Shown here: positions 1 to 64,000 of the stretch, piece after piece
Layout: every line of letters starts with the position of its first letter
Numbering within the stretch: position 1 is the first letter of the stretch
Assembly: GCA_026396575.1 (NCBI GenBank)
Contig: JAPLWM010000007.1
Location: 11,546 to 75,545, forward strand
Direction of reading: 5' to 3'
Source: Candidatus Komeilibacteria bacterium
GTDB taxonomy: Bacteria > Patescibacteriota > Patescibacteriia > UBA1558 > UBA10009
Length of the DNA: 64,000 nt
Program-made: the position numbers and the translations under genes
Notes under the pieces: generated by a model
Seen by the model: only the letters and a program-made list of their open reading frames with translations
Told to the model about the DNA's origin: nothing
Databases searched by the model: none

Positions 1-1784
1 GCAACGCTTCATTTTTGGCTTCTTATCTGCTCTTTCATTTATTCATCGCCCTATTGTTTTTAGTGGAAAAAGCCGGTTTAAAATGGAAGTTTTATTACCT
101 GGCGGTTTTTATCGTTGATTTGGCGGTTTTACTGTTAACGGCTACCCGCGGCGCCCAATTGGCCCTATTCGCTTCGGTATTGGTTTTTATTATTTTTGTT
201 TTCGTTTTTAAAATTTGGCGGCAAAAAGCCATCAAGCTTCTTTTAGCCGGCTGTTTATTGCTGGCCGTTTTAATGGCCGTGGCTTTTATTTTTAAAAATA
301 CCGATTTGGTTAAAAATAATTATTGGCTGAGCCGCTTAACCTCTTATTCTTTCAGCGACAATACCGTGCAAACCAGATTGCACGCTTGGCGCTGGGGCTT
401 GGAGGGATTTAGGGATAATTTGCTGGTCGGCGTCGGTCCGGAAAATTTTCAGATTGTTTTTAATAAATATTTTCAGCCGGATTTTTATAATTATTCGGGC
501 AATGAAATTTGGTTTGACCGGGCGCATAATACCCTGGTGGACATGGCTTCAACCATGGGTATCTTCGGCCTGCTTAGTTACTTGGCTATTTTTGGCGCCA
601 TTGGGCTGGCGCTTTATAAATTATTCAAATCAGGCAATCTTTCGGCCTTGTCTTTCTTGATTATTTTCCTTTTATTTTTTTCTTATTTTATTCAAAATCT
701 CCTGGTTTTTGATTCTTTAAACAGCTTGATTGTTTTTTATTTAATTGTCGCTTATCTGGCTTATTTATTGGAAAGAACGGGCCAATTGCCGGGCAATAGC
801 CAGCTTAAACAGAGCCGTTGGCAGGTTAAGCCTTATTTTACCCTGCCTTTGGCCGGCGTTTTATTTTTAGTTTTGTTTTTTACCGTTAATTTGCCGGAAA
901 TCAGGGCTAATAAATACGTTTACAACGCTTATATCGATTCCCAATACGGCCATTACCAGAAATCGGTTCAGGAATACAATCAGGTTCATCAGGTAGCCGT
1001 AAATCGGCTGGATCCGGCTATTTTATTATCTTCTTCTTTAAGCGAGATGATCGGCCAAAATCCTAAAATTGCTGCCGCCGCCGTGGAAGTTGCGGATATA
1101 AAAAAAGCGATCGGCTGGCTGGACGAAGCGATTTCGCTTGATCCGAAAAACATGTTTCTTTATTATTTGCAGACTAAAAATTACATGGCCTTAACCGAGC
1201 TAACGCAGGACGTGAAATATTTGGAAAAAGGCCTGGAATTTGCCGATAAATCAATGGAACTGCGTCCGGGTGAAGTTAGAAATTACTGGGTTTTGGCCCA
1301 GCTTTATCTTTACGGCAGCCAGCCGGAAAAAGCCCTGACTTATCTGGAACAAGCTCAAAAAATGAATGACCGGCTGCCGGAAACATATTTTTATCTTTCC
1401 GTGGTTTATCAAAGCATGGGCAATCAGGAAAAATATTTTAACGAAACCGACCAAATGATTGATCATAATTTTGAATTCTTTTCCGCCGACCAGGTTAAAA
1501 AATTAATTCCTCATTATGACGAGCGGAAAGATTTAAGAAGATTGATTTATTTATATTCTAAATTAACCGGGCTGCAGCCGCAAGAGCCCAATTATTGGCT
1601 GGATTACGTTAATCTGCTGGCCCAGGATAAGCAATATGATCGAGCCTTGAAAGCCCTGCAAGAGGCCGCCGGTGCCATCCCGGCTTTTAGCAGCCGCGCT
1701 TACGGGCGGTATCAGGAAATTTTGCAGTTAAAAGAAACCGGAACAACTGCCGCTGGTAATTTAAGCACCACTACGCCTAATTAA
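1..1784 (+). CDS. O-antigen ligase (Wzy_C/WaaL-like) polytopic membrane domain fused to C-terminal TPR repeats. 5' end truncated by the window edge; the frame is open to position 3.
   Basis: The motif RAHNTLVDMASTMGIFGLL matches the Wzy_C periplasmic loop signature (H-N-x-x-L...E/D-x-G), with multiple TM helices before and after it. The C-terminal 300 aa are TPR-like helical repeats. There is no in-frame stop upstream of the TTG at 15, so the gene starts outside the window. Confidence 0.65.
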   Translation, partial: NASFLASYLLFHLFIALLFLVEKAGLKWKFYYLAVFIVDLAVLLLTATRGAQLALFASVLVFIIFVFVFKIWRQKAIKLLLAGCLLLAVLMAVAFIFKNTDLVKNNYWLSRLTSYSFSDNTVQTRLHAWRWGLEGFRDNLLVGVGPENFQIVFNKYFQPDFYNYSGNEIWFDRAHNTLVDMASTMGIFGLLSYLAIFGAIGLALYKLFKSGNLSALSFLIIFLLFFSYFIQNLLVFDSLNSLIVFYLIVAYLAYLLERTGQLPGNSQLKQSRWQVKPYFTLPLAGVLFLVLFFTVNLPEIRANKYVYNAYIDSQYGHYQKSVQEYNQVHQVAVNRLDPAILLSSSLSEMIGQNPKIAAAAVEVADIKKAIGWLDEAISLDPKNMFLYYLQTKNYMALTELTQDVKYLEKGLEFADKSMELRPGEVRNYWVLAQLYLYGSQPEKALTYLEQAQKMNDRLPETYFYLSVVYQSMGNQEKYFNETDQMIDHNFEFFSADQVKKLIPHYDERKDLRRLIYLYSKLTGLQPQEPNYWLDYVNLLAQDKQYDRALKALQEAAGAIPAFSSRAYGRYQEILQLKETGTTAAGNLSTTTPN

Positions 1785-1794
1785 TAAATTTTTT

Positions 1795-2481
1795 ATGATC
1801 CATTTTAAAAAAATCAAGAAAAAACATCGGTTCATTATTTTAGGCGCGATCGTTTTATTATTGTTAATTGGCGCTGTGATTTTATTTATTAAGCCAAAGG
1901 AAATTTTATCATTGCCGGTTTCCTTGGACGATCAAACTAAACAGACAATTAACCAGAGAATTGCCAAAGATTTGGAAATGCTCAAGCTTTTTCCCAAAGA
2001 TTATAATAACTTCATGGATTTAGGAAATTTGGAAGAACAAATTGGCAATGCCGGCCAGGCAATTGATTATTACCATCAGGCCTGGGAAACGATTCCGGCC
2101 AATAGCACCCCTTGGTTGAATATCGGCAATATTTATATTAAGTTGGGATTGCACGCTAAAGCCGAGCAAGCTTTTTTTGAGGCCAAAAAAGCTAATCCCG
2201 CTTATTATTTCGTTTATTTTAATATCGCCAAGTTGTATGAGGATTATTTGCCGGCCAAGGCGGATCAAATAAGAACTGTTTATTTGGAGGGCTTAAAAAA
2301 TACCAGTAACGATTACCAATTACTGCAGCCTTTTACCGATTATTTAATTGCCATTAAAAATTATTCCGAGGCCTTGGAGTACCTTAATGTGTTGTTTCAA
2401 AAAATTCCGGCGGAAAACAAGCAGGATGTTTTAAACAGAATCAAGGAAGTTGAGGGTTTAATGAAACAGCCGGCAACTTAG
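1795..2481 (+). CDS. TPR-repeat protein with an N-terminal signal-anchor.
   Basis: N-terminal hydrophobic helix (FIILGAIVLLLLIGAVILFI) followed by TPR-like 34-aa repeats (W/LG/Y/A/F/A/P spacing). Confidence 0.55.
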   Translation: MIHFKKIKKKHRFIILGAIVLLLLIGAVILFIKPKEILSLPVSLDDQTKQTINQRIAKDLEMLKLFPKDYNNFMDLGNLEEQIGNAGQAIDYYHQAWETIPANSTPWLNIGNIYIKLGLHAKAEQAFFEAKKANPAYYFVYFNIAKLYEDYLPAKADQIRTVYLEGLKNTSNDYQLLQPFTDYLIAIKNYSEALEYLNVLFQKIPAENKQDVLNRIKEVEGLMKQPAT

Positions 2482-2484
2482 ATT

Positions 2485-4536
2485 ATGATTAAATTTAAAC
2501 TGCGGCTAAAAATTGCTATTTTAAGTTTAGCTTTTTTTGTTTTGTCCGGCAATTTGGCAATGGCGCAGGGAGCGGAAGTTTATCCCAATGACCCTTATTT
2601 AAAACAGCAGAATTATTTGCAACAAATCAACGCTTTGGCCGCTTGGTCCGCCATTAAGGAGAGTCCGGAAATAACGGTGGCGGTAATTGACAGCGGCGTG
2701 GATATTAATCATCCGGATCTGGTTGATAATATCTGGCATAACCCGGATGAAATTCCCGGCGACGGCCTGGATAACGATCATAACGGCTACGTTGACGATA
2801 CGGTGGGCTGGGATTTTATTTTAAACAGCCCGGATCCCAAGCCGAAATTTATCGGCGGGTACTCTAAATTGGGCATTGACCACGGCACGATTGTGGCCGG
2901 AGTAATCGGGGCGACGGGCAATAATAATTTCGGACTGGCCGGCTTATCCTGGAAAATTAAAATTATGCCATTAAGAGTTATGGATGGTAAAGGCATTGGC
3001 CAGACAGACGCGGTTTATCGGGCGATAAAATACGCCATTGATAAAAAAGCGGATATTATCAATTTAAGCATGGTCGGATCGGAATTTGACCCCAAGCTGG
3101 ATCAAGTGATTGCCGAGGCCTACCGGCAAGGCATTATAATCGTGGCGGCGGCCGGCAACGAAACCAACACCGAGGATTTGCAGGACGATTTCAGCTTGAA
3201 TTTGGCTTTGCATCCCCAGTATCCGATTTGCCACGACGGGGGCGAAGGGCATAATTATGTTTTAGGCGTGGGCGCGGTTGACGGTTTAGACCAAAAATCC
3301 CGTTTTTCCAATTATGGCTCCAAATGTTTGGATTTGGTGGCGCCTGGCGAAAGCTTCTTCGGCACTTTGTTTTATGATCCGGCCAAGCCCGATTTTAATA
3401 AATATTTCGGCGGTTATTGGTCCGGCACTTCTTTGGCCGCGCCGCAGGTTTCGGCAGCCGCCGCCCTGGTTAAGGCCTTGCGTCAGTCTTTAACCAACGG
3501 CGAAATTTACGATTTGCTTATAAAAAACAGTGATAATATTGATGCCTCTAACCCAACTTTTCAGGGCCTCTTAGGCGGCGGCCGATTAAATTTGGCCAAA
3601 GTAATGGCCGCGGCGGCAGCAACGCCTAAACAGGGTTTATCATTAATTCTCTCTCCGGCCGGAAAATTCGTTCCCCAGGTATTAACGGTTAATGAATCCG
3701 GCCAAGAACAAGGAAATTTTTTGGCTTACGATAAGAATTTTTTGGGCGGGGTTGATTTGGCTTCAGCCGATCTTAATAACGACGGTCAGAAAGAAATTAT
3801 TACTGGCGCCGGAACCGGCGGCGGGCCGCAAGTGCGGATTTTTAAAAGCGACGGTCAGGTTATAGGGCAGTTTTTTGCTTATGATAAGAAATTTAACGGG
3901 GGCATAAATATAGCCGCCGGCGATCTTGATGGCGACGGAGTCGTGGAAATTATCACCGCGCCTTTGGGCAAACTGGCGTCCCAAATTAAAATTTTTGATT
4001 CCGCGGGAAAATTAAAAAGCCAATTTTTGGCTTACGATAAGAATTTTTTGGGCGGAGTTAATTTGGCTTTAAGCGATATTAATGCAGACGGGATCAAGGA
4101 AATTGTGACTGCGCCCGGGCCTGGTAGCGCGCCGCTGGTTAAAGTTTTCAACGGTTCGGGCAAGTTGCTGGAAAATTTTCTAGCTTATGACAATAATTTT
4201 AAGGGCGGCGTGAAAGTGGCATCGGCTGATCTTTACGGCGATCAAAGAACCGAAATTATTACCGTGCCCGCCGGCAATTTTAAGCCGCAAGTTAGATTAT
4301 TTTCACCGGCCGGGGATATAGATTTACAATGGTTGGCGGCCGCGGCGGATTATTCAGGCGGTTTAAATTTAACAGCCGCGGGTCTTGAAAATAATAGCCC
4401 AGCGCAAATTATTATCAGCCAAAACGCCGGCGGCACCAGTGAAATAAAATTTTTTACGATTTTAGGGCAATTAACCCAAAGCTTCCCGGTTTGGGCAGGC
4501 GTTTATGGCGGCAACATTGATTTAACCGTTAAATGA
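2485..4536 (+). CDS. Secreted subtilisin-like serine protease (peptidase S8) with C-terminal FG-GAP repeats.
   Basis: Signal peptide, then the catalytic triad motifs AVIDSGVD (Asp), HGTIVAGVIGA (His) and GTSLAAPQVSAAAAL (Ser). The C-terminal third carries five or six repeats of FLAYDKNFxGGVxxAxxDxNxDGxxEIxT, which read as FG-GAP / integrin-alpha-like calcium-binding blades. Confidence 0.85.
   Translation: MIKFKLRLKIAILSLAFFVLSGNLAMAQGAEVYPNDPYLKQQNYLQQINALAAWSAIKESPEITVAVIDSGVDINHPDLVDNIWHNPDEIPGDGLDNDHNGYVDDTVGWDFILNSPDPKPKFIGGYSKLGIDHGTIVAGVIGATGNNNFGLAGLSWKIKIMPLRVMDGKGIGQTDAVYRAIKYAIDKKADIINLSMVGSEFDPKLDQVIAEAYRQGIIIVAAAGNETNTEDLQDDFSLNLALHPQYPICHDGGEGHNYVLGVGAVDGLDQKSRFSNYGSKCLDLVAPGESFFGTLFYDPAKPDFNKYFGGYWSGTSLAAPQVSAAAALVKALRQSLTNGEIYDLLIKNSDNIDASNPTFQGLLGGGRLNLAKVMAAAAATPKQGLSLILSPAGKFVPQVLTVNESGQEQGNFLAYDKNFLGGVDLASADLNNDGQKEIITGAGTGGGPQVRIFKSDGQVIGQFFAYDKKFNGGINIAAGDLDGDGVVEIITAPLGKLASQIKIFDSAGKLKSQFLAYDKNFLGGVNLALSDINADGIKEIVTAPGPGSAPLVKVFNGSGKLLENFLAYDNNFKGGVKVASADLYGDQRTEIITVPAGNFKPQVRLFSPAGDIDLQWLAAAADYSGGLNLTAAGLENNSPAQIIISQNAGGTSEIKFFTILGQLTQSFPVWAGVYGGNIDLTVK
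3700..4310 (+). repeat. Coding tandem repeats of about 120 bp (FG-GAP blades) inside the S8 protease gene.
   Basis: The peptide unit FLAYDKNFLGGV..A..DLN.DG..EIIT recurs five to six times in frame. Confidence 0.7.
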
Positions 4537-5018
4537 TTGATAAAATTTTTAACAATTCGGCGCTGCCTAAAGGTTTAATCTTAAGGGTTTTAAACAGATA
4601 TTTTTTCCGCTTCCCAGTTTTAAAACAGTTTATTAAATTTTCCTTGGTGGGCGTGGTCAATACTTTGATCGATTTTTCGATTTTTTTTATTTTAACCAGA
4701 ACCAGCCCATGGTTTAAAGCCAATTATTTAGCGGCTAACGCCATCGGTTTTTCTTTAGCTGTTACCAATAGCTTTTGGTTGAATAAAAAATGGACTTTTC
4801 AAGATCGGAATAAAACCAAGCTAACGAGGCAATATTTGAAATTTTTCGGCTTAAATTTTATGATTTTAATCATTACCGAGATTTGCCTTTATTATTTAAT
4901 TCAACATTTGAACGTTTATGATTTATTGGCTAAAGTTTTAATTGTTTTAATCAGCGTAATTATCAATTTTTTTATCAGCCGAAGCTTTATTTTTCCCAGC
5001 ATGACCCCTTCGGGGTAA
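4533..5018 (+). CDS. gtrA: GtrA-family membrane protein (polysaccharide synthesis / flippase-like).
   Basis: 161 aa with 4 TM helices. It has the FSLVGVVNTLIDF motif and NKKWTFQD, both characteristic of the GtrA family. It overlaps the upstream stop as ATGA. Confidence 0.7.
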   Translation: MIDKIFNNSALPKGLILRVLNRYFFRFPVLKQFIKFSLVGVVNTLIDFSIFFILTRTSPWFKANYLAANAIGFSLAVTNSFWLNKKWTFQDRNKTKLTRQYLKFFGLNFMILIITEICLYYLIQHLNVYDLLAKVLIVLISVIINFFISRSFIFPSMTPSG

Positions 5019-5031
5019 TTCTTAAATTTTC

Positions 5032-5060
5032 TTGCCAAAATTGGCTTTTTTAGTTATAAT
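5032..5060 (+). promoter_or_regulatory. Candidate sigma70-type promoter: TTGCCA, 17 nt spacer, TATAAT.
   Basis: TTGCCA at 5032-5037 and TATAAT at 5055-5060 with a 17 nt spacer, 16 nt upstream of the ATG at 5077. Confidence 0.45.
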
Positions 5061-5076
5061 TTGCTAAGTTCTTCAT

Positions 5077-5802
5077 ATGAATTTAAGCGTAGTCATCCCG
5101 GCTTTTAACGAAGAAAGCTGCTTAGTTTCCACTTTATCTCAAATTTACGGTTACTTTAACAATCGGCCAAATGGACTAGCCCGGTTAGCCGAAGTTATCG
5201 TGGTTGACGACGGTTCAACCGACCAAACGGCTGCGATAGTAAAAAACGCCGGTTTTGCAAATTTAAAGCTTATTTCGCACCGGCAAAATTTGGGCAAAGG
5301 CGCGGCCGTTAAAACGGGGGTAAAGGCCTCAATCGGCGAGGCGGTTTTATTCTTGGATGCCGATTATTCAACGAAAATTGAAGAGTTGGATAATTTTTTG
5401 CCAAAGTTGAATGAGTGTTGGGACATTATTATCGGCTCCCGGGGAATGCCAGATTCGCGAATTTTAAAGAGCCAACCAATATTTAAAGAGCTGCTTGGCA
5501 GATTGGGCAATTTATTGATTCGGTTGTTGGCGGTTCCGGGCGTGGCCGACAGCCAATGCGGCTTTAAGCTGTTTAATCGAAGGTCTTTGGCAATTTTTAA
5601 TCAGCAGACGATCCAGCGGTGGCTGTTTGACGTAGAATTATTGTTTATCGCCAAAAAATATGATTTTAAGATGCTAGAATTGCCCGTGGCTTGGACCAAT
5701 GATCGGTTTTCCAAAGTAAAAAAAAGCGATTATTTAAAAACTTTAATTGAACTTGTTAAAATAAGATTAAATGATTTAAAAGGACTTTATGAAAAAAAAT
5801 AG
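5077..5802 (+). CDS. Family 2 glycosyltransferase, polyprenyl-phosphate sugar transferase type (DPM/GtrB-like).
   Basis: VVIPAFNEE, VVDDGSTD and the DAD motif. At 241 aa it is a soluble catalytic domain only. It sits immediately downstream of gtrA. Confidence 0.75.
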   Translation: MNLSVVIPAFNEESCLVSTLSQIYGYFNNRPNGLARLAEVIVVDDGSTDQTAAIVKNAGFANLKLISHRQNLGKGAAVKTGVKASIGEAVLFLDADYSTKIEELDNFLPKLNECWDIIIGSRGMPDSRILKSQPIFKELLGRLGNLLIRLLAVPGVADSQCGFKLFNRRSLAIFNQQTIQRWLFDVELLFIAKKYDFKMLELPVAWTNDRFSKVKKSDYLKTLIELVKIRLNDLKGLYEKK

Positions 5803-6811
5803 CCAGGGAAGAAAAAATATTTTAATTGTTGGCGGGGCGGGCTTTATCGGCTCGCATTTAGCCGAGGTTTTAATTAAGGATAATAACGTTATCTGTTTGG
5901 ATAATTTTGTTACCAGCAACATGGAAAATATCCGCTGGCTGCTCTCTAACCCTCATTTTGAATTCATTAAGCACGATTTAACCGTAACCCTTAATTTAGC
6001 CGAATTGCCGGAATTGAAAAAATTTCAGCTGCCGGTTTTCGGCCTGCAGGAAATTTACAATTTGGCCTGCCCGACTTCGGCCAAAAATTTCGATAAATTA
6101 ACGGTGGAAACCGCTTTGGCCAATTCGGTTCTGGTAAAGAACGTTCTGGATTTGGCTTTAAAATATAAAGCCAAGCTGCTGCACGCTTCTTCGGCCGTGG
6201 TTTACGGCCCCAGGCAAAGCAACAATTACGTTAAAGAGGATTACCAAGGGCTGGTTAATTTTACCGGTCCCCGAAGCTGTTATGATGAAGGCAAGCGCTT
6301 TGCCGAAAGCTTAATCAGCACTTACCGGCAGTTTTACAAGCAGGATTTTAAAATCGCTAGAATTTTCAGGACCTATGGCCCGCGGCTGGCCTTAAACGAC
6401 GGCCAGATGATTTCCGATTTTATTTTTAACGCTTTGGATAACAAGGATTTGGTAATTTACGGTGACAAGAATTTTTCCACCGCCTTGTGCTATATCGACG
6501 ATCTGGTGGACGGCTTGCTTAAATTGATGGCCAGCTCCATTACCGAACCGGTTAATTTCGGCAGCAACGTTGATACGCTCTTAACCGAGGTGGCGGCTAA
6601 AATCATCAAGTTAACCGGCTCCGGTTCCAAAATCGTTTACCAGCCGAGTTTGGATTTTATCACTTCCTTAACTTTGCCGGATATTACTTTGGCCAAGTCG
6701 CATTTGGGCTGGTATCCTTTGGTCAGCTTGGATAAGGGTTTGGAAAAAACTTTGGAATATACCCGGGCCAATAAACAATTATTAACCAGCATCATTAATC
6801 ATAATAATTAA
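5789..6811 (+). CDS. NAD-dependent epimerase/dehydratase, UDP-glucuronate decarboxylase (UXS)-like paralog.
   Basis: Rossmann motif [10 protein letters not shown], then [18 protein letters not shown] and [10 protein letters not shown], the UXS/ArnA-type signature blocks. The block around the catalytic Tyr is divergent (SSAVVYG). Confidence 0.6.
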
Positions 6812-6824
6812 TTTTAAAGATCAA

Positions 6825-7982
6825 ATGTCCAAATACATTTTTACTTCGGAATCGGTAACCGAAGGCCATCCGGATAAAGTTTGCGACCAAATTTCCGACG
6901 CTATTTTAGACGAATTAATCAAACAGGATCCCGATACTCATGCCGGCATCGAATGTTTGGCTACTACCGGTTTGGTCGTGGTAGCCGGCGAGGTTAGAAC
7001 CAAGGGTTATGCCGACATTGCCGGGCTGGTGCGCAAAACCATCAAGGAAATCGGCTATGACAATTCTTCCAACGGTTTTTCCGGCGATGATTGCGGCGTT
7101 ATCGTGGCTTTGGACGAGCAATCGCCTGATATTGCCCAAGGCGTGGATAAGGGCAAGGGCAAGTTTAAAGAGCAGGGCGCCGGCGACCAGGGCTTGATGT
7201 TCGGCTATGCCTGCCGGGAAACCAAAGAGTTAATGCCTTTGCCGCTGATGTTGGCCCATAAAATGGCCAAGCGTTTGGCCCAAGTGCGCAAAAACGGCAC
7301 TTTAAAATATCTTAGGCCGGATGGTAAAACCGAAGTAGCTGTGGAATATAATAATGGCAAGCCCACCAGAATTGATACGGTGGTAGTGGCGGCCCAGCAT
7401 AACGAAAATGTTTCCGAAGCTAAAGTGGCTAAAGATATCATTAAATACGTAGTTAAGCCGATTGGCGGCAAGTATTTGGACGCCAAAACCAGATATTTTA
7501 TCAATGCTACCGGCAAGTTCATTAAAGGCGGTCCGCCGGCCGATGCCGGCTTAACCGGCCGCAAGATCATCGTGGATACTTACGGCGGGCACGGTTCCCA
7601 TGGCGGCGGCTGTTTTTCCGGCAAAGACCCTTCCAAGGTTGACCGCAGCGCTTCGTATATGGCCCGTTACATTGCCAAAAATATCGTGGCTGCCGGACTG
7701 GCCGATAAGTGCGAAGTTCAGCTGGCTTACGTTATCGGCCGGGCCGAACCGGTAAGCGTTTTGGTGCAAACATTCGGCACCGGCAAACTGCCCAATGAGC
7801 GTTTGGAAAAAATCGTGCGCCAATATTTTCCTTTAAAACCCGCCGGCATTATCAAGCACTTAAAACTGCAGCGCCCGATTTACAAGCAAACCGCGGCATA
7901 CGGCCATTTTGGCAGAACGGAAACGGGCTTTACTTGGGAAAAAACGGATTTGGCGGCCAAATTAAGGAAATATTTAAAGTAA
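6825..7982 (+). CDS. metK: S-adenosylmethionine synthetase.
   Basis: The N-terminus [24 protein letters not shown] carries the hallmark GHPDK motif of MetK. 385 aa. Confidence 0.9.
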
Positions 7983-7987
7983 AAATT

Positions 7988-8896
7988 ATGAAGATTTTAG
8001 TGACCGGCGGCGCCGGCTTTATCGGCTCGCATCTGGTTGATAAGTTGATTGAAAAAAAACATCAAGTGGCGGTGGTGGATAATCTTTCCACCGGCAAAAG
8101 AAGCTTTGTCAATGCCAAAGCCAAGTTTTATAAAACCAGCGTTACCAATCCCAAATTAAAGGCAATTTTTAACCGGGAAAAACCGGAAATTGTTTTTCAT
8201 TTGGCCGCCCAAAAAAGCGTGCCTTTTTCCCTGACCCATCCTTTGGAAGACGCCACGATTAATATTTGGGGCTCTTTGAAAGTAATTGAAAACTGCCTAA
8301 GGTTGAAAGTGAAGAAATTCATTTTTATGTCCACCGGCGGCGCTATTTACGGCCAAACCCGTTTTTTACCCTGGTCCGAAAGCGCGCCGCAAACTCCGCT
8401 CTCGCCTTACGGCTTAAGCAAGCTTACCGTGGATAATTATTTATTGAATTATTACGGCCCTTTGCGGAAATTGAATTTTATCTGCCTGCGCCCGGCAAAT
8501 GTTTATGGGCCGCGCCAGGATCCCAGCGGCGAAGCCGGGGTCATTGCCATTTTTGTCAATAATTTATTGCATCATAAAAAATGTTATCTTAACGGCACCG
8601 GAGTCGCTACCAGGGATTATATTTATGTTTCCGATATCGTGGAAGCGGCCGTTAAAGTCATTGGCAAGGGCAGGGGAGTTTACAATTTGGGCACCGGCAA
8701 AGAAACTTCGGTAAAATTCTTGTATCATCTAATTGCCGGCTTGATTTCGCCGGTAAAACCGGAATTTCGGCCGGCCATTGCCGGCGAAGTTTTACGCAGC
8801 GCTTTAAAATCGATTAAAGCCAAAAAGGATTTAAGTTGGGAACCGGAAATAGATTTAATTAATGGCATTAAGAAAACCATTGAGTATTTTAAATAG
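7988..8896 (+). CDS. NAD-dependent nucleotide-sugar epimerase (UDP-glucose 4-epimerase family, GalE-like).
   Basis: [16 protein letters not shown] Rossmann fold, YGLSK (YxxxK) and VYGPRQDP. The true start is the ATG at 7988; the upstream extension of the ORF track overlaps metK. Confidence 0.65.
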   Translation: MKILVTGGAGFIGSHLVDKLIEKKHQVAVVDNLSTGKRSFVNAKAKFYKTSVTNPKLKAIFNREKPEIVFHLAAQKSVPFSLTHPLEDATINIWGSLKVIENCLRLKVKKFIFMSTGGAIYGQTRFLPWSESAPQTPLSPYGLSKLTVDNYLLNYYGPLRKLNFICLRPANVYGPRQDPSGEAGVIAIFVNNLLHHKKCYLNGTGVATRDYIYVSDIVEAAVKVIGKGRGVYNLGTGKETSVKFLYHLIAGLISPVKPEFRPAIAGEVLRSALKSIKAKKDLSWEPEIDLINGIKKTIEYFK

Positions 8897-8897
8897 T

Positions 8898-9854
8898 ATG
8901 CGGATATTGGTAACCGGCGGGGCGGGTTTTATCGGCTCGCATTTAATTGATTATTTAATGGCCCAGGGGCATCGGGTAATAGCCGTTGATAATTTTTTAA
9001 GCGGCAAAAAGGCCAATATCGCCCGGCATTTCCACAATCCCAATTTTAAATTTATCAAGCACGATATTTCTTTGCCCTTAAATGCCAAACTTGGCCCGCT
9101 GGATCAGATTTACAATTTGGCCTGTCCGGCTTCACCGCTGCAGTATCAAGTAAATCCTTTAAAAACCTGGCAAACCAATGTTTTCGGCACGGGCTTGATG
9201 CTGGAATTGGCCCGTAAAAATTCCGCTCGCCTGTTGCAGGCCTCCACTTCCGAAGTTTACGGCGACCCCAAGGAACATCCCCAAAAAGAATCCTATTTCG
9301 GCAATGTTAATCCGCTGGGCGATCGCTCTTGCTACGACGAAGGCAAGCGCGCGGCCGAAACGCTTTGCTATATTTATCGCGCCAAGTATAAAACAGACGT
9401 TAAAATCGCCCGGATTTTTAATACTTACGGGCCGAGAATGATTTTCAGCGATGGCCGGGCTTTGCCGAATTTTATCAAGCAGGCCTTAACCAATGAGCCA
9501 TTAACGATTTTTGGCAGCGGCCGGCAAACCCGCAGCTTGATGTACATTGACGATTTAATCTTAGGCTTGGTTAAATTAATGAATCGCCCTAATTTTTTCG
9601 GGCCGGTTAATTTGGGCAATCCCAATCAGGAAATCAATATTTTGGCTTTGGCAAAAAAGACCATCAAACTTTGCCATTCTAAAAGTCAGCTGAAATTTCA
9701 AGCTTTGCCCGAAGATGATCCGATCAAACGAAGGCCGGCGATTGCTTTGGCCAAAAAAACCCTGGGTTGGTCGCCCGGAGTCAGTTTGGAGCAAGGGCTT
9801 AAAGCGACGATCAAGGATTTTAAAGCCCGGCTTAATAATCCAGCGGCAAAATGA
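8898..9854 (+). CDS. uxs: UDP-glucuronate decarboxylase (UDP-xylose synthase).
   Basis: [44 protein letters not shown] and ARIFNTYGPRM give a near-textbook UXS motif set. Start is the ATG at 8898. Confidence 0.8.
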   Translation: MRILVTGGAGFIGSHLIDYLMAQGHRVIAVDNFLSGKKANIARHFHNPNFKFIKHDISLPLNAKLGPLDQIYNLACPASPLQYQVNPLKTWQTNVFGTGLMLELARKNSARLLQASTSEVYGDPKEHPQKESYFGNVNPLGDRSCYDEGKRAAETLCYIYRAKYKTDVKIARIFNTYGPRMIFSDGRALPNFIKQALTNEPLTIFGSGRQTRSLMYIDDLILGLVKLMNRPNFFGPVNLGNPNQEINILALAKKTIKLCHSKSQLKFQALPEDDPIKRRPAIALAKKTLGWSPGVSLEQGLKATIKDFKARLNNPAAK

Positions 9855-11011
9855 ATAAGCGGATTTTAATTTATGCCACAGCGTACCTGCCCTTGGTTGG
9901 CGGCGCCGAAGTGGCGGTTAAGGAAATTACCGATCGCCTAGCAGGCTATGATTTTGATTTGATTACCGCTTTAATGGATAAAAAATTAGCCAGAGCGGAA
10001 AAAATCGGCCGAGTGAATGTTTACCGCCTGGGCTGCGGCTGGCCGAAATTTGATAAATTATATTTAGCGCTGTTCGGGCATTATAAGGGCTGGCAATTGC
10101 ATCGGCAAAAAAAATATGACCTGGTTTGGGCAATTATGGCCAGTTTTGGCGGTTTTGCCGCTTTAAGCTTTAAATTAAAAACAAAAATTCCTTATTTATT
10201 GACTTTACAGGAAGGCGATCCGATCGAGGAAATTTTAAATAAAGTTAAATTGGTCAGAGGCAGATTCAATGAGATTTTTATCGCTTCCGACGCTTTGCAG
10301 CCCATCAGCAGCTATTTGGCCGCTTGGGGCGAAAAAATGGGGTTTGCCGGTAAAATTAGCGAAGTTATCCCCAATGGCGTTGATGTCGGTTTATTTACCA
10401 AAGAATATTTTAAAGAAGAAATCGGCGCTTTAAGACGCAGTTTCGGTTTTCCGGCCGATTCGGTTATTGCGGTAACATCTTCCAGATTGGTAATAAAAAA
10501 CGGCGTGGGCGACGTTATTAAGGCCTTAAAAAATTTACCGGCCGATTTTTGTTTTTATATCTGCGGCAGCGGGCCTTTGGAAAACAAGTTAAAACAATTA
10601 ACTGAAGATTTGCATTTGGAGCAAAGGGTAAAATTCGGCGGTTATAAAAGCCACGATGAATTGCCGAAAATCCTCAAGGCCGGCGATATTTTTATCAGGC
10701 CTTCCCTCAGTGAAGGTTTGGGCAATTCTTTTTTGGAAGCCATGGCCGCGGGTTTGCCAACCATCGGCACTTTAGTCGGGGGCATTCCCGATTTTTTAAT
10801 TGAAGGCCAAACCGGTTTGGTTTGCCAGCCCGGCGATAGCCAAAGCATCGGCGAAACAATTTTAAGGGCCAGCCGCCTGTCGGTTGAAGAAAAAAAACGG
10901 CTGCACCGCAATGCCCTTATCCTGGTTAAAGAAAAATATAACTGGGACTGCGTTGTCGCCCGTTTGGATTTATTATTCAATCGATTATTAAATAGCAAAA
11001 ACAATTTATGA
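9851..11011 (+). CDS. Family 4 (GT-B) glycosyltransferase.
   Basis: C-terminal EGLGNSFLEAMAAGLPTIGT (the E-x7-E GT4 motif). Confidence 0.75.
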   Translation: MNKRILIYATAYLPLVGGAEVAVKEITDRLAGYDFDLITALMDKKLARAEKIGRVNVYRLGCGWPKFDKLYLALFGHYKGWQLHRQKKYDLVWAIMASFGGFAALSFKLKTKIPYLLTLQEGDPIEEILNKVKLVRGRFNEIFIASDALQPISSYLAAWGEKMGFAGKISEVIPNGVDVGLFTKEYFKEEIGALRRSFGFPADSVIAVTSSRLVIKNGVGDVIKALKNLPADFCFYICGSGPLENKLKQLTEDLHLEQRVKFGGYKSHDELPKILKAGDIFIRPSLSEGLGNSFLEAMAAGLPTIGTLVGGIPDFLIEGQTGLVCQPGDSQSIGETILRASRLSVEEKKRLHRNALILVKEKYNWDCVVARLDLLFNRLLNSKNNL

Positions 11012-12291
11012 AAGTTACCATTATCGGCTTAGGTTACGTGGGCTTAGTAACCGCCGTCGGTTTGTCCGAGTTGGGGCACCAGGTCTTTGGCTGCGATACC
11101 GACCCGCAGAAGATCGCTTCTTTAAAAAAGGGCCAAGTGCCGTTTTACGAACCCGGCTTGGATAAGCTGCTCAAAAAAAATTTTAAGAGCGGCCGTTTGG
11201 TTTTTACCGCTAATTTGGCAGAGATTATAAATCAAGCCCCGATTATTTTTATTTGCGTGGGTACGCCGGCAGCCAAGAGCGGCCAAGCCGATTTAAGCTA
11301 TGTGGAGTCGGCCCTTAAAACCATCGCCCAAACGGCCAAGACCGGAAAAATCATCGTGATCAAAAGCACGGTGCCGGTGGGCACCAGTGAAAAATTTGAA
11401 AAACTCCTTAATCCTCATGGCCAAAAATTTCCTTTTATTTCCTGTTCGGAATTTTTACGGGAAGGCCTGGGGGTAAATGATTTTTTCCAACCTGACAGGA
11501 TTATCGTGGGCGCCACTCGGCGGGCTTTGGCTTTAAAAGTGCTTAATCTTTTTGCCAAAATCAAAACCATTAAGTTTATTACCAACCGGGAAACGGCGGA
11601 GTTGATTAAATACACGGCTAATTCCTTTTTGGCCATGAAAATTTCCTTTATCAACGAAATTGCCAATTTATGCGAAAAAGTGGGCGCCGATGTTATGGAC
11701 GTGGCTTGGGGCATCGGTTTGGATAAGCGGATCAATCCTTTATGGCTTAAAGCGGGCATCGGCTATGGCGGCAGCTGTTTTCCCAAGGATGTTTGGGCTT
11801 TGCGGCGGATTGCCGAAAACGCCGGCTATGATTTTAAAATTTTAAAATCGGTGATCGAGGTTAATCAAAGGCAATCCGAATTATTCATTAAAAAAATCCA
11901 AGGGCATTTCGGCCAGCTTAATGGTTTAACCATCGGGGTTTTGGGCCTGGCTTTTAAAAACGATACCGATGATATCAGGGATTCGGTGGCTTTAAGGGCG
12001 ATTGAACAATTAGTTAGTTTGGGCGTAAAAGTGAAAGCTTATGATCCGCTGGCCATGCCCAATGCCAAAAAGTTTTTTGCGCCTAAAATAACTCTCTGCC
12101 ATTCGGCCGGAGAGGTGTTTAAAAATTCTCGAGCCGTGGTTATTGCCACCGAATGGCCGCAGTTTAAAAATCTGCCTTGGCAAAAATTTGGCCGGAGCCT
12201 GAAAGAGCGCGTAATTTTTGACGGTAAGAATTTATTGGATCCGGCAACCATGGAAAAATTAAAGTTTAAGTATTATTCAATCGGCCGATGA
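11008..12291 (+). CDS. ugd: UDP-glucose 6-dehydrogenase.
   Basis: MKVTIIGLGYVGL NAD-binding N-terminus and the GGSCFPKD catalytic-Cys motif. 427 aa. Confidence 0.85.
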   Translation: MKVTIIGLGYVGLVTAVGLSELGHQVFGCDTDPQKIASLKKGQVPFYEPGLDKLLKKNFKSGRLVFTANLAEIINQAPIIFICVGTPAAKSGQADLSYVESALKTIAQTAKTGKIIVIKSTVPVGTSEKFEKLLNPHGQKFPFISCSEFLREGLGVNDFFQPDRIIVGATRRALALKVLNLFAKIKTIKFITNRETAELIKYTANSFLAMKISFINEIANLCEKVGADVMDVAWGIGLDKRINPLWLKAGIGYGGSCFPKDVWALRRIAENAGYDFKILKSVIEVNQRQSELFIKKIQGHFGQLNGLTIGVLGLAFKNDTDDIRDSVALRAIEQLVSLGVKVKAYDPLAMPNAKKFFAPKITLCHSAGEVFKNSRAVVIATEWPQFKNLPWQKFGRSLKERVIFDGKNLLDPATMEKLKFKYYSIGR

Positions 12292-12947
12292 AAACCTTTA
12301 TCGTTATTCCTTGTTATAACGAAGCCGAGCATTTGGCCAAAGTTATCGCGGCGGTTAAACCTTACGGCCAAGTGGTGCTGGTGGACGACGGTTCCACCGA
12401 CCAAAGTTTTAACATTGCCAAAAATTGCGGAGTAATTGTTTTGCGCCATCTGGTTAACCGCGGCATGGGCGCGGCTTTGGAAACGGGGGATAGCTACGCA
12501 TTTAAGCACGGCGCTGATGTGGTTGTTCATTTTGATGCCGACGGCCAGCATCTGGCCGAAGAAATTCCCCGGGTTATAGAACCTATTAGCCAAGGAAAAG
12601 TTGACGTAGTTTTAGGTTCAAGGTTTTTAGATCCGGGCAATAACGTGCCTTTTCTAAAAAAACTGTTAATTTTAAAGCCGGCGATTTTATTTCAAAATTT
12701 ATTGCTGGGCGTTAAATTAACCGATGCCCATAACGGTTTCAGGGCTTTGTCCTACGCGGCGCTCTCTAAAATAAAAATCACTCAGGACGAATTCGCCCAT
12801 GCCACCGAAATTATAGAGCTTATCAAGGCTCATAATTTAAGGTATCAGGAAGTTCCCGTGACCGTTAAGTATCACGAATTCGGCCAGGGATTTTCCACCG
12901 GCTTGAAAATTTTAAAGGATTTGTTTTTTGGAAAAATTAACAGATAA
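12288..12947 (+). CDS. Family 2 glycosyltransferase (polyprenyl-phosphate sugar synthase-like).
   Basis: IVIPCYNEAEHL, VLVDDGSTD and DADGQH motifs. Confidence 0.75.
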   Translation: MKTFIVIPCYNEAEHLAKVIAAVKPYGQVVLVDDGSTDQSFNIAKNCGVIVLRHLVNRGMGAALETGDSYAFKHGADVVVHFDADGQHLAEEIPRVIEPISQGKVDVVLGSRFLDPGNNVPFLKKLLILKPAILFQNLLLGVKLTDAHNGFRALSYAALSKIKITQDEFAHATEIIELIKAHNLRYQEVPVTVKYHEFGQGFSTGLKILKDLFFGKINR

Positions 12948-12952
12948 ATTAT

Positions 12953-13300
12953 ATGAACTATTTGCCTTTGCAGATTATCGTCAGTTTATTCGTTCTCTTG
13001 GTAATTTTTCGGTTAAGCAGAAAATTCAAGGACAGTATTTTAAAAACTTCTGAATTTATCGGCTGGCTGGTTATTTGGGCGGTGGTTTTAGTGGCGTTTT
13101 GGCTGCCCAATACCGCTTCTTACTTGGCTTTATTGGTGGGTATTGGCCGCGGCGTGGATTTGGCGGTTTACTCGGCTATTTTAATTATCTTTTATTTGAT
13201 TTTCCGCCTTTATTTAAAGCACGATAAGCAGCAGCAGCAAATTACCAAAATTATCAGGCATCTGGCTTTAAAAGAGGAGGATGAGAAAAAGCCGCAATAA
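12953..13300 (+). CDS. DUF2304-like small membrane protein (usual partner of GT2 enzymes).
   Basis: 115 aa with 3-4 TM helices and the motif GIGRGVDLAVYSAILIIFYLIFRLY, which I recognise from DUF2304 proteins that routinely follow DPM-like GT2 genes. Confidence 0.55.
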   Translation: MNYLPLQIIVSLFVLLVIFRLSRKFKDSILKTSEFIGWLVIWAVVLVAFWLPNTASYLALLVGIGRGVDLAVYSAILIIFYLIFRLYLKHDKQQQQITKIIRHLALKEEDEKKPQ

Positions 13301-14328
13301 TGAAAAAAGTCGCCATCTTAATCGTTAATTATAACGGCCAGCAGTATCTCCCGGACCTTTTGGAGAGTGTTTTTAAATATAGGCCCCAAAGCGTTTTTTT
13401 TGAAACGATCGTGGTGGATAACGCTTCAATTGATGATTCCGTTGCCTGGCTGGTTAAAAATTATCCGCAAGTTACCTTGCTTAAACAATCGGAAAATTTC
13501 GGTTTTGCCGGAGGCAACAATATCGGCATTAAATACGCTTTAAATAAGGGTTATGATTACGTGATGCTGTTAAATCAGGATACCGTTGTCAGCCAGGGCT
13601 ATTTGGATAAATTAATCGAAAAAATCGAAGCGGTGCCTGCTGCGGCGGCCGTTCAGCCCAAATTATTGCTTTACCCTTTAACCGATTTGGTCAACAGTTT
13701 GGGCAACGTGATTCATTATTTGGGTTTTGGCTATACGGCCGCTAAACCGATTTTAAATAACGAGGTTAATTACTGTTCCGGCGCGGCTTGCTTGATTTCC
13801 GCGGCGGCTTTTAAAAAAGTCGGCTTATTTAACGAAGAGCTGTTTATGTACCATGAGGATTTGGATTTGGGCTGGCGCTTCCGCTTAAGGGGCTATAAAA
13901 ATTTAGTGGAGCCAAAAAGCGCGGTTTACCATAAATACGAATTTTCCCGCAGCATTAAGAAATATTATTTTTTGGAAAGAAACCGCTTTATGGTAATATT
14001 GCAGAATTACAAAATAGGCACCTTGGTTTTAATTTTACCGGCTTTAATTTTAATGGAGCTGGGTTTATTTCTCTTTTCTTTTAGCAACGGCTGGTGGCTG
14101 GAAAAATTGAAAGTTTATCGGTATTTTTTCAGTTTAAAAAATTGGCAAAAAATATTTAAAACTAGAAAACAGATTCAAGGCCATAGAAGCCGGCCGGATC
14201 GCTTGATTGTTAAGGATTTTGCCGGCACCATCGAGCATCAGGAAATTAATTCGCCTTTGGTTGCTTGCTTAGTTAACCCGCTGTTTAACGCTTATTGGCG
14301 GATAATTAAGCCGTTAATTTTATGGTAA
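13300..14328 (+). CDS. Family 2 glycosyltransferase (GT-A, rhamnosyltransferase-like).
   Basis: AILIVNYNGQQYL, VVDNASIDDS and QDT motifs, with C-terminal TM helices. Confidence 0.7.
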   Translation: MKKVAILIVNYNGQQYLPDLLESVFKYRPQSVFFETIVVDNASIDDSVAWLVKNYPQVTLLKQSENFGFAGGNNIGIKYALNKGYDYVMLLNQDTVVSQGYLDKLIEKIEAVPAAAAVQPKLLLYPLTDLVNSLGNVIHYLGFGYTAAKPILNNEVNYCSGAACLISAAAFKKVGLFNEELFMYHEDLDLGWRFRLRGYKNLVEPKSAVYHKYEFSRSIKKYYFLERNRFMVILQNYKIGTLVLILPALILMELGLFLFSFSNGWWLEKLKVYRYFFSLKNWQKIFKTRKQIQGHRSRPDRLIVKDFAGTIEHQEINSPLVACLVNPLFNAYWRIIKPLILW

Positions 14329-15482
14329 TGGAGCAAAAGCTTAAAATCGCCCAAGTGGTTTCCACTTTTCCGCCTTATCGCGGCGGCATGGGCAACGTCG
14401 CTTTTAATTTGGCCGATAATTTAAGCCGCTTGGGCTATGAAGTGACGGTTTTTTCGCCGCAACGGCATTTCGGCCATTTAAATCTTGACAGTTATTTTAA
14501 AATCCATAGATTACAGCCGCAATTAAGGTACGGCAATGCCGCCGTAGTTTTGCAATTATTTTTTTATCTTTTAAAGTATGACATCGTTCATTATCATTAC
14601 CCTTTTTTAGGCGCTTCCTTAGCCACCACTCTGGCTAAGCTGATTAAAGGCAAGAAACAGAAATTAATCGTGCATTATCATATGGATTTAGTCGGCCAGG
14701 GTTGGAAAGCCGCCATTTTTAAAATATACAACTGGTCGCATTTGCGCGGCTTATTTTTAATCGCCGATAAAATTATCGTGACTTCCGATGATTATTTGAC
14801 TAAATCCTTAATTTATCCCCTGGCCCAAAAATATTGGGAGAAATTTTGCATTTTGCCCAACGGCGTTAACCTTGATTATTTTAAGCCAGCTGCCAAAGAT
14901 CCGGCTTTAACCCATAAATACCAGCTTAAAGACAAAAAGGTCATTTTATTCGTTGGCGCCCTGGACAGCGCCCATTATTTTAAGGGCGTCAATTATCTAA
15001 TCAAGGCGATGGAAAATTTAAGCCGAGAGGATATTAAACTGATTATCGTGGGCGAAGGCGAGTTAAGGTCGGTTTATGAAGATATGGTTAATTCTTACGA
15101 TTTAAACAATCGGGTAATTTTTACCGGCTACGTGCCCGACGAAGAATTGGTTAAGTTTTATAATCTGGCCGATATTTTCGTTCTGCCTTCCATTGATAAA
15201 ACCGAGGCCTTTGGCATGGTTTTACTGGAAGCCATGGCTTGCGCCAAGCCGGTGGTGGCTTCCAGCTTGCCGGGCGTGAGGGAAGTGGTGGAAGTAAAAA
15301 AGAACGGCCGTTTGTTCAAGCCTAAAGATGTGGCCGGTTTGGTGGAGCAATTGAACGTTTTGCTTAACCAGCCGGAGTTAGCCAAGGAATACGGGCTATA
15401 CGGCCGGGCCAAGGTGGAGGCCTGTTACAGCTGGTCGAAAATTACCGAGGAGCTGTTAAAAATCTACCAAGCCGATTTATGA
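14322..15482 (+). CDS. Family 4 glycosyltransferase.
   Basis: EAFGMVLLEAMACAKPVVAS (E-x7-E motif) and an N-terminal Glyco_trans_4-like domain. Confidence 0.75.
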   Translation: MVMEQKLKIAQVVSTFPPYRGGMGNVAFNLADNLSRLGYEVTVFSPQRHFGHLNLDSYFKIHRLQPQLRYGNAAVVLQLFFYLLKYDIVHYHYPFLGASLATTLAKLIKGKKQKLIVHYHMDLVGQGWKAAIFKIYNWSHLRGLFLIADKIIVTSDDYLTKSLIYPLAQKYWEKFCILPNGVNLDYFKPAAKDPALTHKYQLKDKKVILFVGALDSAHYFKGVNYLIKAMENLSREDIKLIIVGEGELRSVYEDMVNSYDLNNRVIFTGYVPDEELVKFYNLADIFVLPSIDKTEAFGMVLLEAMACAKPVVASSLPGVREVVEVKKNGRLFKPKDVAGLVEQLNVLLNQPELAKEYGLYGRAKVEACYSWSKITEELLKIYQADL

Positions 15483-16687
15483 GATTTTGCCTGATTAACA
15501 ACTTATATCCGCCCATTGATCGTGGCGGCGCCGAGCGGATTGTGGAATTGATCGCTGAAGAGCTTAAAAAGCGCGGCGAAGTTTTAGTGATTACTTCACA
15601 GCCGGATTGGCTATTGGATCGCCAGAAAATCGGCGATTTTGAAATTTGCCGGCTTAATCCTTTGAATATTTATCATCTTTTGGAAGCTAATAAGCAAACT
15701 GCCAGGCGCAAGCTTCTTTGGCATTTTAATGATTTATTCAAGCGGCCCGTTTTGCATCAGGTTGGAAAAATTTTAAGCGAGAAACCGGTTGATTTTGTTT
15801 TCACCCATAATTTAAAAGGCTTAAGTCTGGGCATTCCCAAGATTATCCGTAAATTGAAATTAACCCAGATCCACACCCTTCACGATTATCAGCTTTTGGA
15901 CCCGCACGGTTCTTTGCACCGCCAGGGCCAAAATTTGGCCTTAAAACACGGCTTTTATCCTTTATACAGGTATTTCACCAGGCAAGCCATAAAATCGCCC
16001 AGCTTGGTTGTTTCGCCCTCCAAATTCGTTTTGGACAAGCACTTGGAGTATGGATTTTTTAAGAAGTCCAAAACCGTTGTTTTGCCTAATCCCGTAGAAT
16101 TGTCTGGTGCTGAATTGCAATTACCCAAGGTTGTTAGCGATAAATTAAGAATTTTATATTTAGGCCAGATCGAACCCCATAAAGGCGTAAAATTTTTAGT
16201 TGATTCTTTTGTAAAATGGAATAATGCCAATGCCGAATTAACCATTGCCGGCGAGGGGAGCGAGTTGCAAAAAATCAATGAATCAATGAATCAAAAAATC
16301 AATGAATCGGCCAGATCAAGGATTAAAATTTTAGGGAAAGTGGCCAGGGAGAAGTTGCCGGAGTTATTCGCCGCCGCCGATTTATTGGTGGTGCCTTCAA
16401 TGTGGTGGGAAAATTCGCCCACGGTAATTTACGAGGCCTACGGTTATCAAGTGCCTGTTTTAGTTGCCAATACCGGCGGAGCTCCGGAATTGGTAAAAAA
16501 CGGAACAACCGGTTTTATTTTTACAGCCGATAATCAGGAAGATTTAATTGATAAATTAAATGCGGCTTTGAAACAAAAGGACAAATTGCCTGAACTTGGC
16601 AAACAGGGTTATGAATTCATTAAACATTTCGAGGTTAAAAATTATGTGGATAAATTATTGGAGTTATGCCAAACTTTGAAGAAATAA
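15479..16687 (+). CDS. Family 4 glycosyltransferase.
   Basis: ENSPTVIYEAYGYQVPVLVANTGGAPELV. It contains an in-frame micro-repeat KINESMNQKINES at 16268-16300. Confidence 0.7.
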   Translation: MRFCLINNLYPPIDRGGAERIVELIAEELKKRGEVLVITSQPDWLLDRQKIGDFEICRLNPLNIYHLLEANKQTARRKLLWHFNDLFKRPVLHQVGKILSEKPVDFVFTHNLKGLSLGIPKIIRKLKLTQIHTLHDYQLLDPHGSLHRQGQNLALKHGFYPLYRYFTRQAIKSPSLVVSPSKFVLDKHLEYGFFKKSKTVVLPNPVELSGAELQLPKVVSDKLRILYLGQIEPHKGVKFLVDSFVKWNNANAELTIAGEGSELQKINESMNQKINESARSRIKILGKVAREKLPELFAAADLLVVPSMWWENSPTVIYEAYGYQVPVLVANTGGAPELVKNGTTGFIFTADNQEDLIDKLNAALKQKDKLPELGKQGYEFIKHFEVKNYVDKLLELCQTLKK

Positions 16688-17562
16688 CAGATCGGCTTAA
16701 AGCCAGGGCCGATTTTAAAGACGGCATTTTTTTATTTTTACCGAAAATCTCCCAATTCCAGCAAAAGGAAATTGTTTTCCATAATCAAATTCATAACTCC
16801 GAAGAAGAAATTCATCAGCTTAATGCTTTAAGGAACCGTTATTACCACGATTATTTTAAAAAACCGTTATTTAAACTGCCGCCAAAGTCCGTAATTTTGG
16901 AAATCGGCGCCGGCTCGGGTTATGATTTATTGCCTTTACTTAAGCAAGGTTATTGTATCATTGCCTCGGATATCAGCTTAGAATCGATTAAGGCCATTAA
17001 ACAAAAAATGGACAGTGATTATCCACAGTTTAAAGAGCGGATCGTTTATTTGGCGGCCGACGGCCAAAATTTGCCCTTAGCCAGCGCTGTCGCGGATGCC
17101 TGTTTTACCGTGGCTTCGCTGCATCATTTTGAAAACCAGCGGGATGCTTTAAAGGAAATGTTACGGGTAACCTCAGCAAACGGCTTATTGATTATGGCTA
17201 TGGAACCGTCCCGCTGGATGATGTTTTTTACCAAGCTGTTTAAAAACAAGGTTGCTTTAAGAATCCGCGATGGCCATTCCGAAGCCGACGAAACCCACCC
17301 GGGCTACTTAAAAAATGACTTAATAAAGTTAATTCCGCCCGGAGCAAAATGGCAGCTTAAAAGAGTTTGGCTGACGCAGGGCTTTTTACATTACGGTTTA
17401 GAGGGAATTTACCGCTTATTCAAACTGAAAAAGAGAATTAAAATCCCTATTGCCTTGGAAGTGATTTTGTTGGGTTTGGATGAAGTTTTATTAAAAATAC
17501 CGGTTATAAATTGGCTGAATTGGCACTGGATTTTAATTATTCGCAAAAATATAGTAGAATAG
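16666..17562 (+). CDS. Class I SAM-dependent methyltransferase.
   Basis: LEIGAGSGYDLLPLL (motif I, GxGxG), an acidic residue after beta-2 (IASDIS) and motif II AADGQNLPL. Confidence 0.7.
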   Translation: MPNFEEITDRLKARADFKDGIFLFLPKISQFQQKEIVFHNQIHNSEEEIHQLNALRNRYYHDYFKKPLFKLPPKSVILEIGAGSGYDLLPLLKQGYCIIASDISLESIKAIKQKMDSDYPQFKERIVYLAADGQNLPLASAVADACFTVASLHHFENQRDALKEMLRVTSANGLLIMAMEPSRWMMFFTKLFKNKVALRIRDGHSEADETHPGYLKNDLIKLIPPGAKWQLKRVWLTQGFLHYGLEGIYRLFKLKKRIKIPIALEVILLGLDEVLLKIPVINWLNWHWILIIRKNIVE

Positions 17563-17568
17563 ACTATA

Positions 17569-17939
17569 TGTTAACCAAAAGGAAAAGCCCGATTCAGGGT
17601 TATGGCATTTTTACCGATAGCCCCATTAAAAAAGGCGAGGCCTTTTATAAAATCCCGAGCGATAAAATTTTATCCCAGAACCACCACCAAGCGGCCAGAA
17701 TCGGCGCTCAGCAATGGGTTTGGGATGAGCAAGTTTTAAATTTCGTCAATCATTCCTGCGAACCCAATGTTTTTATCAATGTGGCCAATTTAACTTTGGT
17801 GGCTTTAAAAAATATCAGGGCAGGCGAAGAAATCACCTGCAATTACGATTTTAGCGAAGGGGAACAGGGCTTTCATTTTATCTGCCAGTGCGGCAGCAAA
17901 TTTTGCGAACAGCAGGTCGGCGAAGTGGTGCGAAATTAA
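17569..17939 (+). CDS. Minimal SET-domain protein (putative protein lysine methyltransferase).
   Basis: GYGIF (GxG), NHSCEPN (the NHSCxPN SAM-binding/catalytic motif), EEITCNYDF (ELxxxY-type) and a post-SET CQCGSKFC (CxCx4C). 123 aa. The start at ATG 17569 lies 7 nt after the methyltransferase stop. Confidence 0.75.
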
Positions 17940-20035
17940 TATTTGAACAGATAATTTTTATTGTCGATAACAAACCAGCGTTGAGCTGATTTTTTTTGTT
18001 CAACAATAATTTTAGCGGCGTTATTCCAGTAGCCGTTCAAAACAAAATAAACGTCCGTCACTCCGGTTAAATATTTAACCGTGGCAATGGTATCGCCGGT
18101 TTTTTGTTTGCCGTAGGCCAAATCCTCGTATAATTGGTAGAGCTGGCCGCCGGTGGGCACCGGGTAAAAGAAAAAATTGTTATAGTAATATTTAAAACCC
18201 AGCTCGGAAATGGCCGCTGCCGAAACCGGCTGGGCGGCCAGCACCACGTACGGCTGGCCGTTTTGCGCCTTTTCAATAAAATTAACGGTTTTTAAATCCG
18301 CGGCCGAAGTGGAGTAGCCGTGGTCTTCCACGATTTTATCAACACGGGGGTAAGCCAGATAAAAAGAACAGGTTAAAGCTAAGGCCATTAAGCAGCCGGC
18401 CAGCAAAATAACGGCGGGCGATTGATGCAACAGTTTTTTAAAAAATAACAGCAGGGCCATAAAAATAAAGGGCAGCAGCAAGTATAAGCTGATTTCTAAA
18501 ACCCGCCTGGGATAGGTAGTCTGCTCGTAAGCCACCAGTGAAAAAAAGGAAATTAAACCCTTAAGCAGCAGGTAATTAACCAGCAGCATAACAAAGCTTA
18601 AGAGATAGATAAAATAATGCTTTAACCTGTGGTTTTTTATAATAAACCAGCAGCCGGCCGTTGCCAAGGCCAAGGCCAGTAAAACGGCATTGTTGCCATA
18701 GCTGTAAATTAAATCGGTTAAGCTTATAAACGGGCGATAGTAAAAATTAAGCGGCACGCCGATGACGGCATTGAAAATATTCTTCAGCCAATCGCTGTTT
18801 AGGGAAATTTTCAATTGGGACAGGGTTTGGGAGTTGATCAAGAAAGCCACGGGCAGGGCCAAACAGCCCAGGATAAAAATTTCCCACAAAATGGAGCGGT
18901 GTAATATTTTCGGCAATTTGAATTTTTGTTCATGATGCTGGTAAAAAAGGAGCAGGCTGAAAAAGAAAAACAAGGGCAGGCCGGCTAAAGGATGAATGGT
19001 TAAGGTTATAAAAACCAAAGCCGCAAGCGGCCACAGGGAAACGCGCGGATGGTTAAGATAGTAAAAAGACAGCAAGACGGTAATTAAAAAGAATAAGTTA
19101 GCCAAGGCCTGGGGCGTAGTTACTATAAAACCGGCAAAAGGAAAGATAAAAATCGCCAAGACTGAAAATAAAACCACTTTTTTGTCGATTTTAAAATTAT
19201 CCTTAAGCGAGTAATAAATCGTAGCCGGCAGATAAATCGCGGCCATAACCGGCACTAACAATTTATCCAAGTATTCGGTGGAAATTTTTAAGAGGCGATA
19301 AAGGAAAATAATAATCCCGTATTGGCCCAGGTAATAAAAGGGTTTGGGCAGCAGCGTGCCGGTTGATAAAATTAAGTTGACATTTTGCCGGTGGATAAAC
19401 GGATCATAGTCAAAGCCCACTTTAAAAATGATCCAGGCTACGGAAAAACCCAAGAAAGCGTGCAGGGAAATAAGGCTTAAAACGCCGGAGCTGGAGGAAA
19501 TTTTAATAATGGCGAATAAAATAAAGCTGGCTAAAAAGTACAGCAGGAAGATTTGAGGTTTTATTGCTTCCCAAGGCGAGCGCAAGGCCGTATCGGTAGC
19601 GCCTTGCCAAATCAGCCAGGCCATCAGCCCGAGGCAGATTAAATAAACCGCGGTTAAAAACGCCACGCTTAAGTTGATTTTCGGCAGTTCCTGGGAAAAA
19701 TCCAGAATCAGAGGATGTTTTCTTATGATAAATAAAGAAACAACGGTAATAACCAGCAGGGCAATGGCCTGGGCCATCAGGTTTATGCTGAACAGGTAAA
19801 AACAGGCGGTTAAGCTCAAGCTGCCCAGCACCAAAACAAACAGCAAACCGTAGATTAAGCGGCAACTTAGAGAGTTTTTAATAAACAGCCAGTTGCCGAT
19901 AACCAGGCCGTTTAAAATCAGCCAGAGCCCGCCAAAAACCAGAGGCAGATAAAAATTCTGCCAGTTAACTAAACTGCCGGCGGCTAAAACCAGGCCGAGT
20001 AAAAGATATCGGGGGAGCTTAATGGTAAATACCAT
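17936..20035 (-). CDS. Large polytopic membrane protein (15 or more TM helices) with a C-terminal extracytoplasmic domain. Possibly a GT-C-like glycosyltransferase or polymerase.
   Basis: 699 aa, almost entirely hydrophobic helices, then a roughly 140 aa soluble tail. No motif I can name with confidence. It is divergently paired with the GT-C gene at 20184. Confidence 0.4.
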   Translation of the reverse strand: MVFTIKLPRYLLLGLVLAAGSLVNWQNFYLPLVFGGLWLILNGLVIGNWLFIKNSLSCRLIYGLLFVLVLGSLSLTACFYLFSINLMAQAIALLVITVVSLFIIRKHPLILDFSQELPKINLSVAFLTAVYLICLGLMAWLIWQGATDTALRSPWEAIKPQIFLLYFLASFILFAIIKISSSSGVLSLISLHAFLGFSVAWIIFKVGFDYDPFIHRQNVNLILSTGTLLPKPFYYLGQYGIIIFLYRLLKISTEYLDKLLVPVMAAIYLPATIYYSLKDNFKIDKKVVLFSVLAIFIFPFAGFIVTTPQALANLFFLITVLLSFYYLNHPRVSLWPLAALVFITLTIHPLAGLPLFFFFSLLLFYQHHEQKFKLPKILHRSILWEIFILGCLALPVAFLINSQTLSQLKISLNSDWLKNIFNAVIGVPLNFYYRPFISLTDLIYSYGNNAVLLALALATAGCWFIIKNHRLKHYFIYLLSFVMLLVNYLLLKGLISFFSLVAYEQTTYPRRVLEISLYLLLPFIFMALLLFFKKLLHQSPAVILLAGCLMALALTCSFYLAYPRVDKIVEDHGYSTSAADLKTVNFIEKAQNGQPYVVLAAQPVSAAAISELGFKYYYNNFFFYPVPTGGQLYQLYEDLAYGKQKTGDTIATVKYLTGVTDVYFVLNGYWNNAAKIIVEQKKSAQRWFVIDNKNYLFKY

Positions 20036-20183
20036 AGCTATATTTTACCACAATTTACCCCAGTTTGTCTTTTAAGGCATTTTCTAGTAAAATTAAGGCA
20101 ATTAATCAGTTAAATTAAGCAGAATTATCTCCATTTTTAAAAGAAAAATCGCGATTGACTGGCAGTTCCTGGTTCTACTCGTT

Positions 20184-21791
20184 TTGGGGCTGGTTTTTAT
20201 TTGCCTATATTCCTATTTGGCTTTGGCTCAAAGCGCTGTTTGGGATAACGCCAAGCCGGTTTTAAATTCGCCGGACGAAACCAGCAATTTGTTTTTCGCC
20301 AAATTGTTCGCCGATCACAATACTTTAAAGTTTCAGGATCCGGCCAATCAAATTGCGAACGGCTTGGTTACGCCGCGCAGCATGAGGGTAATTAACGGTT
20401 TCACCGTTCCGGCCGGTTTTTTGGGCCTGCCCTTGATTTACGGCACTCTGGCCAAATTAACGGGGGAGTGTGCCATTCCGTTTTTTACTCCAATTATCGC
20501 CATCGTCGGCTTGTTGTTTTTTTACTGTTTAATCAAGGAAATTTTTGATAAAAATACGGCTTTTGTGGCCGCGCTCTTTGCCTTTATTCTGCCGCCGTTT
20601 TGGTATTATGCCACTAAGGGTTTAATGCCCAATGTGGCCTTTGTTTCGTTTTTTATCATGGCTTTGTATTTTTTCATTCGCGCCATAAACGGGAAAAAAT
20701 GGTGGCTTTTTGCTTTAGCCGGATTATTTGCCGGCTTGGCTTTAATGGTCAGGACTTCGGAAGTTGTTTGGCTGGCACCGCTGTTCTTGCTATTGGTTGC
20801 CTTTAATTTCCGCAAAGTTAAGTGGGGTTATCTGCTTTTAAGCTTTTTGGTTTTTTTGGCAACTTTGGCGCCGATTTTTTATTTTAACAAGCAAATTTAC
20901 GGCTCGGTTTTTTCGGTGGGCTATTCTTTGGCCATCGATTTATCCAATAAGGATATCTTGGGCCAGAGCTTAACTTTGGCTCAAAAAATCTTTTTACCCT
21001 TCGGTTTTAATCCTCAAGCGGCTTTAAAAAATTTAACCAATTACACGGTGCGGATTTTTCCGCTGTGGTCGTTCTTAATCGGCTTTGGCTGGTTAATCAC
21101 CACCCTCTATTGGCTGACGGCTAAAAAATTGGCCAATCGCAAAGTTTATTTGCTTTACAATCTGTTGTTTTTATTGATCGGCGCTTATTTGGTAATTTTT
21201 TACGGCAGCTGGCTGTTTAGCGATAATCCCGATCCCGAAGCAGTAACCATCGGCACTTCTTACATCAGGTATTGGCTGCCTTTATATTTGTTCAGTTTGC
21301 CGTTTTTGGCTTATTTGTTAATCAATGCTTTTAAGCGTTTTAAATTGGCCGGTCCGGTTTTCATTGTTTATCTGTGGCTTTTATGCGGTTTTACATCCTA
21401 TCAGCTGGTTATGCTTAATGATCAGGAAGGAATTTTAGCGGTGCAAAAAAACATTAACGAATATCAAATTATTGCCACTGAAGTTATCAACCGCACTCCG
21501 GCCAAGGCGGTAATTATTGCCGATCGGCTGGATAAAGTTTTTTTCCCGGACCGGAGCGTAATTTTCCGTTTAAACGTGGCGGCGGATTATGTTAGAATAA
21601 ACGAGCTGATCGCCGGCGGTTATCCCGTTTATTGGTTTAATTTTACCAGAACCGCCGATGACTTGGCTTATTTTAATAAGCAGAGTTTTGAGCCGTATCG
21701 GCTTAAGTTGGGCAACAGCTTGCTTTCTTTTGCCAAGCAAAGTTTGTATCCCGTGGAAATTATCCCAAAGGGATTCCTTCGGGAAAAATAA
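20184..21791 (+). CDS. GT-C superfamily glycosyltransferase (ArnT / PMT / GT39-GT83-like, polyprenyl-phosphate-sugar dependent).
   Basis: TM1 is followed by the first-loop acidic motif NSPDETSNLFFAKL (the DE motif of ArnT/PMT). 11 or more TM helices, then a C-terminal soluble domain. The start is uncertain (TTG at 20184; there is no in-frame ATG upstream). Confidence 0.6.
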   Translation: MGLVFICLYSYLALAQSAVWDNAKPVLNSPDETSNLFFAKLFADHNTLKFQDPANQIANGLVTPRSMRVINGFTVPAGFLGLPLIYGTLAKLTGECAIPFFTPIIAIVGLLFFYCLIKEIFDKNTAFVAALFAFILPPFWYYATKGLMPNVAFVSFFIMALYFFIRAINGKKWWLFALAGLFAGLALMVRTSEVVWLAPLFLLLVAFNFRKVKWGYLLLSFLVFLATLAPIFYFNKQIYGSVFSVGYSLAIDLSNKDILGQSLTLAQKIFLPFGFNPQAALKNLTNYTVRIFPLWSFLIGFGWLITTLYWLTAKKLANRKVYLLYNLLFLLIGAYLVIFYGSWLFSDNPDPEAVTIGTSYIRYWLPLYLFSLPFLAYLLINAFKRFKLAGPVFIVYLWLLCGFTSYQLVMLNDQEGILAVQKNINEYQIIATEVINRTPAKAVIIADRLDKVFFPDRSVIFRLNVAADYVRINELIAGGYPVYWFNFTRTADDLAYFNKQSFEPYRLKLGNSLLSFAKQSLYPVEIIPKGFLREK

Positions 21792-21793
21792 AA

Positions 21794-22600
21794 ATGAAAA
21801 GATTTTTCGATAATTTGTATAAAGCCAGCCGGATAATTATTATTTTGGCGCCTTTTGTTATTTTGGGCTGGTTAATTAAACAGGATCTGGCTTTAACGGG
21901 CCGGTTGGAATTTACTTACGATTTCAGCCACGATTCGCCGGTTATTACCGATTTATTTCCGGCCGGCAGATGTTCCCAAATTTTCCAGGTTAAGGATAAA
22001 CAGGAGTTTTTCCAGCAGATTTTTAATGAGCCGGTTTATTTTGAAGTGCGAATGCCGCAAAAGTTTGATACGGCCACGGTGGAAATAACTTACCAAAATA
22101 TCAAACAGCCGCTGATTCAGCTGGGCCTGGCTACTTTGGGCAGCCAGGATTGGAGCTACGATTTTAAGCCCTTGGAAAATCAAAGCTTGGATAGTTTGAA
22201 TTGGTTCAAAATTGCCGATAGCCAAGGCACCATTTGGCAGCGCCAGAAAAAATATTTGAATCGCGAGCAGTTTAATTCCGAAGCCGATAATTTTGAAAAT
22301 AAAATAGTTTATAATTTTAATTCAAAAGATTCTGAAATTCCTTCAACCATTGATTACTTAGTGAGCGATTACCGCAGTCCTCAAGAAGTTAACGGCTGGA
22401 AAACGGCCACGGTTAAGTTTAACCTGGCCAATGCCCGCCTTAACAACCGCAAAGTGCGATTTGCCATCAGTTCGCCGGGTTTAAACAACGGCAATTACAA
22501 TATTCCGCTTCTAAATATCAAAGTGGTTTTTGCCAAGCAGCCCTTAACTTTTAAAGAAATTATTTTAAAAGGTTTTAATTATTTTAAAGCCCGATTTTAA
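21794..22600 (+). CDS. Hypothetical protein with an N-terminal TM anchor.
   Basis: ORF of 268 aa tightly coupled to the GT-C gene. No recognised motif. Confidence 0.4.
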   Translation: MKRFFDNLYKASRIIIILAPFVILGWLIKQDLALTGRLEFTYDFSHDSPVITDLFPAGRCSQIFQVKDKQEFFQQIFNEPVYFEVRMPQKFDTATVEITYQNIKQPLIQLGLATLGSQDWSYDFKPLENQSLDSLNWFKIADSQGTIWQRQKKYLNREQFNSEADNFENKIVYNFNSKDSEIPSTIDYLVSDYRSPQEVNGWKTATVKFNLANARLNNRKVRFAISSPGLNNGNYNIPLLNIKVVFAKQPLTFKEIILKGFNYFKARF

Positions 22601-22605
22601 ATTTT

Positions 22606-23007
22606 ATGTTTCCCTTTGCTCCCCGCCGCAATTTTTTCCATTATTTGGCCGAATATCTGGTAAAGATAAGCTTAACGCTTTTTAAAGTTTCCACCATTGC
22701 TTTTATTGCTTATTTCGCCTTGGAAAGCTTTAAAACCGGCTTGATCAGCAATTATTTTGATTTAAATCTACTATTAATACTCTCTATATTAAGCGGTTTA
22801 GTAGTCATTTTGTTTTATCGTCCGGAAGCTCAAAAAAAGGAGTTAAAAAATCATTATTTGCTGCATTTTATCTTAATTTTCGTTTTTGCCTTGTTTTTAT
22901 TCTTAAGCTTGCATTTTTTGGGAAAAATTGGTTTAATTATGTCTGTTTTAGGGGCCGCGAGCCTTTATTTGATTATTAATCTTTTTAACCGCCATTATTA
23001 TGATTGA
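22606..23007 (+). CDS. Small integral membrane protein (4 TM helices).
   Basis: 133 aa, hydrophobic throughout. It overlaps the next gene's start. Confidence 0.4.
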   Translation: MFPFAPRRNFFHYLAEYLVKISLTLFKVSTIAFIAYFALESFKTGLISNYFDLNLLLILSILSGLVVILFYRPEAQKKELKNHYLLHFILIFVFALFLFLSLHFLGKIGLIMSVLGAASLYLIINLFNRHYYD

Positions 23008-23476
23008 AGGCGTGGAAGTTAAAAAATTGGCCGTTCACGGGGATGAACGCGGTTTGTTGATGGAGTTTTTGCGCGACGATGAGCCGCTGTTCCAAAAATT
23101 CGGCCAGGTTTATTTAACTTTGGTAAAAAGGGGAATAGCCAAGGCCTGGCATTTCCATGAATTGCAGGACGACCATTTTATCTGCGTGGAAGGCAAAGCC
23201 CTGGTGGCTTTATGCGATTTGCGAAAAGATTCCAAAACTTACAAGCAAACGCAGGATTTTGTTTTAGCCGCGCCGGATATTGAAGGCGAACATCTTTTAG
23301 TGAGAATTCCCAAAGGCGTTGCTCATGGTTTTACAGCTATTGATTGCGATCAGGCAAAAATCATTAATGTTCCAACGATGCATTACAATTACGATAAACC
23401 GGATGAAATCCGCTTTCCCTGGAACGATCCCAATATCAATTACCAGTGGCCAGAAGAAGTAAAGAGCGGGGGATAA
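23000..23476 (+). CDS. rmlC: dTDP-4-dehydrorhamnose 3,5-epimerase-like cupin.
   Basis: HGDERGLLMEF and IPKGVAHGF, which match the RmlC-type His/Asp and AHGF blocks. 158 aa. Confidence 0.6.
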   Translation: MIEGVEVKKLAVHGDERGLLMEFLRDDEPLFQKFGQVYLTLVKRGIAKAWHFHELQDDHFICVEGKALVALCDLRKDSKTYKQTQDFVLAAPDIEGEHLLVRIPKGVAHGFTAIDCDQAKIINVPTMHYNYDKPDEIRFPWNDPNINYQWPEEVKSGG

Positions 23477-23498
23477 TTTTTAAATAGAGAATTAATTT

Positions 23499-23903
23499 AT
23501 GGATTGCATATTTTGCAAAATAATCGAAGGCGAACTGCCTTGCTATAAAATTTACGAAGATAAGCGGATTATCGCCATTTTGGATATTAATCCGGTTAAC
23601 AAAGGGCATCTGCTCATTTTACCAAAAGAGCATTACCTTAATTTTTTGGAAGCGCCGAAAGACCTGTTAAAGGATCTGGTTTCTGTTTCCCAGGATTTGG
23701 TTAAAGCAACCATGGAAGCGGTTGGCGCCACCGGTTTTAATTTAATTATTAATAATGGCAAGGCCGGCGGACAGCTAGTTGATCATCTGCATTTGCATTT
23801 AATTCCGCGCTTTATCGACGATAAGCTGCATCCTTGGGCCGGCAAGGCCTTAAGTGATGAGGAAATGCGCCGGGTAATGGAAAACATTAAAAAAATCATA
23901 TGA
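23499..23903 (+). CDS. HIT-family nucleotide hydrolase/transferase.
   Basis: Histidine triad HLHLHLIPR (HxHxHxx) plus an N-terminal CxxC. Confidence 0.8.
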   Translation: MDCIFCKIIEGELPCYKIYEDKRIIAILDINPVNKGHLLILPKEHYLNFLEAPKDLLKDLVSVSQDLVKATMEAVGATGFNLIINNGKAGGQLVDHLHLHLIPRFIDDKLHPWAGKALSDEEMRRVMENIKKII

Positions 23904-24874
23904 GCATTATTGTTTCCGGTTCAACCGTTTTTGACAGGATTATGGATTTTCCGGGGCTGTTTAGCGATCATATTCTGCCGCAGGAAATCCATAAATTAAA
24001 TGTCAGCTTCGTGGTTAGGGAATTTAAAGAAACTTTCGGCGGGGCCGCAGCCAACATTGCCTATAATTTGGCTTTGCTAAAAGAAACGCCGCTGTTATAT
24101 TCGGCGGTGGGCAAGGATTTCGGCAAATACGGCGAACGCCTTAAAAAACTGAACATTAATTTAAGCGGGGTAAAAGTTTATCCGCAAACATTTACGGCCA
24201 GCGCCTATATTATTACCGATAAAAGCGATAATCAAATTACCGGCTTTTTCCCGGGCGCTATGAGTTTTTACGCGAGTACGCCCAAAGCCACGGCAAACGA
24301 TTTGGCCATTATTTCACCGGGCAACGCCAACGAAATGCTGGATCTGGCCGAAAATTATTTTAAAAAGAAAGTTCCTTTTATTTTCGATCCTGGCCAGCAG
24401 ATTATCCAGTTTACCAAAAACCAGTTAAGAACGGCTATTAACCAGGCCTCGATTTACATTGTTAACGATTATGAATTGTCTTTGACTAAAAAAATTACCG
24501 GCTGGCCGCAGGAAAAAATTTTAAAAGCGGCTAAAATATTAATTGTTACTTTAGGCAAGCAAGGTTCGGTAATAGAACTGTGCCAAGGCCGCTCTTTGGA
24601 AAGAGTAAAAATAAAGCCGGCTAAAGTTAAAGTTGTTAAAGATCCTACCGGTGCCGGCGACGCTTATCGAGCCGGTTTGATTAAGGGATTATTATTAAGT
24701 AAAATGAAATTGAACACTGAAAATTATTTCAAGCTGCCCTGGATAGAAATCGGGCAGATCGCCAGTTTAGCTTCAGTTTACGCCGTGGAAGAATACGGCA
24801 CCCAGGCCCATAGCTACACTTTGAAAGAATTCAAAGACAGGTATTTTAAAGAATTCAAATCCACAATTTTATAA
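23900..24874 (+). CDS. PfkB-family carbohydrate/nucleoside kinase (candidate adenosine kinase).
   Basis: C-terminal DPTGAGDAYRAGLIKG (the PfkB signature 2). Its position between the HIT protein and AhcY suggests a nucleoside substrate. Confidence 0.65.
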   Translation: MSIIVSGSTVFDRIMDFPGLFSDHILPQEIHKLNVSFVVREFKETFGGAAANIAYNLALLKETPLLYSAVGKDFGKYGERLKKLNINLSGVKVYPQTFTASAYIITDKSDNQITGFFPGAMSFYASTPKATANDLAIISPGNANEMLDLAENYFKKKVPFIFDPGQQIIQFTKNQLRTAINQASIYIVNDYELSLTKKITGWPQEKILKAAKILIVTLGKQGSVIELCQGRSLERVKIKPAKVKVVKDPTGAGDAYRAGLIKGLLLSKMKLNTENYFKLPWIEIGQIASLASVYAVEEYGTQAHSYTLKEFKDRYFKEFKSTIL

Positions 24875-24891
24875 TTAATAATTATTAAGTC

Positions 24892-26148
24892 ATGAAATAC
24901 GACATCAAGAATATCAAATTGGCTATGCTGGGCAAAAGAAAAATAGAATGGGCCGAAAAGCAAATGGACGTTTTGCGGGAAATCGGCTTGAGGTTTTCCA
25001 AAACCAAACCCTTAAAAGGAGTAAAGCTGGCGGCTTGTTTGCACGTTACCGCCGAAACCGCCAATTTAATGAGAACTTTAAAAGCGGGCGGCGCCAGCGT
25101 AGTGCTTTGCGCTTCCAATCCGCTATCAACCCAGGATGAAGTGGCGGCCAGCTTGGTTAAAGATTTCGGCATTCCGGTGTTTGCTAAAAACAACATTGAC
25201 CGGGCCGGCTATTACCGCCATCTTAACAGCGCCTTGGATACCAAGCCCAACATTACCATGGATGATGGCGCCGATTTGGTTTCTTTGATCCATACCAAAA
25301 GAAAAAATTTGGTTAAAAACATTTATGGCGGTTCGGAAGAAACCACTACTGGCGTTATCCGCTTGCGGGCTTTGGCCGCCGAAAAAAAATTGCTTTACCC
25401 GATTGTGGCGGTTAACGATGCAGCCACTAAGCATTTCTTTGATAACCGTTACGGCACCGGCCAATCCACTTTGGACGGCATTATCCGGGCAACCAACATT
25501 TTATTGGCAGGTAAAACAGTGGTGGTGGCCGGCTATGGCTGGTGCGGCCGCGGTTTTGCCCTAAAAGCCCGCGGTATGGGCGCCAAGGCGATTGTTACCG
25601 AAGTTGACCCGGTAAAGGCCTTGGAAGCGGTTATGGACGGCCTGGAGGTTAAAACTATGCTCCAGGCGGCTCCTCTCGGCGATATCTTTTGCACTTTAAC
25701 CGGCGATATCCATATAATCCGCAAAGAGCACTTTTTAAAGATGAAAAACGGTGCCATTGTTTGCAACTCCGGCCACTTTGACGTAGAGCTGGATTTGGTG
25801 GGCTTAAAGAAAATCTCCAAAAAAGTGGAAACGGTCAGGCCGTTTGTTCAGAATTATCATTTAAAAAACGGCAAATCGATCAATGTTTTGGCCGAGGGCC
25901 GTTTGATTAATCTGGCTTCGGCCGAAGGCCATCCGGCTTCGGTAATGGATATGAGTTTTGCCAACCAATCCTTGGCCGCCGAATTCGTGGTAAAAAATTA
26001 CAAGCATTTGGAAAAACGGGTTTACGATGTTACCGATAAAACCGACCAATACATTGCCCGGACAAAATTGCGGGCGATCGGCGTGAGCGTTGATAAATTA
26101 ACAGCCGAACAGGTTAAGTACCTTTCCAGCTGGGAAATGGGTACGTAG
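24892..26148 (+). CDS. ahcY: S-adenosyl-L-homocysteine hydrolase (short archaeal-type form).
   Basis: N-terminal DIKNIKLA...IEWAEKQM and the NAD-binding [14 protein letters not shown]. 418 aa. Confidence 0.8.
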
Positions 26149-26159
26149 GATTTTAAAAA

Positions 26160-26267
26160 GCGAGTACGGGCAAGAAAAATTTATTCGCCCCCCGGACCTC
26201 GTTGGTGGTGCAAGGCGCATAATTATGCGCCTCTACAAGCTTCACAAATTTTTCTTGCCCTCGCGAC
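26160..26267. repeat. Intergenic nested inverted repeat: a 15-bp perfect outer stem enclosing an 18-bp perfect palindrome.
   Basis: gggcaagaaaaattt (26168-26182) is the exact reverse complement of aaatttttcttgccc (26246-26260). Inside lies ggcgcataattatgcgcc (26214-26231), a perfect palindrome. Confidence 0.6.
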
Positions 26268-26282
26268 TTAATATATAACAAT

Positions 26283-27284
26283 ATGAATTTACTAGTTACC
26301 GGCGGAGCGGGTTTTGCCGGATCCAACTTTATCAGGCATATCCTAAAGAAGTATCCAAATTACACGATAGTAAATTTGGATAAGTTAACCTATGCCGGCA
26401 ATTTGGATAATTTGCGGGATATTGAAGGCAACTCCAATTATAAATTCATTAAAGGCGATATTGCCGATAAGCGCATTGTTTTTAAGGTTTGCCGGAATTT
26501 CAGGATTGAAGCCGTAATAAATTATGCCGCCGAAACCCACGTGGACCGTTCCATTTTGGATCCCGACGCCTTTGTTAAAACGGATGTTTTGGGCACTTTT
26601 AATATTTTGGAAGCGGTTAAGGAATTTAAGCTTAAAAAATTCGTCCAGATTTCCACCGACGAAGTTTACGGCAGCATAACTAAGGGCAAGTTTACCGAAG
26701 AATCGCCGTTTTTGCCCAATTCGCCTTACAGCGCTTCCAAAGCCAGCGCCGATTTATTGTGCCGTGCTTATCTTAAAACCTATAATTTGCCCATTATCGT
26801 TACCCATTCCTGCAATTTTTACGGGCCTTACCAGTATCCGGAAAAATTAATGCCTTTATTCATCACTAATTTATTGGAAGGCAAAAAAGTGCCGCTTTAT
26901 GGCGACGGTAAAAACGTTCGGGAATGGATTTACGTATTGGACCATTGCTGGGCCATTGATTTCTTATTGCACAAAGGCGCACTTGGCGAAGTTTACAATA
27001 TCGGCACCGGTACCGAAAAAAAGAATCTGGAAATTACCGAAATTATTTTAAAAAGTTTGAATAAAGACAAAAAAATGGTGGAGCATATCGTTGATCGGCC
27101 GGGCCATGATTTAAGGTATGCCGTGGATTGGACCAAGCTTAAAAAAATGGGCTGGAACCCGGAATACGATTTTGACCGGGCCATTAGGGAAACGGTCAGG
27201 TGGTACCAGCAAAACGAATGGTGGTGGAAAAAGCTTAAAAGCGGCGCTTATTTGGAATATTATAAAAAACAGTACCGTTTATGA
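26283..27284 (+). CDS. rmlB: dTDP-glucose 4,6-dehydratase.
   Basis: MNLLVTGGAGFAGSNF, NLDKLTYAGN, and Y...K with DEVYG. Confidence 0.8.
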   Translation: MNLLVTGGAGFAGSNFIRHILKKYPNYTIVNLDKLTYAGNLDNLRDIEGNSNYKFIKGDIADKRIVFKVCRNFRIEAVINYAAETHVDRSILDPDAFVKTDVLGTFNILEAVKEFKLKKFVQISTDEVYGSITKGKFTEESPFLPNSPYSASKASADLLCRAYLKTYNLPIIVTHSCNFYGPYQYPEKLMPLFITNLLEGKKVPLYGDGKNVREWIYVLDHCWAIDFLLHKGALGEVYNIGTGTEKKNLEITEIILKSLNKDKKMVEHIVDRPGHDLRYAVDWTKLKKMGWNPEYDFDRAIRETVRWYQQNEWWWKKLKSGAYLEYYKKQYRL

Positions 27285-27934
27285 GAAAAGTTTTACCCTG
27301 CATTACCACTACTAAAAATACTTGGCGCCAACAGCTAAAAGATATTAATCGGTTAAAAATCAAGGAAGTCGCCGTTTTTTTGACAATGCTGGATTATGCC
27401 GGCCGAAAGGAGTTTTATAAAAAATTAAAAAAATCAACGATTGTTTCCATTCCGCATTTGCACATTAGAAACGATTTTACTCCGGCTGAAATAGATTTTT
27501 TCTATCAAAACTATAAAACCAGGCAATTCAACACTCACGGCAACTATTTGGATAATTTTAGAGCCAATCCTTATTTTAAAAAATATTTTTCGTTGGAAAC
27601 GACAACTTGGTTTACTTTGGAATATTTAAAACAGCTGAACAATCATTATTGTTTGGATTTAGCTCATTATTTTTCTTATCGAGTTCATTTAATCAAGTGG
27701 AACATTGTTAAAATAATCGATCAGAAAATAAAACAGGGGATCTTGCCTTTGGCCAATCATTTAAGCGGTTTTAGCAAAGCCACTCAAGACACTCATTTTG
27801 CCAGCAACATTAATTATTTTGATTATTTAAAAAGAACGCCGAAAAAATATTTGGCCAAGATTATGGCTTTGGAATTGGAAAATTCCATACCGGAACAGCT
27901 GGAATTTATTAAATACATTAAAACATTGTTATGA
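27281..27934 (+). CDS. Hypothetical protein embedded in the rml cluster.
   Basis: 217 aa ORF start/stop-coupled on both sides (ATGA overlaps). No recognised motif. Confidence 0.4.
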   Translation: MRKVLPCITTTKNTWRQQLKDINRLKIKEVAVFLTMLDYAGRKEFYKKLKKSTIVSIPHLHIRNDFTPAEIDFFYQNYKTRQFNTHGNYLDNFRANPYFKKYFSLETTTWFTLEYLKQLNNHYCLDLAHYFSYRVHLIKWNIVKIIDQKIKQGILPLANHLSGFSKATQDTHFASNINYFDYLKRTPKKYLAKIMALELENSIPEQLEFIKYIKTLL

Positions 27935-28749
27935 AACTGCTTATTTTAGGCGCTGCCGGCATGCTAGGCCAGGCTCTGGTAAAAGAATTTGCCGCCGAAG
28001 ATATTATCGTGGGCGATTTGCCGGACTTTGATTTAACCAAACCCAAAGATTTGCAAAAGCAGATTTTTGCCATGGCGCCGGAAGTTATCATTAATGCCGC
28101 CGCTTTTACCGACGTGGACGGCTGTGAAACGGCTAAAAAAGTTTGTTTTTTAGTTAATGGCCAAGCAGTGGGGGATTTAGCTAAAATCGCTAAAAACATT
28201 GGCGCAACCTTGGTTCATTTCAGCACCGATTACGTTTTTAACGGCCAAGAGCCAAACGGCTATAAAGAAACCGATCAGCCCCAACCCCTTAATGTGTACG
28301 GCCAAAGCAAAGCCGAGGGCGAAAATTTGCTTCAACAGAATGCCGATAAGTTTTATTTAATCAGAACGGCTTGGCTGTTCGGGCACGGCGGCAAGAATTT
28401 TATTGACACGATTATTAATTTAAGCAACGAAAAAAAAGAGCTGCCCGTAGTTAACGACCAATTCGGTAATCCTACCTATACTAAAGATTTAGCTGCCGCC
28501 ATTAAAAATATTATTCTTGACAAAAAGCCGTTTGGCATTTACCATCAAACTAATCAGGGCAGCTGCAGCTGGTACGAATTGGCCCTTAAAATCAAGGAAA
28601 TCAATGGTTTGGAGATTAATTTTATTTCAACTTCTTCGGCAACGTTGCCGCATTCGGCGGTTCGGCCTAAATATTCCATTTTAATCAATAATAAGCTGCC
28701 GGCTCTTAGGCCTTGGGAAGAAGCTTTAGCCGATTATTTATCCAAATAA
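27931..28749 (+). CDS. rmlD: dTDP-4-dehydrorhamnose reductase.
   Basis: MKLLILGAAGMLGQAL Rossmann fold, and FSTDYVFNG with a YGQSK (YxxxK) motif. 272 aa. Confidence 0.7.
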   Translation: MKLLILGAAGMLGQALVKEFAAEDIIVGDLPDFDLTKPKDLQKQIFAMAPEVIINAAAFTDVDGCETAKKVCFLVNGQAVGDLAKIAKNIGATLVHFSTDYVFNGQEPNGYKETDQPQPLNVYGQSKAEGENLLQQNADKFYLIRTAWLFGHGGKNFIDTIINLSNEKKELPVVNDQFGNPTYTKDLAAAIKNIILDKKPFGIYHQTNQGSCSWYELALKIKEINGLEINFISTSSATLPHSAVRPKYSILINNKLPALRPWEEALADYLSK

Positions 28750-28753
28750 TTAA

Positions 28754-29107
28754 ATGTCTAAAGAAACTTTACCGCAATTACCCACTAACGAGAATTTAGT
28801 TTCCTTAAATAATATTTTCGAATTAAGACGGCTTTTTGCGGCAGCTAAAATTGAAGCTAAATTCAATCAAATGCCGGAAGATGCCGTTTGGGAAGAAATT
28901 ATTGAAGAAATGAGCGAACCGGATTTGTTAAAAGAAAGAAAACTGGGGCTGTTTACCCAAGCTATCGAAATTTTAGAGCGAAAAATTGAATGGTTCAGTT
29001 ATCCGCAAAACCGCGGAGCAATGACTCCCGATGAATTGGAAAAACTTAAAGCGACTTTGGAAAAACTTAAAGCGACTTTGGAAAAAATCAAATCCAATAA
29101 TTTATGA
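28754..29107 (+). CDS. Hypothetical small coiled-coil protein.
   Basis: 117 aa. The C-terminus contains the in-frame duplicated heptad-like EKLKATLEKLKATLEK, encoded by a 21-bp tandem duplication. Confidence 0.35.
   Translation: MSKETLPQLPTNENLVSLNNIFELRRLFAAAKIEAKFNQMPEDAVWEEIIEEMSEPDLLKERKLGLFTQAIEILERKIEWFSYPQNRGAMTPDELEKLKATLEKLKATLEKIKSNNL
29040..29081 (+). repeat. Perfect 21-bp tandem duplication (2 copies) inside a coding sequence.
   Basis: aaaaacttaaagcgactttgg appears twice in tandem, in frame. Confidence 0.8.
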
Positions 29108-29829
29108 GAGGCATTATTCTTTCCGGCGGCTTGGGCACCAGATTGCGCCCCTGCACCACCGTAACCAGCAAGCAATTATTGCCGGTTTATAATCGGCCGA
29201 TGATTTACTATCCTTTGAATACCTTGATTTCCGCCGGCATCAAGGAAATTTTAATCATCGTGGCGCCGGAACATTCCGGCGATTACTTGAATTTATTGGG
29301 CAGCGGCCGGCAATTCGGCGTTAAATTGACCTACGAAATCCAGGATGAGCCCAGGGGTTTGCCCGAGGCCTTTATCATCGGCGAAAATTTTATTGACGAA
29401 GAGAATGTCGCTTTAATTTTAGGCGATAATATTTTTAGCGACGATTTTTCCAAGGAAATCAAGAATTTTAAGCAGGGCGCCAGGATTTTCGTTAAAAAAG
29501 TGCCCGATCCCGAACGTTCCGGCGTGGTCAAGTTCGATGAAAATTTTAAAGCGGAAAAAATCGTGGAAAAACCCAAAGAATGGCTAAGCGATTATGCCAT
29601 CTGCGGTTTGTATTTATATGATAAGCGGGTGGTGGAAATAACAAAAAAATTAAAACCCTCCGCTCGGGGAGAGCTGGAAATTGTGGATTTGCACAATTGG
29701 TATTTAGCTAAAAACGAACTGGAAGTTTCCTTGGTAAAAGGGGAATGGATTGATGCCGGAACTTTCGACAGTTTGCTTAAAGCCCAGAATTTAGCCAAGG
29801 AAAAATTACAGGATCAATTGATAATTTAA
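29104..29829 (+). CDS. rmlA: Glucose-1-phosphate thymidylyltransferase (short form).
   Basis: MRGIILSGGLGTRLRPCTTVTSKQLLPVYNRPMIYYPL, a canonical sugar-nucleotidyltransferase N-terminus (GGxGTRL...K). 241 aa. Confidence 0.75.
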   Translation: MRGIILSGGLGTRLRPCTTVTSKQLLPVYNRPMIYYPLNTLISAGIKEILIIVAPEHSGDYLNLLGSGRQFGVKLTYEIQDEPRGLPEAFIIGENFIDEENVALILGDNIFSDDFSKEIKNFKQGARIFVKKVPDPERSGVVKFDENFKAEKIVEKPKEWLSDYAICGLYLYDKRVVEITKKLKPSARGELEIVDLHNWYLAKNELEVSLVKGEWIDAGTFDSLLKAQNLAKEKLQDQLII

Positions 29830-29830
29830 T

Positions 29831-31171
29831 CTACTGCATTTCCATTTTATACAGGCCTGGCTGATTGTTGAAGTTGGCGATTAAATACAAATAATCGCCT
29901 TTTTTGTTGGTGGCTAAGAAGTTTTCGCTGCCCGGAGCCAGGGTGGTAATTTCATAAACATTGCGCTGATCGCGGCTATCCAGCTCGTATAACTTTAATT
30001 TATCGCCGATCACCGCGTAAACATAAGCCGCATTGGGATGCCAGAGGGCGTTGCTGATTTTTTCACCTGAGCGCTCCAATAAGATGCTTTGGTTGTCGGC
30101 CGGATAAAAAACCACCAATTCGGCGCTGTTCCAATAAATCAGCTGGGCATCGTGCCATTTAAAGCCGGCCACGTTTTTCAGCTCGGTTTTAACGGGTTGA
30201 TCGGTGTTGGCCGGCTCCAGCAGGTAAAGTTGGCCGAATTCCTCGTTAAAAAGAATAAAGTGATCCTTATCGGCCGAAGCTAACCGGTAATCAGCCGAAG
30301 CCGGCAAACTGAAAATAATCTGGCTGGCTTGATTATTATAGATTTTTAAATACTCCCGATCTTTAACCTTAACAATGGCCAGCATTTTATTTTTATAAGG
30401 AAAATAGGCGGAAACTTTTTCCGGAACGATTTGTTTGGATGTTTCTTCCAAGAGGTTAACTTGCAGCAGCTGGCCGCTTTTAAGCCCGTAAATTAAATTA
30501 TCATTGACTTCGTCCCACTTAATGTCGGTTAATTCCGTTTTGCTTACTTTATCAAGCGAAGAAAAAACTCCCGGCAGCTCGGCGTTAAAAACCAGGTAAT
30601 CCTTGCTTTGTTTAATCAGGATTTTTTTATTGTTGCTGGACCAGGCCATTAATTTTAAATTGTTTTGCGCCGGCGTTTGATAAAGCTGAATAAAATTATC
30701 GTTGTTGATGCTGTAAATCCACAGAATCGTGCCGTTGCTTGTTTGTTCCAGTAAGGCCAGCTCTTCGTTGTTCGTTGATTCCAAAAAATCGCTGAAATTT
30801 CCTTTGATTAAGGCGGTGGTTTTGGGTTCCCGGTAAATTAAAGAAACATCTTCAATAAAAGTGGTTAAATCGGGTTGAATCAATAAATTTTTTTGCCAGG
30901 GACGGTAGCCCTCTTTAGTTATTTTAAGCTGATAGCTGCCCGGCAGCAGGCGGATAATTTGAGCGGGCGTGGTCTTTTTGTATTTTTGATTATTCAAATA
31001 AATTTCAGCGGAACGAGGGAATGATTTAATAAAAAAAACTCCGGTTTTTTCCAGGATGCGTTTAGCCGGATTAAATTTATAACCCAAAGCGTAAATAATC
31101 AACAGCGGGGAAGCTACTAAAAAAAACACCAAAAAAACCAAGAAAAGAATGCGCCGGAACTTAAGTTGCAT
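29831..31171 (-). CDS. PEGA-domain protein with an N-terminal TM anchor and a C-terminal beta-propeller-like (TolB-like) region.
   Basis: The PEGA-like segment reads SAEIYLNNQKYKKTTPAQIIRLLPGSYQLKITKEGYRPW. The C-terminal region has recurring hydrophobic-strand / Asp-Gly turns typical of propeller blades. Confidence 0.55.
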   Translation of the reverse strand: MQLKFRRILFLVFLVFFLVASPLLIIYALGYKFNPAKRILEKTGVFFIKSFPRSAEIYLNNQKYKKTTPAQIIRLLPGSYQLKITKEGYRPWQKNLLIQPDLTTFIEDVSLIYREPKTTALIKGNFSDFLESTNNEELALLEQTSNGTILWIYSINNDNFIQLYQTPAQNNLKLMAWSSNNKKILIKQSKDYLVFNAELPGVFSSLDKVSKTELTDIKWDEVNDNLIYGLKSGQLLQVNLLEETSKQIVPEKVSAYFPYKNKMLAIVKVKDREYLKIYNNQASQIIFSLPASADYRLASADKDHFILFNEEFGQLYLLEPANTDQPVKTELKNVAGFKWHDAQLIYWNSAELVVFYPADNQSILLERSGEKISNALWHPNAAYVYAVIGDKLKLYELDSRDQRNVYEITTLAPGSENFLATNKKGDYLYLIANFNNQPGLYKMEMQ

Positions 31172-31237
31172 AGGAGTTGTCTTTTTGCTTAAAAAGTATT
31201 AAAATAGTTAGTGTTATTGGCTACTAAACAATATACT

Positions 31238-32548
31238 ATGTCTCATTATATAATTCAAGGCGGCTCCAAGTTAAAAGGCGCGGTCACTGTTAATTCAACT
31301 AAAAACTCCACCGTGGCGCTGCTTTGCGCCTCTTTATTGAATTCCGGCACCACCGAATTGCTTAATTTTCCCAGTTTGGAGGAAACCAAAAGGATTATGG
31401 AGGTGCTCTCCAGCATCGGCGTTAAGTTTTCATGGAAAGACAAGCGCCATTTGATAATTAAACCTCCGGCCAAAGTTAATCTGGCCGCGATTAATTATCA
31501 ATCAGCCGTTAAAACCCGCTCGGTTTTAATGCTCTTCGGGCCGTTAATCCATCAGTTTAATTCTTTCAAGCTGCCTAAATCCGGCGGCTGCAAGCTGGGG
31601 CTAAGAACCATTACCCCGTATATTTACGCTTTTGAAAATTTCGGCATAACCATTAAATCGCTGGCCAAATATTACCAGGTTAAAAGGATTGCTCGGGCCA
31701 AAGTCAATCGGGAAATTATCATGTATGAATCCGGCGATACGGCTACGGAATGCGTTTTAATGGCCGCCGCCTTAACGCCCAAGGAAATTACCGTCAAATA
31801 CGCCTCGGCCAACTATCAGGTTCAGGAATTATGCTTTTATCTGCAGCTGTTGGGCGTTAAAATTAAAGGCATCGGCACTACCACCCTAACCGTTAAGGGC
31901 GTTAAATCCATCAACCGGCACGTTAAATACCATTTAGCCGAAGATCCCATTGAAGCAATGTTATATTTGTCTTTGGCCGCCACTACCAATTCCGGCATTA
32001 CCATTAAGGGTTGTCCCATAGATTTTTTGGAGTTAGAGCTCTTAAAGTTGGAAAAAATGGGCTTTAAATACACTATTTTAAGAAAATACTTGTCTAAAAA
32101 CGGCCAAACAAAACTGGTAGATATAAAAACCCGGCCCTCCAAGCTTACGGCTTTAAGGGAAAAGCTTTACGGCCGGCCGTATCCGGGAATTAATATTGAT
32201 AATTTGCCGTTTTTTGTGCCCATTGCCACCCAAGCCCTGGGCCGGACTTTAATCCATGACTGGGTTTATGAAAATCGGGCCATTTATTTTAATGAATTAA
32301 GCCGCTTGGGCGCCAGCCTTACCTTGGCCGACCCGCATCGCGTTTATATCGACGGCCCCACTAAATTGGTCGGCAACGAGATTGTTTGTCCGCCGTCGCT
32401 TAGGCCGTCGGTAATTATCGTGATTGCCATGCTGGCGGCGACCGGCCGTTCGGTTTTGCGCAATACTTACAATATCGATCGGGGCTATGAAAATTTACAC
32501 GAAAGCTTAAAAAAATTAGGCGCTAAAATTGAGCGCTTGGAAGATTAA
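31238..32548 (+). CDS. murA: UDP-N-acetylglucosamine 1-carboxyvinyltransferase.
   Basis: IQGGSKLKGAVTVNSTKNSTVALLCASLL matches the MurA N-terminal block. About 436 aa. Start is the ATG at 31238. Confidence 0.8.
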   Translation: MSHYIIQGGSKLKGAVTVNSTKNSTVALLCASLLNSGTTELLNFPSLEETKRIMEVLSSIGVKFSWKDKRHLIIKPPAKVNLAAINYQSAVKTRSVLMLFGPLIHQFNSFKLPKSGGCKLGLRTITPYIYAFENFGITIKSLAKYYQVKRIARAKVNREIIMYESGDTATECVLMAAALTPKEITVKYASANYQVQELCFYLQLLGVKIKGIGTTTLTVKGVKSINRHVKYHLAEDPIEAMLYLSLAATTNSGITIKGCPIDFLELELLKLEKMGFKYTILRKYLSKNGQTKLVDIKTRPSKLTALREKLYGRPYPGINIDNLPFFVPIATQALGRTLIHDWVYENRAIYFNELSRLGASLTLADPHRVYIDGPTKLVGNEIVCPPSLRPSVIIVIAMLAATGRSVLRNTYNIDRGYENLHESLKKLGAKIERLED

Positions 32549-32574
32549 AAATTTATCATTAAGCATTTTTTAAA

Positions 32575-33852
32575 ATGGAAGAATTAATCAATCAGCCGGC
32601 TCTACCGAATTTGCCGGCTAAAACAAAAAACAAATATTTAATCGGCGTGTTGGTGCTGGTTTTAATGATCATCAGTTTTGGCATCGGCACCATCGTCGGC
32701 ATAAACAAGCATTTGGCTTCAAGTAGCAGCGGCCCGGACGCAACCAAGGTTGGCAAAGTTTTAAATACCGACAGTCTGCCGGATTATTTGGCCAAGGACG
32801 TTAATTTTAAAAATTTTTGGCAGGTTTGGGATATTATCAAAGGCAAATTTATCGATCGGGATAAAATTACCGATGCCCAGCTGTTCTATGGAGCTTTAAA
32901 AGGTTCGGTCGCGGCTTTAAAAGACCCTTATTCGGTGTTTTTCAATCCCGAGGGTTCCAAAGAGTTTAACGATGAATTGGCCGGTAAATTTGAAGGCATT
33001 GGCGCGGAAATCGGCATTAGAAACGAGCATTTAACCATTATCGCCCCTTTGCCCGATTCGCCGGCCGCCAAAGCGGGTTTATTGCCCCTGGATCAGATTT
33101 TAACCATTAACGGGGCAGACACCGCCAATATCGCTTTAGACGAAGCGGTCAAGCAAATTAGAGGCCCCAAAGGCACTACCGTAACCTTAACCATCGGCCG
33201 CGAAGGCGTAAAAGAGCCGAAAACTTTTACCATTACTCGCGATACCATAAAAATTGAAAGCGTGGTTTACGAAAATAAAAACGGCATCGCCGTAATTAAG
33301 CTGACTAATTTTAATGCCGATACCGACGGCGCTTTTGCCGCCACGGTTAATCAAATTGTTAAAACTTCGCCCAATGGCATAATTTTGGATTTAAGGAACG
33401 ATCCGGGCGGCTTTTTGGATACGGCCGTAGTGATCGGCGGTTATTGGATTAATAAAGGCCAAACGGTGGTCAAGGAAGAATTCAACGATCCGGCGCTTAA
33501 TCAGGAATACCGCTCCGCCGGCTCCGCTCAATTGAAAAATTACAAAACCGTGGTTTTGGTTAACGGCGGCAGCGCTTCGGCTTCGGAAATCGTGGCCGGC
33601 GCTTTGCAGGATTATAAGCTGGCGCAATTGGTCGGCAGCAAAACTTTCGGCAAAGGCTCGGTTCAGGAATTGGAAAAATTAAGCGACGGCTCTTCGGTTA
33701 AAATTACCGTGGCCCGCTGGCTGACGCCGCTGGGGCGGACGATTGAAAAAAACGGCATTACGCCGGATGTTTTGGTTGATTTAAAAGAAGAGGATATCAA
33801 TAATAAAAAAGATCCGCAAATGGCCAAGGCCCTGGAGTTGTTGCAACAATAA
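32575..33852 (+). CDS. ctpA: Carboxy-terminal processing protease (peptidase S41) with a PDZ domain.
   Basis: TM anchor, PDZ segment (GDQILTINGADT), and the catalytic Ser block LVNGGSASASEIVAGALQD plus a downstream Lys. Confidence 0.8.
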   Translation: MEELINQPALPNLPAKTKNKYLIGVLVLVLMIISFGIGTIVGINKHLASSSSGPDATKVGKVLNTDSLPDYLAKDVNFKNFWQVWDIIKGKFIDRDKITDAQLFYGALKGSVAALKDPYSVFFNPEGSKEFNDELAGKFEGIGAEIGIRNEHLTIIAPLPDSPAAKAGLLPLDQILTINGADTANIALDEAVKQIRGPKGTTVTLTIGREGVKEPKTFTITRDTIKIESVVYENKNGIAVIKLTNFNADTDGAFAATVNQIVKTSPNGIILDLRNDPGGFLDTAVVIGGYWINKGQTVVKEEFNDPALNQEYRSAGSAQLKNYKTVVLVNGGSASASEIVAGALQDYKLAQLVGSKTFGKGSVQELEKLSDGSSVKITVARWLTPLGRTIEKNGITPDVLVDLKEEDINNKKDPQMAKALELLQQ

Positions 33853-33854
33853 AT

Positions 33855-34313
33855 ATGCAGGTGATTCTCTTAAAAGATCTTCCGCCAGTCGGCAGAAAAG
33901 GCGAAATAAAAAACGTGGCCGACGGTTATGCCCTTAATTTTTTGTTGCCTAAAAAATTGGCCGTCAGCGCCACGGCGGAAGCCATCGACAAATTGCAATT
34001 CAATAAAACCCATCAGGAACAAAAACAGCTGCTGTTTTTGGATAAAACAAGTTCGGCTTTACAAAAACTTAATAATAAAAGATTGGTTTTTAAAGCCAAA
34101 GCCTCGGACAAGGGCACTTTATTTAAAGCCATTGCCGCCGCCGACATAATAAAAGCCGTCGCCAAAGAATATCATTTTGTTTTAGAAGAAGCTTGGCTGG
34201 TTTTAGCCAAGCCTTTAAAGGAATTGGGCCAGCACCCGGTCACGGTTAAGTTCCAAAACGAATCCGTTGTATTAATTATTGATATTTTAAAACAAGATGA
34301 GCAAAAAAAATAA
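33855..34313 (+). CDS. rplI: 50S ribosomal protein L9.
   Basis: MQVILLKDLPPVGRKGEIKNVADGYALNFLLPKKLA is the classic L9 N-domain. Confidence 0.85.
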   Translation: MQVILLKDLPPVGRKGEIKNVADGYALNFLLPKKLAVSATAEAIDKLQFNKTHQEQKQLLFLDKTSSALQKLNNKRLVFKAKASDKGTLFKAIAAADIIKAVAKEYHFVLEEAWLVLAKPLKELGQHPVTVKFQNESVVLIIDILKQDEQKK

Positions 34314-35922
34314 AACCAAGTTTATTTTCGTGACCGGCGGCGTTTGCTCCGGCCTGGGCAAAGGCACTTCTTCGGCGGCCATCGGCGCTCTGTTAAAGGC
34401 CTCGGGTTATTCGGTGTTTACCTTAAAGCTCGATCCTTATTTAAATGTTGATCCCGGCACTATGAGCCCGTACCAGCACGGCGAGGTTTTCGTTACCGAC
34501 GACGGCACCGAAGCGGATTTGGATCTGGGGCATTATGAACGGTTTATCGACGTTAATTTATCCAAACTCTCCAATCTCACTACCGGCCGAGTTTATCAGA
34601 GTGTTTTAAACCGGGAAAGAGTGGGTGATTTCTTGGGCAAAACCATCCAGATCGTGCCGCATATTACCGATGCCATCAAGGATTATATTTTAAAAGTCGC
34701 GAATATCACTAAAGCCGATTTTTTAATGATTGAAATCGGCGGCACGGTGGGCGACATTGAAGGCGAACCCTATTTGGAAGCGGCCAGGCAGCTGCATAAT
34801 GAAATGGGCAACGCAGGCGTAATGTTCATCCATGTAACCTTGGTGCCGTTTATTGCCGCTTCCGGCGAACTTAAAACCAAACCCACTCAGACGTCCGTGA
34901 GGGAATTGCAGCATCGGGGCATTAATCCCGACATCATTATCGCCCGCAACGACTATCAGCTTTCGGCCGGGGAAATAGGAAAAATCAGCTTGTTCTGCAA
35001 TGTTAAAAAGGAAGCGGTCATCGACGGCCAAACTGTTAAGAGCATTTATGAGATTCCTTTAATGTATGAGTATAACAATCACATTACCAGGCAAATCGCC
35101 GAACATTTTAAATTGAATTACCGCCAGCCGAAATTAAAAGATTGGGATGCCTTGCTGAAAAAAATCAAAGACAGCAAAAAAACCCTGAAGATCGGCTTGG
35201 TGGGCAAGTATACCGAAAATAACGACGCTTATTTGAGCGTGACCGAGGCCTTAAAATCCGCTTGTTATCATCAAAACGCCAAGCTTAATCTGGAATGGAT
35301 CGACGCGGCCAAACTGGAAAAGCACGATCAAAAAGAAGCGGCTAAAATGAAACAGATGGACGGTTTGCTGATTCCCGGCGGCTTCGGCAAAAGGGGAGCG
35401 GAGGGCAAAATTATGGCGGCCAAATATGCCCGGGAAAACAAGGTGCCGTATTTCGGCTTATGCCTGGGCGCCCAGATTATGACCATTGAGTTTGCCCGCA
35501 ATGTTATGGGCATAGCCGGTGCCGACAGCGAAGAATTCAATCCAAAAGCCAAAGATTTGGTAGTTCACTTTTTACCCGGCCAATCCGAGCATCGGGCCAA
35601 AGGCGGGACTTTGCGTTTGGGCAGCTATCCCTGTATTTTAAAAAAGGGCACTTTGGCTTACCAGGCTTATAAAATCAACCGGATTGACGAAAGGCACCGG
35701 CACCGCTATGAATTCAATAATAAATACCGGGCGATGTTTGAAAAAGCCGGTTTGGTTATTTCCGGCGATTCGCCCAAACACGATTTAATGGAAATTGTGG
35801 AAATTAAGGGCCATCCATTTATGCTGGGCACGCAATTCCATCCGGAATTCAAATCCCGCCCGCTGCGGCCGCATCCTTTATTCAGGGAATTCATTAAAAC
35901 TTGTTTGAATAAAAAGAAATAA
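34297..35922 (+). CDS. pyrG: CTP synthase.
   Basis: KFIFVTGGVCSGLGKG (P-loop-like synthase N-terminus) and a C-terminal glutamine amidotransferase GLCLG...H..E triad. Confidence 0.9.
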   Translation: MSKKNKTKFIFVTGGVCSGLGKGTSSAAIGALLKASGYSVFTLKLDPYLNVDPGTMSPYQHGEVFVTDDGTEADLDLGHYERFIDVNLSKLSNLTTGRVYQSVLNRERVGDFLGKTIQIVPHITDAIKDYILKVANITKADFLMIEIGGTVGDIEGEPYLEAARQLHNEMGNAGVMFIHVTLVPFIAASGELKTKPTQTSVRELQHRGINPDIIIARNDYQLSAGEIGKISLFCNVKKEAVIDGQTVKSIYEIPLMYEYNNHITRQIAEHFKLNYRQPKLKDWDALLKKIKDSKKTLKIGLVGKYTENNDAYLSVTEALKSACYHQNAKLNLEWIDAAKLEKHDQKEAAKMKQMDGLLIPGGFGKRGAEGKIMAAKYARENKVPYFGLCLGAQIMTIEFARNVMGIAGADSEEFNPKAKDLVVHFLPGQSEHRAKGGTLRLGSYPCILKKGTLAYQAYKINRIDERHRHRYEFNNKYRAMFEKAGLVISGDSPKHDLMEIVEIKGHPFMLGTQFHPEFKSRPLRPHPLFREFIKTCLNKKK

Positions 35923-35951
35923 AAAAATCGCTAATTTATTTTAGCGGTTCA

Positions 35952-36025
35952 TGGCTCGGGGATAGGGAATCGAACCCCAATTGACGGGACCAAAACCCGC
36001 TGTCCTACCATTAGACGATCCCCGA
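35952..36025 (-). tRNA. tRNA-Gln (anticodon UUG), CCA encoded.
   Basis: The reverse complement folds as a 74-nt cloverleaf: acceptor TCGGGGA/TCCCCGA with the U1-A72 pair typical of bacterial tRNA-Gln, D-arm GTCT-AATGGTA-GGAC, anticodon arm GCGGG-TTTTGGT-CCCGT (34-36 = TTG), T-arm TGGGG-TTCGATT-CCCTA, discriminator G, then CCA. Confidence 0.7.
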
Positions 36026-36102
36026 ATAATTATTCGGTATTATACCTTGTTTTTAATAAAAGTCAATAAAGAAAATAAAGTCCCATAATAAAGATTATCA
36101 GT

Positions 36103-36783
36103 TTATTTGGAAACAATCAGCGCCATTTTTCTGTTTAGGTCCATTTGTTTGGTGGCGTTAACCCAATCGGCGGAGGCTTTTTTTAAAATAGCGAAAGCAT
36201 ATTCGTTGCCGTTGCCGCTGTCGGTGCCCGGGTCGTTAACGATAAAAGTGTCGCCCCTATAACCCTTAATTACGATCATATGGTAAGTGGGGCCGTTGTT
36301 AAGGTATTGCGGGCTGCCCAAAAGCTTGGCGTTGATCGGCAGTAAAATCGGGTGTTTATTATTTAACTCCATTTTTAAATCCGTTTCGGTAAAGTTTTGA
36401 ATCTGCGTGATTTTTAAGCCCAGAGCGCCCATGGCCATTTTACCGGTGGCTTCGGCTCCGGTGTTGGCGTTATAGCCCAAATTGGTCTGTTCCCACTTTT
36501 TTAAATTATTGATGGTTTCCTGGGCGATGCCGGTCGGCACTTTATCTTCAACAATACCGCTTAAAAAAGCATTGGCCATAACCAGGCTGGTTTCTTCGCA
36601 ATCCTCGTTCCGGCTCCAGTTATCGGTGGGGGCCTGGGTGGTAAAAGGCACCCGCAACATAACCGCGGCCGGCAGATTTTTTAAAATTACGATTTTAAAG
36701 GCAAAAATTCCCAGGCCGATCAACAATACCAGCGCCAGCCCGGTGTAGAGCAGATTTAATTTTGGCAATAACTTTTTTAGCAT
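36103..36783 (-). CDS. C39-like (Peptidase_C39_2 / YvpB-like) cysteine peptidase domain protein with an N-terminal TM anchor.
   Basis: The Cys block NEDCEETSLVMANAF and the C-terminal His block YHMIVIKGYRGDTFIVNDPG. It is a paralog of the adjacent gene. Confidence 0.5.
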   Translation of the reverse strand: MLKKLLPKLNLLYTGLALVLLIGLGIFAFKIVILKNLPAAVMLRVPFTTQAPTDNWSRNEDCEETSLVMANAFLSGIVEDKVPTGIAQETINNLKKWEQTNLGYNANTGAEATGKMAMGALGLKITQIQNFTETDLKMELNNKHPILLPINAKLLGSPQYLNNGPTYHMIVIKGYRGDTFIVNDPGTDSGNGNEYAFAILKKASADWVNATKQMDLNRKMALIVSK

Positions 36784-36804
36784 TTGGCAATTTCAGCGGT
36801 TTTT

Positions 36805-37578
36805 TTATTTGGAGACCACGATCATGACTTTTTTTGATTGATCGATGGTATTGGCAGTATGGTCCCAGTCCGCGCCGGCATTATGCAGGGTGGAAAAAGT
36901 GTAATAGTAGTTCTCGCCGCGCTTGGTGCCGGAATCGTCGGTAATCAAGCCGGTGGCGGTGTAGCCGCGGATTACCAGCATATGGTAAATCGGCCCGGGC
37001 TGTTTGTAGTTGGGGTTGCCGATCACCTGGCCGTTAACCGGCAGAATTACCACATGGTGCAAATTGATCTGGTCCTTAATATCCTGCTCGGCGTAACCGT
37101 TAATGGCCGTGGCCTTTAAACCGTAAAAGCCCATAATCATTTGGGCGGTTTCTTGGGCGGTGGTATCCAGGTGGTAGCCAAAGTTTTGGTCTTGCCAGGC
37201 GGTTAAACCGCTGATTTCCGTTTCCACTCTGGCAGCGGGAATAACTTCTTCTTTATCCCCAATAAGATAGGCATTGGCCATAATGGCGCTGGCTTCCTCG
37301 CAGGCCTCGTTATGCAACAGGTCCCAGTTGCCGGTAGGCGCCTGGGCCGTAAAGGGGATGGGCAGGTTTAACGAGCCCGGCTCTTTGGTTGTTGCCGGCA
37401 CGGTTCCGGGTTTGGCCGCTACCTTGCCGCTTTTGGTGGCAGGAATCGAGCCGTTAACTTGGTTGTTATAGTTTAAAGCGGGCGATTGTTTATCGTTAAT
37501 ATAAACCAAAACCGTGCCCGTAAAAACCGCCAGCGCAATCAGGAAAAAAATTATAAATTTTAATTTAGGCATAAGCAT
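36805..37578 (-). CDS. C39-like (Peptidase_C39_2 / YvpB-like) cysteine peptidase domain protein with an N-terminal TM anchor. Tandem paralog.
   Basis: NEACEEASAIMANAY and YHMLVIRGYTATGLITDDSG. Its domain order matches 36103..36783. Confidence 0.5.
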   Translation of the reverse strand: MLMPKLKFIIFFLIALAVFTGTVLVYINDKQSPALNYNNQVNGSIPATKSGKVAAKPGTVPATTKEPGSLNLPIPFTAQAPTGNWDLLHNEACEEASAIMANAYLIGDKEEVIPAARVETEISGLTAWQDQNFGYHLDTTAQETAQMIMGFYGLKATAINGYAEQDIKDQINLHHVVILPVNGQVIGNPNYKQPGPIYHMLVIRGYTATGLITDDSGTKRGENYYYTFSTLHNAGADWDHTANTIDQSKKVMIVVSK

Positions 37579-37622
37579 TTTATTAAATGGCCGCTGATTT
37601 ATTAAGTATATGACTTATTGCC

Positions 37623-37871
37623 GATTCTGTATATGGCTTGATTACTGATGTTCAAGGTGCGATAATCCGTTGATGATATTATTAAAATGCTTTAGAAAGA
37701 TGCATTGAGCAGCCTTATCAAACTTTTGGTGGAAAACAACTTTACCCCGGGCTTATTAAAAAATCCGCCATTCTTTTTTATTTGATGATTAAAAATCATC
37801 CTTTTCAGAATGGTAATAAACGGATTGCTATGACGACATTATTTTATTTTTTGTATAAAAATAAAAATTAG
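37623..37871 (+). pseudogene. doc: Degraded doc (death-on-curing, Fic/Doc-family) toxin gene remnant.
   Basis: The open frame 37686-37868 translates to NALERCIEQPYQTFGGKQLYPGLLKKSAILFYLMIKNHPFQNGNKRIAMTTLFYFLYKNKN*. It carries the Doc signature HxFx(D/N)GNKR and the preceding FGG..LYP block. There is no start codon, and a stop lies just after the motif. Upstream Doc-like pieces (DVQGAIIR, DDIIKML) lie in other frames, interrupted by stops. Confidence 0.65.
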
Positions 37872-37971
37872 ATTTATAATTAGTGCATATTAAAAATAAA
37901 GAATTAGTCAAAACCGTGAAAAGCCAATTGCCATTTCCCCGTTTTTCCTGTAAAATAATACCATTGGCTCT

Positions 37972-39570
37972 ATGCTAACCGCCCCTACAACCAGATTAAT
38001 CAATCAGCTTAAGGTCTCGGATCCCAAGGTTTTTTACAGCGGCGAGGAGCTTTCCCGCATCCAGGTGGACAGCTTTGTTTCCCGGATCGCTTTTATTTAC
38101 GAAAAGGTTCGCAATGCCATTGATTATAAAGAGGATCATTTAATCCGCAAAGCCGCCATTTTGCGCATTTTGCAGCGCCGGCTGTTGATTAAGCTTTCGG
38201 TTGAAGATTTGGCTCTGTCTTTGGTTAAGGAATTAATCAGGGGCGGCTATTTGGAAAACAATTTGATTCCCTCGAGCCGTGTGGAAGAAGTTGATGCCAT
38301 TATTGAAAAATATTTGGCTTTATTTAATTTAAGCAATATTGCCCATAATTCCAAAAAAGGCCGGCAATTGTTCAAGTGGCTGTTAAACTTGGCCGCTTGC
38401 GAAATGGAGGAATGCCTAATGCCCCCGGTAGCCAACCGCGCCTTGGTGGAGTTTATGTATAAGGTAATGCGGCCGGGCATTAACTTAACGGATAAAGCCT
38501 TAACCGATAAAGAAAAGGATCTGCATATTTATCTGGCCGTGTTCCGGGCCTTGGTTAAATCCGACGAGCCGATGATGGATTTTAAGCTCTTCCGCTATTA
38601 TTATCCTAATTGGAAAACGGCCCAGCCCGCCGAAATTATGGCCGTGGCTAAAAAAATCAACAACCTGCGGGGCTTAATCGATAAGCAGAAAAAATATTAT
38701 ATTGCCGATAAATTGTATCGCTTGTTTAAAAAATTCACTTTCGTTTTCTTTGTTTTACGGGATATTATTCTGGAAGATCCGGACCAAGCCGAGCGGGTTT
38801 TTGCCAATAAGGAAGAGTTGGAATACCAGGTTAGGCAAACCTGCGCCAAATCCTACAAGCGGTCCCGGGCCAAATTGCGCCGCAGCATTGTGCGGGTGAT
38901 TATTTATATTTTCATTACCAAAATGGCCTTGGCTTTCGTACTGGAATTTCCTTACGAATATTACGTGGTTAAGCACCTTAATTATCTGCCTTTGGCCATT
39001 AACGCCCTCTTTCCGCCGTTTTTAATGTTCTTGCTGGCCGTGTTTATCCGCGTGCCTTCCAAAAAAAATACCAACCGGGTGGTGGCCGTAGCCGATGAAG
39101 CGGTTTATAAGGAAGCCATTACCGAAGTACAAAGCGGCCTGGGGGCGGTGGTTAAGCGTTCCACCGTGGCTTTAACCGTTTTTTACATTTTTTATTGCAT
39201 CCTGTTCTTTATTTCTTTCGGCGCCTTGATTTACGTTTTAAACCAGCTGCATTTTAATATTTTCAGCATGCTGATCTTTTTACTGTTTTTATCCTTGGTC
39301 AGCTTTTTCGGCATCAAATTAAGGATGAAGGTGCGGGAAATGACGGTTATCGAAGGCCGGGAAAATTTCTTCGTGTTTCTGCTTAATCTTTTTTCTTTGC
39401 CGTTTTTAAAGGCCGGCCATTGGATGTCGGAAAAGTTTGCCAAAATAAACATTTTCGTTTTTCTTTTGGATTTTATCATCGAAGCGCCCTTTAAGATTTT
39501 TCTGGAAGTTATTGAGGATTGGATCGGCTTCTTAAAGGAAAAACGGGAAGAAATGTACAGTAAAGAATAA
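37972..39570 (+). CDS. Hypothetical membrane protein (N-terminal soluble domain of about 330 aa, then 5-6 TM helices).
   Basis: 532 aa ORF. No recognised catalytic motif. Confidence 0.4.
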   Translation: MLTAPTTRLINQLKVSDPKVFYSGEELSRIQVDSFVSRIAFIYEKVRNAIDYKEDHLIRKAAILRILQRRLLIKLSVEDLALSLVKELIRGGYLENNLIPSSRVEEVDAIIEKYLALFNLSNIAHNSKKGRQLFKWLLNLAACEMEECLMPPVANRALVEFMYKVMRPGINLTDKALTDKEKDLHIYLAVFRALVKSDEPMMDFKLFRYYYPNWKTAQPAEIMAVAKKINNLRGLIDKQKKYYIADKLYRLFKKFTFVFFVLRDIILEDPDQAERVFANKEELEYQVRQTCAKSYKRSRAKLRRSIVRVIIYIFITKMALAFVLEFPYEYYVVKHLNYLPLAINALFPPFLMFLLAVFIRVPSKKNTNRVVAVADEAVYKEAITEVQSGLGAVVKRSTVALTVFYIFYCILFFISFGALIYVLNQLHFNIFSMLIFLLFLSLVSFFGIKLRMKVREMTVIEGRENFFVFLLNLFSLPFLKAGHWMSEKFAKINIFVFLLDFIIEAPFKIFLEVIEDWIGFLKEKREEMYSKE

Positions 39571-39574
39571 TTTT

Positions 39575-40564
39575 ATGAAATTCAACGTTATTACCATCGG
39601 CGGGATTACCGAAGATATCATGTTCCATACCCAGGAACTGCAAATTTTAAATAACCCCAAAAAAACGGGGGCCCGAAAGCTTTTTGCCTTTGAAGTGGGG
39701 GATAAAATTATCAGCGATTGCCAGGTGCTTTATACCGGCGGCGGCGGGGGAGCCAATACCGCCGTTTCTTTGGCCCGCTTGGGCTTAAAAACCGCGCTTT
39801 GGGGCGCGGTGGGCGACGATTCTTCGGCCCAAAAATTGGCCAAGCATTTTGCCAAAAACAAAATCAATTTAAGCGGCTGGCAGGTTAACCGCCACGATTG
39901 GACCGGCCTGTCTTTTATCATTATTGCCGGCGATAAAAACGACCGGGTGATTTTTACCCATCGCGGCGCCAATGATCGGTTTAAGCTAAGCTTTAATGAT
40001 TGCCTAAAATTCCAAGCCGACTGGTTTTATCTAACTTCCTTATCGGGCATTTATTGGCAGGCTAATTTGGCCGTGGTTTTTGCTGCGGCCGAAAAAAATA
40101 AAGTTAAGCTGGCTTGGAATCCGGGCAGCACCCAGCTGGATAAAGGTTATGCGTTTTTAAAAAAATATTTGAGCCGAACCGAAGTTTTAACTTTAAATAA
40201 GGAAGAAGCGGCCGCTTTGGTAAGAAGCGCCGGCAAAAGAGCCAAAGATATCAAGCAAATGCTGGAAGTTTTGGCATCTTTCGGGCCAAAAATCGTCGGC
40301 ATTTCCAATGGCAATAAAGGCGCCCATGCTTACGCCACGGACCGATTCTATTTTGAGCCGGCCTGGCCGGTTAAGGCGATTAACACTACCGGCGCCGGCG
40401 ATGCCTTTGGTTCTTCTTTAGTGGGCGGCCTGATGATTTATCGCGGCAATTTGGCTCGGGCTTTAAAGCTGGCTTTATTGAGAAGCGGCTGCGTGGTGGC
40501 CAAAATCGGGGCGCAAACCGGCTTGCTGACCTTGGCCGAAGTTAAGCAAAAACGGCGCATTTGA
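39575..40564 (+). CDS. PfkB-family sugar/nucleoside kinase (second copy in the window).
   Basis: GGGGGANTAVSLARLG (signature 1 region) and TTGAGDAFGSSLVGGL (signature 2). Confidence 0.7.
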   Translation: MKFNVITIGGITEDIMFHTQELQILNNPKKTGARKLFAFEVGDKIISDCQVLYTGGGGGANTAVSLARLGLKTALWGAVGDDSSAQKLAKHFAKNKINLSGWQVNRHDWTGLSFIIIAGDKNDRVIFTHRGANDRFKLSFNDCLKFQADWFYLTSLSGIYWQANLAVVFAAAEKNKVKLAWNPGSTQLDKGYAFLKKYLSRTEVLTLNKEEAAALVRSAGKRAKDIKQMLEVLASFGPKIVGISNGNKGAHAYATDRFYFEPAWPVKAINTTGAGDAFGSSLVGGLMIYRGNLARALKLALLRSGCVVAKIGAQTGLLTLAEVKQKRRI

Positions 40565-40595
40565 TTTTAGCTTTAAATTTTTATATACTTCAACC

Positions 40596-41834
40596 ATGAA
40601 GTTCGCAAAAAAATATTTTTGCCTCTTGGCGGCGCTAATTTTGGCCGGCGGTTTTTTGTTTAGCCCCGCTCGCGCTGCCAAATACGATTACGATTTGTCT
40701 TTAATCAGCGGCGATTTGGAGTTTTCCAAAGATGTTTTAATTTCCGGCGACACGGTTAGGATTTACGCCCGCATCCGCAATGTCGGCAACAAGGATATGA
40801 CTGGCTCGGTTTCGTTTTTTAGGGGGGCGCAAGCCATCGGCGATTCCCGCACTATTTCGGTTAGGCCCGGCGGCTATGGCGATGTTTTTGTGGATTTTAC
40901 CATTCCCCAAGATTCTTTTAATATTCAGGCAAAAATTCAGGCAACCGAGCCCGCGGACCAGAATCCCGCCAACGATAACGATCAAACCAAATTAATCGTG
41001 CCGGATCAGGATACCGACCACGACGGCATTGTGGACCGTTTGGATCCGGATATTGATAACGACGGCTTAACCAATGACCAGGAAAAAATTTTGGGCACCG
41101 ACCCTTATAAGGCCGATACCGACGGCGACGGAAGCAACGATAAAGTTGACGCTTTCCCGTTGGATCCCAAGGAATGGCTGGATACCGACGCTGACGGCAT
41201 TGGCAATAACGCCGATTTGGATGACGATAACGACGGTTTGTCTGATGTGCAGGAAAAAGCCCTGGGTACCGATCCTTTAAGAAAAGATACCGACGGCGAC
41301 GGCGTGATTGATTCGCTGGACGCTTTTCCTTTGGACCCGGCCCGCTCCAAAGTGGCGCCGGCGCGCGATATTTTTCAGCCCGTGCCAACTTCAAAACCTG
41401 AAACTCCCGTTAATGCCGCTGCCACGGCAAAAAATACCTCGGCGGCTTCAAGTACCGATCAGATCAATGCCGATGCGCAAGCCTTGGCGGCTTTAACCAA
41501 TTCCAATGAGGCGGCTAAAAAAATCGCCGATCAGCCCTTGGAAAAAATCGGCGCCGTGGTGGAAAAAGTTTCCGGCGCCTCGGGAGCGTTTTTCCGGCTG
41601 GATAATTTATTCCTTTGGCTGGCGCTGGGCATTGTTTTGGTGATCGGCGCCATCGTGCTGGTTATTTTAAAAATAAAGAAAGACCGCCAGTTACCGGTGG
41701 ATGCCATCGCCAAGGAAGCGCCGCGCCAGGCCTATGTCCATCAGCCCGCCGCTTTCAAGGAAGCCGGCCAATTATTAAGAAGATCGGCGCCCAATGTGAT
41801 AGATTTAAAGGATTTAATGAATAAAAAGAGATAA
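40596..41834 (+). CDS. Secreted, membrane-anchored surface protein with a CARDB-like N-domain and thrombospondin type-3-like calcium-binding repeats.
   Basis: Signal peptide ending SPARA. Repeated DxDxDGxxDxxD units (DTDHDGIVDRLDPDIDNDGLTNDQEK..DTDGDGSNDKVDAFPLDP, four times or more), an Ala/Ser-rich linker, and a C-terminal TM helix followed by a basic tail. Confidence 0.6.
   Translation: MKFAKKYFCLLAALILAGGFLFSPARAAKYDYDLSLISGDLEFSKDVLISGDTVRIYARIRNVGNKDMTGSVSFFRGAQAIGDSRTISVRPGGYGDVFVDFTIPQDSFNIQAKIQATEPADQNPANDNDQTKLIVPDQDTDHDGIVDRLDPDIDNDGLTNDQEKILGTDPYKADTDGDGSNDKVDAFPLDPKEWLDTDADGIGNNADLDDDNDGLSDVQEKALGTDPLRKDTDGDGVIDSLDAFPLDPARSKVAPARDIFQPVPTSKPETPVNAAATAKNTSAASSTDQINADAQALAALTNSNEAAKKIADQPLEKIGAVVEKVSGASGAFFRLDNLFLWLALGIVLVIGAIVLVILKIKKDRQLPVDAIAKEAPRQAYVHQPAAFKEAGQLLRRSAPNVIDLKDLMNKKR
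40990..41345 (+). repeat. Coding TSP3-like aspartate-rich tandem repeats.
   Basis: Recurrent GAY-rich codon runs encoding DxDxDG loops. They also generate spurious antisense ORFs. Confidence 0.6.
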
Positions 41835-41950
41835 AAAAGCCTTGCCGACCCCCTCTTAATCTCCCCCCTTTATAAGGGGGAGAAATACGAGGTAATAATT
41901 TCCCCTCCTTTATAAGGAGGGGCGCAGGGGTGGTCGGCAAGGCTTTTTTA
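41835..41950. terminator. Nested three-hairpin element, putative bidirectional intrinsic terminator (copy 1 of a repeat family).
   Basis: A6, then gccttgccgacc (41841-41852), which pairs perfectly with ggtcggcaaggc (41929-41940), then T6. The outer stem encloses two hairpins: ctccccc-ctttataa-gggggag and cccctcc-tttataa-ggagggg. Confidence 0.6.
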
Positions 41951-41970
41951 TTGTCAAAAACAACAATCGC

Positions 41971-43698
41971 GTGTATGATAATTTCATGAATAAATACAAA
42001 TGGCGTTTAAAAACGGCCCCGCCGGCCCAATTTTTTCAGCAGTTTCCCGAAATCAGCCCGGCCGTTTTAACCTTGCTTTACGACCGCGGTTTAACCGAAC
42101 AAGCGCAGATTGAAGAGTTTTTATCGCCGGATTATTCCCATGATATCTGCGACCCTTATTTATTCAGCCAAATGAAAACTGCGGTAGAGCGGATTTACCA
42201 AGCCAAGGTTAAAAATGAACCAGTGGTGATTTTCGGCGATTACGATGCCGACGGCGTTTGCGGTTCCGCTATTTTGGCCCGGGTTTTTAAGGAGCTCGGC
42301 CTTAATTTTACAACCTATCTGCCGGACCGCGAAAAAGAAGGTTATGGCTTGAATATTAAAGCGGTTGAAGAAATCGCGCGAGGCGGAGCCAAATTGATTA
42401 TTACCGTTGATTGCGGCATCAGTAATGCCGCCGAAGCGGCCCGAGTAAAAGAATTGGGTTTGGATCTGATTATTACCGATCATCATCATGTTCCCATAAA
42501 TTCCCCCGAAGCCTTGGCCATTATTCATCCTGCTTGGGATAAAAATTATCCTTTTAAGTTTTTGGCCGGCGGCGGCGTGGCTTTTAAACTGGCCAGCGGA
42601 TTGGTTAAGGATAGGCATTTTACTGCCGGGGAAAACCGCGAGGGCTTGGAAAAATGGCTCTTGGATTTGGCCGCCATCAGCACCGTGGCCGATATGGTGC
42701 CCTTAATCGGGGAAAACAGAACTTTAGTCAAATTCGGATTAGTAGTTTTGGCTAAAACCAAAAACTTAGGGCTTAAAAAATTAATGGAAGTGGCCGGCAT
42801 TAATCCCGAAAAATTGGATACCTTTTCTTTGGGCTATCAGGTGGCGCCGCGGATCAATGCCGCCGGCCGCATGGACCACGCCAATACCGCTTACGAGCTG
42901 CTGACCACCGATAACGTGGAAGAAGCCATTACTTTGGCCCATCAATTGAATAAGCGCAATACCGAGCGCCAGCAATTAACCGAAAAATTGGTTACCGAAG
43001 CCAAGGCCCAGTTAAAAAGTTTAGCGCCTTTGCCGCTTTTGCTAATTGTCGGCGGCGAGAATTGGAATCCGGGCATTATCGGCTTGGTCGCTTCCAAATT
43101 AACCCAGGATTTTGCCCGGCCGGCGCTGGTTTACAGTTTCGACGGGATCCGTTACGTGGCTTCGGGCCGTTCCATTAAGGAATTCAATTTAATCGAGGCC
43201 TTGGATAAATTGTCCGATTATTTCATCAAATACGGCGGCCATGCCGGCGCGGCCGGCTTCAGCATTAGCCCTGAAAAATTCGAGGAATTCAAGCAAAAAA
43301 TCATTGCTTTAGCCACAGAGCAACTTACCGGCCGGGAATTGATTCCCACTTTAACCATTGACCAGGAATTAACTTTGGCCCAGGTGGATTGGCCGACAGT
43401 GAACGCTTTGGAACAGTTCAGCCCTTACGGCGAAGGCAATTTAAAGCCCCGCTTTTTAATTAAGGATTTAACGGTGGTGCTGGCCGAAACAGTGGGGGAA
43501 ACCGGCAGCCACCTGCGTTTAATGGTTAAACAGGGGCTTTTAACCAGGAAAATAATTTGTTTCGGCTTTGGCGAACTTTGCCCGCTGCTTGCGCCGGGCC
43601 AAAAAATTGACGCGGTTTGCGAGCTGGGCGTTAACCAGTGGAACGGCAATCAGGAATTGCAGCTTTCCTTAATCGATTTAAAAGGCCATGAAGAATAA
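41971..43698 (+). CDS. recJ: Single-stranded-DNA-specific exonuclease RecJ.
   Basis: DHH-family motifs VVIFGDYDADGVCGSAIL, ITVDCG and ITDHHH, plus a DHHA1 block GGHAGAAGF. Confidence 0.85.
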   Translation: MYDNFMNKYKWRLKTAPPAQFFQQFPEISPAVLTLLYDRGLTEQAQIEEFLSPDYSHDICDPYLFSQMKTAVERIYQAKVKNEPVVIFGDYDADGVCGSAILARVFKELGLNFTTYLPDREKEGYGLNIKAVEEIARGGAKLIITVDCGISNAAEAARVKELGLDLIITDHHHVPINSPEALAIIHPAWDKNYPFKFLAGGGVAFKLASGLVKDRHFTAGENREGLEKWLLDLAAISTVADMVPLIGENRTLVKFGLVVLAKTKNLGLKKLMEVAGINPEKLDTFSLGYQVAPRINAAGRMDHANTAYELLTTDNVEEAITLAHQLNKRNTERQQLTEKLVTEAKAQLKSLAPLPLLLIVGGENWNPGIIGLVASKLTQDFARPALVYSFDGIRYVASGRSIKEFNLIEALDKLSDYFIKYGGHAGAAGFSISPEKFEEFKQKIIALATEQLTGRELIPTLTIDQELTLAQVDWPTVNALEQFSPYGEGNLKPRFLIKDLTVVLAETVGETGSHLRLMVKQGLLTRKIICFGFGELCPLLAPGQKIDAVCELGVNQWNGNQELQLSLIDLKGHEE

Positions 43699-44098
43699 AA
43701 GTTTGCAAATTTATACCGACGGCGGCGCCAGGGGCAATCCCGGACCGGCTGCTTGCGGCGTTGTTATCAAGGATGGCAGCGGCCAGCCGATTGCCAAGGC
43801 CAGCCGCTATTTGGGCGAAACCACCAATAATCAAGCGGAGTATCAGGGCGTGATTCTGGCTTTGGAAAAAATCGCCGCTTATGTTCCGGAAGAAATCGAT
43901 TTTTATCTGGATAGCCAATTGGTGGTGAGCCAACTCTCTGGCAGCTTTAAAGTTAAGGACTTGGGTTTGCAAAGCTTATTTGTCAGGGTTTGGAATTTAA
44001 GCCACAAGTTCAAAAAAATCCGCTATCACCATATTCCCAGGGAAATGAATAAGGAAGCGGACCGCTTGGTTAACCTGGAATTGGATAAAAAAAGGTAA
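43688..44098 (+). CDS. rnhA: Ribonuclease HI.
   Basis: IYTDGGARGNPGPAACGVV, TNNQAEYQGV and DSQLVV, followed by a C-terminal NKEADRL. Confidence 0.85.
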   Translation: MKNKSLQIYTDGGARGNPGPAACGVVIKDGSGQPIAKASRYLGETTNNQAEYQGVILALEKIAAYVPEEIDFYLDSQLVVSQLSGSFKVKDLGLQSLFVRVWNLSHKFKKIRYHHIPREMNKEADRLVNLELDKKR

Positions 44099-44108
44099 AA
44101 TTATTTTA

Positions 44109-44138
44109 TTGACAATTAAGCTTTAAAATTGTTATAAT
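44109..44138 (+). promoter_or_regulatory. Candidate sigma70 promoter: TTGACA, 18 nt spacer, TATAAT.
   Basis: Consensus -35 TTGACA at 44109-44114 and consensus -10 TATAAT at 44133-44138, 10 nt upstream of the holB ATG. Confidence 0.5.
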
Positions 44139-44148
44139 TTACAAGGTT

Positions 44149-45063
44149 ATGCAAGAAAATTGGGGCATCATCGGGCATGAAGAAATCGTTAATTTTTTGG
44201 AACAGTCGCTCTACAAAAATCGGCTGGCCGGCACTTATTTATTCCACGGTTTGCCGCATTTGGGCAAAACCGCGGTCGCGGAAAAATTTGCCGAGAAATT
44301 ATTGGGTTCCGCCTGGCCGACTACCGAATTGTACAAGCTGGAAATTTTGGAAGATAAAAAGGATATCGGCATCGAACAGGTCAGGGAATGGCGCCGCTCC
44401 TTGGGTTTTAAAGCCTTTACCGATCAGTATAAAGTGGGCATTATTTACGGCGCGGAAAAACTTAATCGCGAATCGGGCAACGCCCTGCTAAAAACCATCG
44501 AAGAACCTTCGCCCAAAACGGTTTTAATTCTGATCGTTTCCGATTCCCAAACTTTATTGCCGACCATTATTTCCCGCTGCCAAACCATTAAGTTTTTGCC
44601 CGTTGCCCAAAACACATTGCATCGGGGCTTGCTGGCCAAAGCGGAGTTGGATAAGAAAAAATTGAATTTAATCGAATCTTTAGCACAAGGACGGCCCGGT
44701 TTGGCCATTCAACTGGCGAAGAATGAAGATTTTTTTAATGAGTATGTCCAGGGCGAGGATTTGGCCGTTAAAGTTTTAGGCAGTCCGCTGGCAACGCGTT
44801 GGCAGCTGTTGGACGGATTGCTGGAACCGCTGGAAGAAGCGCGCGCCAAGGTCCAAGCGGCTTTAAATTTTTTAGCCCATTTGGAAAACGTTTTAAGAAG
44901 CAATTTATTGGCGCATTACTCGTCCGCGCCTGCGTCCGTCCGGCCGGCCTTAAATCCCGGCGGTTTAATCAAGCTTTTTTCCTTAATCAATCTGTCGCGC
45001 CGCTCCTTGGCCGGCAACGTTCAACCGCGTTTAGTTTTAGAAAATTTAATCATCAATATATGA
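44149..45063 (+). CDS. holB: DNA polymerase III clamp-loader subunit delta prime.
   Basis: AAA+ fold with a degenerate Walker A (GLPHLGKT), the sensor/SRC-like block SGNALLKTIEEP and TIISRCQ. At 304 aa the size fits delta prime. Confidence 0.7.
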   Translation: MQENWGIIGHEEIVNFLEQSLYKNRLAGTYLFHGLPHLGKTAVAEKFAEKLLGSAWPTTELYKLEILEDKKDIGIEQVREWRRSLGFKAFTDQYKVGIIYGAEKLNRESGNALLKTIEEPSPKTVLILIVSDSQTLLPTIISRCQTIKFLPVAQNTLHRGLLAKAELDKKKLNLIESLAQGRPGLAIQLAKNEDFFNEYVQGEDLAVKVLGSPLATRWQLLDGLLEPLEEARAKVQAALNFLAHLENVLRSNLLAHYSSAPASVRPALNPGGLIKLFSLINLSRRSLAGNVQPRLVLENLIINI

Positions 45064-46127
45064 AGAACAAATTTTTAATTCCCGCGCTGTTCAGCTTAAT
45101 GGTTTTGGCTTTGTCCGGCTGCATTATCAACCTTAAAACCAGCAATGCTTCAGACGGCGGAATTTTTAAATCGGCCGATTTGGGCGACCATTGGGCCCAG
45201 ATAACTTCCGTTTACCACGTCGGTGATGTAGCTTATTCCTTCGCTTCTTACGACGCTACCGCCTTGGTTATGGATCCTACCGACAATAAAGCCATCTATT
45301 TCGGCACCGCCGACCAGGGCCTGTTTTATACCTATAACGGCGGCACTGGCTGGCAGCAAACTTTAACCGGCTCGGGCCCGATTAATGCCCTGGCTGTTAG
45401 CCCCAAAGAGCGCTGCATTATTTACGCGGCCCTGGGCAATCGGCTTTACAAAACCGTGGATTGCAGCCGCCATTGGAGCTATCAGCTGATTGAAACCAGG
45501 GAAGACCCCAATAATCAAATTAACGCGGTGGCGGTTGACAGTTTTAATACCAATATTGTTTATGCCGGCACTTCCGGCCGGGGCCTGTTTAGGAGCGACG
45601 ACAGCGGCTTTTCCTGGCACGCGGTTAAATTTTTCGACGATCGGATCCTGGATATTTTAATCAATCAAGCCGATTCGCGGATTATTTACGCGGCTACCGC
45701 TTTAAAAGGAATTTTTAAAACCACGGACGCCGGCGTTACCTGGCAGCCGCTGTTTTCCGACCAGCTGATCAAGGATAAAGAAAATCTTTTGGCTTACCGC
45801 GCTTTGATTTTGGATCCTACGGTGCCTGACGGCTTGCTTTATGCTTCCCAATACGGCTTTTTAATGAGAAGCAAGGACGGCGGCGCCAGCTGGCAGGATA
45901 TTAAATTATTAACGCCGCCCAGCGCCACTTTGATTTATTCCCTGGCCATTAACCCCAAAGACGGCAATAATTTGTTTTACGGCACGGCCAAGGCCTTGTA
46001 TCGCAGCGTGGATAACGGCGCTAATTGGATTACCCGGGTTTTGCCTACGGCCCGCGCCGCCAAATTTATCCTCCTGGATCCGCAGGCTGACAATACCTTG
46101 TATTTAGGGGTAAAAATAGTTCAATAA
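45060..46127 (+). CDS. Lipoprotein with BNR/Asp-box-like beta-propeller repeats (Ycf48/sialidase-fold-like).
   Basis: Lipobox LALSGC after the signal peptide. Repeated S/T-x-D-x-G-x-T/S-W motifs (DAGVTWQ, DGGASWQ, DNGANW, DSGFSWH, TGWQQ). Its ATG overlaps the holB stop; the long N-terminal extension in the ORF track is spurious. Confidence 0.6.
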   Translation: MKNKFLIPALFSLMVLALSGCIINLKTSNASDGGIFKSADLGDHWAQITSVYHVGDVAYSFASYDATALVMDPTDNKAIYFGTADQGLFYTYNGGTGWQQTLTGSGPINALAVSPKERCIIYAALGNRLYKTVDCSRHWSYQLIETREDPNNQINAVAVDSFNTNIVYAGTSGRGLFRSDDSGFSWHAVKFFDDRILDILINQADSRIIYAATALKGIFKTTDAGVTWQPLFSDQLIKDKENLLAYRALILDPTVPDGLLYASQYGFLMRSKDGGASWQDIKLLTPPSATLIYSLAINPKDGNNLFYGTAKALYRSVDNGANWITRVLPTARAAKFILLDPQADNTLYLGVKIVQ

Positions 46128-46148
46128 TTAAAATTAAGGAATTATTTT

Positions 46149-46703
46149 ATGAGTGATTTTATCGGAAATTTTAAAGCCAATTTTAACAAGCTGGTGGAGT
46201 ATTTCCAAAAAGAGCTTAACGCCTTGCGCATCGGCCGGGCCACGCCTGCCTTGGTGGAAAACGTTTCGGTTTTGGCTTATGGCGCGCCAACGCCCTTAAT
46301 CCATTTGGCCAGCATTGCCGCTTCCGACGCCAAAACCATTACCATCCAGCCTTGGGACAAGAATTTAATCAAGGATATCGAAAAGGCTTTGCAGCAGACC
46401 GATCTGGGCTCCAGCCCGATTGTTAAAGAGGGTTTGGTTATTATCAATATCCCGCCTTTAACCGAAGAGCTTAGGAAAGAGATCGTTAAAAAAGTCCGTC
46501 AAAAAGCGGAAGAAGCCAAGGTGGCCATCCGGGGCGCGCGGGAAAAAGTAAAAGAGCAGATTATCGCCATGGAAGCGAGCAAACAAATGTCCGAAGACGA
46601 CAAATTCAAGCGTTTGGAAGAGCTGGATGTGCTGGTTAAGGATTACAACGAACAGGTCAGGGAAATCGCCGATAAAAAAGAAGACGAAATAATGAAAGTT
46701 TAA
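46149..46703 (+). CDS. frr: Ribosome recycling factor.
   Basis: 184 aa; RIGRATPALVENVSVLAYGAPTPLIHLASI is the typical RRF block. Confidence 0.9.
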   Translation: MSDFIGNFKANFNKLVEYFQKELNALRIGRATPALVENVSVLAYGAPTPLIHLASIAASDAKTITIQPWDKNLIKDIEKALQQTDLGSSPIVKEGLVIINIPPLTEELRKEIVKKVRQKAEEAKVAIRGAREKVKEQIIAMEASKQMSEDDKFKRLEELDVLVKDYNEQVREIADKKEDEIMKV

Positions 46704-46719
46704 CTGGTAATTTTAAATT

Positions 46720-47832
46720 ATGTCAGTGACCATAATTGTTTTTATTTTAATTTTAAGCCTTTTGATTTTTGTCCACGAGTCGGGCCATTTTTTAACGGCC
46801 AGGCAGGCCGGCATTAAAGTGGAAGAATTCGGCTTCGGCTTTCCGCCGCGGATTTGGGGCAAAAAGAAAGGCGGCACCATTTATTCCTTAAATTGGATTC
46901 CTTTGGGCGGTTTTGTAAAAATCAAAGGTGAAAACGGCGAAGACCGGCAAGACCCGGACAGTTTCGGCCACCAAGGTTTTTGGGTTAAAAGCTTGGTTTT
47001 AGCCGCCGGCGTCTTAATGAACGTGGTCTTGGCTTTTATTTTGCTTTCTTTCGGTTTTATGTTCGGTTTGCCCCAGGCCTTGGATAATTCGGATCTTAAT
47101 CAGCCCTATGTTAAAGACGTTAAAGTGCAAATTATCGCGGTGGTTAAAGATTCACCGGCCGAGCAAGCGGGCATTAAAGCCAACGACCAAATTGTCAGCC
47201 TTGGCAGGCAGGAAGTTAAAAACCAGGATCAAGTGTTAACTTACATTAAAGAGCATCAGTCTGAAGCGATTGCTTTGAGCGTTACGGAGGAAGGCCGATT
47301 AAAAGAGTTTTCGGTTAAGCCGGCTGAAGTTTCCGGTTACCCGGGCGGCAAGGCTCTGGGCCTGAATATCGTTCAAGTGGGTTTGGTCAAATACGGTTTT
47401 TGGGCCAGCTGGTATCACGGAGCCATCGTCACCGGGCTTTTGCTGGTTAAAATTATTTTGGCTTTTTACGGCCTGCTTAAAAATTTAATTATGGGCGCGG
47501 GCGTTGCTGCCGATTTATCCGGACCGGTGGGCGTTGCCGTTTTAACCGGCCAAGTTGTCGGCTTGGGCTTTGCTTACGTGATTCAGTTCGCGGCCATGCT
47601 TTCGCTTAATTTGGCCGTGATTAATTTTTTCCCGTTTCCGGCTTTGGACGGTGGCCGTTTTCTTTTCCTGGTGATTGAAAAAATAAGGCGCAAGCCCAAT
47701 AACCAGAAAATTGAAAATTTAATCCATAATTTGGGGTTCAGCCTGCTAATGCTCTTGGTGGTTTTTATCACTTACCGCGATCTGCTCCATTACGGCGGCG
47801 GCATCATTACCGCCGTTAAGGGCTGGTTTTAA
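46720..47832 (+). CDS. rseP: Site-2 (RIP) zinc metalloprotease RseP-like.
   Basis: HESGHF (HExxH) in TM1, a central PDZ domain, and the C-terminal LxLNxxP-like LSLNLAVINFFPFPALDGG. Confidence 0.8.
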   Translation: MSVTIIVFILILSLLIFVHESGHFLTARQAGIKVEEFGFGFPPRIWGKKKGGTIYSLNWIPLGGFVKIKGENGEDRQDPDSFGHQGFWVKSLVLAAGVLMNVVLAFILLSFGFMFGLPQALDNSDLNQPYVKDVKVQIIAVVKDSPAEQAGIKANDQIVSLGRQEVKNQDQVLTYIKEHQSEAIALSVTEEGRLKEFSVKPAEVSGYPGGKALGLNIVQVGLVKYGFWASWYHGAIVTGLLLVKIILAFYGLLKNLIMGAGVAADLSGPVGVAVLTGQVVGLGFAYVIQFAAMLSLNLAVINFFPFPALDGGRFLFLVIEKIRRKPNNQKIENLIHNLGFSLLMLLVVFITYRDLLHYGGGIITAVKGWF

Positions 47833-47848
47833 AATAATTTTTTCTGCC

Positions 47849-48157
47849 ATGATTTTTCAAATTTCCAAAACCAGTATCGTTACCAATTTGCGGGATATTT
47901 TGCGCAAATGCGGTTACTTCGGCTTGGCCGATCGCTTTAGCGGGCAAATCAGTTATGTTAAGCGGCTTTCCCAAAGCCAGTATTATCCCAGATTCCATTT
48001 GTATTTTACCGAAACTGAAGATAATTTTAATTTCAAATTGCACTTGGACCAGAAAAAACCCAGTTACCAGGGCAGCACGGCCCATAGCGGAGAATATAAT
48101 GATCCGATAGTGGCCGAAGAAACGGATCGGATTAAAAATATAATCAACAATCTATGA
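47849..48157 (+). CDS. Hypothetical small protein.
   Basis: 102 aa ORF stop/start-coupled to proS (ATGA). Confidence 0.35.
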   Translation: MIFQISKTSIVTNLRDILRKCGYFGLADRFSGQISYVKRLSQSQYYPRFHLYFTETEDNFNFKLHLDQKKPSYQGSTAHSGEYNDPIVAEETDRIKNIINNL

Positions 48158-49428
48158 AACAATCAAAATTATTCGGTAAAACATTAAGGGAAGCGCCTAA
48201 AGATGAAGTTAGTGCCAATGCCATCTTGCTTTCCAGGGCCGGGTTTATCCATAAGTTAATGGCCGGAGTTTACAGTTATTTGCCGCTCGGGTTTCGGGTG
48301 CTTGATAAAATTAAAAATATCGTGCGGGAAGAAATGAACGCCCTGGGCGGGCAGGAAATTTTAATGCCGGCTTTAACCCCCAAAGAATTATGGCAGGAAA
48401 CCGGCCGCTGGGAAAAATTAAAGGAAATCATGTTCCAGTTCGCCGGCGCCGGCGATCAGGCCGTGGGCTTGGCCGCCACTCACGAAGAAGTGTTGGTCAA
48501 TATCGTCAGGCGTTATTTAAGCTCTTACCGCGATTTGCCCCTTTACCTTTACCAGATTCAGGATAAATTCAGAAACGAACCGCGGGCCAAATCAGGCTTG
48601 CTCCGTGGCAGGGAATTCAGCATGAAGGATTTATACAGCTTCCACGAGAACCAAGCGGATTTGGATAATTTTTACCAGCAGGCGATCGGCGCTTACCAAA
48701 AGGTTTTTGAGCGCTGCGGCTTGATTTCAATCGTTACTGAAGCATCGGGCGGCGCTTTTACCACCGAGTATTCCCACGAATTCCAGGTAGCCACGCCTTA
48801 CGGCGAGGACGAAATTATGGTTTGCTCCGGCTGCGGTTTTGCCCAAAACAGGGAAATCTGCGCCTTTAACGATGGTGCCAAATGCCCGTCTTGCGCTAAG
48901 GCCAAATTGGCTCAAACCAAGTCCATCGAGGTGGGCAATATTTTCAAGCTGGGCACCATTTATTCCAAGCCCATGCAATTGACTTTTACCGGCGCTGATG
49001 GTAAAGAAAAGGAAGTAATCATGGGTTGTTACGGCTTAGGACCTTCCAGAGTTATGGGTTCGGTAGCGGAAGTGCATCACGATAAAGATGGCCTTATTTG
49101 GCCCAAGGAAATAACGCCTTTCCACGCTCATTTGTTGCTTTTGGATAACAAGCAGGCTGGTGCAGCTGATAAACTGTATCGGGAGCTAACATTTGCCTCC
49201 GCCAAAGGCGGATCGGCCTCTGGCCGAGGCTGGGAAATTCTTTTTGACGAACGCGTGGAATCAAGCGGCGCTAAGCTGAAAGATGCCGATTTAATAGGCA
49301 TTAGTTTGCAGCTGATTATCGGCGCCAAATCGGCTGGAGCGGTGGAATACCGCTTCCGCGATAAAAGCGAGAATGGCAAAGTTAATTTCAGCGAAGTCGA
49401 TCAATTATTAAAAAAGTTTTACCGATAA
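48154..49428 (+). CDS. proS: Proline--tRNA ligase (short form lacking the INS editing domain).
   Basis: The N-terminus matches ProRS (LSRAGFIHKLMAGVYSYLPLGFRVLDKIKNIVREEM). Class II motif 2 reads FRNEPRAKSGLLRGREFSMKDLYSF, and there is a C-terminal anticodon-binding domain. 424 aa. Confidence 0.85.
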   Translation: MKQSKLFGKTLREAPKDEVSANAILLSRAGFIHKLMAGVYSYLPLGFRVLDKIKNIVREEMNALGGQEILMPALTPKELWQETGRWEKLKEIMFQFAGAGDQAVGLAATHEEVLVNIVRRYLSSYRDLPLYLYQIQDKFRNEPRAKSGLLRGREFSMKDLYSFHENQADLDNFYQQAIGAYQKVFERCGLISIVTEASGGAFTTEYSHEFQVATPYGEDEIMVCSGCGFAQNREICAFNDGAKCPSCAKAKLAQTKSIEVGNIFKLGTIYSKPMQLTFTGADGKEKEVIMGCYGLGPSRVMGSVAEVHHDKDGLIWPKEITPFHAHLLLLDNKQAGAADKLYRELTFASAKGGSASGRGWEILFDERVESSGAKLKDADLIGISLQLIIGAKSAGAVEYRFRDKSENGKVNFSEVDQLLKKFYR

Positions 49429-49431
49429 TTT

Positions 49432-50472
49432 ATGTTCAGCAGGCTATTTAATAGATTTTCCCAGGATATCGGCATTGATTTGGGCACTTCCAATACCTTG
49501 GTTTACGTTAAGGATAAAGGCATCGTCATTAACGAGCCGTCGGTGGTGGCGATCAATACCCGCAATAACCAGGTAATTTCCATCGGCGAAGAAGCCAAAC
49601 AGATGGTGGGCAAAACGCCCGGCCATATTTTAATTTGCAAGCCTTTGGCCGGCGGAGTGATTTCCGATTTTGAAGTGACCGAAAAAATGCTCAGCCATTT
49701 TATCCGCAAGGTTCATCAGGAAAATTTCAGCTTTTCGCCTCGGCCGCGGGTAGTTATCGGCATTCCCTTGAATGTTACCGAAGTGGAGCGGAAAGCCGTG
49801 GAAGACGCCACTAAGTCGGCCGGCGCCCGGAAAGTTTTTTTAGTGGAACAGCCCTTGGCCGCGGCGATCGGCGCGCGCATTCCCATTCAGGAGCCCTCCG
49901 GCTTTATGATCGTGGATTTGGGCGGCGGCACCACCGAAGTGGCCGTAATTTCCTTGGGCGGCGTGGTTACTTTCAATTCCTTAACCGTTGCCGGCAACGA
50001 ACTGGACGAAAACATCATCCAGTATGCCCGGGAAAATTTCAATCTGCTCTTGGGCCCCAAAACCGCCGAAGAAATCAAGATTAAAATCGCCACGGTTTTG
50101 CCGGGCGGCGACAAAGAAGAAGCCTTAATGCGCGGCCGCGATTTAATTACCGGTTTGCCCAAAGAAGTGCTGGTGAGCAGTTCGCAAATCAGGGAAGCGA
50201 TTATCAGGTCGGTCAGGCAGATCGTGGAAGCCATCCGCGACACTTTGGAAAAAACTCCGCCCGAACTGGTGGCCGATATTTACCAGCGCGGTTTGCTGTT
50301 ATCCGGCGGCGGCGCCGCTTTAAAAGGCCTGGACGCTTTAATTTCGCAGGAAACCCGGATTCCCGTCCATTTAATCGACGATCCCTTAACGGCCGTGGCC
50401 CGCGGCACCGGCATTATTCTGGAAGATTTGGAAAATTTAAAAGAAGTGCTGTTGCCGTCTTCGGAAACTTAA
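49432..50472 (+). CDS. mreB: Rod shape-determining actin homolog MreB.
   Basis: [30 protein letters not shown], and the phosphate-2 block LSGGGAALKGLD. Confidence 0.9.
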   Translation: MFSRLFNRFSQDIGIDLGTSNTLVYVKDKGIVINEPSVVAINTRNNQVISIGEEAKQMVGKTPGHILICKPLAGGVISDFEVTEKMLSHFIRKVHQENFSFSPRPRVVIGIPLNVTEVERKAVEDATKSAGARKVFLVEQPLAAAIGARIPIQEPSGFMIVDLGGGTTEVAVISLGGVVTFNSLTVAGNELDENIIQYARENFNLLLGPKTAEEIKIKIATVLPGGDKEEALMRGRDLITGLPKEVLVSSSQIREAIIRSVRQIVEAIRDTLEKTPPELVADIYQRGLLLSGGGAALKGLDALISQETRIPVHLIDDPLTAVARGTGIILEDLENLKEVLLPSSET

Positions 50473-50479
50473 AAAAAGT

Positions 50480-51247
50480 ATGACCAAAAACAAAAGAAAT
50501 CGCTTGGTAACGGTGGTCGTAGTAGCAATACTACTGATTTTTTTTCATTATGCCGGCATTACCGGCTGGCTGGGGCAGCGTTTAACGCCGCTGGGCGGCA
50601 CCACCTACCGGTGGGGAAAAGCTTTAGCCGGTTTTTTCAATTATCAGGAGCTGGTTAAAGAAAATGGCTTGTTAAAAGAAGAGGCGGCTAAGTTAAGCAT
50701 CGATTATTTAAAGTTGGCGGCAATAAGCGCCGAAAACGATTATTTAAAAAAAGAATTGGCTTTTGTTTCCACTAGCCGTTATCAATATCAATTGGCTAAC
50801 GTGGTCGGCCGGCTGCCTTTAAACGAGCAGATTTTAATCATTGATCAGGGGAGTAGCGCCGGCTTAGCCGTGGGCCAGCCGGTTACGGTTAACCAGGGAG
50901 TAATCGTCGGCCGGCTGATTAAAGTGGAAGAAACGCGTTCTTCCCTTCAGCTCTTAACCGATACCAACAGCCAGCTGGCGGTAACGGCAGGTGATTTTAA
51001 GGGCACCAACGGCTTGTTAAAAGGCCAGGCCGGTAACAGTTTGCTCTTGGATTTAATTCCCCAGGATCAGGAATTAAAAATCGATGATTTGGTTATTACT
51101 TCCGGCTTGGAAGAAAAAATTCCGCGCGGGCTGCTGGTAGGCAGAATCAGCCAAATTAACCAGCTGGTCGGCCAGATTTTCAAGCAAGCCCGGGTCAACC
51201 CTTTATTCAATTATCAAAATTTGCAAATAGTCGATGTTATTAAGTGA
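50480..51247 (+). CDS. mreC: Rod shape-determining protein MreC.
   Basis: N-terminal TM helix, a coiled-coil, then a beta-rich domain with GQPVTVNQGVIVGRL and LVITSGLEEKIPRGLLVGRI. Confidence 0.7.
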   Translation: MTKNKRNRLVTVVVVAILLIFFHYAGITGWLGQRLTPLGGTTYRWGKALAGFFNYQELVKENGLLKEEAAKLSIDYLKLAAISAENDYLKKELAFVSTSRYQYQLANVVGRLPLNEQILIIDQGSSAGLAVGQPVTVNQGVIVGRLIKVEETRSSLQLLTDTNSQLAVTAGDFKGTNGLLKGQAGNSLLLDLIPQDQELKIDDLVITSGLEEKIPRGLLVGRISQINQLVGQIFKQARVNPLFNYQNLQIVDVIK

Positions 51248-51755
51248 TTTCAAGAAAAACCTGATTTTAGGCGTAGCCATTGTTTTGGGCAGCTTGGTTT
51301 TATTTTTGGTCCAGCAATTTTTTTTGGGCCTGACGGGCTTGGTTAATTTGCCGCTGGTAGCGGTAATTTTTTTCAGCTTAAAAAAATCGCCTTTGGCTTG
51401 GCCGTTGGCCGCTTTTAACGGCTGGCTGCTGGACGCGGTTTTAGGCACGGCTTTTTTTCATTTAGTCGTTTTTTTAAGCCTGGTTTTGTTAATCAGTTAT
51501 TTTACCCAAACCGTGGCGCTGGAAAATTATTTCGCCCGCTGGCTATTGATTAGCGGCAGTTTAGCGGTCGGTTTGCTGGTCGGTTATCTGATAATTTTTT
51601 TAACTTCGGCCGTGGGTTTGAATTTTTACCGATTTCTGTTTTCTTTGTCGGCGGCCGGCCTGATCGGCTATTTGGCCGTTAATTCCCTGATTATTTTTTT
51701 CTCCATGTTAATCGCGAATCAATTAACCCATCAGACCTATGCGCGGTTCTCGTGA
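51234..51755 (+). CDS. mreD: MreD-like membrane protein.
   Basis: 173 aa with 5 TM helices. It sits between mreC and mrdA and is stop/start-coupled to both. Confidence 0.5.
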   Translation: MLLSDFKKNLILGVAIVLGSLVLFLVQQFFLGLTGLVNLPLVAVIFFSLKKSPLAWPLAAFNGWLLDAVLGTAFFHLVVFLSLVLLISYFTQTVALENYFARWLLISGSLAVGLLVGYLIIFLTSAVGLNFYRFLFSLSAAGLIGYLAVNSLIIFFSMLIANQLTHQTYARFS

Positions 51756-53664
51756 CCCTTTTATTATTCCCGGAGCGGCGCCGGATAAGCGGCAAGGCAC
51801 GATTACCGATCAGTCTTTTGCCAGCGAAGTCAGCGAGGCCTTTTTAGTCGGGGAAAATACCCTATGGCTGGGCCGCCTCTTTTCACCGGTAAAACTTAGG
51901 GCCTTATTGGCGATTGTGGTATTATTTTTTTTAATTCTGGGCGGCCGCCTGTTTTATCTGCAGGTTTTAGCCGGCTCCCACTTCAGGGGCTTGGCGGAAA
52001 ATAACCGCTTAAAGGTGGAAATTTTACCGGCGGCCCGCGGCATTATTTTTGATCGCTTCAGCGTACCTTTAGTGGCCAATATTCCCACTTTTTCCCTGTT
52101 TTTCCAGCCCATGGTTTATCAGTCCCATTTAACCGCGGCGCAAAAAGAGGCCTTGCAGGCGTTTTTGTTGAGCGACCTTAATTTAAGCACTTCTTCGGTG
52201 GCCGCCTTGGTTAAAACCGAGAGCTATTTGCCCGTTCCACTTAAAGAAAATTTAAGTTATGAAGAAGCGCTTAAAACCATGTTGAAAATCAAGGAATTCA
52301 GCCCCTTAAAAATCATCATCGATCCCAAGCGGCAATACCGGGCCAACACCGCTTTGGGCAATTTACTGGGCTATGCCAGCCGAATTACCCCAGCGGAAAA
52401 AGATAAATACCTGGCTTTAAATTATCAGTTAACGGATCGGGTGGGCCGGGTCGGTTTGGAAGAATATTACCAGGACAAGCTGCACGGCCAAGACGGCCAG
52501 AAACAGATCGAGGTTGACGCTTTCGGCAGGGAAAATAAGATTGTGGCCGAGCAGCCGCCGGAGAACGGCCAGAATTTGATTTTAAGCATTGATGCCGGTT
52601 TGCAGGAAAAAATTTACCAAACCTTAAAAAGCCAAGTGCCGGGCAGAGCCGGCGCGGTAGTGGCCATGGACCCCCGAAACGGGCACGTGCGGGCTTTGGT
52701 TTCCTGGCCGACTTTTGACGGCAATCTTTTCAGCCAGGGCATTTCTATGGATAATTATCAGTCCTTGTTAGCCGACCCTCTAAAGCCGTTATACAACCGG
52801 GCGATTGCCGGCGAGTATCCTTCCGGCTCCACCATTAAATTGATCATGTCCTTGGCCGGCTTGGAAGAAAGCGTTATTAATCAAAACACGCAAGTTAACA
52901 GCGTGGGCGGCGTTTGGTATGATAAGTGGTTTTTTCCCGATTGGAAAGCCGGCGGCCATGGCTTAACCAACGTGATTAAGGCCTTGTCCGAATCTGTCAA
53001 CACTTTTTTTTATTATCTGGCTTTGGATAATCTGGACGGCCATCATGGTTTGGGTTTGGACAGAATGGTCAGTTATTTTACGCGTTTCGGCTTGGGCAAG
53101 GTTTTAGGCATCGATCTGGGTGGCGAACGGTCCGGCTTTGTGCCTACCAAGCAGTGGAAAGAACAAACTAAAGGCGAGGCATGGTATCCCGGCGATACTT
53201 TGCATTTGGCTATCGGCCAGGGCGATTTATTGGTGACGCCGCTGCAGGTAGCGTTTTATACCGGCGTGATCGCCAATGGCGGAACATTGTATCAGCCGCA
53301 ATTGGTGGAAAAAATCATTAATCCTAAAACCAGCACCGAAACGGCGATTGAACCTTGTGTTTTAGCTAAAGGCTTGGGCAGCCGCGATAATTTAGCTATC
53401 GTGGCCAGCGGTTTGCGCGCCGCCGTTACAAGCGGCAGCGCCAGAGGCTTAAACTTAGTGGGCGCGGCCGTAGCCGCCAAAACCGGCACGGCACAGGCCA
53501 ATAGTAATCAGCAGCCCCATGCTTGGGCCACCGCCTTTTTGCCCTATGATAATCCGGAGTTGGTTTTAACGGTTTTAGTGGAAAACGGCGGCGAAGGTTC
53601 GGGGGTGGCCATTCCCGTGGCCAGGGATGTTTTAACTTGGTATGTGCAAAACCGGCTTAAATAA
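51739..53664 (+). CDS. mrdA: Penicillin-binding protein 2 (elongasome transpeptidase).
   Basis: N-terminal TM helix and a dimerisation domain. Transpeptidase motifs SGSTIKL (SxxK), SESVN (SxN) and KTGTAQ (KTG). Confidence 0.85.
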   Translation: MRGSRDPFIIPGAAPDKRQGTITDQSFASEVSEAFLVGENTLWLGRLFSPVKLRALLAIVVLFFLILGGRLFYLQVLAGSHFRGLAENNRLKVEILPAARGIIFDRFSVPLVANIPTFSLFFQPMVYQSHLTAAQKEALQAFLLSDLNLSTSSVAALVKTESYLPVPLKENLSYEEALKTMLKIKEFSPLKIIIDPKRQYRANTALGNLLGYASRITPAEKDKYLALNYQLTDRVGRVGLEEYYQDKLHGQDGQKQIEVDAFGRENKIVAEQPPENGQNLILSIDAGLQEKIYQTLKSQVPGRAGAVVAMDPRNGHVRALVSWPTFDGNLFSQGISMDNYQSLLADPLKPLYNRAIAGEYPSGSTIKLIMSLAGLEESVINQNTQVNSVGGVWYDKWFFPDWKAGGHGLTNVIKALSESVNTFFYYLALDNLDGHHGLGLDRMVSYFTRFGLGKVLGIDLGGERSGFVPTKQWKEQTKGEAWYPGDTLHLAIGQGDLLVTPLQVAFYTGVIANGGTLYQPQLVEKIINPKTSTETAIEPCVLAKGLGSRDNLAIVASGLRAAVTSGSARGLNLVGAAVAAKTGTAQANSNQQPHAWATAFLPYDNPELVLTVLVENGGEGSGVAIPVARDVLTWYVQNRLK

Positions 53665-53736
53665 TGGGCTAGCTCGCCGAAGCCGTAGGCGTAGGCGAGT
53701 TGACATAACCTTAATAATTCTTTACGATAAAACCCT

Positions 53737-54195
53737 ATGAGTGATTATATTATTTTAACTCTTGAAGGCAAGAAAAAACTGGAAGAGGAGCTGAAAGAGC
53801 TTAAAACAGTTAAACGCAAGGAAATTACCGAAAAAATCGAACTGGCTAAAGAACACGGCGATTTAAGCGAAAACGCCGAATACCACGAGGCCAGGGAAGA
53901 GCAGGCCTTTGCCGAAGGCCGGATTTTGGAAATTGAACATATCCTTAAAAACGGCGTGCTGGCCGAAAGCAATAAAAACGGCAAGGTGCAGGTCGGTTCC
54001 AAAGTCAGCTTGGAAGTCGGCGGCAAAATTTTGAAATTTACCATTGTGGGTTCGCACGAAGGCGATCCCAGTTTAGGATTTTTATCCTGCGATTCGCCCA
54101 TCGGCCAAGCTATTTTGGGCAAAGCGGCAGGAGAAACCGTAACGGTGGAAACGCCCAGGGGCGATTTATTTTATAAAATCAAAACAATCAGCTAA
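53737..54195 (+). CDS. greA: Transcription elongation factor GreA.
   Basis: [16 protein letters not shown], and the acidic-tip coiled-coil [27 protein letters not shown]. Confidence 0.9.
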
Positions 54196-54205
54196 GGGAT
54201 TTTTT

Positions 54206-55219
54206 ATGTTTACTAAAAAGATCGGCATTGATTTGGGCACCACTTATACCTTGGTTCATGTCCCCAAGCGGGGAATTATCATCAATGAGCCCTCGGTGGT
54301 GGCGATTTCGGTAATCGATAAAAAGGTTTTGGCCGTGGGCGAAGAAGCCAAGGATATGCTAGGCCGCACGCCAGATACCATTATTGCCCAGCGCCCTTTG
54401 CGCGACGGCGTGATTGCCGATTACAAAACCACCGAAAGCATGCTCCGGTATTTTATCAATAAAGCCATCGGCGGCGTTAAATTGTTTCGGCCAGAGGTCA
54501 TGATTGCCGTGCCCGCCGGCATTACTTCCACCGAAAAAAGGGCGGTCATCGACGCCACGGTGGCGGCCGGCGCCAAAGCCGCTTATATCATTAAAGAGCC
54601 GATTGCCGCGGCCATCGGCGCCAATATTCCCATTGGTTCGGCTTCCGGCCACATGATCGTGGATATGGGCGGCGGCACTTCGGAAATCGCCGTTATTTCT
54701 TTGGGCGGCATTGTGGCCAATACTTCCATCAGGATCGGCGGCACCAAGTTCGACGCGGCCATCGGAGAATTTATCAGGAAAAAATACGGGCTGGCCATCG
54801 GCGAAAGCACGGCCGAAGACGTAAAAATCAAGATTGGTTCGGCTATGTATTTGGAAGACGAGGAGCGTTTAAAAATGAATATCCGGGGCCGGGACATGAT
54901 TTCCGGTTTGCCTAGAACCATTGAAGTTAACTCCGATGACGTAACAGAAGCTTTGCAAAACGAGCTCCAGGGCATTATCGCGGCCGTTAAATCGGTTTTA
55001 TTCAAAACGCCGCCGGAGCTTTCGGCCGACGTGATGGATAAAGGCATGGTTTTAACCGGCGGCAGCGCGCTTTTGCGGAATATGGCCACCTTGCTTTCCC
55101 AAGCCACCGGCGTGCCGGCTTATGTGGCCGACGATGCTTTATTGTGCGTGGCCAAAGGCACGGGCGTGGCTTTGGATAATTTGGAATCTTACAAGCGGAG
55201 CATTTTATTTACCAAATAA
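54206..55219 (+). CDS. Second MreB/Mbl-family actin homolog.
   Basis: [30 protein letters not shown] and [11 protein letters not shown]. It is collinear with the first mreB. Confidence 0.85.
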
Positions 55220-55223
55220 GAAA

Positions 55224-56330
55224 ATGATTATCGGCATTGACGCTTCCCGGGCCAATCGGGAAGAAAGAACCGGCGTAGAGTGGTATTCTTATAATTTAAT
55301 CAAAGAACTGTATCAAACGGCAACCGCTGATCAGTTTTTTTTGTATCTCGATAAACCCTTAACAGGCGATTTAAAGCCGTTGCCGATTAATTTCAAGGAA
55401 AAAGTTTTAAACTGGCCGGTTAACAGATTTTGGACTTTAGGGCGTTTAACTTTGGAAATGATCGCTGCCAAACCGGATGTTTTATTCGTGCCGGCCCATA
55501 CTTTTCCTTTAATCGGAGCCAAGCGGAATATTATCACCTGGCACGATGTTGGCTACGAACGTTATCCGGAAACTTATACCAAGTGGGAATTGGCTTCATT
55601 AAAACAGGGCGCCAGGCGCGCCTTAAAAATGGCCGATAAAATTATCACGATTTCCCATTACACCAAGGCGGAAATGGTAAAAATCTACGGAGTCGATCCC
55701 GATAAAATAACAGTGATTTATCCGGGCTGTAATTTTAGCCGCTGGCAGCAGCGCCCGGAAAACGAAGTTAAGAATTTTTTAACCGAGCATAATTTAACCT
55801 TGCCTTATTTTATTTATTTGGGCCGTTTAACTTTAAGAAAAAATATCATCGGCTTAATTAAGATTTATAATCGTTTTAGGGAAAAATGCAAAACGCCCCA
55901 TAATTTATTGTTAGTGGGCGCCAGCAGCGGCCCGCAGGAAGAAATTGACAAGGAAATTTATAATTCGCCTTACCGTGAAGAAATAAAAAAAATCGGCTGG
56001 CTTAGCTCCGAGCAGTTGGCATTGTTGCTTTGCGGGGCCCAAGGTTTGGTATCCGCTTCTTTTTACGAGGGCTTCGGTTTGCCGGTTATTGAGGCGATGG
56101 CTTCGGGCGTGCCGGTTATCGTTAGTAATAGCGGCTCCTTGCCGGAAATAGTGGGTGAGGCCGGTTTATTGATCAGTGCTCATGAAGTTGATGAGTTTGC
56201 CTGCCAAATGCTGGCGGTTTTGGAAAACAGGGAGTTGCGTGCCAGTTTAATTGCCAAGGGTTTAGTAAGAGCCAAAGAATTCAGCTGGCAGCGCTGTGTT
56301 AAAGAAACTTCGGCGGTTTTAAAAGGTTAA
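55224..56330 (+). CDS. Family 4 glycosyltransferase.
   Basis: FYEGFGLPVIEAMASGVPVIVSN. The true ATG is at 55224; the extension in the ORF track overlaps the mreB paralog. Confidence 0.75.
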   Translation: MIIGIDASRANREERTGVEWYSYNLIKELYQTATADQFFLYLDKPLTGDLKPLPINFKEKVLNWPVNRFWTLGRLTLEMIAAKPDVLFVPAHTFPLIGAKRNIITWHDVGYERYPETYTKWELASLKQGARRALKMADKIITISHYTKAEMVKIYGVDPDKITVIYPGCNFSRWQQRPENEVKNFLTEHNLTLPYFIYLGRLTLRKNIIGLIKIYNRFREKCKTPHNLLLVGASSGPQEEIDKEIYNSPYREEIKKIGWLSSEQLALLLCGAQGLVSASFYEGFGLPVIEAMASGVPVIVSNSGSLPEIVGEAGLLISAHEVDEFACQMLAVLENRELRASLIAKGLVRAKEFSWQRCVKETSAVLKG

Positions 56331-56357
56331 ATTTAAAGAATATTTTATAATAATTTT

Positions 56358-57128
56358 ATGAAATTAATAACTTTAAATATTTGGGGCGGGTCAGTTTATA
56401 AACCTTTATTAAGATTTATTAAAGATAAGTCAAAAAGTATTGATATTTTTTGTTTTCAAGAAGTTTTTAGTACCACTTCCAAAAAGAAAAAAAGTGGACA
56501 AATTAGAGCCGATATTTTTCAAGCATTGCAAAAATCTTTACCTAACCACATTGGATATTTTGCGCCATCTATTAAGGGATGTGATATGGATGGCTCGGTG
56601 AATTTTAATTTATCTTTTGGTTTAGCTATTTTTATTAAAAAAAATATTAAGGTTAATAAAATTGGTGAAATCTTCGTGCATAAGCACAGAAACGCTCCGG
56701 TTAACTTTTTAGGTAATATGGCTAGGAATTTATTGTATGTTGTAGTTGAAAATATGGGTCAAGAATATTTAATCGCCAATATGCATGGACTTTGGAACCA
56801 TGGCCCTAAAACCGATACATCTGATAGGATTAAGCAATCGCAAAAAGCTAGAAAATTATTGGATAAATTTTTCGGGAAAAAATTAATTTGCGGAGATTTT
56901 AATTTACTACCCAATACAAGAAGCGTCGCTATTTTGGATAAAGGTATGGTGAATTTAGTTAAAAAGTATAAAGTTAAATCCACTCGTAATCGTTTGTATC
57001 GGCATTTTAAAGACCATCCTTTATTTGCCGATTATATTATTGTTTCTCCTGAAATTAAAGTTAAAGATTTTAAAGTTTTAAAAAATTTAGTTTCCGATCA
57101 CTCGGCTTTATTTACTGAATTTAATTAA
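56358..57128 (+). CDS. Endonuclease/exonuclease/phosphatase (EEP) family protein, encoded in a markedly AT-rich segment.
   Basis: LNIWGG, DIFCFQEV (catalytic Glu), GDFNLLPNT and SDHSALFTEF (the terminal SDH). Base composition and codon choice (TTA/AAA/ATA-rich) differ visibly from neighbouring genes. Confidence 0.75.
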   Translation: MKLITLNIWGGSVYKPLLRFIKDKSKSIDIFCFQEVFSTTSKKKKSGQIRADIFQALQKSLPNHIGYFAPSIKGCDMDGSVNFNLSFGLAIFIKKNIKVNKIGEIFVHKHRNAPVNFLGNMARNLLYVVVENMGQEYLIANMHGLWNHGPKTDTSDRIKQSQKARKLLDKFFGKKLICGDFNLLPNTRSVAILDKGMVNLVKKYKVKSTRNRLYRHFKDHPLFADYIIVSPEIKVKDFKVLKNLVSDHSALFTEFN

Positions 57129-57130
57129 TA

Positions 57131-57166
57131 AAAAAACAGCCAATTTATCATTGGTTGTTTTTTTAC
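57131..57166 (+). terminator. Intrinsic terminator downstream of the EEP gene.
   Basis: acagccaa-tttatca-ttggttgt (8-bp stem with one G-U pair) followed by T7. Confidence 0.55.
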
Positions 57167-57261
57167 CCATTCAAATCAATAAGCCGAATTTTGTCTCCCT
57201 GCACCACTCACTTCGTTCGGGTGCAGGACAAGCTAAATTTTTAGATAGGTATTAAATACTA

Positions 57262-57304
57262 AAATGAGCCTGCCCTGAACTCGAGCAAAGCGAGTAGTTC
57301 AGGG
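57262..57304 (-). terminator. Hairpin terminator downstream (on the minus strand) of RNase P RNA.
   Basis: ccctgaact / agttcaggg is a 9-bp stem at 57273-57281 and 57296-57304. On the minus strand a U-rich tract (CAUUUUAGUAUUU) follows. Confidence 0.45.
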
Positions 57305-57658
57305 GGATGATCATCTATCTAGATCCGCAAATTGCTCTGCGGATTCATGCCTTCAACCCGCCCTGTACCGTATGGTTCAGGGCCTACTTGAAGTTGCACC
57401 GGATAGAGTTTACCTCTTTTCCCTTGTCGCCAAGGGAACGGATCCGCTTATTGGCGTATCTTTTCACCTGCAATTCACGACCGGTATACCCATGCCATGA
57501 ATAAGAATACTTTCTGTTGCACTTGTCCTGTTGCCTAAATTACTTTAGGCAACGGTTGGCGTTACCAATTATCCTCCGTAAAGGTACGGAAACCTTGGTG
57601 TTCGGACTTTCCTCTCCGCCGAAGCCCTATAAGGGCGAAGGTGGAGCGATCATCTAGA
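57305..57658 (-). ncRNA. rnpB: RNase P RNA, bacterial type A.
   Basis: The minus-strand transcript contains, in the correct order, GGCGGAGAGGAAAGTCCGAACACCAAGG (P4 5' strand), GGTAACGCC, AGTGCAACAGAAAG, GGTGAAAAG...AAGCGG and GGTAAACTC, and a 3' end CAGAGCAATTTGCGGATCTAGATAGATGATCATCC whose GATCATC pairs with the 5' GATGATC to form P1. Length is about 355 nt. Confidence 0.8.
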
Positions 57659-57724
57659 TTTGAATGAGCAAAAATAGGATAACATAAAAGAAGCATAAAG
57701 TCAAGTTTTGTTTTTCTAACAAAT

Positions 57725-57754
57725 TTGCATATATTGGCCTTATTTTGGTATGAT
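57725..57754 (+). promoter_or_regulatory. Candidate promoter: TTGCAT, 18 nt spacer, TATGAT.
   Basis: TTGCAT at 57725-57730 and TATGAT at 57749-57754, 6 nt upstream of the ATG at 57761. Confidence 0.45.
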
Positions 57755-57760
57755 ATTAAC

Positions 57761-59149
57761 ATGAAAAAGCTCGAGTTAACTTTTGCCGCTTTATTGGTGC
57801 CTTTGGATTATCTGGCCTTGCTGGCTGCCGGCACCGCGGCTTATTTTTTGCGTTTCCAATCCTTTTTAACCGATCTTAGGCCGGTGGTTTTTACCATGCC
57901 GTATGCCGATTTTTTCAAGGTGATTGCCGCGGTCGCGGCCGTTTGGCTCTTGGTTTTCGCCTTAAACGGCTTGTATTCCATCAAGCGCCAGGGCTTTTGG
58001 AATTATTTTTCCAAAATTTTCGTGGCTTCCAGCGCCGCCACCTTGGTCATCGTGGTCGCTTTTTTCTTCAACTTCCAATTGTTTTCTTCCAGATTGATTA
58101 TTTTAACCGGCTGGGCTTTGGCCATAATTTTTGTAACTTTGGAAAGATTGATCATCCACTACATTAAAAAGATTTTTTATAAGAAGGGCTTAGGCGTTAG
58201 GCGGGTGGTAATTATCGGCAGCGGCAAAAGCGCGGCCGATATTATGGCCGAATTTAAAGCCAAACCGTCTTTCGGTTTTTTAGTGGTTAAAGTTTTGCCG
58301 AATTTTACGGAAATATCGGAAGAGGAATTAACCGAAGAACTTTCCAGTCGGGGGATTGACGACGTGATTTTAGCCGATCCGGAAATCACCGTGGCCGACA
58401 AGAACCGTTTGGTTAATTTTTGCCTGGCCAACCATTTAAATTATAAATATGCCGCTTCGTTGCTGGAAACCAAATTGATCAATTTTTCCTTAAGCACCAT
58501 TGCCGGCCTGCCTTTTATTGAAGTTAAGCAAACCCGTTTGGACGGCTGGGGCAGGATTATCAAGCGGGTTTTTGATTTGTTTTTGTCTTTATTGTTTATC
58601 ATTGTTTTATCGCCGATTTTAATTATCGTCGGTTTGATTGTGGTTTTAACTTCTGCCGGTCCGATGGTGGTAAAATTAGTCCGCATAGGCAACCAAGGCC
58701 AGATTTTCAATTTATATAAATTCCGTTCCATGGTAAAAAACGCCCATTTGTTAAAACCGTCTTTAAGCCAGTATAACCAGCGCGCCGACGGTCCCTTGTT
58801 TAAAATGGCCAATGATCCGCGTTTAACGCATTTTGGCAAATTTATCAGGCGCTGGAGCTTGGACGAATTACCCCAGTTGTTTAATGTTTTATCGGGCAGG
58901 ATGAGCTTGGTAGGCCCTAGGCCCCATGAGCCGGAAGAAGTAGCCCGTTTTCAAACGCGAGAAAAAAAATTATTGGCCATTAAGCCGGGCATTACCGGCA
59001 TGGCCCAAGTTTCCGGCCGCAGCGATTTATTGTGGCAAGACGAAGTAAAGTTGGATACTTATTACGTGGAAAATTGGAGTTTGGATTTGGATATCCAAAT
59101 CCTGCTTAAAACGCCCAAAGCGGTCATTGGCCGCCGACAAACCGTATGA
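57761..59149 (+). CDS. Polyprenyl-phosphate hexose-1-phosphate transferase (bacterial sugar transferase, WbaP/WcaJ/EpsB-like initiating enzyme).
   Basis: Four or more N-terminal TM helices, a central CoA-binding-like domain, and the C-terminal Bac_transf block KRVFDLFLSLL...LVRIGNQG..F..YKFRSM...LDELPQLFNVLSGRMSLVGPRP. Start taken at ATG 57761. Confidence 0.8.
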   Translation: MKKLELTFAALLVPLDYLALLAAGTAAYFLRFQSFLTDLRPVVFTMPYADFFKVIAAVAAVWLLVFALNGLYSIKRQGFWNYFSKIFVASSAATLVIVVAFFFNFQLFSSRLIILTGWALAIIFVTLERLIIHYIKKIFYKKGLGVRRVVIIGSGKSAADIMAEFKAKPSFGFLVVKVLPNFTEISEEELTEELSSRGIDDVILADPEITVADKNRLVNFCLANHLNYKYAASLLETKLINFSLSTIAGLPFIEVKQTRLDGWGRIIKRVFDLFLSLLFIIVLSPILIIVGLIVVLTSAGPMVVKLVRIGNQGQIFNLYKFRSMVKNAHLLKPSLSQYNQRADGPLFKMANDPRLTHFGKFIRRWSLDELPQLFNVLSGRMSLVGPRPHEPEEVARFQTREKKLLAIKPGITGMAQVSGRSDLLWQDEVKLDTYYVENWSLDLDIQILLKTPKAVIGRRQTV

Positions 59150-60261
59150 AAATAGCTTTAACTCACGACCATCTTTTCCAAGTCGGCGGGGCCGAAAAAG
59201 TGCTGTTGGAATTGCATCGGATTTTTCCGGACAGCCCGGTTTACACCCTGATCCATAATCCGGAAAACGCCGAGCTGTTTAAGGGCTTGGACATTAGAAC
59301 TTCCATGCTGGAAAAATTGCCCGGCGGTAAAAAGCATTTTAAATGGTACTTGAGCTTAATGCCCATTGCCTGGGAGCAGTTTGATTTTTCCGACTATGAT
59401 ATCGTTATTTCTTCCTCGTCCGCTTTTTCCAAGGGCATTTTAACCCCGCCCAATACTTTGCATTTATGCTATTGCCATTCGCCGGTCAGGTATTTATGGT
59501 CCGATGCCCATCGCTACGTGGAAGAGTTGAATCAGCCCAAAATCATTAAAAAAATTCTGCCGCTGATTTTAAATCGCCTAAGAACTTGGGATTATTCGGC
59601 CGCCCAGCGGGTGGATAAGTTTATCGCCAATTCGGAATTCGTGGCCAAGCGGATAAAAAAATATTACCAGCGCTCTTCTGCTGTAATTTATCCGCCGGTT
59701 GATACCAAACAGTTTAAAATTAGTCCGAAGCTGGATAATTATTACGTTTTGCTTACTCGTTTGCGTCCGTATAAGCGGGTGGATATCGCCATTAAGGCCT
59801 TTAATCAATTACACTTGCCTTTAAAAATTATCGGCGGCGGGGAAGAAATTGCTCGTTTGAAAAAAATCGCTAAAAGCAATATTGAGTTCTTGGGTGAAGT
59901 AAACGATATTAGGCGTAACGAAATTTTAGCCCGGGCTCTGGCTTTTATTAATCCCCAGGAAGAAGATTTCGGCATTGCGCCAATTGAGGCCATGGCCAGC
60001 GGCCGGCCGGTAATCGCTTATAAATCCGGCGGGGCTTTGGAAACGGTCATCGATGGCTTTAACGGCAGATTTTTTGAAGAGCAAAGCTGGGAGGCCTTGG
60101 CCGATGCCGTGATTAAGTTCCAGGCCGAGAAGGATAATTATGATCCGTATAAAATAAAGGACTATGCCGAAAAATTTTCCACCGAGCGCTTTGACCGGGA
60201 AATTAAGGATTTTGTGGCCAAAAGCTGGCAGGAGTTTTCCGGTAAAATTTTACATTTTTAA
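59146..60261 (+). CDS. Family 4 glycosyltransferase.
   Basis: EDFGIAPIEAMASGRPVIAYKSGGALE. Confidence 0.7.
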   Translation: MKIALTHDHLFQVGGAEKVLLELHRIFPDSPVYTLIHNPENAELFKGLDIRTSMLEKLPGGKKHFKWYLSLMPIAWEQFDFSDYDIVISSSSAFSKGILTPPNTLHLCYCHSPVRYLWSDAHRYVEELNQPKIIKKILPLILNRLRTWDYSAAQRVDKFIANSEFVAKRIKKYYQRSSAVIYPPVDTKQFKISPKLDNYYVLLTRLRPYKRVDIAIKAFNQLHLPLKIIGGGEEIARLKKIAKSNIEFLGEVNDIRRNEILARALAFINPQEEDFGIAPIEAMASGRPVIAYKSGGALETVIDGFNGRFFEEQSWEALADAVIKFQAEKDNYDPYKIKDYAEKFSTERFDREIKDFVAKSWQEFSGKILHF

Positions 60262-60392
60262 GTGAATCGGCTATACTAACTTAGCTTAATCATTAACAAA
60301 ATTACGCATATGTTAAAGATAACATTAGGGCCAGGTTGCGGCGGTTGCTAACCGTCCGCTAACCAGCATTTATTATTAAAATCAACTCTTTT

Positions 60393-60512
60393 ATGCACTG
60401 CGCCAAATGCCAAATGCCTCTGGAAGACAATAATGCCTGCTCCTGCAACGAAATTTTATGCCAATATTGCTGCGAATGCGACGAGGGTTGCAGCTGCGGT
60501 TGCAAGGGCTAA
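60393..60512 (+). CDS. Unannotated 39-codon cysteine-rich peptide (metallothionein-like).
   Basis: ATG at 60393 to TAA at 60510-60512 encodes MHCAKCQMPLEDNNACSCNEILCQYCCECDEGCSCGCKG. It has 11 Cys in 39 aa, arranged as CxxC, CSC, CC, CEC, CSC and CGC. It falls below the 60-aa cutoff of the ORF track. Confidence 0.45.
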   Translation: MHCAKCQMPLEDNNACSCNEILCQYCCECDEGCSCGCKG

Positions 60513-60529
60513 TAATAAATGATGTTGAA

Positions 60530-60648
60530 GAAAAGGTCTTGCAAACTTTTACCCCCACCCAACCTCCCCCTAATCTAGGGGGAGGAGAATATTTCCCCCT
60601 CCTAGATTAGGAGGGGTTAGGGGAGGTAAGTTGGCAAGGCTTTTTCAT
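60530..60648. terminator. Nested three-hairpin element, copy 2 of the family seen at 41835-41950.
   Basis: A4, then ggtcttgcaaactt, which pairs imperfectly with aagttggcaaggc, then T5. The outer stem encloses cctccccc-taatcta-gggggagg and cccctcc-tagatta-ggagggg. Confidence 0.55.
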
Positions 60649-60687
60649 TTTTGCCAATTGCGGCGATTTTCTTTATAATAGGCGTAT

Positions 60688-61821
60688 ATGAAAATCGGCG
60701 TTGATCTTAGGGCGGTATCCGGCAAGCAATTAACCGGGGTGGGTACTTACACCCTGGCCGTGTTGGAAGAGCTGTTAAGGCAGGATAAGCAAAACCATTA
60801 TAAGCTGTTTTGTAATTCTTTAGCGGATTTGCCTCAAGCTGTTTTGGATCGGTTTAAAAATAGCAACGCGGAAATTTATTCCTTTCATTATCCCAGTAAG
60901 CTGTTTAACGGCGCTTTAACTTTTTTTAGACGGCCTTGCCTGGATAAGCTAATCAAGGGTGCGGATCTGTTCTGGTTTCCCAATTTAAGTTTTTGGTCGG
61001 TTAGCCAGAGCTGCCGAACAATTGTTACGGTTCATGATTTGTCCTTTAAAAAAATCCCTTGGGCTTACAGCGCCAAGATGCGCCTCTGGCATCAGCTAGT
61101 TAAGCCGCGGCAAAAATTGGCGAGCGCTGCCAAAATTATCGCGGTTTCTAATAATACCAAAAGGGATTTAATGGATTTGTACAATTTGCCGAAAGAAAAA
61201 ATAGAAGCGGTTTATCCCGGTTTGCCTGAGGCCGAACAATCTTCGGCGAATTTTCAGGCGATTAAAAATAAATACAATTTGCCGGAAAAATTCATTTTGT
61301 ATCTTGGCACATTGGAACCGCGCAAAAATATCGAGGGCATAATTGCCGCTTACGAATTATTGAATCGGCCTGACGTTGATTTAGTTATTGCAGGCGGTAA
61401 GGGTTGGCTGTACCGGCAAATTTATCGGTTGGCGGCAAAATCGCCTTTAAAAAAACAAATTCATTTTATAAATTACATTCAGCCTGAAGATAGATTTAGC
61501 TTGTATCGCTTGGCTGCCGCCTTGGTTTGGCCGTCATTTTACGAGGGCTTCGGCTTGCCGCCCTTGGAAGCCATGGCCAGCGGAGTGCCAGTAATTACTT
61601 CCGCCAACAGTTCTTTGCCGGAAGTGGTGGGTCAAGCCGCTTTATTGGTCGATCCTTACAATATTGCCGAAATCAAAGAAGCAATGAATCAAGCAATTAA
61701 TAACCCCTTATTAAGGGCGGCTTTAATAAAAAAAGGACAAGAACAGGTTAAAAAATACAGCTGGCAGCAAACCGCTAAACAAATGTTAAAAATATTTGAA
61801 CAATATGAAAATCGGCATTGA
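60688..61821 (+). CDS. Family 4 glycosyltransferase.
   Basis: FYEGFGLPPLEAMASGVPVITSAN. Confidence 0.75.
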   Translation: MKIGVDLRAVSGKQLTGVGTYTLAVLEELLRQDKQNHYKLFCNSLADLPQAVLDRFKNSNAEIYSFHYPSKLFNGALTFFRRPCLDKLIKGADLFWFPNLSFWSVSQSCRTIVTVHDLSFKKIPWAYSAKMRLWHQLVKPRQKLASAAKIIAVSNNTKRDLMDLYNLPKEKIEAVYPGLPEAEQSSANFQAIKNKYNLPEKFILYLGTLEPRKNIEGIIAAYELLNRPDVDLVIAGGKGWLYRQIYRLAAKSPLKKQIHFINYIQPEDRFSLYRLAAALVWPSFYEGFGLPPLEAMASGVPVITSANSSLPEVVGQAALLVDPYNIAEIKEAMNQAINNPLLRAALIKKGQEQVKKYSWQQTAKQMLKIFEQYENRH

Positions 61822-62899
61822 CGCGCGCCTTTACGGCACCAAATACCAGGGCTTGGGGCGCTATGTTAAAAAACTGGTGGACGGCTTGGCCGAGAGCGAT
61901 CAAGAAAACAGCTACACGGTTTTTTTAACGCCGGATAATTTTGACGATTTTAAAACCGCCAATCTCAAGTTTAAAAAAGTCCTCTTGCCGGCCCGCTGGT
62001 ACAGCTTTAAAGAACAATGGTTGGCGCCTAAAATAATCAATAAAGAACGCTTGGATTTAATGCATTTTCCGCATTTTAACGCGCCTTATTTTTATGCGGG
62101 CCGCTTTATTATTACTTTGCACGATCTTATTATCAATCATTTTCCCGATTCCCGGGCTACTACCTTGCCCAAGTGGCTGTATCAGTTTAAGCTTTGGGCT
62201 TACCGAATATCGCTTAAAAGAACCGTTAATAAAGCGGAAAAAATCATCGTGCCTTCACAGTTTGTTAAAGATGATGTGGTTAAGCATTATCCGGCAGCGG
62301 CGGCCAAAGTTAAGGTTATTTATGAGGGTTATTTTTTGGATGAAGACCAACAAGCGGTAAATATCGATCGTTTTAAAATAACCAAGCCGTTTTTGCTTTA
62401 TGTGGGCAGCGCCTATCCGCATAAAAATTTAAGGAAACTGATCGCTGTTTTTAAACAGTTGAACCGCCAAAAAAATTACCAATTGGTTTTGGTCGGCCGG
62501 CATGATTATTTTTATCGGCGTTTGCAACAAGAAGCAGGAGATGATCCCGATATTATTTTTACCGGTTATCTGGCTGATAGCGAACTGGCTGCTTTATATG
62601 GGCAGGCCCGCCTTTATGTTTTTCCTTCCAGCTATGAGGGCTTTGGCTTGCCGCCTCTGGAGGCCCAGGCTCATGGTTTGCCCGTAGCTTCGGCTAATTC
62701 CAGCTGTTTGCCGGAAGTATTAGGCCAGGCGGCAATTTATTTTGATCCTAAAAATGAAACCGAAATGCTGGCAGCGATTAAAAAAGTTTTAAATGATGAA
62801 AAATTGCGCTCCCAACTTAGCTTGTTGGGCCAAAAAAATATCGCCAGGTTTAGTTGGGAAACCATGGTTAAGCAAACTCAAGCCCTCTATCTATCGTAA
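61805..62899 (+). CDS. Family 4 glycosyltransferase (paralog of the upstream gene).
   Basis: SYEGFGLPPLEAQAHGLPVASAN, and the N-terminus MKIGIDARLYG parallels MKIGVDLRAVSG of the previous gene. Start is the ATG at 61805. Confidence 0.75.
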   Translation: MKIGIDARLYGTKYQGLGRYVKKLVDGLAESDQENSYTVFLTPDNFDDFKTANLKFKKVLLPARWYSFKEQWLAPKIINKERLDLMHFPHFNAPYFYAGRFIITLHDLIINHFPDSRATTLPKWLYQFKLWAYRISLKRTVNKAEKIIVPSQFVKDDVVKHYPAAAAKVKVIYEGYFLDEDQQAVNIDRFKITKPFLLYVGSAYPHKNLRKLIAVFKQLNRQKNYQLVLVGRHDYFYRRLQQEAGDDPDIIFTGYLADSELAALYGQARLYVFPSSYEGFGLPPLEAQAHGLPVASANSSCLPEVLGQAAIYFDPKNETEMLAAIKKVLNDEKLRSQLSLLGQKNIARFSWETMVKQTQALYLS

Positions 62900-62972
62900 C
62901 CGTTTAAATTGTGTTATAATTTAAGCAATAATCTTCGGGTAACTTTCGTTGTTGATAAGTTAATTTTTTGGA

Positions 62973-64000
62973 ATGGCAGAAAGAAAACAAAAAAGGATTG
63001 CTGTAAACAAAAAACCGGCCGCCAGGCAGCTGAAAAGCCAAAAAAATAAGGATTTAAATAAAAATCACGGCCAATTTGACGTTGACCATTTTTTAATTGA
63101 TGAACAAATTTATTATTCAAGCGAAATACAAAAAGCCCTAGCAGATCAAGAGCAGGCGGCCCGGCCGGTTTTATCGGATTTGGACAAATTAATCTTGGGT
63201 CAAGTTACGCATTGGCCCAAGGTTAATAAAAAAAGCAACGGTTTGAATGTTTTAATTAACGGAGCCGGCAAAATTTCCGCTTTCAGTAAAAAAGGCCAGT
63301 CGGTTAATTCGTCTTATACCGTGGATTTGCGGGCTAAACAAACCTTTACCATTCCGGCGGAAATTAAAAAAAATAATTCGGATCTGCCTGCGCCCAGTTT
63401 AATTAGGCCGGCGCTTTTTAAAGACGGCTGGCATAAAATAAAACAATTGTTTATAACCTATCATAGCCCGCGTTTCTCGCCGATTAAAAAAACAGCTGAG
63501 CCCAAAGTTGCTTATCTGGCCCATTTAAAAACCGCTTTAAATTTCGCCTTGATCGCTTTGCTGTTTATTATCCCCATTCGGGGCATTATTATTTACCAGC
63601 AAATCAAAGAAACGAAAATCAAGGTTTTAGGCGTGACCGAAGAGGCGGTGAGCAATTTAAAGCAAGGCGTGTCGGAGGCCGGTTCCACCAACTGGCTCGC
63701 AGCCGTGGCCAGCTTTTCGGCCAGCAGCGATTATTTTAGCCAAGCGCAAAGCGACCTGTCCGCTTATAACCAATCCTTAGTGGGTTTTTTTGAAAGCTTG
63801 CCCTTAACTTCCAAGCAAATTAAGGATGGCAAGGCCTTGCTGGAATCGGGCCAGCTAATGTCGCAGGCAGCTGCCAAATTGGCTTTAATTATCAATTCGA
63901 TCAACCAAAAAACCAGCTTGGGCGAAACCGTTTCCGGTTCCTTGGCCGAAATTCAGTCCAATGTTCACGAGGTTATTGCCGATTTAACCAGCGCGCTTAA
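62973..64000 (+). CDS. Hypothetical single-pass membrane protein, 3' truncated by the window end. Absent from the supplied ORF track.
   Basis: Continuous open frame from ATG 62973 to the window edge (342 codons, no stop). Basic N-terminus MAERKQKRIAVNKKPAARQLKSQKNK, TM helix ALNFALIALLFIIPIRGIIIY, then a Ser/Ala-rich extracellular region. A TGnTATAAT-like -10 lies upstream (62911-62920). Confidence 0.5.
   Translation, partial: MAERKQKRIAVNKKPAARQLKSQKNKDLNKNHGQFDVDHFLIDEQIYYSSEIQKALADQEQAARPVLSDLDKLILGQVTHWPKVNKKSNGLNVLINGAGKISAFSKKGQSVNSSYTVDLRAKQTFTIPAEIKKNNSDLPAPSLIRPALFKDGWHKIKQLFITYHSPRFSPIKKTAEPKVAYLAHLKTALNFALIALLFIIPIRGIIIYQQIKETKIKVLGVTEEAVSNLKQGVSEAGSTNWLAAVASFSASSDYFSQAQSDLSAYNQSLVGFFESLPLTSKQIKDGKALLESGQLMSQAAAKLALIINSINQKTSLGETVSGSLAEIQSNVHEVIADLTSAL

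Follow-up and report, generated by a model that had tools for sequence, protein, structure and literature searches.

Two intergenic palindromes in a Komeilibacteria genome carry inverted triplex-motif doublets of a widespread bacterial repeat associated with DUF559 endonuclease genes

The BoxC, PIT and TMECO repeats, familiar since the 1990s, occur abundantly in E. coli, cyanobacteria and pathogens; BoxC and PIT were reportedly described by Bachellier in the 1990s and by Hoyne & Maher in 2000. To our knowledge, no origin, mobility mechanism or function of the repeats has gained acceptance. Each unit consists of a pyrimidine arm, a loop, a purine arm, a linker of 3 nt (often TTA) and a further purine segment, the mirror image of the purine arm, in which A or T stands opposite the A. 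The units are G/C-rich, intergenic and multi-copy, often stand as inverted pairs of two unlike types, and are less conserved in their loops. All of these features recur in the repeat described here. Single-stranded TMECO DNA was found to form a triplex in vitro, by CD and NMR of E. coli oligonucleotides, and no triplex was detected in vivo by DMS footprinting (PMC4666352). According to the same paper, TMECO loci are more variable among E. coli strains, PIT elements showed neither promoter nor terminator activity in E. coli in earlier work, and the authors (Holder et al. 2015) "never found" mobility genes near TMECO (PMC4666352). The present repeat differs in its hosts, which are Patescibacteria and many other phyla, in the terminator-like stem that encloses the doublets of the window, and in an association with DUF559 genes that is not mentioned in PMC4666352.

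The window analyzed was a 64-kb stretch of DNA from a Candidatus Komeilibacteria bacterium. Two intergenic palindromes of approximately 115 bp, L1 (41833-41949) and L2 (60531-60645), are present as described in the initial annotation, which had placed them at 41835-41950 and 60530-60648, within 1-3 nt of these ends; no third copy was found in the window. In each, an A-tract and a T-tract bound a GC outer stem that encloses two C/G hairpins; the parts are listed in Table 1. L1 lies between a TSP3_bac protein gene, the surface-protein gene of the initial annotation, and the RecJ gene, while L2 is preceded by a 39-aa Cys-rich putative ORF, present as an open reading frame. The perfect 12-bp outer stem flanked by A6 and T6 that had been reported for L1 was confirmed, and together with the tracts it makes a perfect 20-bp run. 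For L2, which was said to have the same architecture, the tracts, the related outer arms and the two hairpins are there, but the arms, although homologous to those of L1, pair imperfectly (two G.U pairs and one A.G mismatch), and the MFE structure is one long hairpin and not three. The L1 and L2 outer stems differ by one compensatory change (G-C to A-T). The loops of L1 and L2 differ from each other, and the two loops of L2 are exact reverse complements, as had been noted. No target-site duplication was seen at either copy. When folded as RNA and compared with shuffled controls, both loci were far more stable, with an MFE of -72.9 (z -8.45) for L1 and -70.5 (z -6.13) for L2, and 0 of 200 shuffles equally stable in each case.

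Table 1. Parts of the palindromes L1 and L2 and adjoining promoter-like sites (positions in the window)
Feature	Position	Strand	Remarks
L1 A-tract, A6	41833-41838	.	overlaps the TAA stop (41832-34) of the TSP3_bac gene; pairs with the T-tract
L1 outer stem, 5' arm, GCCTTGCCGACC	41839-41850	.	perfect pairing with the 3' arm
L1 left triplex-motif unit	41849-41883		class IV on + strand, class II on - strand
L1 left unit, Y* CCCCCTCT	41849-56		
L1 left unit, linker TAA	41857-59		
L1 left unit, Y TCTCCCCC	41860-67		
L1 left unit, loop CTTTATAA	41868-75		
L1 left unit, R GGGGGAGA	41876-83		
L1 spacer between units	41884-41901	.	
L1 right triplex-motif unit	41902-41933		class II on + strand
L1 right unit, Y CCCCTCC	41902-08		
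L1 right unit, loop TTTATAA	41909-15		
L1 right unit, R GGAGGGG	41916-22		
L1 right unit, linker CGCA	41923-26		
L1 right unit, R* GGGGTGG	41927-33		
L1 outer stem, 3' arm, GGTCGGCAAGGC	41932-41943	.	
L1 T-tract, T6	41944-41949	+	U-tract of putative intrinsic terminator
Promoter-like site TTGTCA-17-TATGAT	41951-41979	+	for recJ, ATG 41986; conserved in relatives
L2 A-tract, A4	60531-60534	.	
L2 outer stem, 5' arm, GGTCTTGCAAACTT	60535-60548	.	homologous to the L1 arm
L2 left triplex-motif unit	60552-60585		
L2 left unit, Y* CCCCCACC	60552-59		
L2 left unit, linker CAA	60560-62		
L2 left unit, Y CCTCCCCC	60563-70		
L2 left unit, loop TAATCTA	60571-77		
L2 left unit, R GGGGGAGG	60578-85		
L2 spacer between units	60586-60595	.	
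L2 right triplex-motif unit	60596-60626		
L2 right unit, Y CCCCTCC	60596-602		
L2 right unit, loop TAGATTA	60603-09		
L2 right unit, R GGAGGGG	60610-16		
L2 right unit, linker TTA	60617-19		
L2 right unit, R* GGGGAGG	60620-26		
L2 outer stem, 3' arm, AAGTTGGCAAGGC	60628-60640	.	
L2 T-tract, T5	60641-60645	+	
Promoter-like site TTGCCA-17-TATAAT	60651-60679	+	11/12 matches; for the glycosyltransferase gene, ATG 60688

A point missed in the initial annotation is that a third segment accompanies every hairpin of the window, either as the mirror of the purine arm or, on the other strand, as the complement of this mirror, as in CCCCTCC-loop-GGAGGGG-TTA-GGGGAGG. The window holds four perfect hairpins of 7-8 bp and all four units obey this rule: Y* of the L1 left unit is the exact mirror of Y, R* of the L2 right unit is the exact mirror of R, and R* of the L1 right unit is the mirror of R with the A changed to T, which gives a T.A-T triple. 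By chance, 0.007 G/C-rich hairpin-plus-mirror units would be expected in the window (300 dinucleotide shuffles), compared with the four observed. Across 118 loci from a wider family scan, in which the hairpins were selected as perfect, the purine arm's mirror was the nearer match for 303 of 356 third segments (an exact one for 239), and a direct copy was the nearer match for 36. The base that mirrors the A was A in 239 cases, T in 42, G in 3 and C in 1; this preference for A or T (281 of 285) fits the purine-motif triplex rule exactly. The mirror relation moves with the hairpin type over six types, the linker is mostly 3 nt and often TTA, the same as in the E. coli TMECO, and inverted pairs of unlike types occur here as they do in E. 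coli.

Judged by its sequence, the core of L1 and L2 is the G/C-rich intrastrand triplex motif of the BoxC/PIT/TMECO kind, arranged as inverted pairs. The window units have the hairpin, the mirrored third segment and the multi-copy, intergenic, inverted pairing of the class II purine motif. Their stems did not match the E. coli TMECO consensus (CCCTCNCCC-N3-6-GGGNGAGGG-N3-GGGNGAGGG): E. coli stems are 9-10 nt long (CCCTCNCCC), whereas those of the window are 7-8 nt with one T/A (CCCCTCC, CTCCCCC), and CCCCTCC and (T)CTCCCCC represent a subfamily other than TMECO. The repeat itself has thus been described before, and L1 and L2 are gene-less copies of a known and very widespread bacterial repeat. 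The R-linker-R* or Y*-linker-Y part is a homopurine-homopyrimidine mirror repeat like those of H-DNA. Owing to the extra complementary arm, however, a single strand suffices for the triplex, and the other half of the duplex is not left unpaired. A G-quadruplex or i-motif reading was rejected, since there are only three G-tracts per strand and the mirrored A/T position would be left unexplained, and so was a riboswitch-like alternative pairing, since the third segment mirrors the purine arm and does not repeat it.

The initial annotation had also raised the possibility of a structured RNA. Very stable predicted folds, conserved stems with varying loops, and a pyrimidine-motif (class IV) half that could in principle form an RNA triplex would all be compatible with a non-coding or cis-regulatory RNA family in which a three-way junction acts at the RNA level. 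However, Rfam searches at the gathering score and at a permissive E-value returned only meaningless miRNA-like hairpin matches far below threshold, the folding energies were equal on both strands, and the elements occur in both orientations and in two different doublet arrangements. The informative covariation is of the mirror type and not Watson-Crick, which fits the DNA triplex or H-DNA rule, and the flanking Y*/R* segments carry a fixed mismatch across the family, so that there is no conserved outer RNA helix. Considering also that purine-motif triplexes do not form in RNA (PMC4666352), we regard an RNA family as very unlikely.

The inverted doublet is far from confined to this organism. 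More than 118 matches to the two-hairpin pattern were found across many phyla, with conserved stems and variable loops, so that the REP/MITE-like family foreseen by the initial annotation is real and its further copies exist elsewhere, although only two lie within the 64 kb. The 118 genome-contig loci listed are a lower bound, and the Komeilibacteria source genome is not among the matches listed. Hosts include Patescibacteria, Gamma- and Alphaproteobacteria, Bacteroidota, Ignavibacteria, Poribacteria, Myxococcota, Actinomycetota and others; viral contigs scanned with the two-hairpin pattern gave 0 matches. The doublets are depleted inside ORFs (37% versus 80% for random positions).

Among the matches listed, a single protein family was recurrent near the doublets, namely DUF559 (12 loci, Pfam E value approximately 1e-31), and in all 12 of these repeat-ascertained loci the doublets flank a Vsr-like endonuclease gene of approximately 120 aa. 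All 12 genes have perfect C/G hairpins within 150 nt, on both sides in nine of them and mostly immediately adjacent; in one exception (L044) the units lie approximately 130-160 nt from the gene. The typical layout is a unit, 8-25 nt, the ATG, the stop codon, which often forms the linker, and another unit. The same flanking was seen in six to seven of eight homologous loci that were picked only on protein similarity and contig extent. Solo doublets share loop sequences with the units beside the DUF559 gene of their own genome, as in Andersenbacteria (L071 versus L004, L009, L017 and L028). No paper linking a DUF559 nuclease to the triplex-motif repeat was found in a literature search; this link is new here, and the motif family itself is known. 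A DUF559 gene is absent from the 64-kb window and the neighbouring contigs, and since there is none in the window, L1 and L2 can only be solo members.

This arrangement resembles that of REPINs and RAYTs, in which short palindromic units are dispersed as inverted doublets in intergenic DNA, one small nuclease gene is itself flanked by units, and repeat abundance tracks the presence of the gene. The RAYT is an HUH Y1 transposase, whereas the candidate here is the DUF559 protein, predicted to be of the Vsr-like PD-(D/E)XK type, and the units carry a triplex-type third segment and are similar in sequence across phyla. An actual REP/REPIN-RAYT system, or a classical transposase-derived MITE, could account for dispersed intergenic inverted doublets and for the longer terminal inverted repeats of the Odoribacter version. 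We consider it extremely unlikely, because no Y1 or other transposase and no integrase was recurrent near the elements among the matches listed, there is neither a GTAG/CGTC tag nor a target-site duplication, and the unit sequence is conserved across phyla, unlike that of the species-specific REPs.

Three of the DUF559 loci (L029, L106 and L126) have doublet-gene-doublet direct repeats, and L126 also has a second gene (ORF6N), placed after the same doublet and a 50-nt leader. Such loci are what one might expect of an integron-like cassette system in which gene and doublet travel together, the doublet is an att-like recombination site, and solo doublets are empty sites. We think this improbable, given that no recombinase was associated among the matches listed, that R'/R'' core sites are lacking, and that there is a single recurrent cargo family, with arrays of at most two to three units. 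Integron attC sites in the strict sense were rejected, there being no RYYYAAC ... GTTRRRY sites, no IntI integrase cluster and no cassette arrays.

The E. coli DUF559 gene, ycjD, ends in a degenerate BoxC hairpin, and TMECO #9 follows on the same strand, 168 nt further downstream. Sixty genomes, spread over the 5426 of E. coli, were compared; in this comparison, which is confounded by phylogeny, chromosomes with ycjD had 15-32 TM-like places (median 21, n=37), while those without it had 2-23 (median 8, n=23; MWU p=2e-9). O157:H7 lacks ycjD, yet has kept approximately 15 copies.

DUF559 is a very large family, and we know of no biochemical activity of any of its proteins on such DNA, and of no substrate. 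This would suit a protein-independent non-B-DNA element that causes local instability or polymerase pausing (Holder et al.) and lies near DUF559 genes incidentally, for example in unstable regions; the published in vitro triplex and the variable TMECO loci of E. coli strains point the same way (PMC4666352). Against this, the adjacency to DUF559 is precise, architecture-specific and recurrent across phyla and in the protein-ascertained loci, the solo doublets of Andersenbacteria share their loops with the DUF559-flanking units of the same genome, and copy number tracks ycjD in E. coli. We therefore judge an element independent of any protein to be unlikely.

The outer stem of L1 and L2 is a separate matter. 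The promoter-like sites begin 2 nt (L1) and 6 nt (L2) after the T-tracts, and the upstream stop codon abuts the L1 A-tract. In relatives whose RecJ is 76%, 66% and 64% identical, the gene order is unchanged and the same spot is occupied by AGGGT-loop-ACCCT and a T-tract, followed by the conserved TTGTCA box, with no triplex motif; the T-tract of L1 aligns with those of these small terminators. Since the composite takes the site of the relatives' small terminator and a conserved promoter directly follows, it probably terminates transcription. As in intrinsic terminators, a GC stem lies downstream of a stop codon, between an A-tract and an immediately adjoining U-tract, with an orthologous terminator in relatives; intrinsic terminators, however, have compact hairpins with loops of about 3-8 nt, whereas the putative terminators of L1 and L2 would close a structured insert of approximately 80 nt, and a terminator consensus scan called neither of them. 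From these features of the sequence, a terminator role for the composite is plausible.

Two plain bidirectional intrinsic terminators, with the inner hairpins as incidental filler rich in GC and without a mobile or protein-linked family, would explain the position between stop codon and promoter, the A and T tracts on either side of the GC stem, and the terminators at the same site in relatives. We find this quite unlikely, since the inner part matches, unit by unit and with its mirror rule, a repeat of more than 118 copies in unrelated phyla, four units are present against the 0.007 expected by chance, and the relatives manage with a 5-bp hairpin and without triplex units.

Three nested hairpins, proposed initially as the architecture of the whole family, hold for these two loci as a local composite and not family-wide: outer stems around doublets are not general, and only L1 and a few others exceed the control. 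No solo copies of the outer stem were found in the 64-kb window, and a search of JGI metagenomes with the right end of the composite (GGAGGGG...GTYGGCAAGGCTTTT) gave no further copies, only five chance matches inside coding DNA. The outer stem with its A/T tracts seems specific to this Komeilibacteria genome, and the case for the composite moving as a unit is based on two copies, since no others were found.

We consider it likely that a triplex-motif core, a DUF559-linked doublet family and a composite acting as a terminator together explain L1 and L2. Each locus is a composite DNA palindrome, built of units in which a pyrimidine arm, a loop, a purine arm and a linker of approximately 3 nt are followed by a third purine segment mirroring the purine arm. 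On single-stranded DNA this segment would lie antiparallel on the purine arm of the hairpin and form G.G-C, A.A-T or T.A-T triples, and the complementary strand would form the pyrimidine version of the triplex. The doublets, observed beside Vsr-like PD-(D/E)XK DUF559 genes in many phyla, would be the terminal or flanking repeats of these genes, by a mechanism that we infer, and the copies in the window would be "solo", non-autonomous members, comparable to REPINs or solo LTRs. A DUF559 nuclease encoded at another place in the genome may have spread or maintained them in trans; alternatively, they may have arisen by loss of the gene through recombination between flanking doublets. In this Komeilibacteria genome the doublet appears to be carried inside an extra GC stem of 12-18 bp with A and T tracts. 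Between the TSP3 gene and the recJ promoter, this composite may have replaced a small intrinsic terminator of the ordinary kind, and the second copy is placed before the glycosyltransferase promoter. The outer stem and U-tract most likely terminate transcription, possibly in both directions, and the triplex-motif doublet would ride in the loop.

More tentatively, and as a possibility that falls somewhat short of probable, we suggest that the enzymatic partners so far missing for the BoxC/PIT/triplex-motif repeats are YcjD-type DUF559 nucleases. In this view a DUF559 gene preceded by a class II unit and followed by a class IV unit would be the autonomous form. Its solo or non-autonomous derivatives would be the dispersed inverted doublets, among them the two described here and the 20-30 TMECOs that E. 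coli carries. Recognition by the nuclease would be of the folded hairpin, the triplex or a mismatched cruciform, in a symbiosis like that of REPINs and RAYTs with a different nuclease fold and non-B DNA, and some lineages may then have co-opted copies as terminators. The Vsr endonuclease and the homing endonuclease I-Bth0305I belong to the same PD-(D/E)XK clade as DUF559 (PMC3424549, PMC3239194); they have the nuclease fold in common with it and offer precedents for mismatch-directed nicking and for homing, although the DUF559 genes of approximately 120 aa are not in an intron or intein. It is interesting to speculate that DUF559 is linked to the T.G and C.A mismatches predicted in the doublet cruciform.

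In this Komeilibacteria genome, L1 and L2 mark two transcription-unit boundaries. Micro-ORFs of the 'PLLxKEGxGEV' type are many and spurious, and the repeat may account for them and for assembly breaks in metagenomes, which would be of use in annotation. For the family as a whole, these data extend the triplex motif to Patescibacteria and at least a dozen other phyla, and add that its doublets bracket a small nuclease gene of unknown function, E. coli ycjD included, and that copy number follows the presence of a DUF559 gene. Bracketing of DUF559 genes may explain how a long-orphan repeat family has been maintained. The question is directly testable in E. coli, and the answer would give a first function to DUF559.

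Both intergenic elements of the window (L1 and L2, composite palindromes of about 115 bp) were read through and their segments located. The nested architecture described in the initial annotation was present at both, with ends within a few bases of those first given, and each element sits between co-directional genes. A 20-bp perfect run in L1 consists of the 12-bp outer stem together with the A and T tracts. The outer stems are related, as had been proposed: the L2 arms are evident homologues of the L1 arms, with one position altered on both sides (G-C to A-T), yet they pair imperfectly, with two G.U pairs and a single A.G mismatch. Both loci were far more stable than dinucleotide shuffles (z -8.45 for L1 and -6.13 for L2; 0/200 shuffles as stable), which bears out the folding comparison suggested earlier. 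Since the two loops of L2 are exact reverse complements, its minimum-energy fold is a single long hairpin.

Elements, neighboring features and related sites (window positions unless another locus or genome is named)
Feature	Position	Description
L1	41833-41949	A6 overlapping TAA stop of upstream gene, outer stem, two perfect C/G hairpins, T6
L1 outer stem		perfect 12 bp; arms GCCTTGCCGACC / GGTCGGCAAGGC
L1 right unit	41902-33	CCCCTCC-TTTATAA-GGAGGGG-CGCA-GGGGTGG
L1 neighbors		TSP3_bac protein gene before, recJ after
Promoter site after L1	41951-79	sigma-70-like, TTGTCA-17-TATGAT, almost directly behind element
L2	60531-60645	plan as in L1
L2 right unit	60596-626	CCCCTCC-TAGATTA-GGAGGGG-TTA-GGGGAGG
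L2 neighbors		39-aa Cys-rich ORF before, glycosyltransferase gene after
Promoter site after L2	60651-79	sigma-70-like, TTGCCA-17-TATAAT, 11/12 matches, almost directly behind element
Left-hand units, L1 and L2		opposite strand; mirrored segment-linker-arm CCCCCTCT-TAA-TCTCCCCC; CCCCCACC-CAA-CCTCCCCC
39-aa candidate ORF	60393-60512	12 Cys (MHCAKCQMPLEDNNACSCNEILCQYCCECDEGCSCGCKG), just upstream of L2
Further nested intergenic palindrome	26160-26275	long outer stem GGGCAAGAAAAATTT ... AAATTTTTCTTGCCC, perfect hairpin GGCGCATAATTATGCGCC inside; no sequence kinship with triplex-motif elements
Bacterial RNase P class A RNA	57164-57666 (- strand)	503 nt against a 367-position model, hence large insertions
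TSP3-recJ site, one relative	L140 2855-2910	terminator stem AAAAGGGTCA / TGACCCTTTT round 18-nt inner hairpin
Cassette-like layout	L126 1340-2000	doublet and about 50-nt leader before DUF559 gene, again before next gene (ORF6N-domain protein)
TMECO #9	K-12 1,351,239-1,351,204	168 nt downstream of ycjD, same strand (Holder Table 1, PMC4666352)
Duplicated ycjD 3' coding-end fragment	L119 6230-6420 = K-12 1,351,230-1,351,420	GAGACGGTGCTGGAGAATATTC..., between ycjD and TMECO #9

A third segment, overlooked in the initial annotation, adjoins every hairpin of the window. On the relevant strand each unit runs pyrimidine arm, loop, purine arm, a linker of 3-5 nt, and a purine segment that mirrors the purine arm (class II; the pyrimidine version on the opposite strand is class IV). 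Four such G/C-rich units were observed in the window against 0.007 expected from 300 shuffles. Bacteria and archaea, at one genome per species, were then scanned for the two hairpins only, giving at least 118 stretches; third segments were not demanded by this pattern, yet were present in the matches. Among hairpin sides with a G-rich neighbor in the matches listed, the third segment was nearer a mirror of the purine arm in 303 of 356 (239 exact) and nearer a direct copy in 36, and in the matches listed the mirror relation tracks hairpin type across six types. Where the purine arm has its single A, the mirrored position of the third segment carries A in 239 cases, T in 42, G in 3 and C in 1 (matches listed), as an antiparallel purine-motif triplex prescribes (G.G-C, A.A-T or T.A-T). 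Alternative Watson-Crick pairing by the third segment would instead need a repeat of the purine arm, and a mirror was found. The proposal of a structured RNA fares poorly: as RNA, neither strand of the window elements folds better than the other, an Rfam search with them gave no family match, and the covariation is of the mirror type. At L034, L044, L047, L048, L051, L073, L129, L130 and L132, from Ignavibacteria and some other hosts, an additional small hairpin (15-45 nt) sits in the linker that separates purine arm and mirrored segment; the third segment is displaced but still kept.

This structure is that of a known repeat, the E. coli BoxC. It was found a second time as the PIT element (Hoyne and Maher 2000), and Holder et al. 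(2015, PMC4666352) later examined it under the name TMECO. TMECO is an intrastrand triplex of the class II purine-motif kind, CCCTCTCCC-TTGA-GGGAGAGGG-TTA-GGGTGAGGG, with 23 copies in MG1655, all intergenic, and five inverted pairs that always join two unlike types (PMC4666352). For these E. coli relatives of the window units, triplex formation in vitro is documented in the literature, by CD and NMR on the single strand, while protection in vivo was not seen (PMC4666352). The same report found no transposase or integrase near TMECO, relates that earlier work detected no promoter or terminator activity of PIT elements, proposes a role in genomic instability, and notes numerous G/C-rich motifs in cyanobacteria and pathogens (PMC4666352). 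The window units have the architecture of TMECO, a linker of the TTA type, its A/T rule and its pairing of unlike types, but do not match its consensus; they are thus new members of the same kind in a new host group, and L1 and L2 are local composites of it with a terminator stem.

Further copies had been predicted; the window contains only L1 and L2, and it is the at least 118 stretches elsewhere that make the REP/MITE-like reading reasonable. Hosts among the matches listed include many Patescibacteria, Gamma- and Alphaproteobacteria, Odoribacter, Prevotella, Ignavibacteria, Chlorobiota, Poribacteria, Myxococcota, Planctomycetes, Chloroflexi, Actinomycetota, Acidobacteriota and Omnitrophica, and single genomes often contribute several copies. 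Inverted pairs of units (doublets) were head to head in 83 cases and tail to tail in 27 among the matches listed. Their loops were exact reverse complements in 41/112 and within one mismatch in 78/112 (controls 23%). The two hairpins of a doublet are nearly always of unlike type, so that a cruciform across it would hold fixed T.G and C.A mispairs. Unlike types may serve simply to avoid a perfect palindrome; it is tempting to speculate that a Vsr-like enzyme recognizes the mispairs. 'Bacterium SO_2017_GW3_31' and one Peribacteraceae MAG carry tail-to-tail doublets centered on an AGATC...GATCT palindrome (L022, L023, L056, L061, L067, L105, L108); a conserved G-rich sequence of ~45 nt ending GTAGCGGTC precedes them, indicating a longer repeated element there. 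At L055 a DUF559 gene sits exactly within this central palindrome.

When all ORFs of the at least 118 loci were clustered, only one family recurred beside the repeats, a protein of ~120 aa at 12 loci. It belongs to Pfam DUF559 (E about 1e-31; MTES_1575 matches were weaker), its nearest solved structure is 3HRL, an 'endonuclease-like protein', and its clade also includes Vsr and a homing endonuclease (PMC3424549, PMC3239194). Perfect C/G hairpins lay within 150 nt of the gene in 12/12 loci and on both sides in nine (among the matches listed); the units abut the gene in most, those of L044 being about 130-160 nt off. Read in the direction of the gene, the order is a class II unit (hairpin, then its mirrored segment of purines), a gap of 8-25 nt, ATG ... 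stop, and a class IV unit (mirrored segment of pyrimidines, then hairpin), the stop codon often doubling as linker. At L029, L106 and L126 an entire doublet stands on either side as a direct repeat. Because these 12 loci were ascertained by the repeat, eight homologues were picked solely by protein similarity and length of contig, and 6-7 of the eight were flanked likewise, with L133, from a proteobacterium, a textbook case. The contigs bearing close homologues are mostly very short (often <2 kb), which would be expected if gene and repeats break metagenome assemblies. No paper joining this nuclease to the repeat was found in the literature searched, an absence that is no proof of novelty.

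In E. coli K-12, a degenerate BoxC hairpin forms the end of ycjD (annotated DUF559), and the duplicated 3' fragment beyond it suggests past recombination at the repeat. A search of 5426 complete E. coli genomes with ycjD plus the downstream TMECO found the gene in 3377. In 60 evenly spread chromosomes, repeat places numbered 15-32 (median 21) with ycjD versus 2-23 (median 8) without it (Mann-Whitney p = 2e-9), a link that is confounded by phylogeny; O157:H7 is without ycjD and keeps about 15 copies. Published TMECO counts per strain (PMC4666352), sorted here by phylogroup, are 19-30 for most A/B1/C strains (UMNK88 13), 1-2 for B2 strains and 6-15 for D/E/F strains. The gene ycjD occurs in phylogroups A, B1 and C, with eefRABCD in its place in the others (PMC12817139).

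The window comes from a Candidatus Komeilibacteria MAG, as a 100% identical RecJ shows. No DUF559 gene was found in the window or in the neighboring contigs examined. Whichever strand is read, the window elements consist of a class IV unit, a spacer and a class II unit in that order (head to head), the arrangement that flanks DUF559 genes as direct repeats, and with no such gene present they are therefore solo doublets. An outer stem with A/T tracts does not characterize the family: of 121 doublets, flanking complementarity exceeded the control in L1 and just a few more, the window has no solo outer stem, and a metagenome scan for the composite gave chance matches only. A lineage-specific shell round the core does exist beyond this genome, in the cultured Bacteroidota isolate Odoribacter sp. 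AF15-53 (L003, L015, L078, L111, L118), where inverted repeats of ~35 bp (TGTC.GAAAAGTC...) form the ends of a longer element centered on the doublet.

The gene order PfkB, TSP3, RecJ, RNase H is kept in three relatives with RecJ at 76%, 66% and 64% identity, none of which has a triplex motif at the TSP3-recJ site. In two, the stretch from the TSP3 stop to a conserved TTGTCA box contains a simple small terminator (AGGGT-loop-ACCCT, then a T-tract); the L1 composite, at this terminator position, is thus a lineage-specific replacement. The outer arms common to L1 and L2 imply that the composite was copied whole at least once, and the inner hairpin of the remaining relative that terminator-loop inserts recur in the lineage with differing cargo. 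Outer stem and U-tract would then probably terminate transcription at the window elements, as first suggested; the stop codon, T-tract, promoter and relatives' terminator make this reasonable, whereas the loop of about 80 nt and the lack of termination by PIT elements alone in E. coli argue against it.

A DUF559 nuclease may act on the folded units, spreading or maintaining them; alternatively, solo doublets could be remnants left by recombination between flanking doublets. The consistent bracketing of DUF559 genes by the repeat, although outside the window, is the most interesting product of this analysis and offers a testable answer to the old question of this repeat.

Follow-up and report, generated by a model that had tools for sequence, protein, structure and literature searches.

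A 39-codon open reading frame (ORF) encoding a peptide with 11 cysteines was analysed in a 64,000-nucleotide stretch of DNA (the window) from a Candidatus Komeilibacteria bacterium, and is almost certainly a real gene. This microprotein gene is under purifying selection and appears, from its sequence, to represent a new family of Cys-rich, putatively metal-binding microproteins, which in the searches made was found, among the matches listed, in Patescibacteria only. Judged by its cysteine motifs, the product is very likely a metal-thiolate protein, with zinc as the probable metal. The best overall explanation, which we regard as probable at a lower level of confidence, is a cytoplasmic Patescibacteria microprotein with a core of ~35 residues folded around several metal ions.

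The gene and its transcription unit

The features of the locus are collected in Table 1. The ORF was translated as MHCAKCQMPLEDNNACSCNEILCQYCCECDEGCSCGCKG; re-translation reproduced exactly the 39-aa, 11-Cys, ATG-to-TAA frame given in a preliminary description of the window, and the stop codon is doubled. Upstream, the frame is closed by a stop 13 codons away, and the codons in between include no alternative ATG, GTG or TTG start. Cysteine makes up 11 of the 39 residues (28%), arranged in CxxC, CxC, CxxCCxC and CxCxC motifs, and the peptide contains one Tyr and one His. From the base composition, the probability of at least 11 TGY codons among 39 was 2.9e-8, indicating that the Cys richness did not arise by chance. 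In all six frames of the window this was the sole stop-free stretch of 39 codons with more than 8 Cys, and Cys accounted for 0.74% of the codons in the other 61 ORFs. Neither a signal peptide nor a hydrophobic segment was detected in the microprotein, indicating a cytoplasmic location.

Table 1. Features at the microprotein locus and its surroundings, in window coordinates
Feature	Position	Strand	Remarks
Second copy of the nested hairpin	41826..41956		Between two unrelated genes
Bac_transf sugar transferase gene	57725..59149		
GT4 glycosyltransferase gene	59146..60261		Upstream neighbour
Promoter-like sequence	60249..60277	+	TTTACA-17-TATACT; overlaps end of upstream GT4 gene; consensus match only
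5′ spacer, 131 nt	60262..60392	+	Upstream GT4 gene ends at 60261
Weak hairpin in spacer	~60334..60364		Followed by a T-rich stretch; fold z = -2.4
AT-rich motif in spacer	60370..60382		TTATTATTAAAAT
Microprotein ORF, 39 codons	60393..60512	+	ATG start; TAA stop included
Second stop codon	60513..60515		TAA
Nested palindromic hairpin, 117 nt, near-perfect	60530..60646	.	-76.3 kcal/mol, z = -6.2
Promoter-like sequence of next GT4 gene	60651..60679	+	TTGCCA-17-TATAAT; ATG at 60688, 8 nt past the -10 hexamer
GT4 glycosyltransferase gene	60688..61821		Downstream neighbour
GT4 glycosyltransferase gene	61796..62899		Downstream neighbour

The preliminary description had called the gene unannotated and of a kind that annotation pipelines miss, and both statements were borne out by public data: the identical locus is present on 10 public contigs, on none of which gene callers had called the microprotein gene (0/10), and an exact-product look-up gave no record of its product. 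The peptide, padded to 40 aa, gave zero candidates in a word-indexed protein search.

The spacer upstream of the gene, earlier put at 130 bp, measured 131 nt. Its AT-rich motif is also found upstream of the ortholog on contig L019 (see below), and transcription of the microprotein gene may start from the promoter-like sequence that overlaps the preceding GT4 gene, a candidate by its consensus match. No Shine-Dalgarno (SD) sequence precedes the ATG; since an SD-like motif was found for 4 of 61 window ORFs, its lack is no argument against translation of the microprotein. Starts in the window are preceded by AT-rich runs (e.g. TTTT-ATG), and TATAAT lies 7–12 nt before several ATGs (60674–60679 before 60688; also upstream of 56358 and 44149), which suggests SD-independent or leaderless initiation of the window genes. 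The GT4 gene starting at 60688 is possibly leaderless. Its promoter-like site, whose TTCTTTTATAAT motif is conserved in L019, would mark the end of the microprotein's unit. Elsewhere in the window, ORFs 44149–45063 and 44799–46127 overlap by ~265 nt on the same strand; the listed TTG start of the latter is probably too far upstream.

The nested hairpin begins 17 nt past the microprotein stop, with an A-run before it and a U-run after it. Both of its ~120-nt copies in the window are intergenic and consist of an outer stem, AAAAAGCCTTGCC...GGCAAGGCTTTTT, and two inner C-rich/G-rich mini-hairpins, with a mean column identity of 74%. From its sequence the element looks like a bidirectional terminator, and the nested palindromic shape suggests either such a terminator or a MITE/REP-like element. 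Relatives of the locus carry ordinary terminators in its place; the nested hairpin is a repeated element of the source genome and not part of the gene family. The nested-hairpin element reported earlier behind the ORF is present in the window, as a lineage-specific feature. Rfam gave only meaningless microRNA-like matches for the locus, all to the palindrome. The 10 public contigs (L001–L010, short-read) all stop inside the palindrome, eight of them at 60576 and two at 60550/60551, indicating that it is a systematic assembly breakpoint by which the genes just beyond it are split across contigs.

In most family copies a GC-rich stem followed by a T-run, i.e. a predicted intrinsic terminator, lies directly 3′ of the stop; a few copies have a canonical SD, and in several a TATAAT/TATACT hexamer lies 7–10 nt before the ATG. 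These terminators and start signals indicate that the microprotein gene is as a rule the last of its transcription unit, and often the only one, in agreement with the small transcription unit of its own proposed earlier. In three Magasanikbacteria (L061, L100 and L110) the microprotein gene, with CTGCTATACT 9 nt before its ATG, lies 39–43 nt upstream of a gene for a ~975-aa UvrD/PDDEXK helicase-nuclease, with no clear terminator between the two, an arrangement that suggests a leaderless co-transcript.

Distribution, conservation and gene neighbourhood of the family

An exhaustive phmmer search with the peptide over 1.84e9 representatives gave three small relatives of 47–60 aa with 59–67% identity; the top match (P0001, 1138 aa) was rejected as a repeat artefact. 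A profile of the three relatives retrieved 8 proteins, among them P0009, and a wider profile retrieved 46 proteins of 42–84 aa. Combined, the protein searches gave ~52 family members of 40–84 aa, all of them "hypothetical protein" where named and none with a precomputed Pfam domain. None of the protein-search matches, all ≤84 aa, was fused to a larger protein. The named sources were Paceibacterota/Pacebacteria, Nealson-, Buchanan- and Daviesbacteria and "Patescibacteria group", all belonging to the CPR.

The degenerate DNA pattern C-x-C-x4-C-x2-CC-x-C-x3-C-x-C-G-C was scanned over GTDB with one genome per species. At least 120 matches were obtained, ~70% of those listed being TGC/GC simple repeats, which were discarded; at least 34 true genomic copies remained among the matches listed. 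These came from Paceibacterota, Saccharibacteria, Falkow-, Magasanik-, Buchanan-, Berkel-, Komeili- and Nealsonbacteria and unclassified Patescibacteria, the exceptions among the copies listed being two "bacterium" records and two odd labels. The latter, "uncultured Gammaproteobacteria" (L033, CAYVUR010000004.1) and "Pacearchaeota archaeon" (L092, DAKN01000019.1), are probably mis-binned or mislabelled, since both copies are syntenic with or nearly identical to Buchananbacteria/Paceibacterota (CPR) copies. A scan of IMG/VR with the same pattern gave 112 matches and no true member, indicating that the family is not phage-borne. The true distribution is under-counted, because gene callers skip the family, as on the 10 identical contigs.

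Cys conservation in the at least 34 genomic copies is partly given by construction, since the search pattern required Cys. In a 53-sequence protein alignment, whose members had not been selected by the DNA pattern, seven Cys were invariant, and the remaining four Cys, P9 and G36 were at least 90% conserved. The family consensus was C-x(1,2)-C-x-[MI]-P-[LIF]-x(5,6)-C-x-C-x4-C-x2-C-C-x-C-x3-C-x-C-G-C, with M-P-L, N19, L22 and an aromatic residue at 24/25 (aromatic/His before the CC pair) as further conserved non-Cys positions. One divergent member (P0053) has Asp for the first Cys of the CC pair and an extra Cys beside the N-terminal pair, which would fit a ligand swap.

Subfamilies differed in their extensions only. 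The window type has none or a short Lys/Glu tail, and Lys-rich tails occur in other members. A polyacidic tail of ~30 residues (SNMI..DEDE...) follows the Cys core in one subfamily with Buchananbacteria or unclassified Patescibacteria labels. In a 60-aa form, MFTDxQQEFD is added at the N-terminus and the C-terminus reads ...AEF; the conserved C-terminal ...KAEF of a further subfamily is, in sequence, reminiscent of short C-terminal docking tips. The polyacidic and ...KAEF tails were noted among L062, L066, L119 and L033 and among P0013, P0017, P0023 and others.

The 40-aa protein P0009 (MECQKCQIPLDNDTKCSCNENICYHCCECDADCGCGCGNK), found on groundwater contigs, is a syntenic ortholog encoded between the corresponding two GT4 genes, the order PBP2-GreA-MreB-GT4-...-Bac_transf-(NYN)-GT4-peptide-GT4-GT4-DUF4012 being common to these contigs and the window. 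A third genome (L053) has the order NYN-GT4-peptide-GT4-GT4-DUF4012, as in the window and L019. Between the window and L019, pS of the peptide gene was 0.84 (saturated) and pN 0.28, as compared with pS of 0.65–0.73 and pN of 0.14–0.29 for the flanking genes, and 4 of the 11 Cys codons differed (TGC/TGT) with Cys kept. In 12 phylogenetically separate family pairs, pS was 0.83 and pN 0.19 (ratio 0.23), and TGC/TGT switches with Cys kept were seen in 56 of 134 Cys columns. The saturated synonymous sites, low pN and switching Cys codons indicate that the frame is kept and that purifying selection acts on the protein. The comparison of synonymous with non-synonymous change proposed in the preliminary description thus came out for the gene, and the frame, whose loss in syntenic relatives had been named there as evidence to the contrary, is kept in the syntenic ortholog. 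Contig L018 is near-identical to and otherwise collinear with L019, from which it differs by a 323-aa minus-strand gene (L018 3495–4466 (-)) with no Pfam match, placed between the microprotein's terminator and the next GT4 gene; the difference suggests a recent insertion or deletion.

All genes within 5 kb of the microprotein gene were clustered for ~39 loci. No universal neighbour was found across them, and three lineage-specific arrangements were distinguished. In one, the gene lies in a GT4 array (the window, L019/L089, L053 and partly L057). In another, genes for GluRS and a coiled-coil M23 (PcsB-like) peptidase lie upstream and those for an XerC-like recombinase and an FtsQ-like protein downstream; in the third, UvrD/PDDEXK helicase-nuclease, DciA, MreB and MreC are encoded downstream. 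Other loci read Ddl-FtsQ-peptide and YceG-x-peptide-x-P-type ATPase, the P-type ATPase gene being two genes away at this one locus, and in one lineage an ABC exporter is encoded directly downstream. The earlier placement of the gene inside a glycosyltransferase array holds for the window locus and not for the family; the glycosyltransferase setting is incidental to the 11-Cys family. In the window, no ArsR/SmtB, MerR or Zur-type neighbour was found, and across the ~39 loci no metal sensor, metal-efflux or metal-homeostasis gene and no Fe-S assembly gene recurred. The preliminary description had noted that no maturation enzymes were adjacent, and this extends to the relatives: no radical-SAM or other maturase was adjacent in the window or recurrent across the ~39 loci.

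The envelope-gene cluster of the window also contains a bacterial class A RNase P RNA (57164–57666 (-), 153 bits), flanked by an Exo_endo_phos gene and the Bac_transf gene; its length of 503 nt is large for a model of 367 positions.

Predicted fold and metal binding

High Cys content with CxC, CC and CxxC motifs is typical of metallothioneins and Zn-Cys cluster domains. As the cytoplasm is reducing, metal ligation is the best explanation for 11 conserved thiols in 35 residues. The window peptide fits the size and Cys pattern of metallothioneins (<10 kDa, CxC/CC/CxxC). As to their scarcity of aromatic residues and low conservation outside Cys, it has one Tyr and one His, and the family has a conserved aromatic/His position, with P9 and G36 at least 90% conserved. 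Linked genes for metal-responsive regulation or homeostasis, a further mark of metallothioneins, were found neither in the window nor recurrently at the ~39 loci.

Searches of Pfam, NCBIfam and PHROGs gave zero matches for the window peptide. Dipteran Metallothio_5 (PF02067) matched 7 of the 53 aligned members below its gathering score (best E = 0.0064), a similarity that is compositional, and PF02069 (BmtA/SmtA) matched neither the peptide nor any of the 53 members at E ≤ 1. The comparison with Pfam metallothionein families suggested earlier thus failed to place the peptide in any of them, and of the earlier term "metallothionein-like" the part that stood was the Cys motifs, which are of the metal-thiolate-cluster kind; membership of a known metallothionein family and recurrent metal genes were not found. 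A sequence-profile search of the PDB returned NuoI only, at E = 7.6, far from significance, and the canonical ferredoxin motif CxxCxxCxxxCP is absent from the peptide and the family alignment.

AF2 modelled the window peptide, without metals, at pLDDT 85.9. For a 76-aa relative the core reached ~90 and the acidic tail 53–69, with the same isolated-bridge pattern as in the window peptide. The models are suggestive of a defined fold of the 11-Cys core, as far as a 39-residue metal-dependent peptide allows. Foldseek gave no significant match among solved or viral structures (E ≥ 0.67). Its weak neighbours were all Zn(Cys)4 knuckle domains (ComF zinc ribbon, RING, RBR, FYVE, DksA-C4 and AN1), among them a phage ComF zinc ribbon (25 aa, rmsd 0.4, prob 0.72), which was below significance. 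Together with the conserved non-Cys residues, the confident AF2 fold points to a domain of defined structure, unlike the floppy chain of a classical metallothionein.

In the explanation that we favour, the 11 conserved Cys thiolates would hold several metal ions, around which the ~35-residue core would be folded. Zn(II) would be the likeliest metal, with perhaps 3–4 ions per chain. The N-terminal C-x(1,2)-C ... C-x-C pairs may form a zinc-ribbon-like knuckle site, and the C-terminal C-x2-CC-x-C-x3-C-x-C-x-C block may form a polynuclear thiolate cluster with bridging sulfurs. This could be realised as a Zn(Cys)4 ribbon-like site (C3, C6, C16 and C18) plus a bridged cluster on the other seven Cys, or as one M4Cys11-type cluster like that of the alpha-domain of vertebrate metallothionein. 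The role may be metal buffering or storage in very small genomes, a weaker proposal than metal binding itself; by analogy, a metallothionein-like buffering role is tentative and stands at somewhat less than an even chance.

The vertebrate alpha-domain, M4Cys11, has 11 Cys in ~30 residues with CxC, CC and CxxC motifs. Its Cys number and motifs equal those of the microprotein, in which a four-metal cluster is therefore stoichiometrically possible. The two are not homologous, however: outside their cysteines, vertebrate metallothioneins show almost no conservation, and they are unfolded unless metal is bound. The 11-Cys family, in contrast, conserves M-P-L, N, L, an aromatic and G, and its AF2 model is confident. 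The dipteran metallothionein family 5 (PF02067) is similar in size and Cys density and is the only Pfam family that any member touches, but all of its matches were sub-threshold and the window peptide gave none. Among zinc-ribbon and cross-brace Zn(Cys)4 microdomains (ComF ribbon, RING/RBR, DksA C4 and archaeal zinc-finger micro-proteins), the putative likeness is that the model of the N-terminal half resembles a two-knuckle ribbon; in contrast, a simple ribbon has nothing to match the seven additional conserved Cys of the C-terminal half, and no match was significant (E ≥ 0.67).

Closest in kind are the bacterial metallothioneins of the BmtA/SmtA type (PF02069 Metallothio_Pro; SmtA, PflQ2MT and TvMT), which are small (~55 aa), cytoplasmic, folded and encoded by standalone genes. 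SmtA ligands are Cys and His, and smtA is paired with the SmtB repressor; the 11-Cys family differs from SmtA in having 11 Cys and no conserved His, and no SmtB-like sensor is linked to its gene at the ~39 loci. Sequence similarity to BmtA/SmtA was undetectable by HMM for the 53 members, and the taxa differ, BmtA/SmtA occurring in cyanobacteria and pseudomonads and the 11-Cys family in Patescibacteria. Characterised bacterial metallothioneins are rigid and well folded, with a zinc-finger fold and 3–4 bound Zn (PMC10612145). This pairing of a zinc-finger-like fold with a 3–4 Zn thiolate cluster is what the 11-Cys family would share with them, and its conserved non-Cys positions would be more in keeping with the folded bacterial metallothioneins (PMC10612145) than with classical ones. 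The microprotein would be akin to the folded bacterial metallothioneins in kind and not by homology.

Alternative readings and significance

The residues conserved outside the Cys positions also bear on another reading, in which the gene product is a structural zinc-cluster microprotein for partner binding, metal only holding its fold, and possibly acts with the cell-wall/division machinery; we consider this possible, if rather unlikely. M-P-L, N19, L22 and the aromatic at 24/25 are conserved across very divergent CPR classes, and the tails are subfamily-specific (polyacidic of ~30 aa, Lys-rich or ...AEF), the tail being modelled as disordered. In this reading the variable acidic or basic tails and the conserved residues, taken to lie on the surface, would make the contacts with the partner. 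Such conserved residues and lineage-specific tails fit partner binding at least as well as metal buffering. Depending on lineage, the gene lies within a few kb of those for MreB/MreC/PBP2, FtsQ and Ddl, a PcsB-like M23 peptidase or YceG/MltG, and metal-homeostasis genes are not linked to it. Against this, no single neighbour is conserved, and the vicinity of cell-wall/division genes, which in small genomes may reflect inherited synteny and not function, is no more than a lead; the window version is tailless, and a fusion to a larger protein was not seen among matches, all ≤84 aa.

Readings that give the cysteines another use than a Zn-type cluster fared less well. CPR bacteria are mostly anaerobes, and 11 Cys would be enough for two [4Fe-4S] clusters, so that a small iron-sulfur or redox protein of anaerobic fermenters was considered, its cysteines either ligating one or two Fe-S clusters or serving to buffer thiol redox state; the only PDB sequence match, NuoI with its ferredoxin-like cluster motifs, points the same way at a non-significant E of 7.6. 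This is improbable, since CxxCxxCxxxCP is missing, no ferredoxin or Fe-S Pfam family matched and no Fe-S assembly gene is adjacent, and the CxC and CC spacings, which typify Zn/Cd/Cu thiolate clusters, are not those usually seen in Fe-S ligation. Even less can be said for a Cys-rich RiPP precursor (ranthipeptide/SCIFF-like, sactipeptide or lanthipeptide) or a secreted disulfide-rich peptide, an alternative that we think very improbable. The peptide is indeed short and Cys-rich, and the ABC exporter directly downstream in one lineage would suit such a product, as would the likeness to SCIFF (six cysteines in forty-five residues) ranthipeptide precursors, which are short, Cys-rich and often missed by gene callers. 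To our knowledge, however, SCIFF is clostridial and always found beside a radical-SAM maturase, whereas the microprotein has no maturase, no NCBIfam match and another Cys pattern; radical-SAM, LanM-type or protease maturases were neither adjacent in the window nor recurrent at the ~39 loci, and a signal peptide is lacking. Nor is there a leader/core layout: conservation is full-length, with 1–10 residues before the first Cys, and RiPP cores are usually hypervariable, the opposite of a core conserved across a superphylum.

Finally, the ORF might encode no functional protein: it could have arisen by chance, or its many Cys codons could make it a leader peptide through which the supply of Cys-tRNA governs the hairpin terminator, as the very stable hairpin 17 nt after the ORF and the missing SD could suggest. 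This is scarcely credible and is effectively refuted by conservation: amino acids, non-Cys residues included, are conserved while synonymous sites are saturated, and the peptide recurs in unrelated contexts, where a terminator usually comes directly after its gene, with unrelated genes beyond. Moreover, an SD is absent from almost all genes of the source genome, the hairpin is a repeated element with a second copy in the window (Table 1), and the downstream gene has a promoter-like site of its own.

Patescibacteria comprise a large share of bacterial diversity and have tiny genomes with many conserved genes of undetermined function. We found no paper linking metallothioneins or Cys-rich small proteins to Patescibacteria, CPR or Saccharibacteria. 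In the 11-Cys family, 11 conserved Cys in 39–60 residues span Saccharibacteria to Paceibacterota as well as Falkow-, Magasanik- and Buchananbacteria, in a peptide that is cheap to synthesise. If the microprotein is a metal buffer, it would show zinc or copper handling in minimal cells; if it is a structural zinc-cluster adaptor, its fold would be new and might offer a way into the cell-envelope biology of CPR. It could also, though we think this unlikely, be the first example of a core microprotein specific to Patescibacteria, whose new fold would rest on an 11-Cys polynuclear thiolate cluster (3–4 Zn or Cu, or unusual Fe-S, in ~35 residues) and whose role would lie in housekeeping, for instance in connection with the cell-wall/division genes near which it recurs, and not in metal detoxification. 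In that case it would join the small number of CPR proteins that define the lineage and lend themselves to biochemical study.
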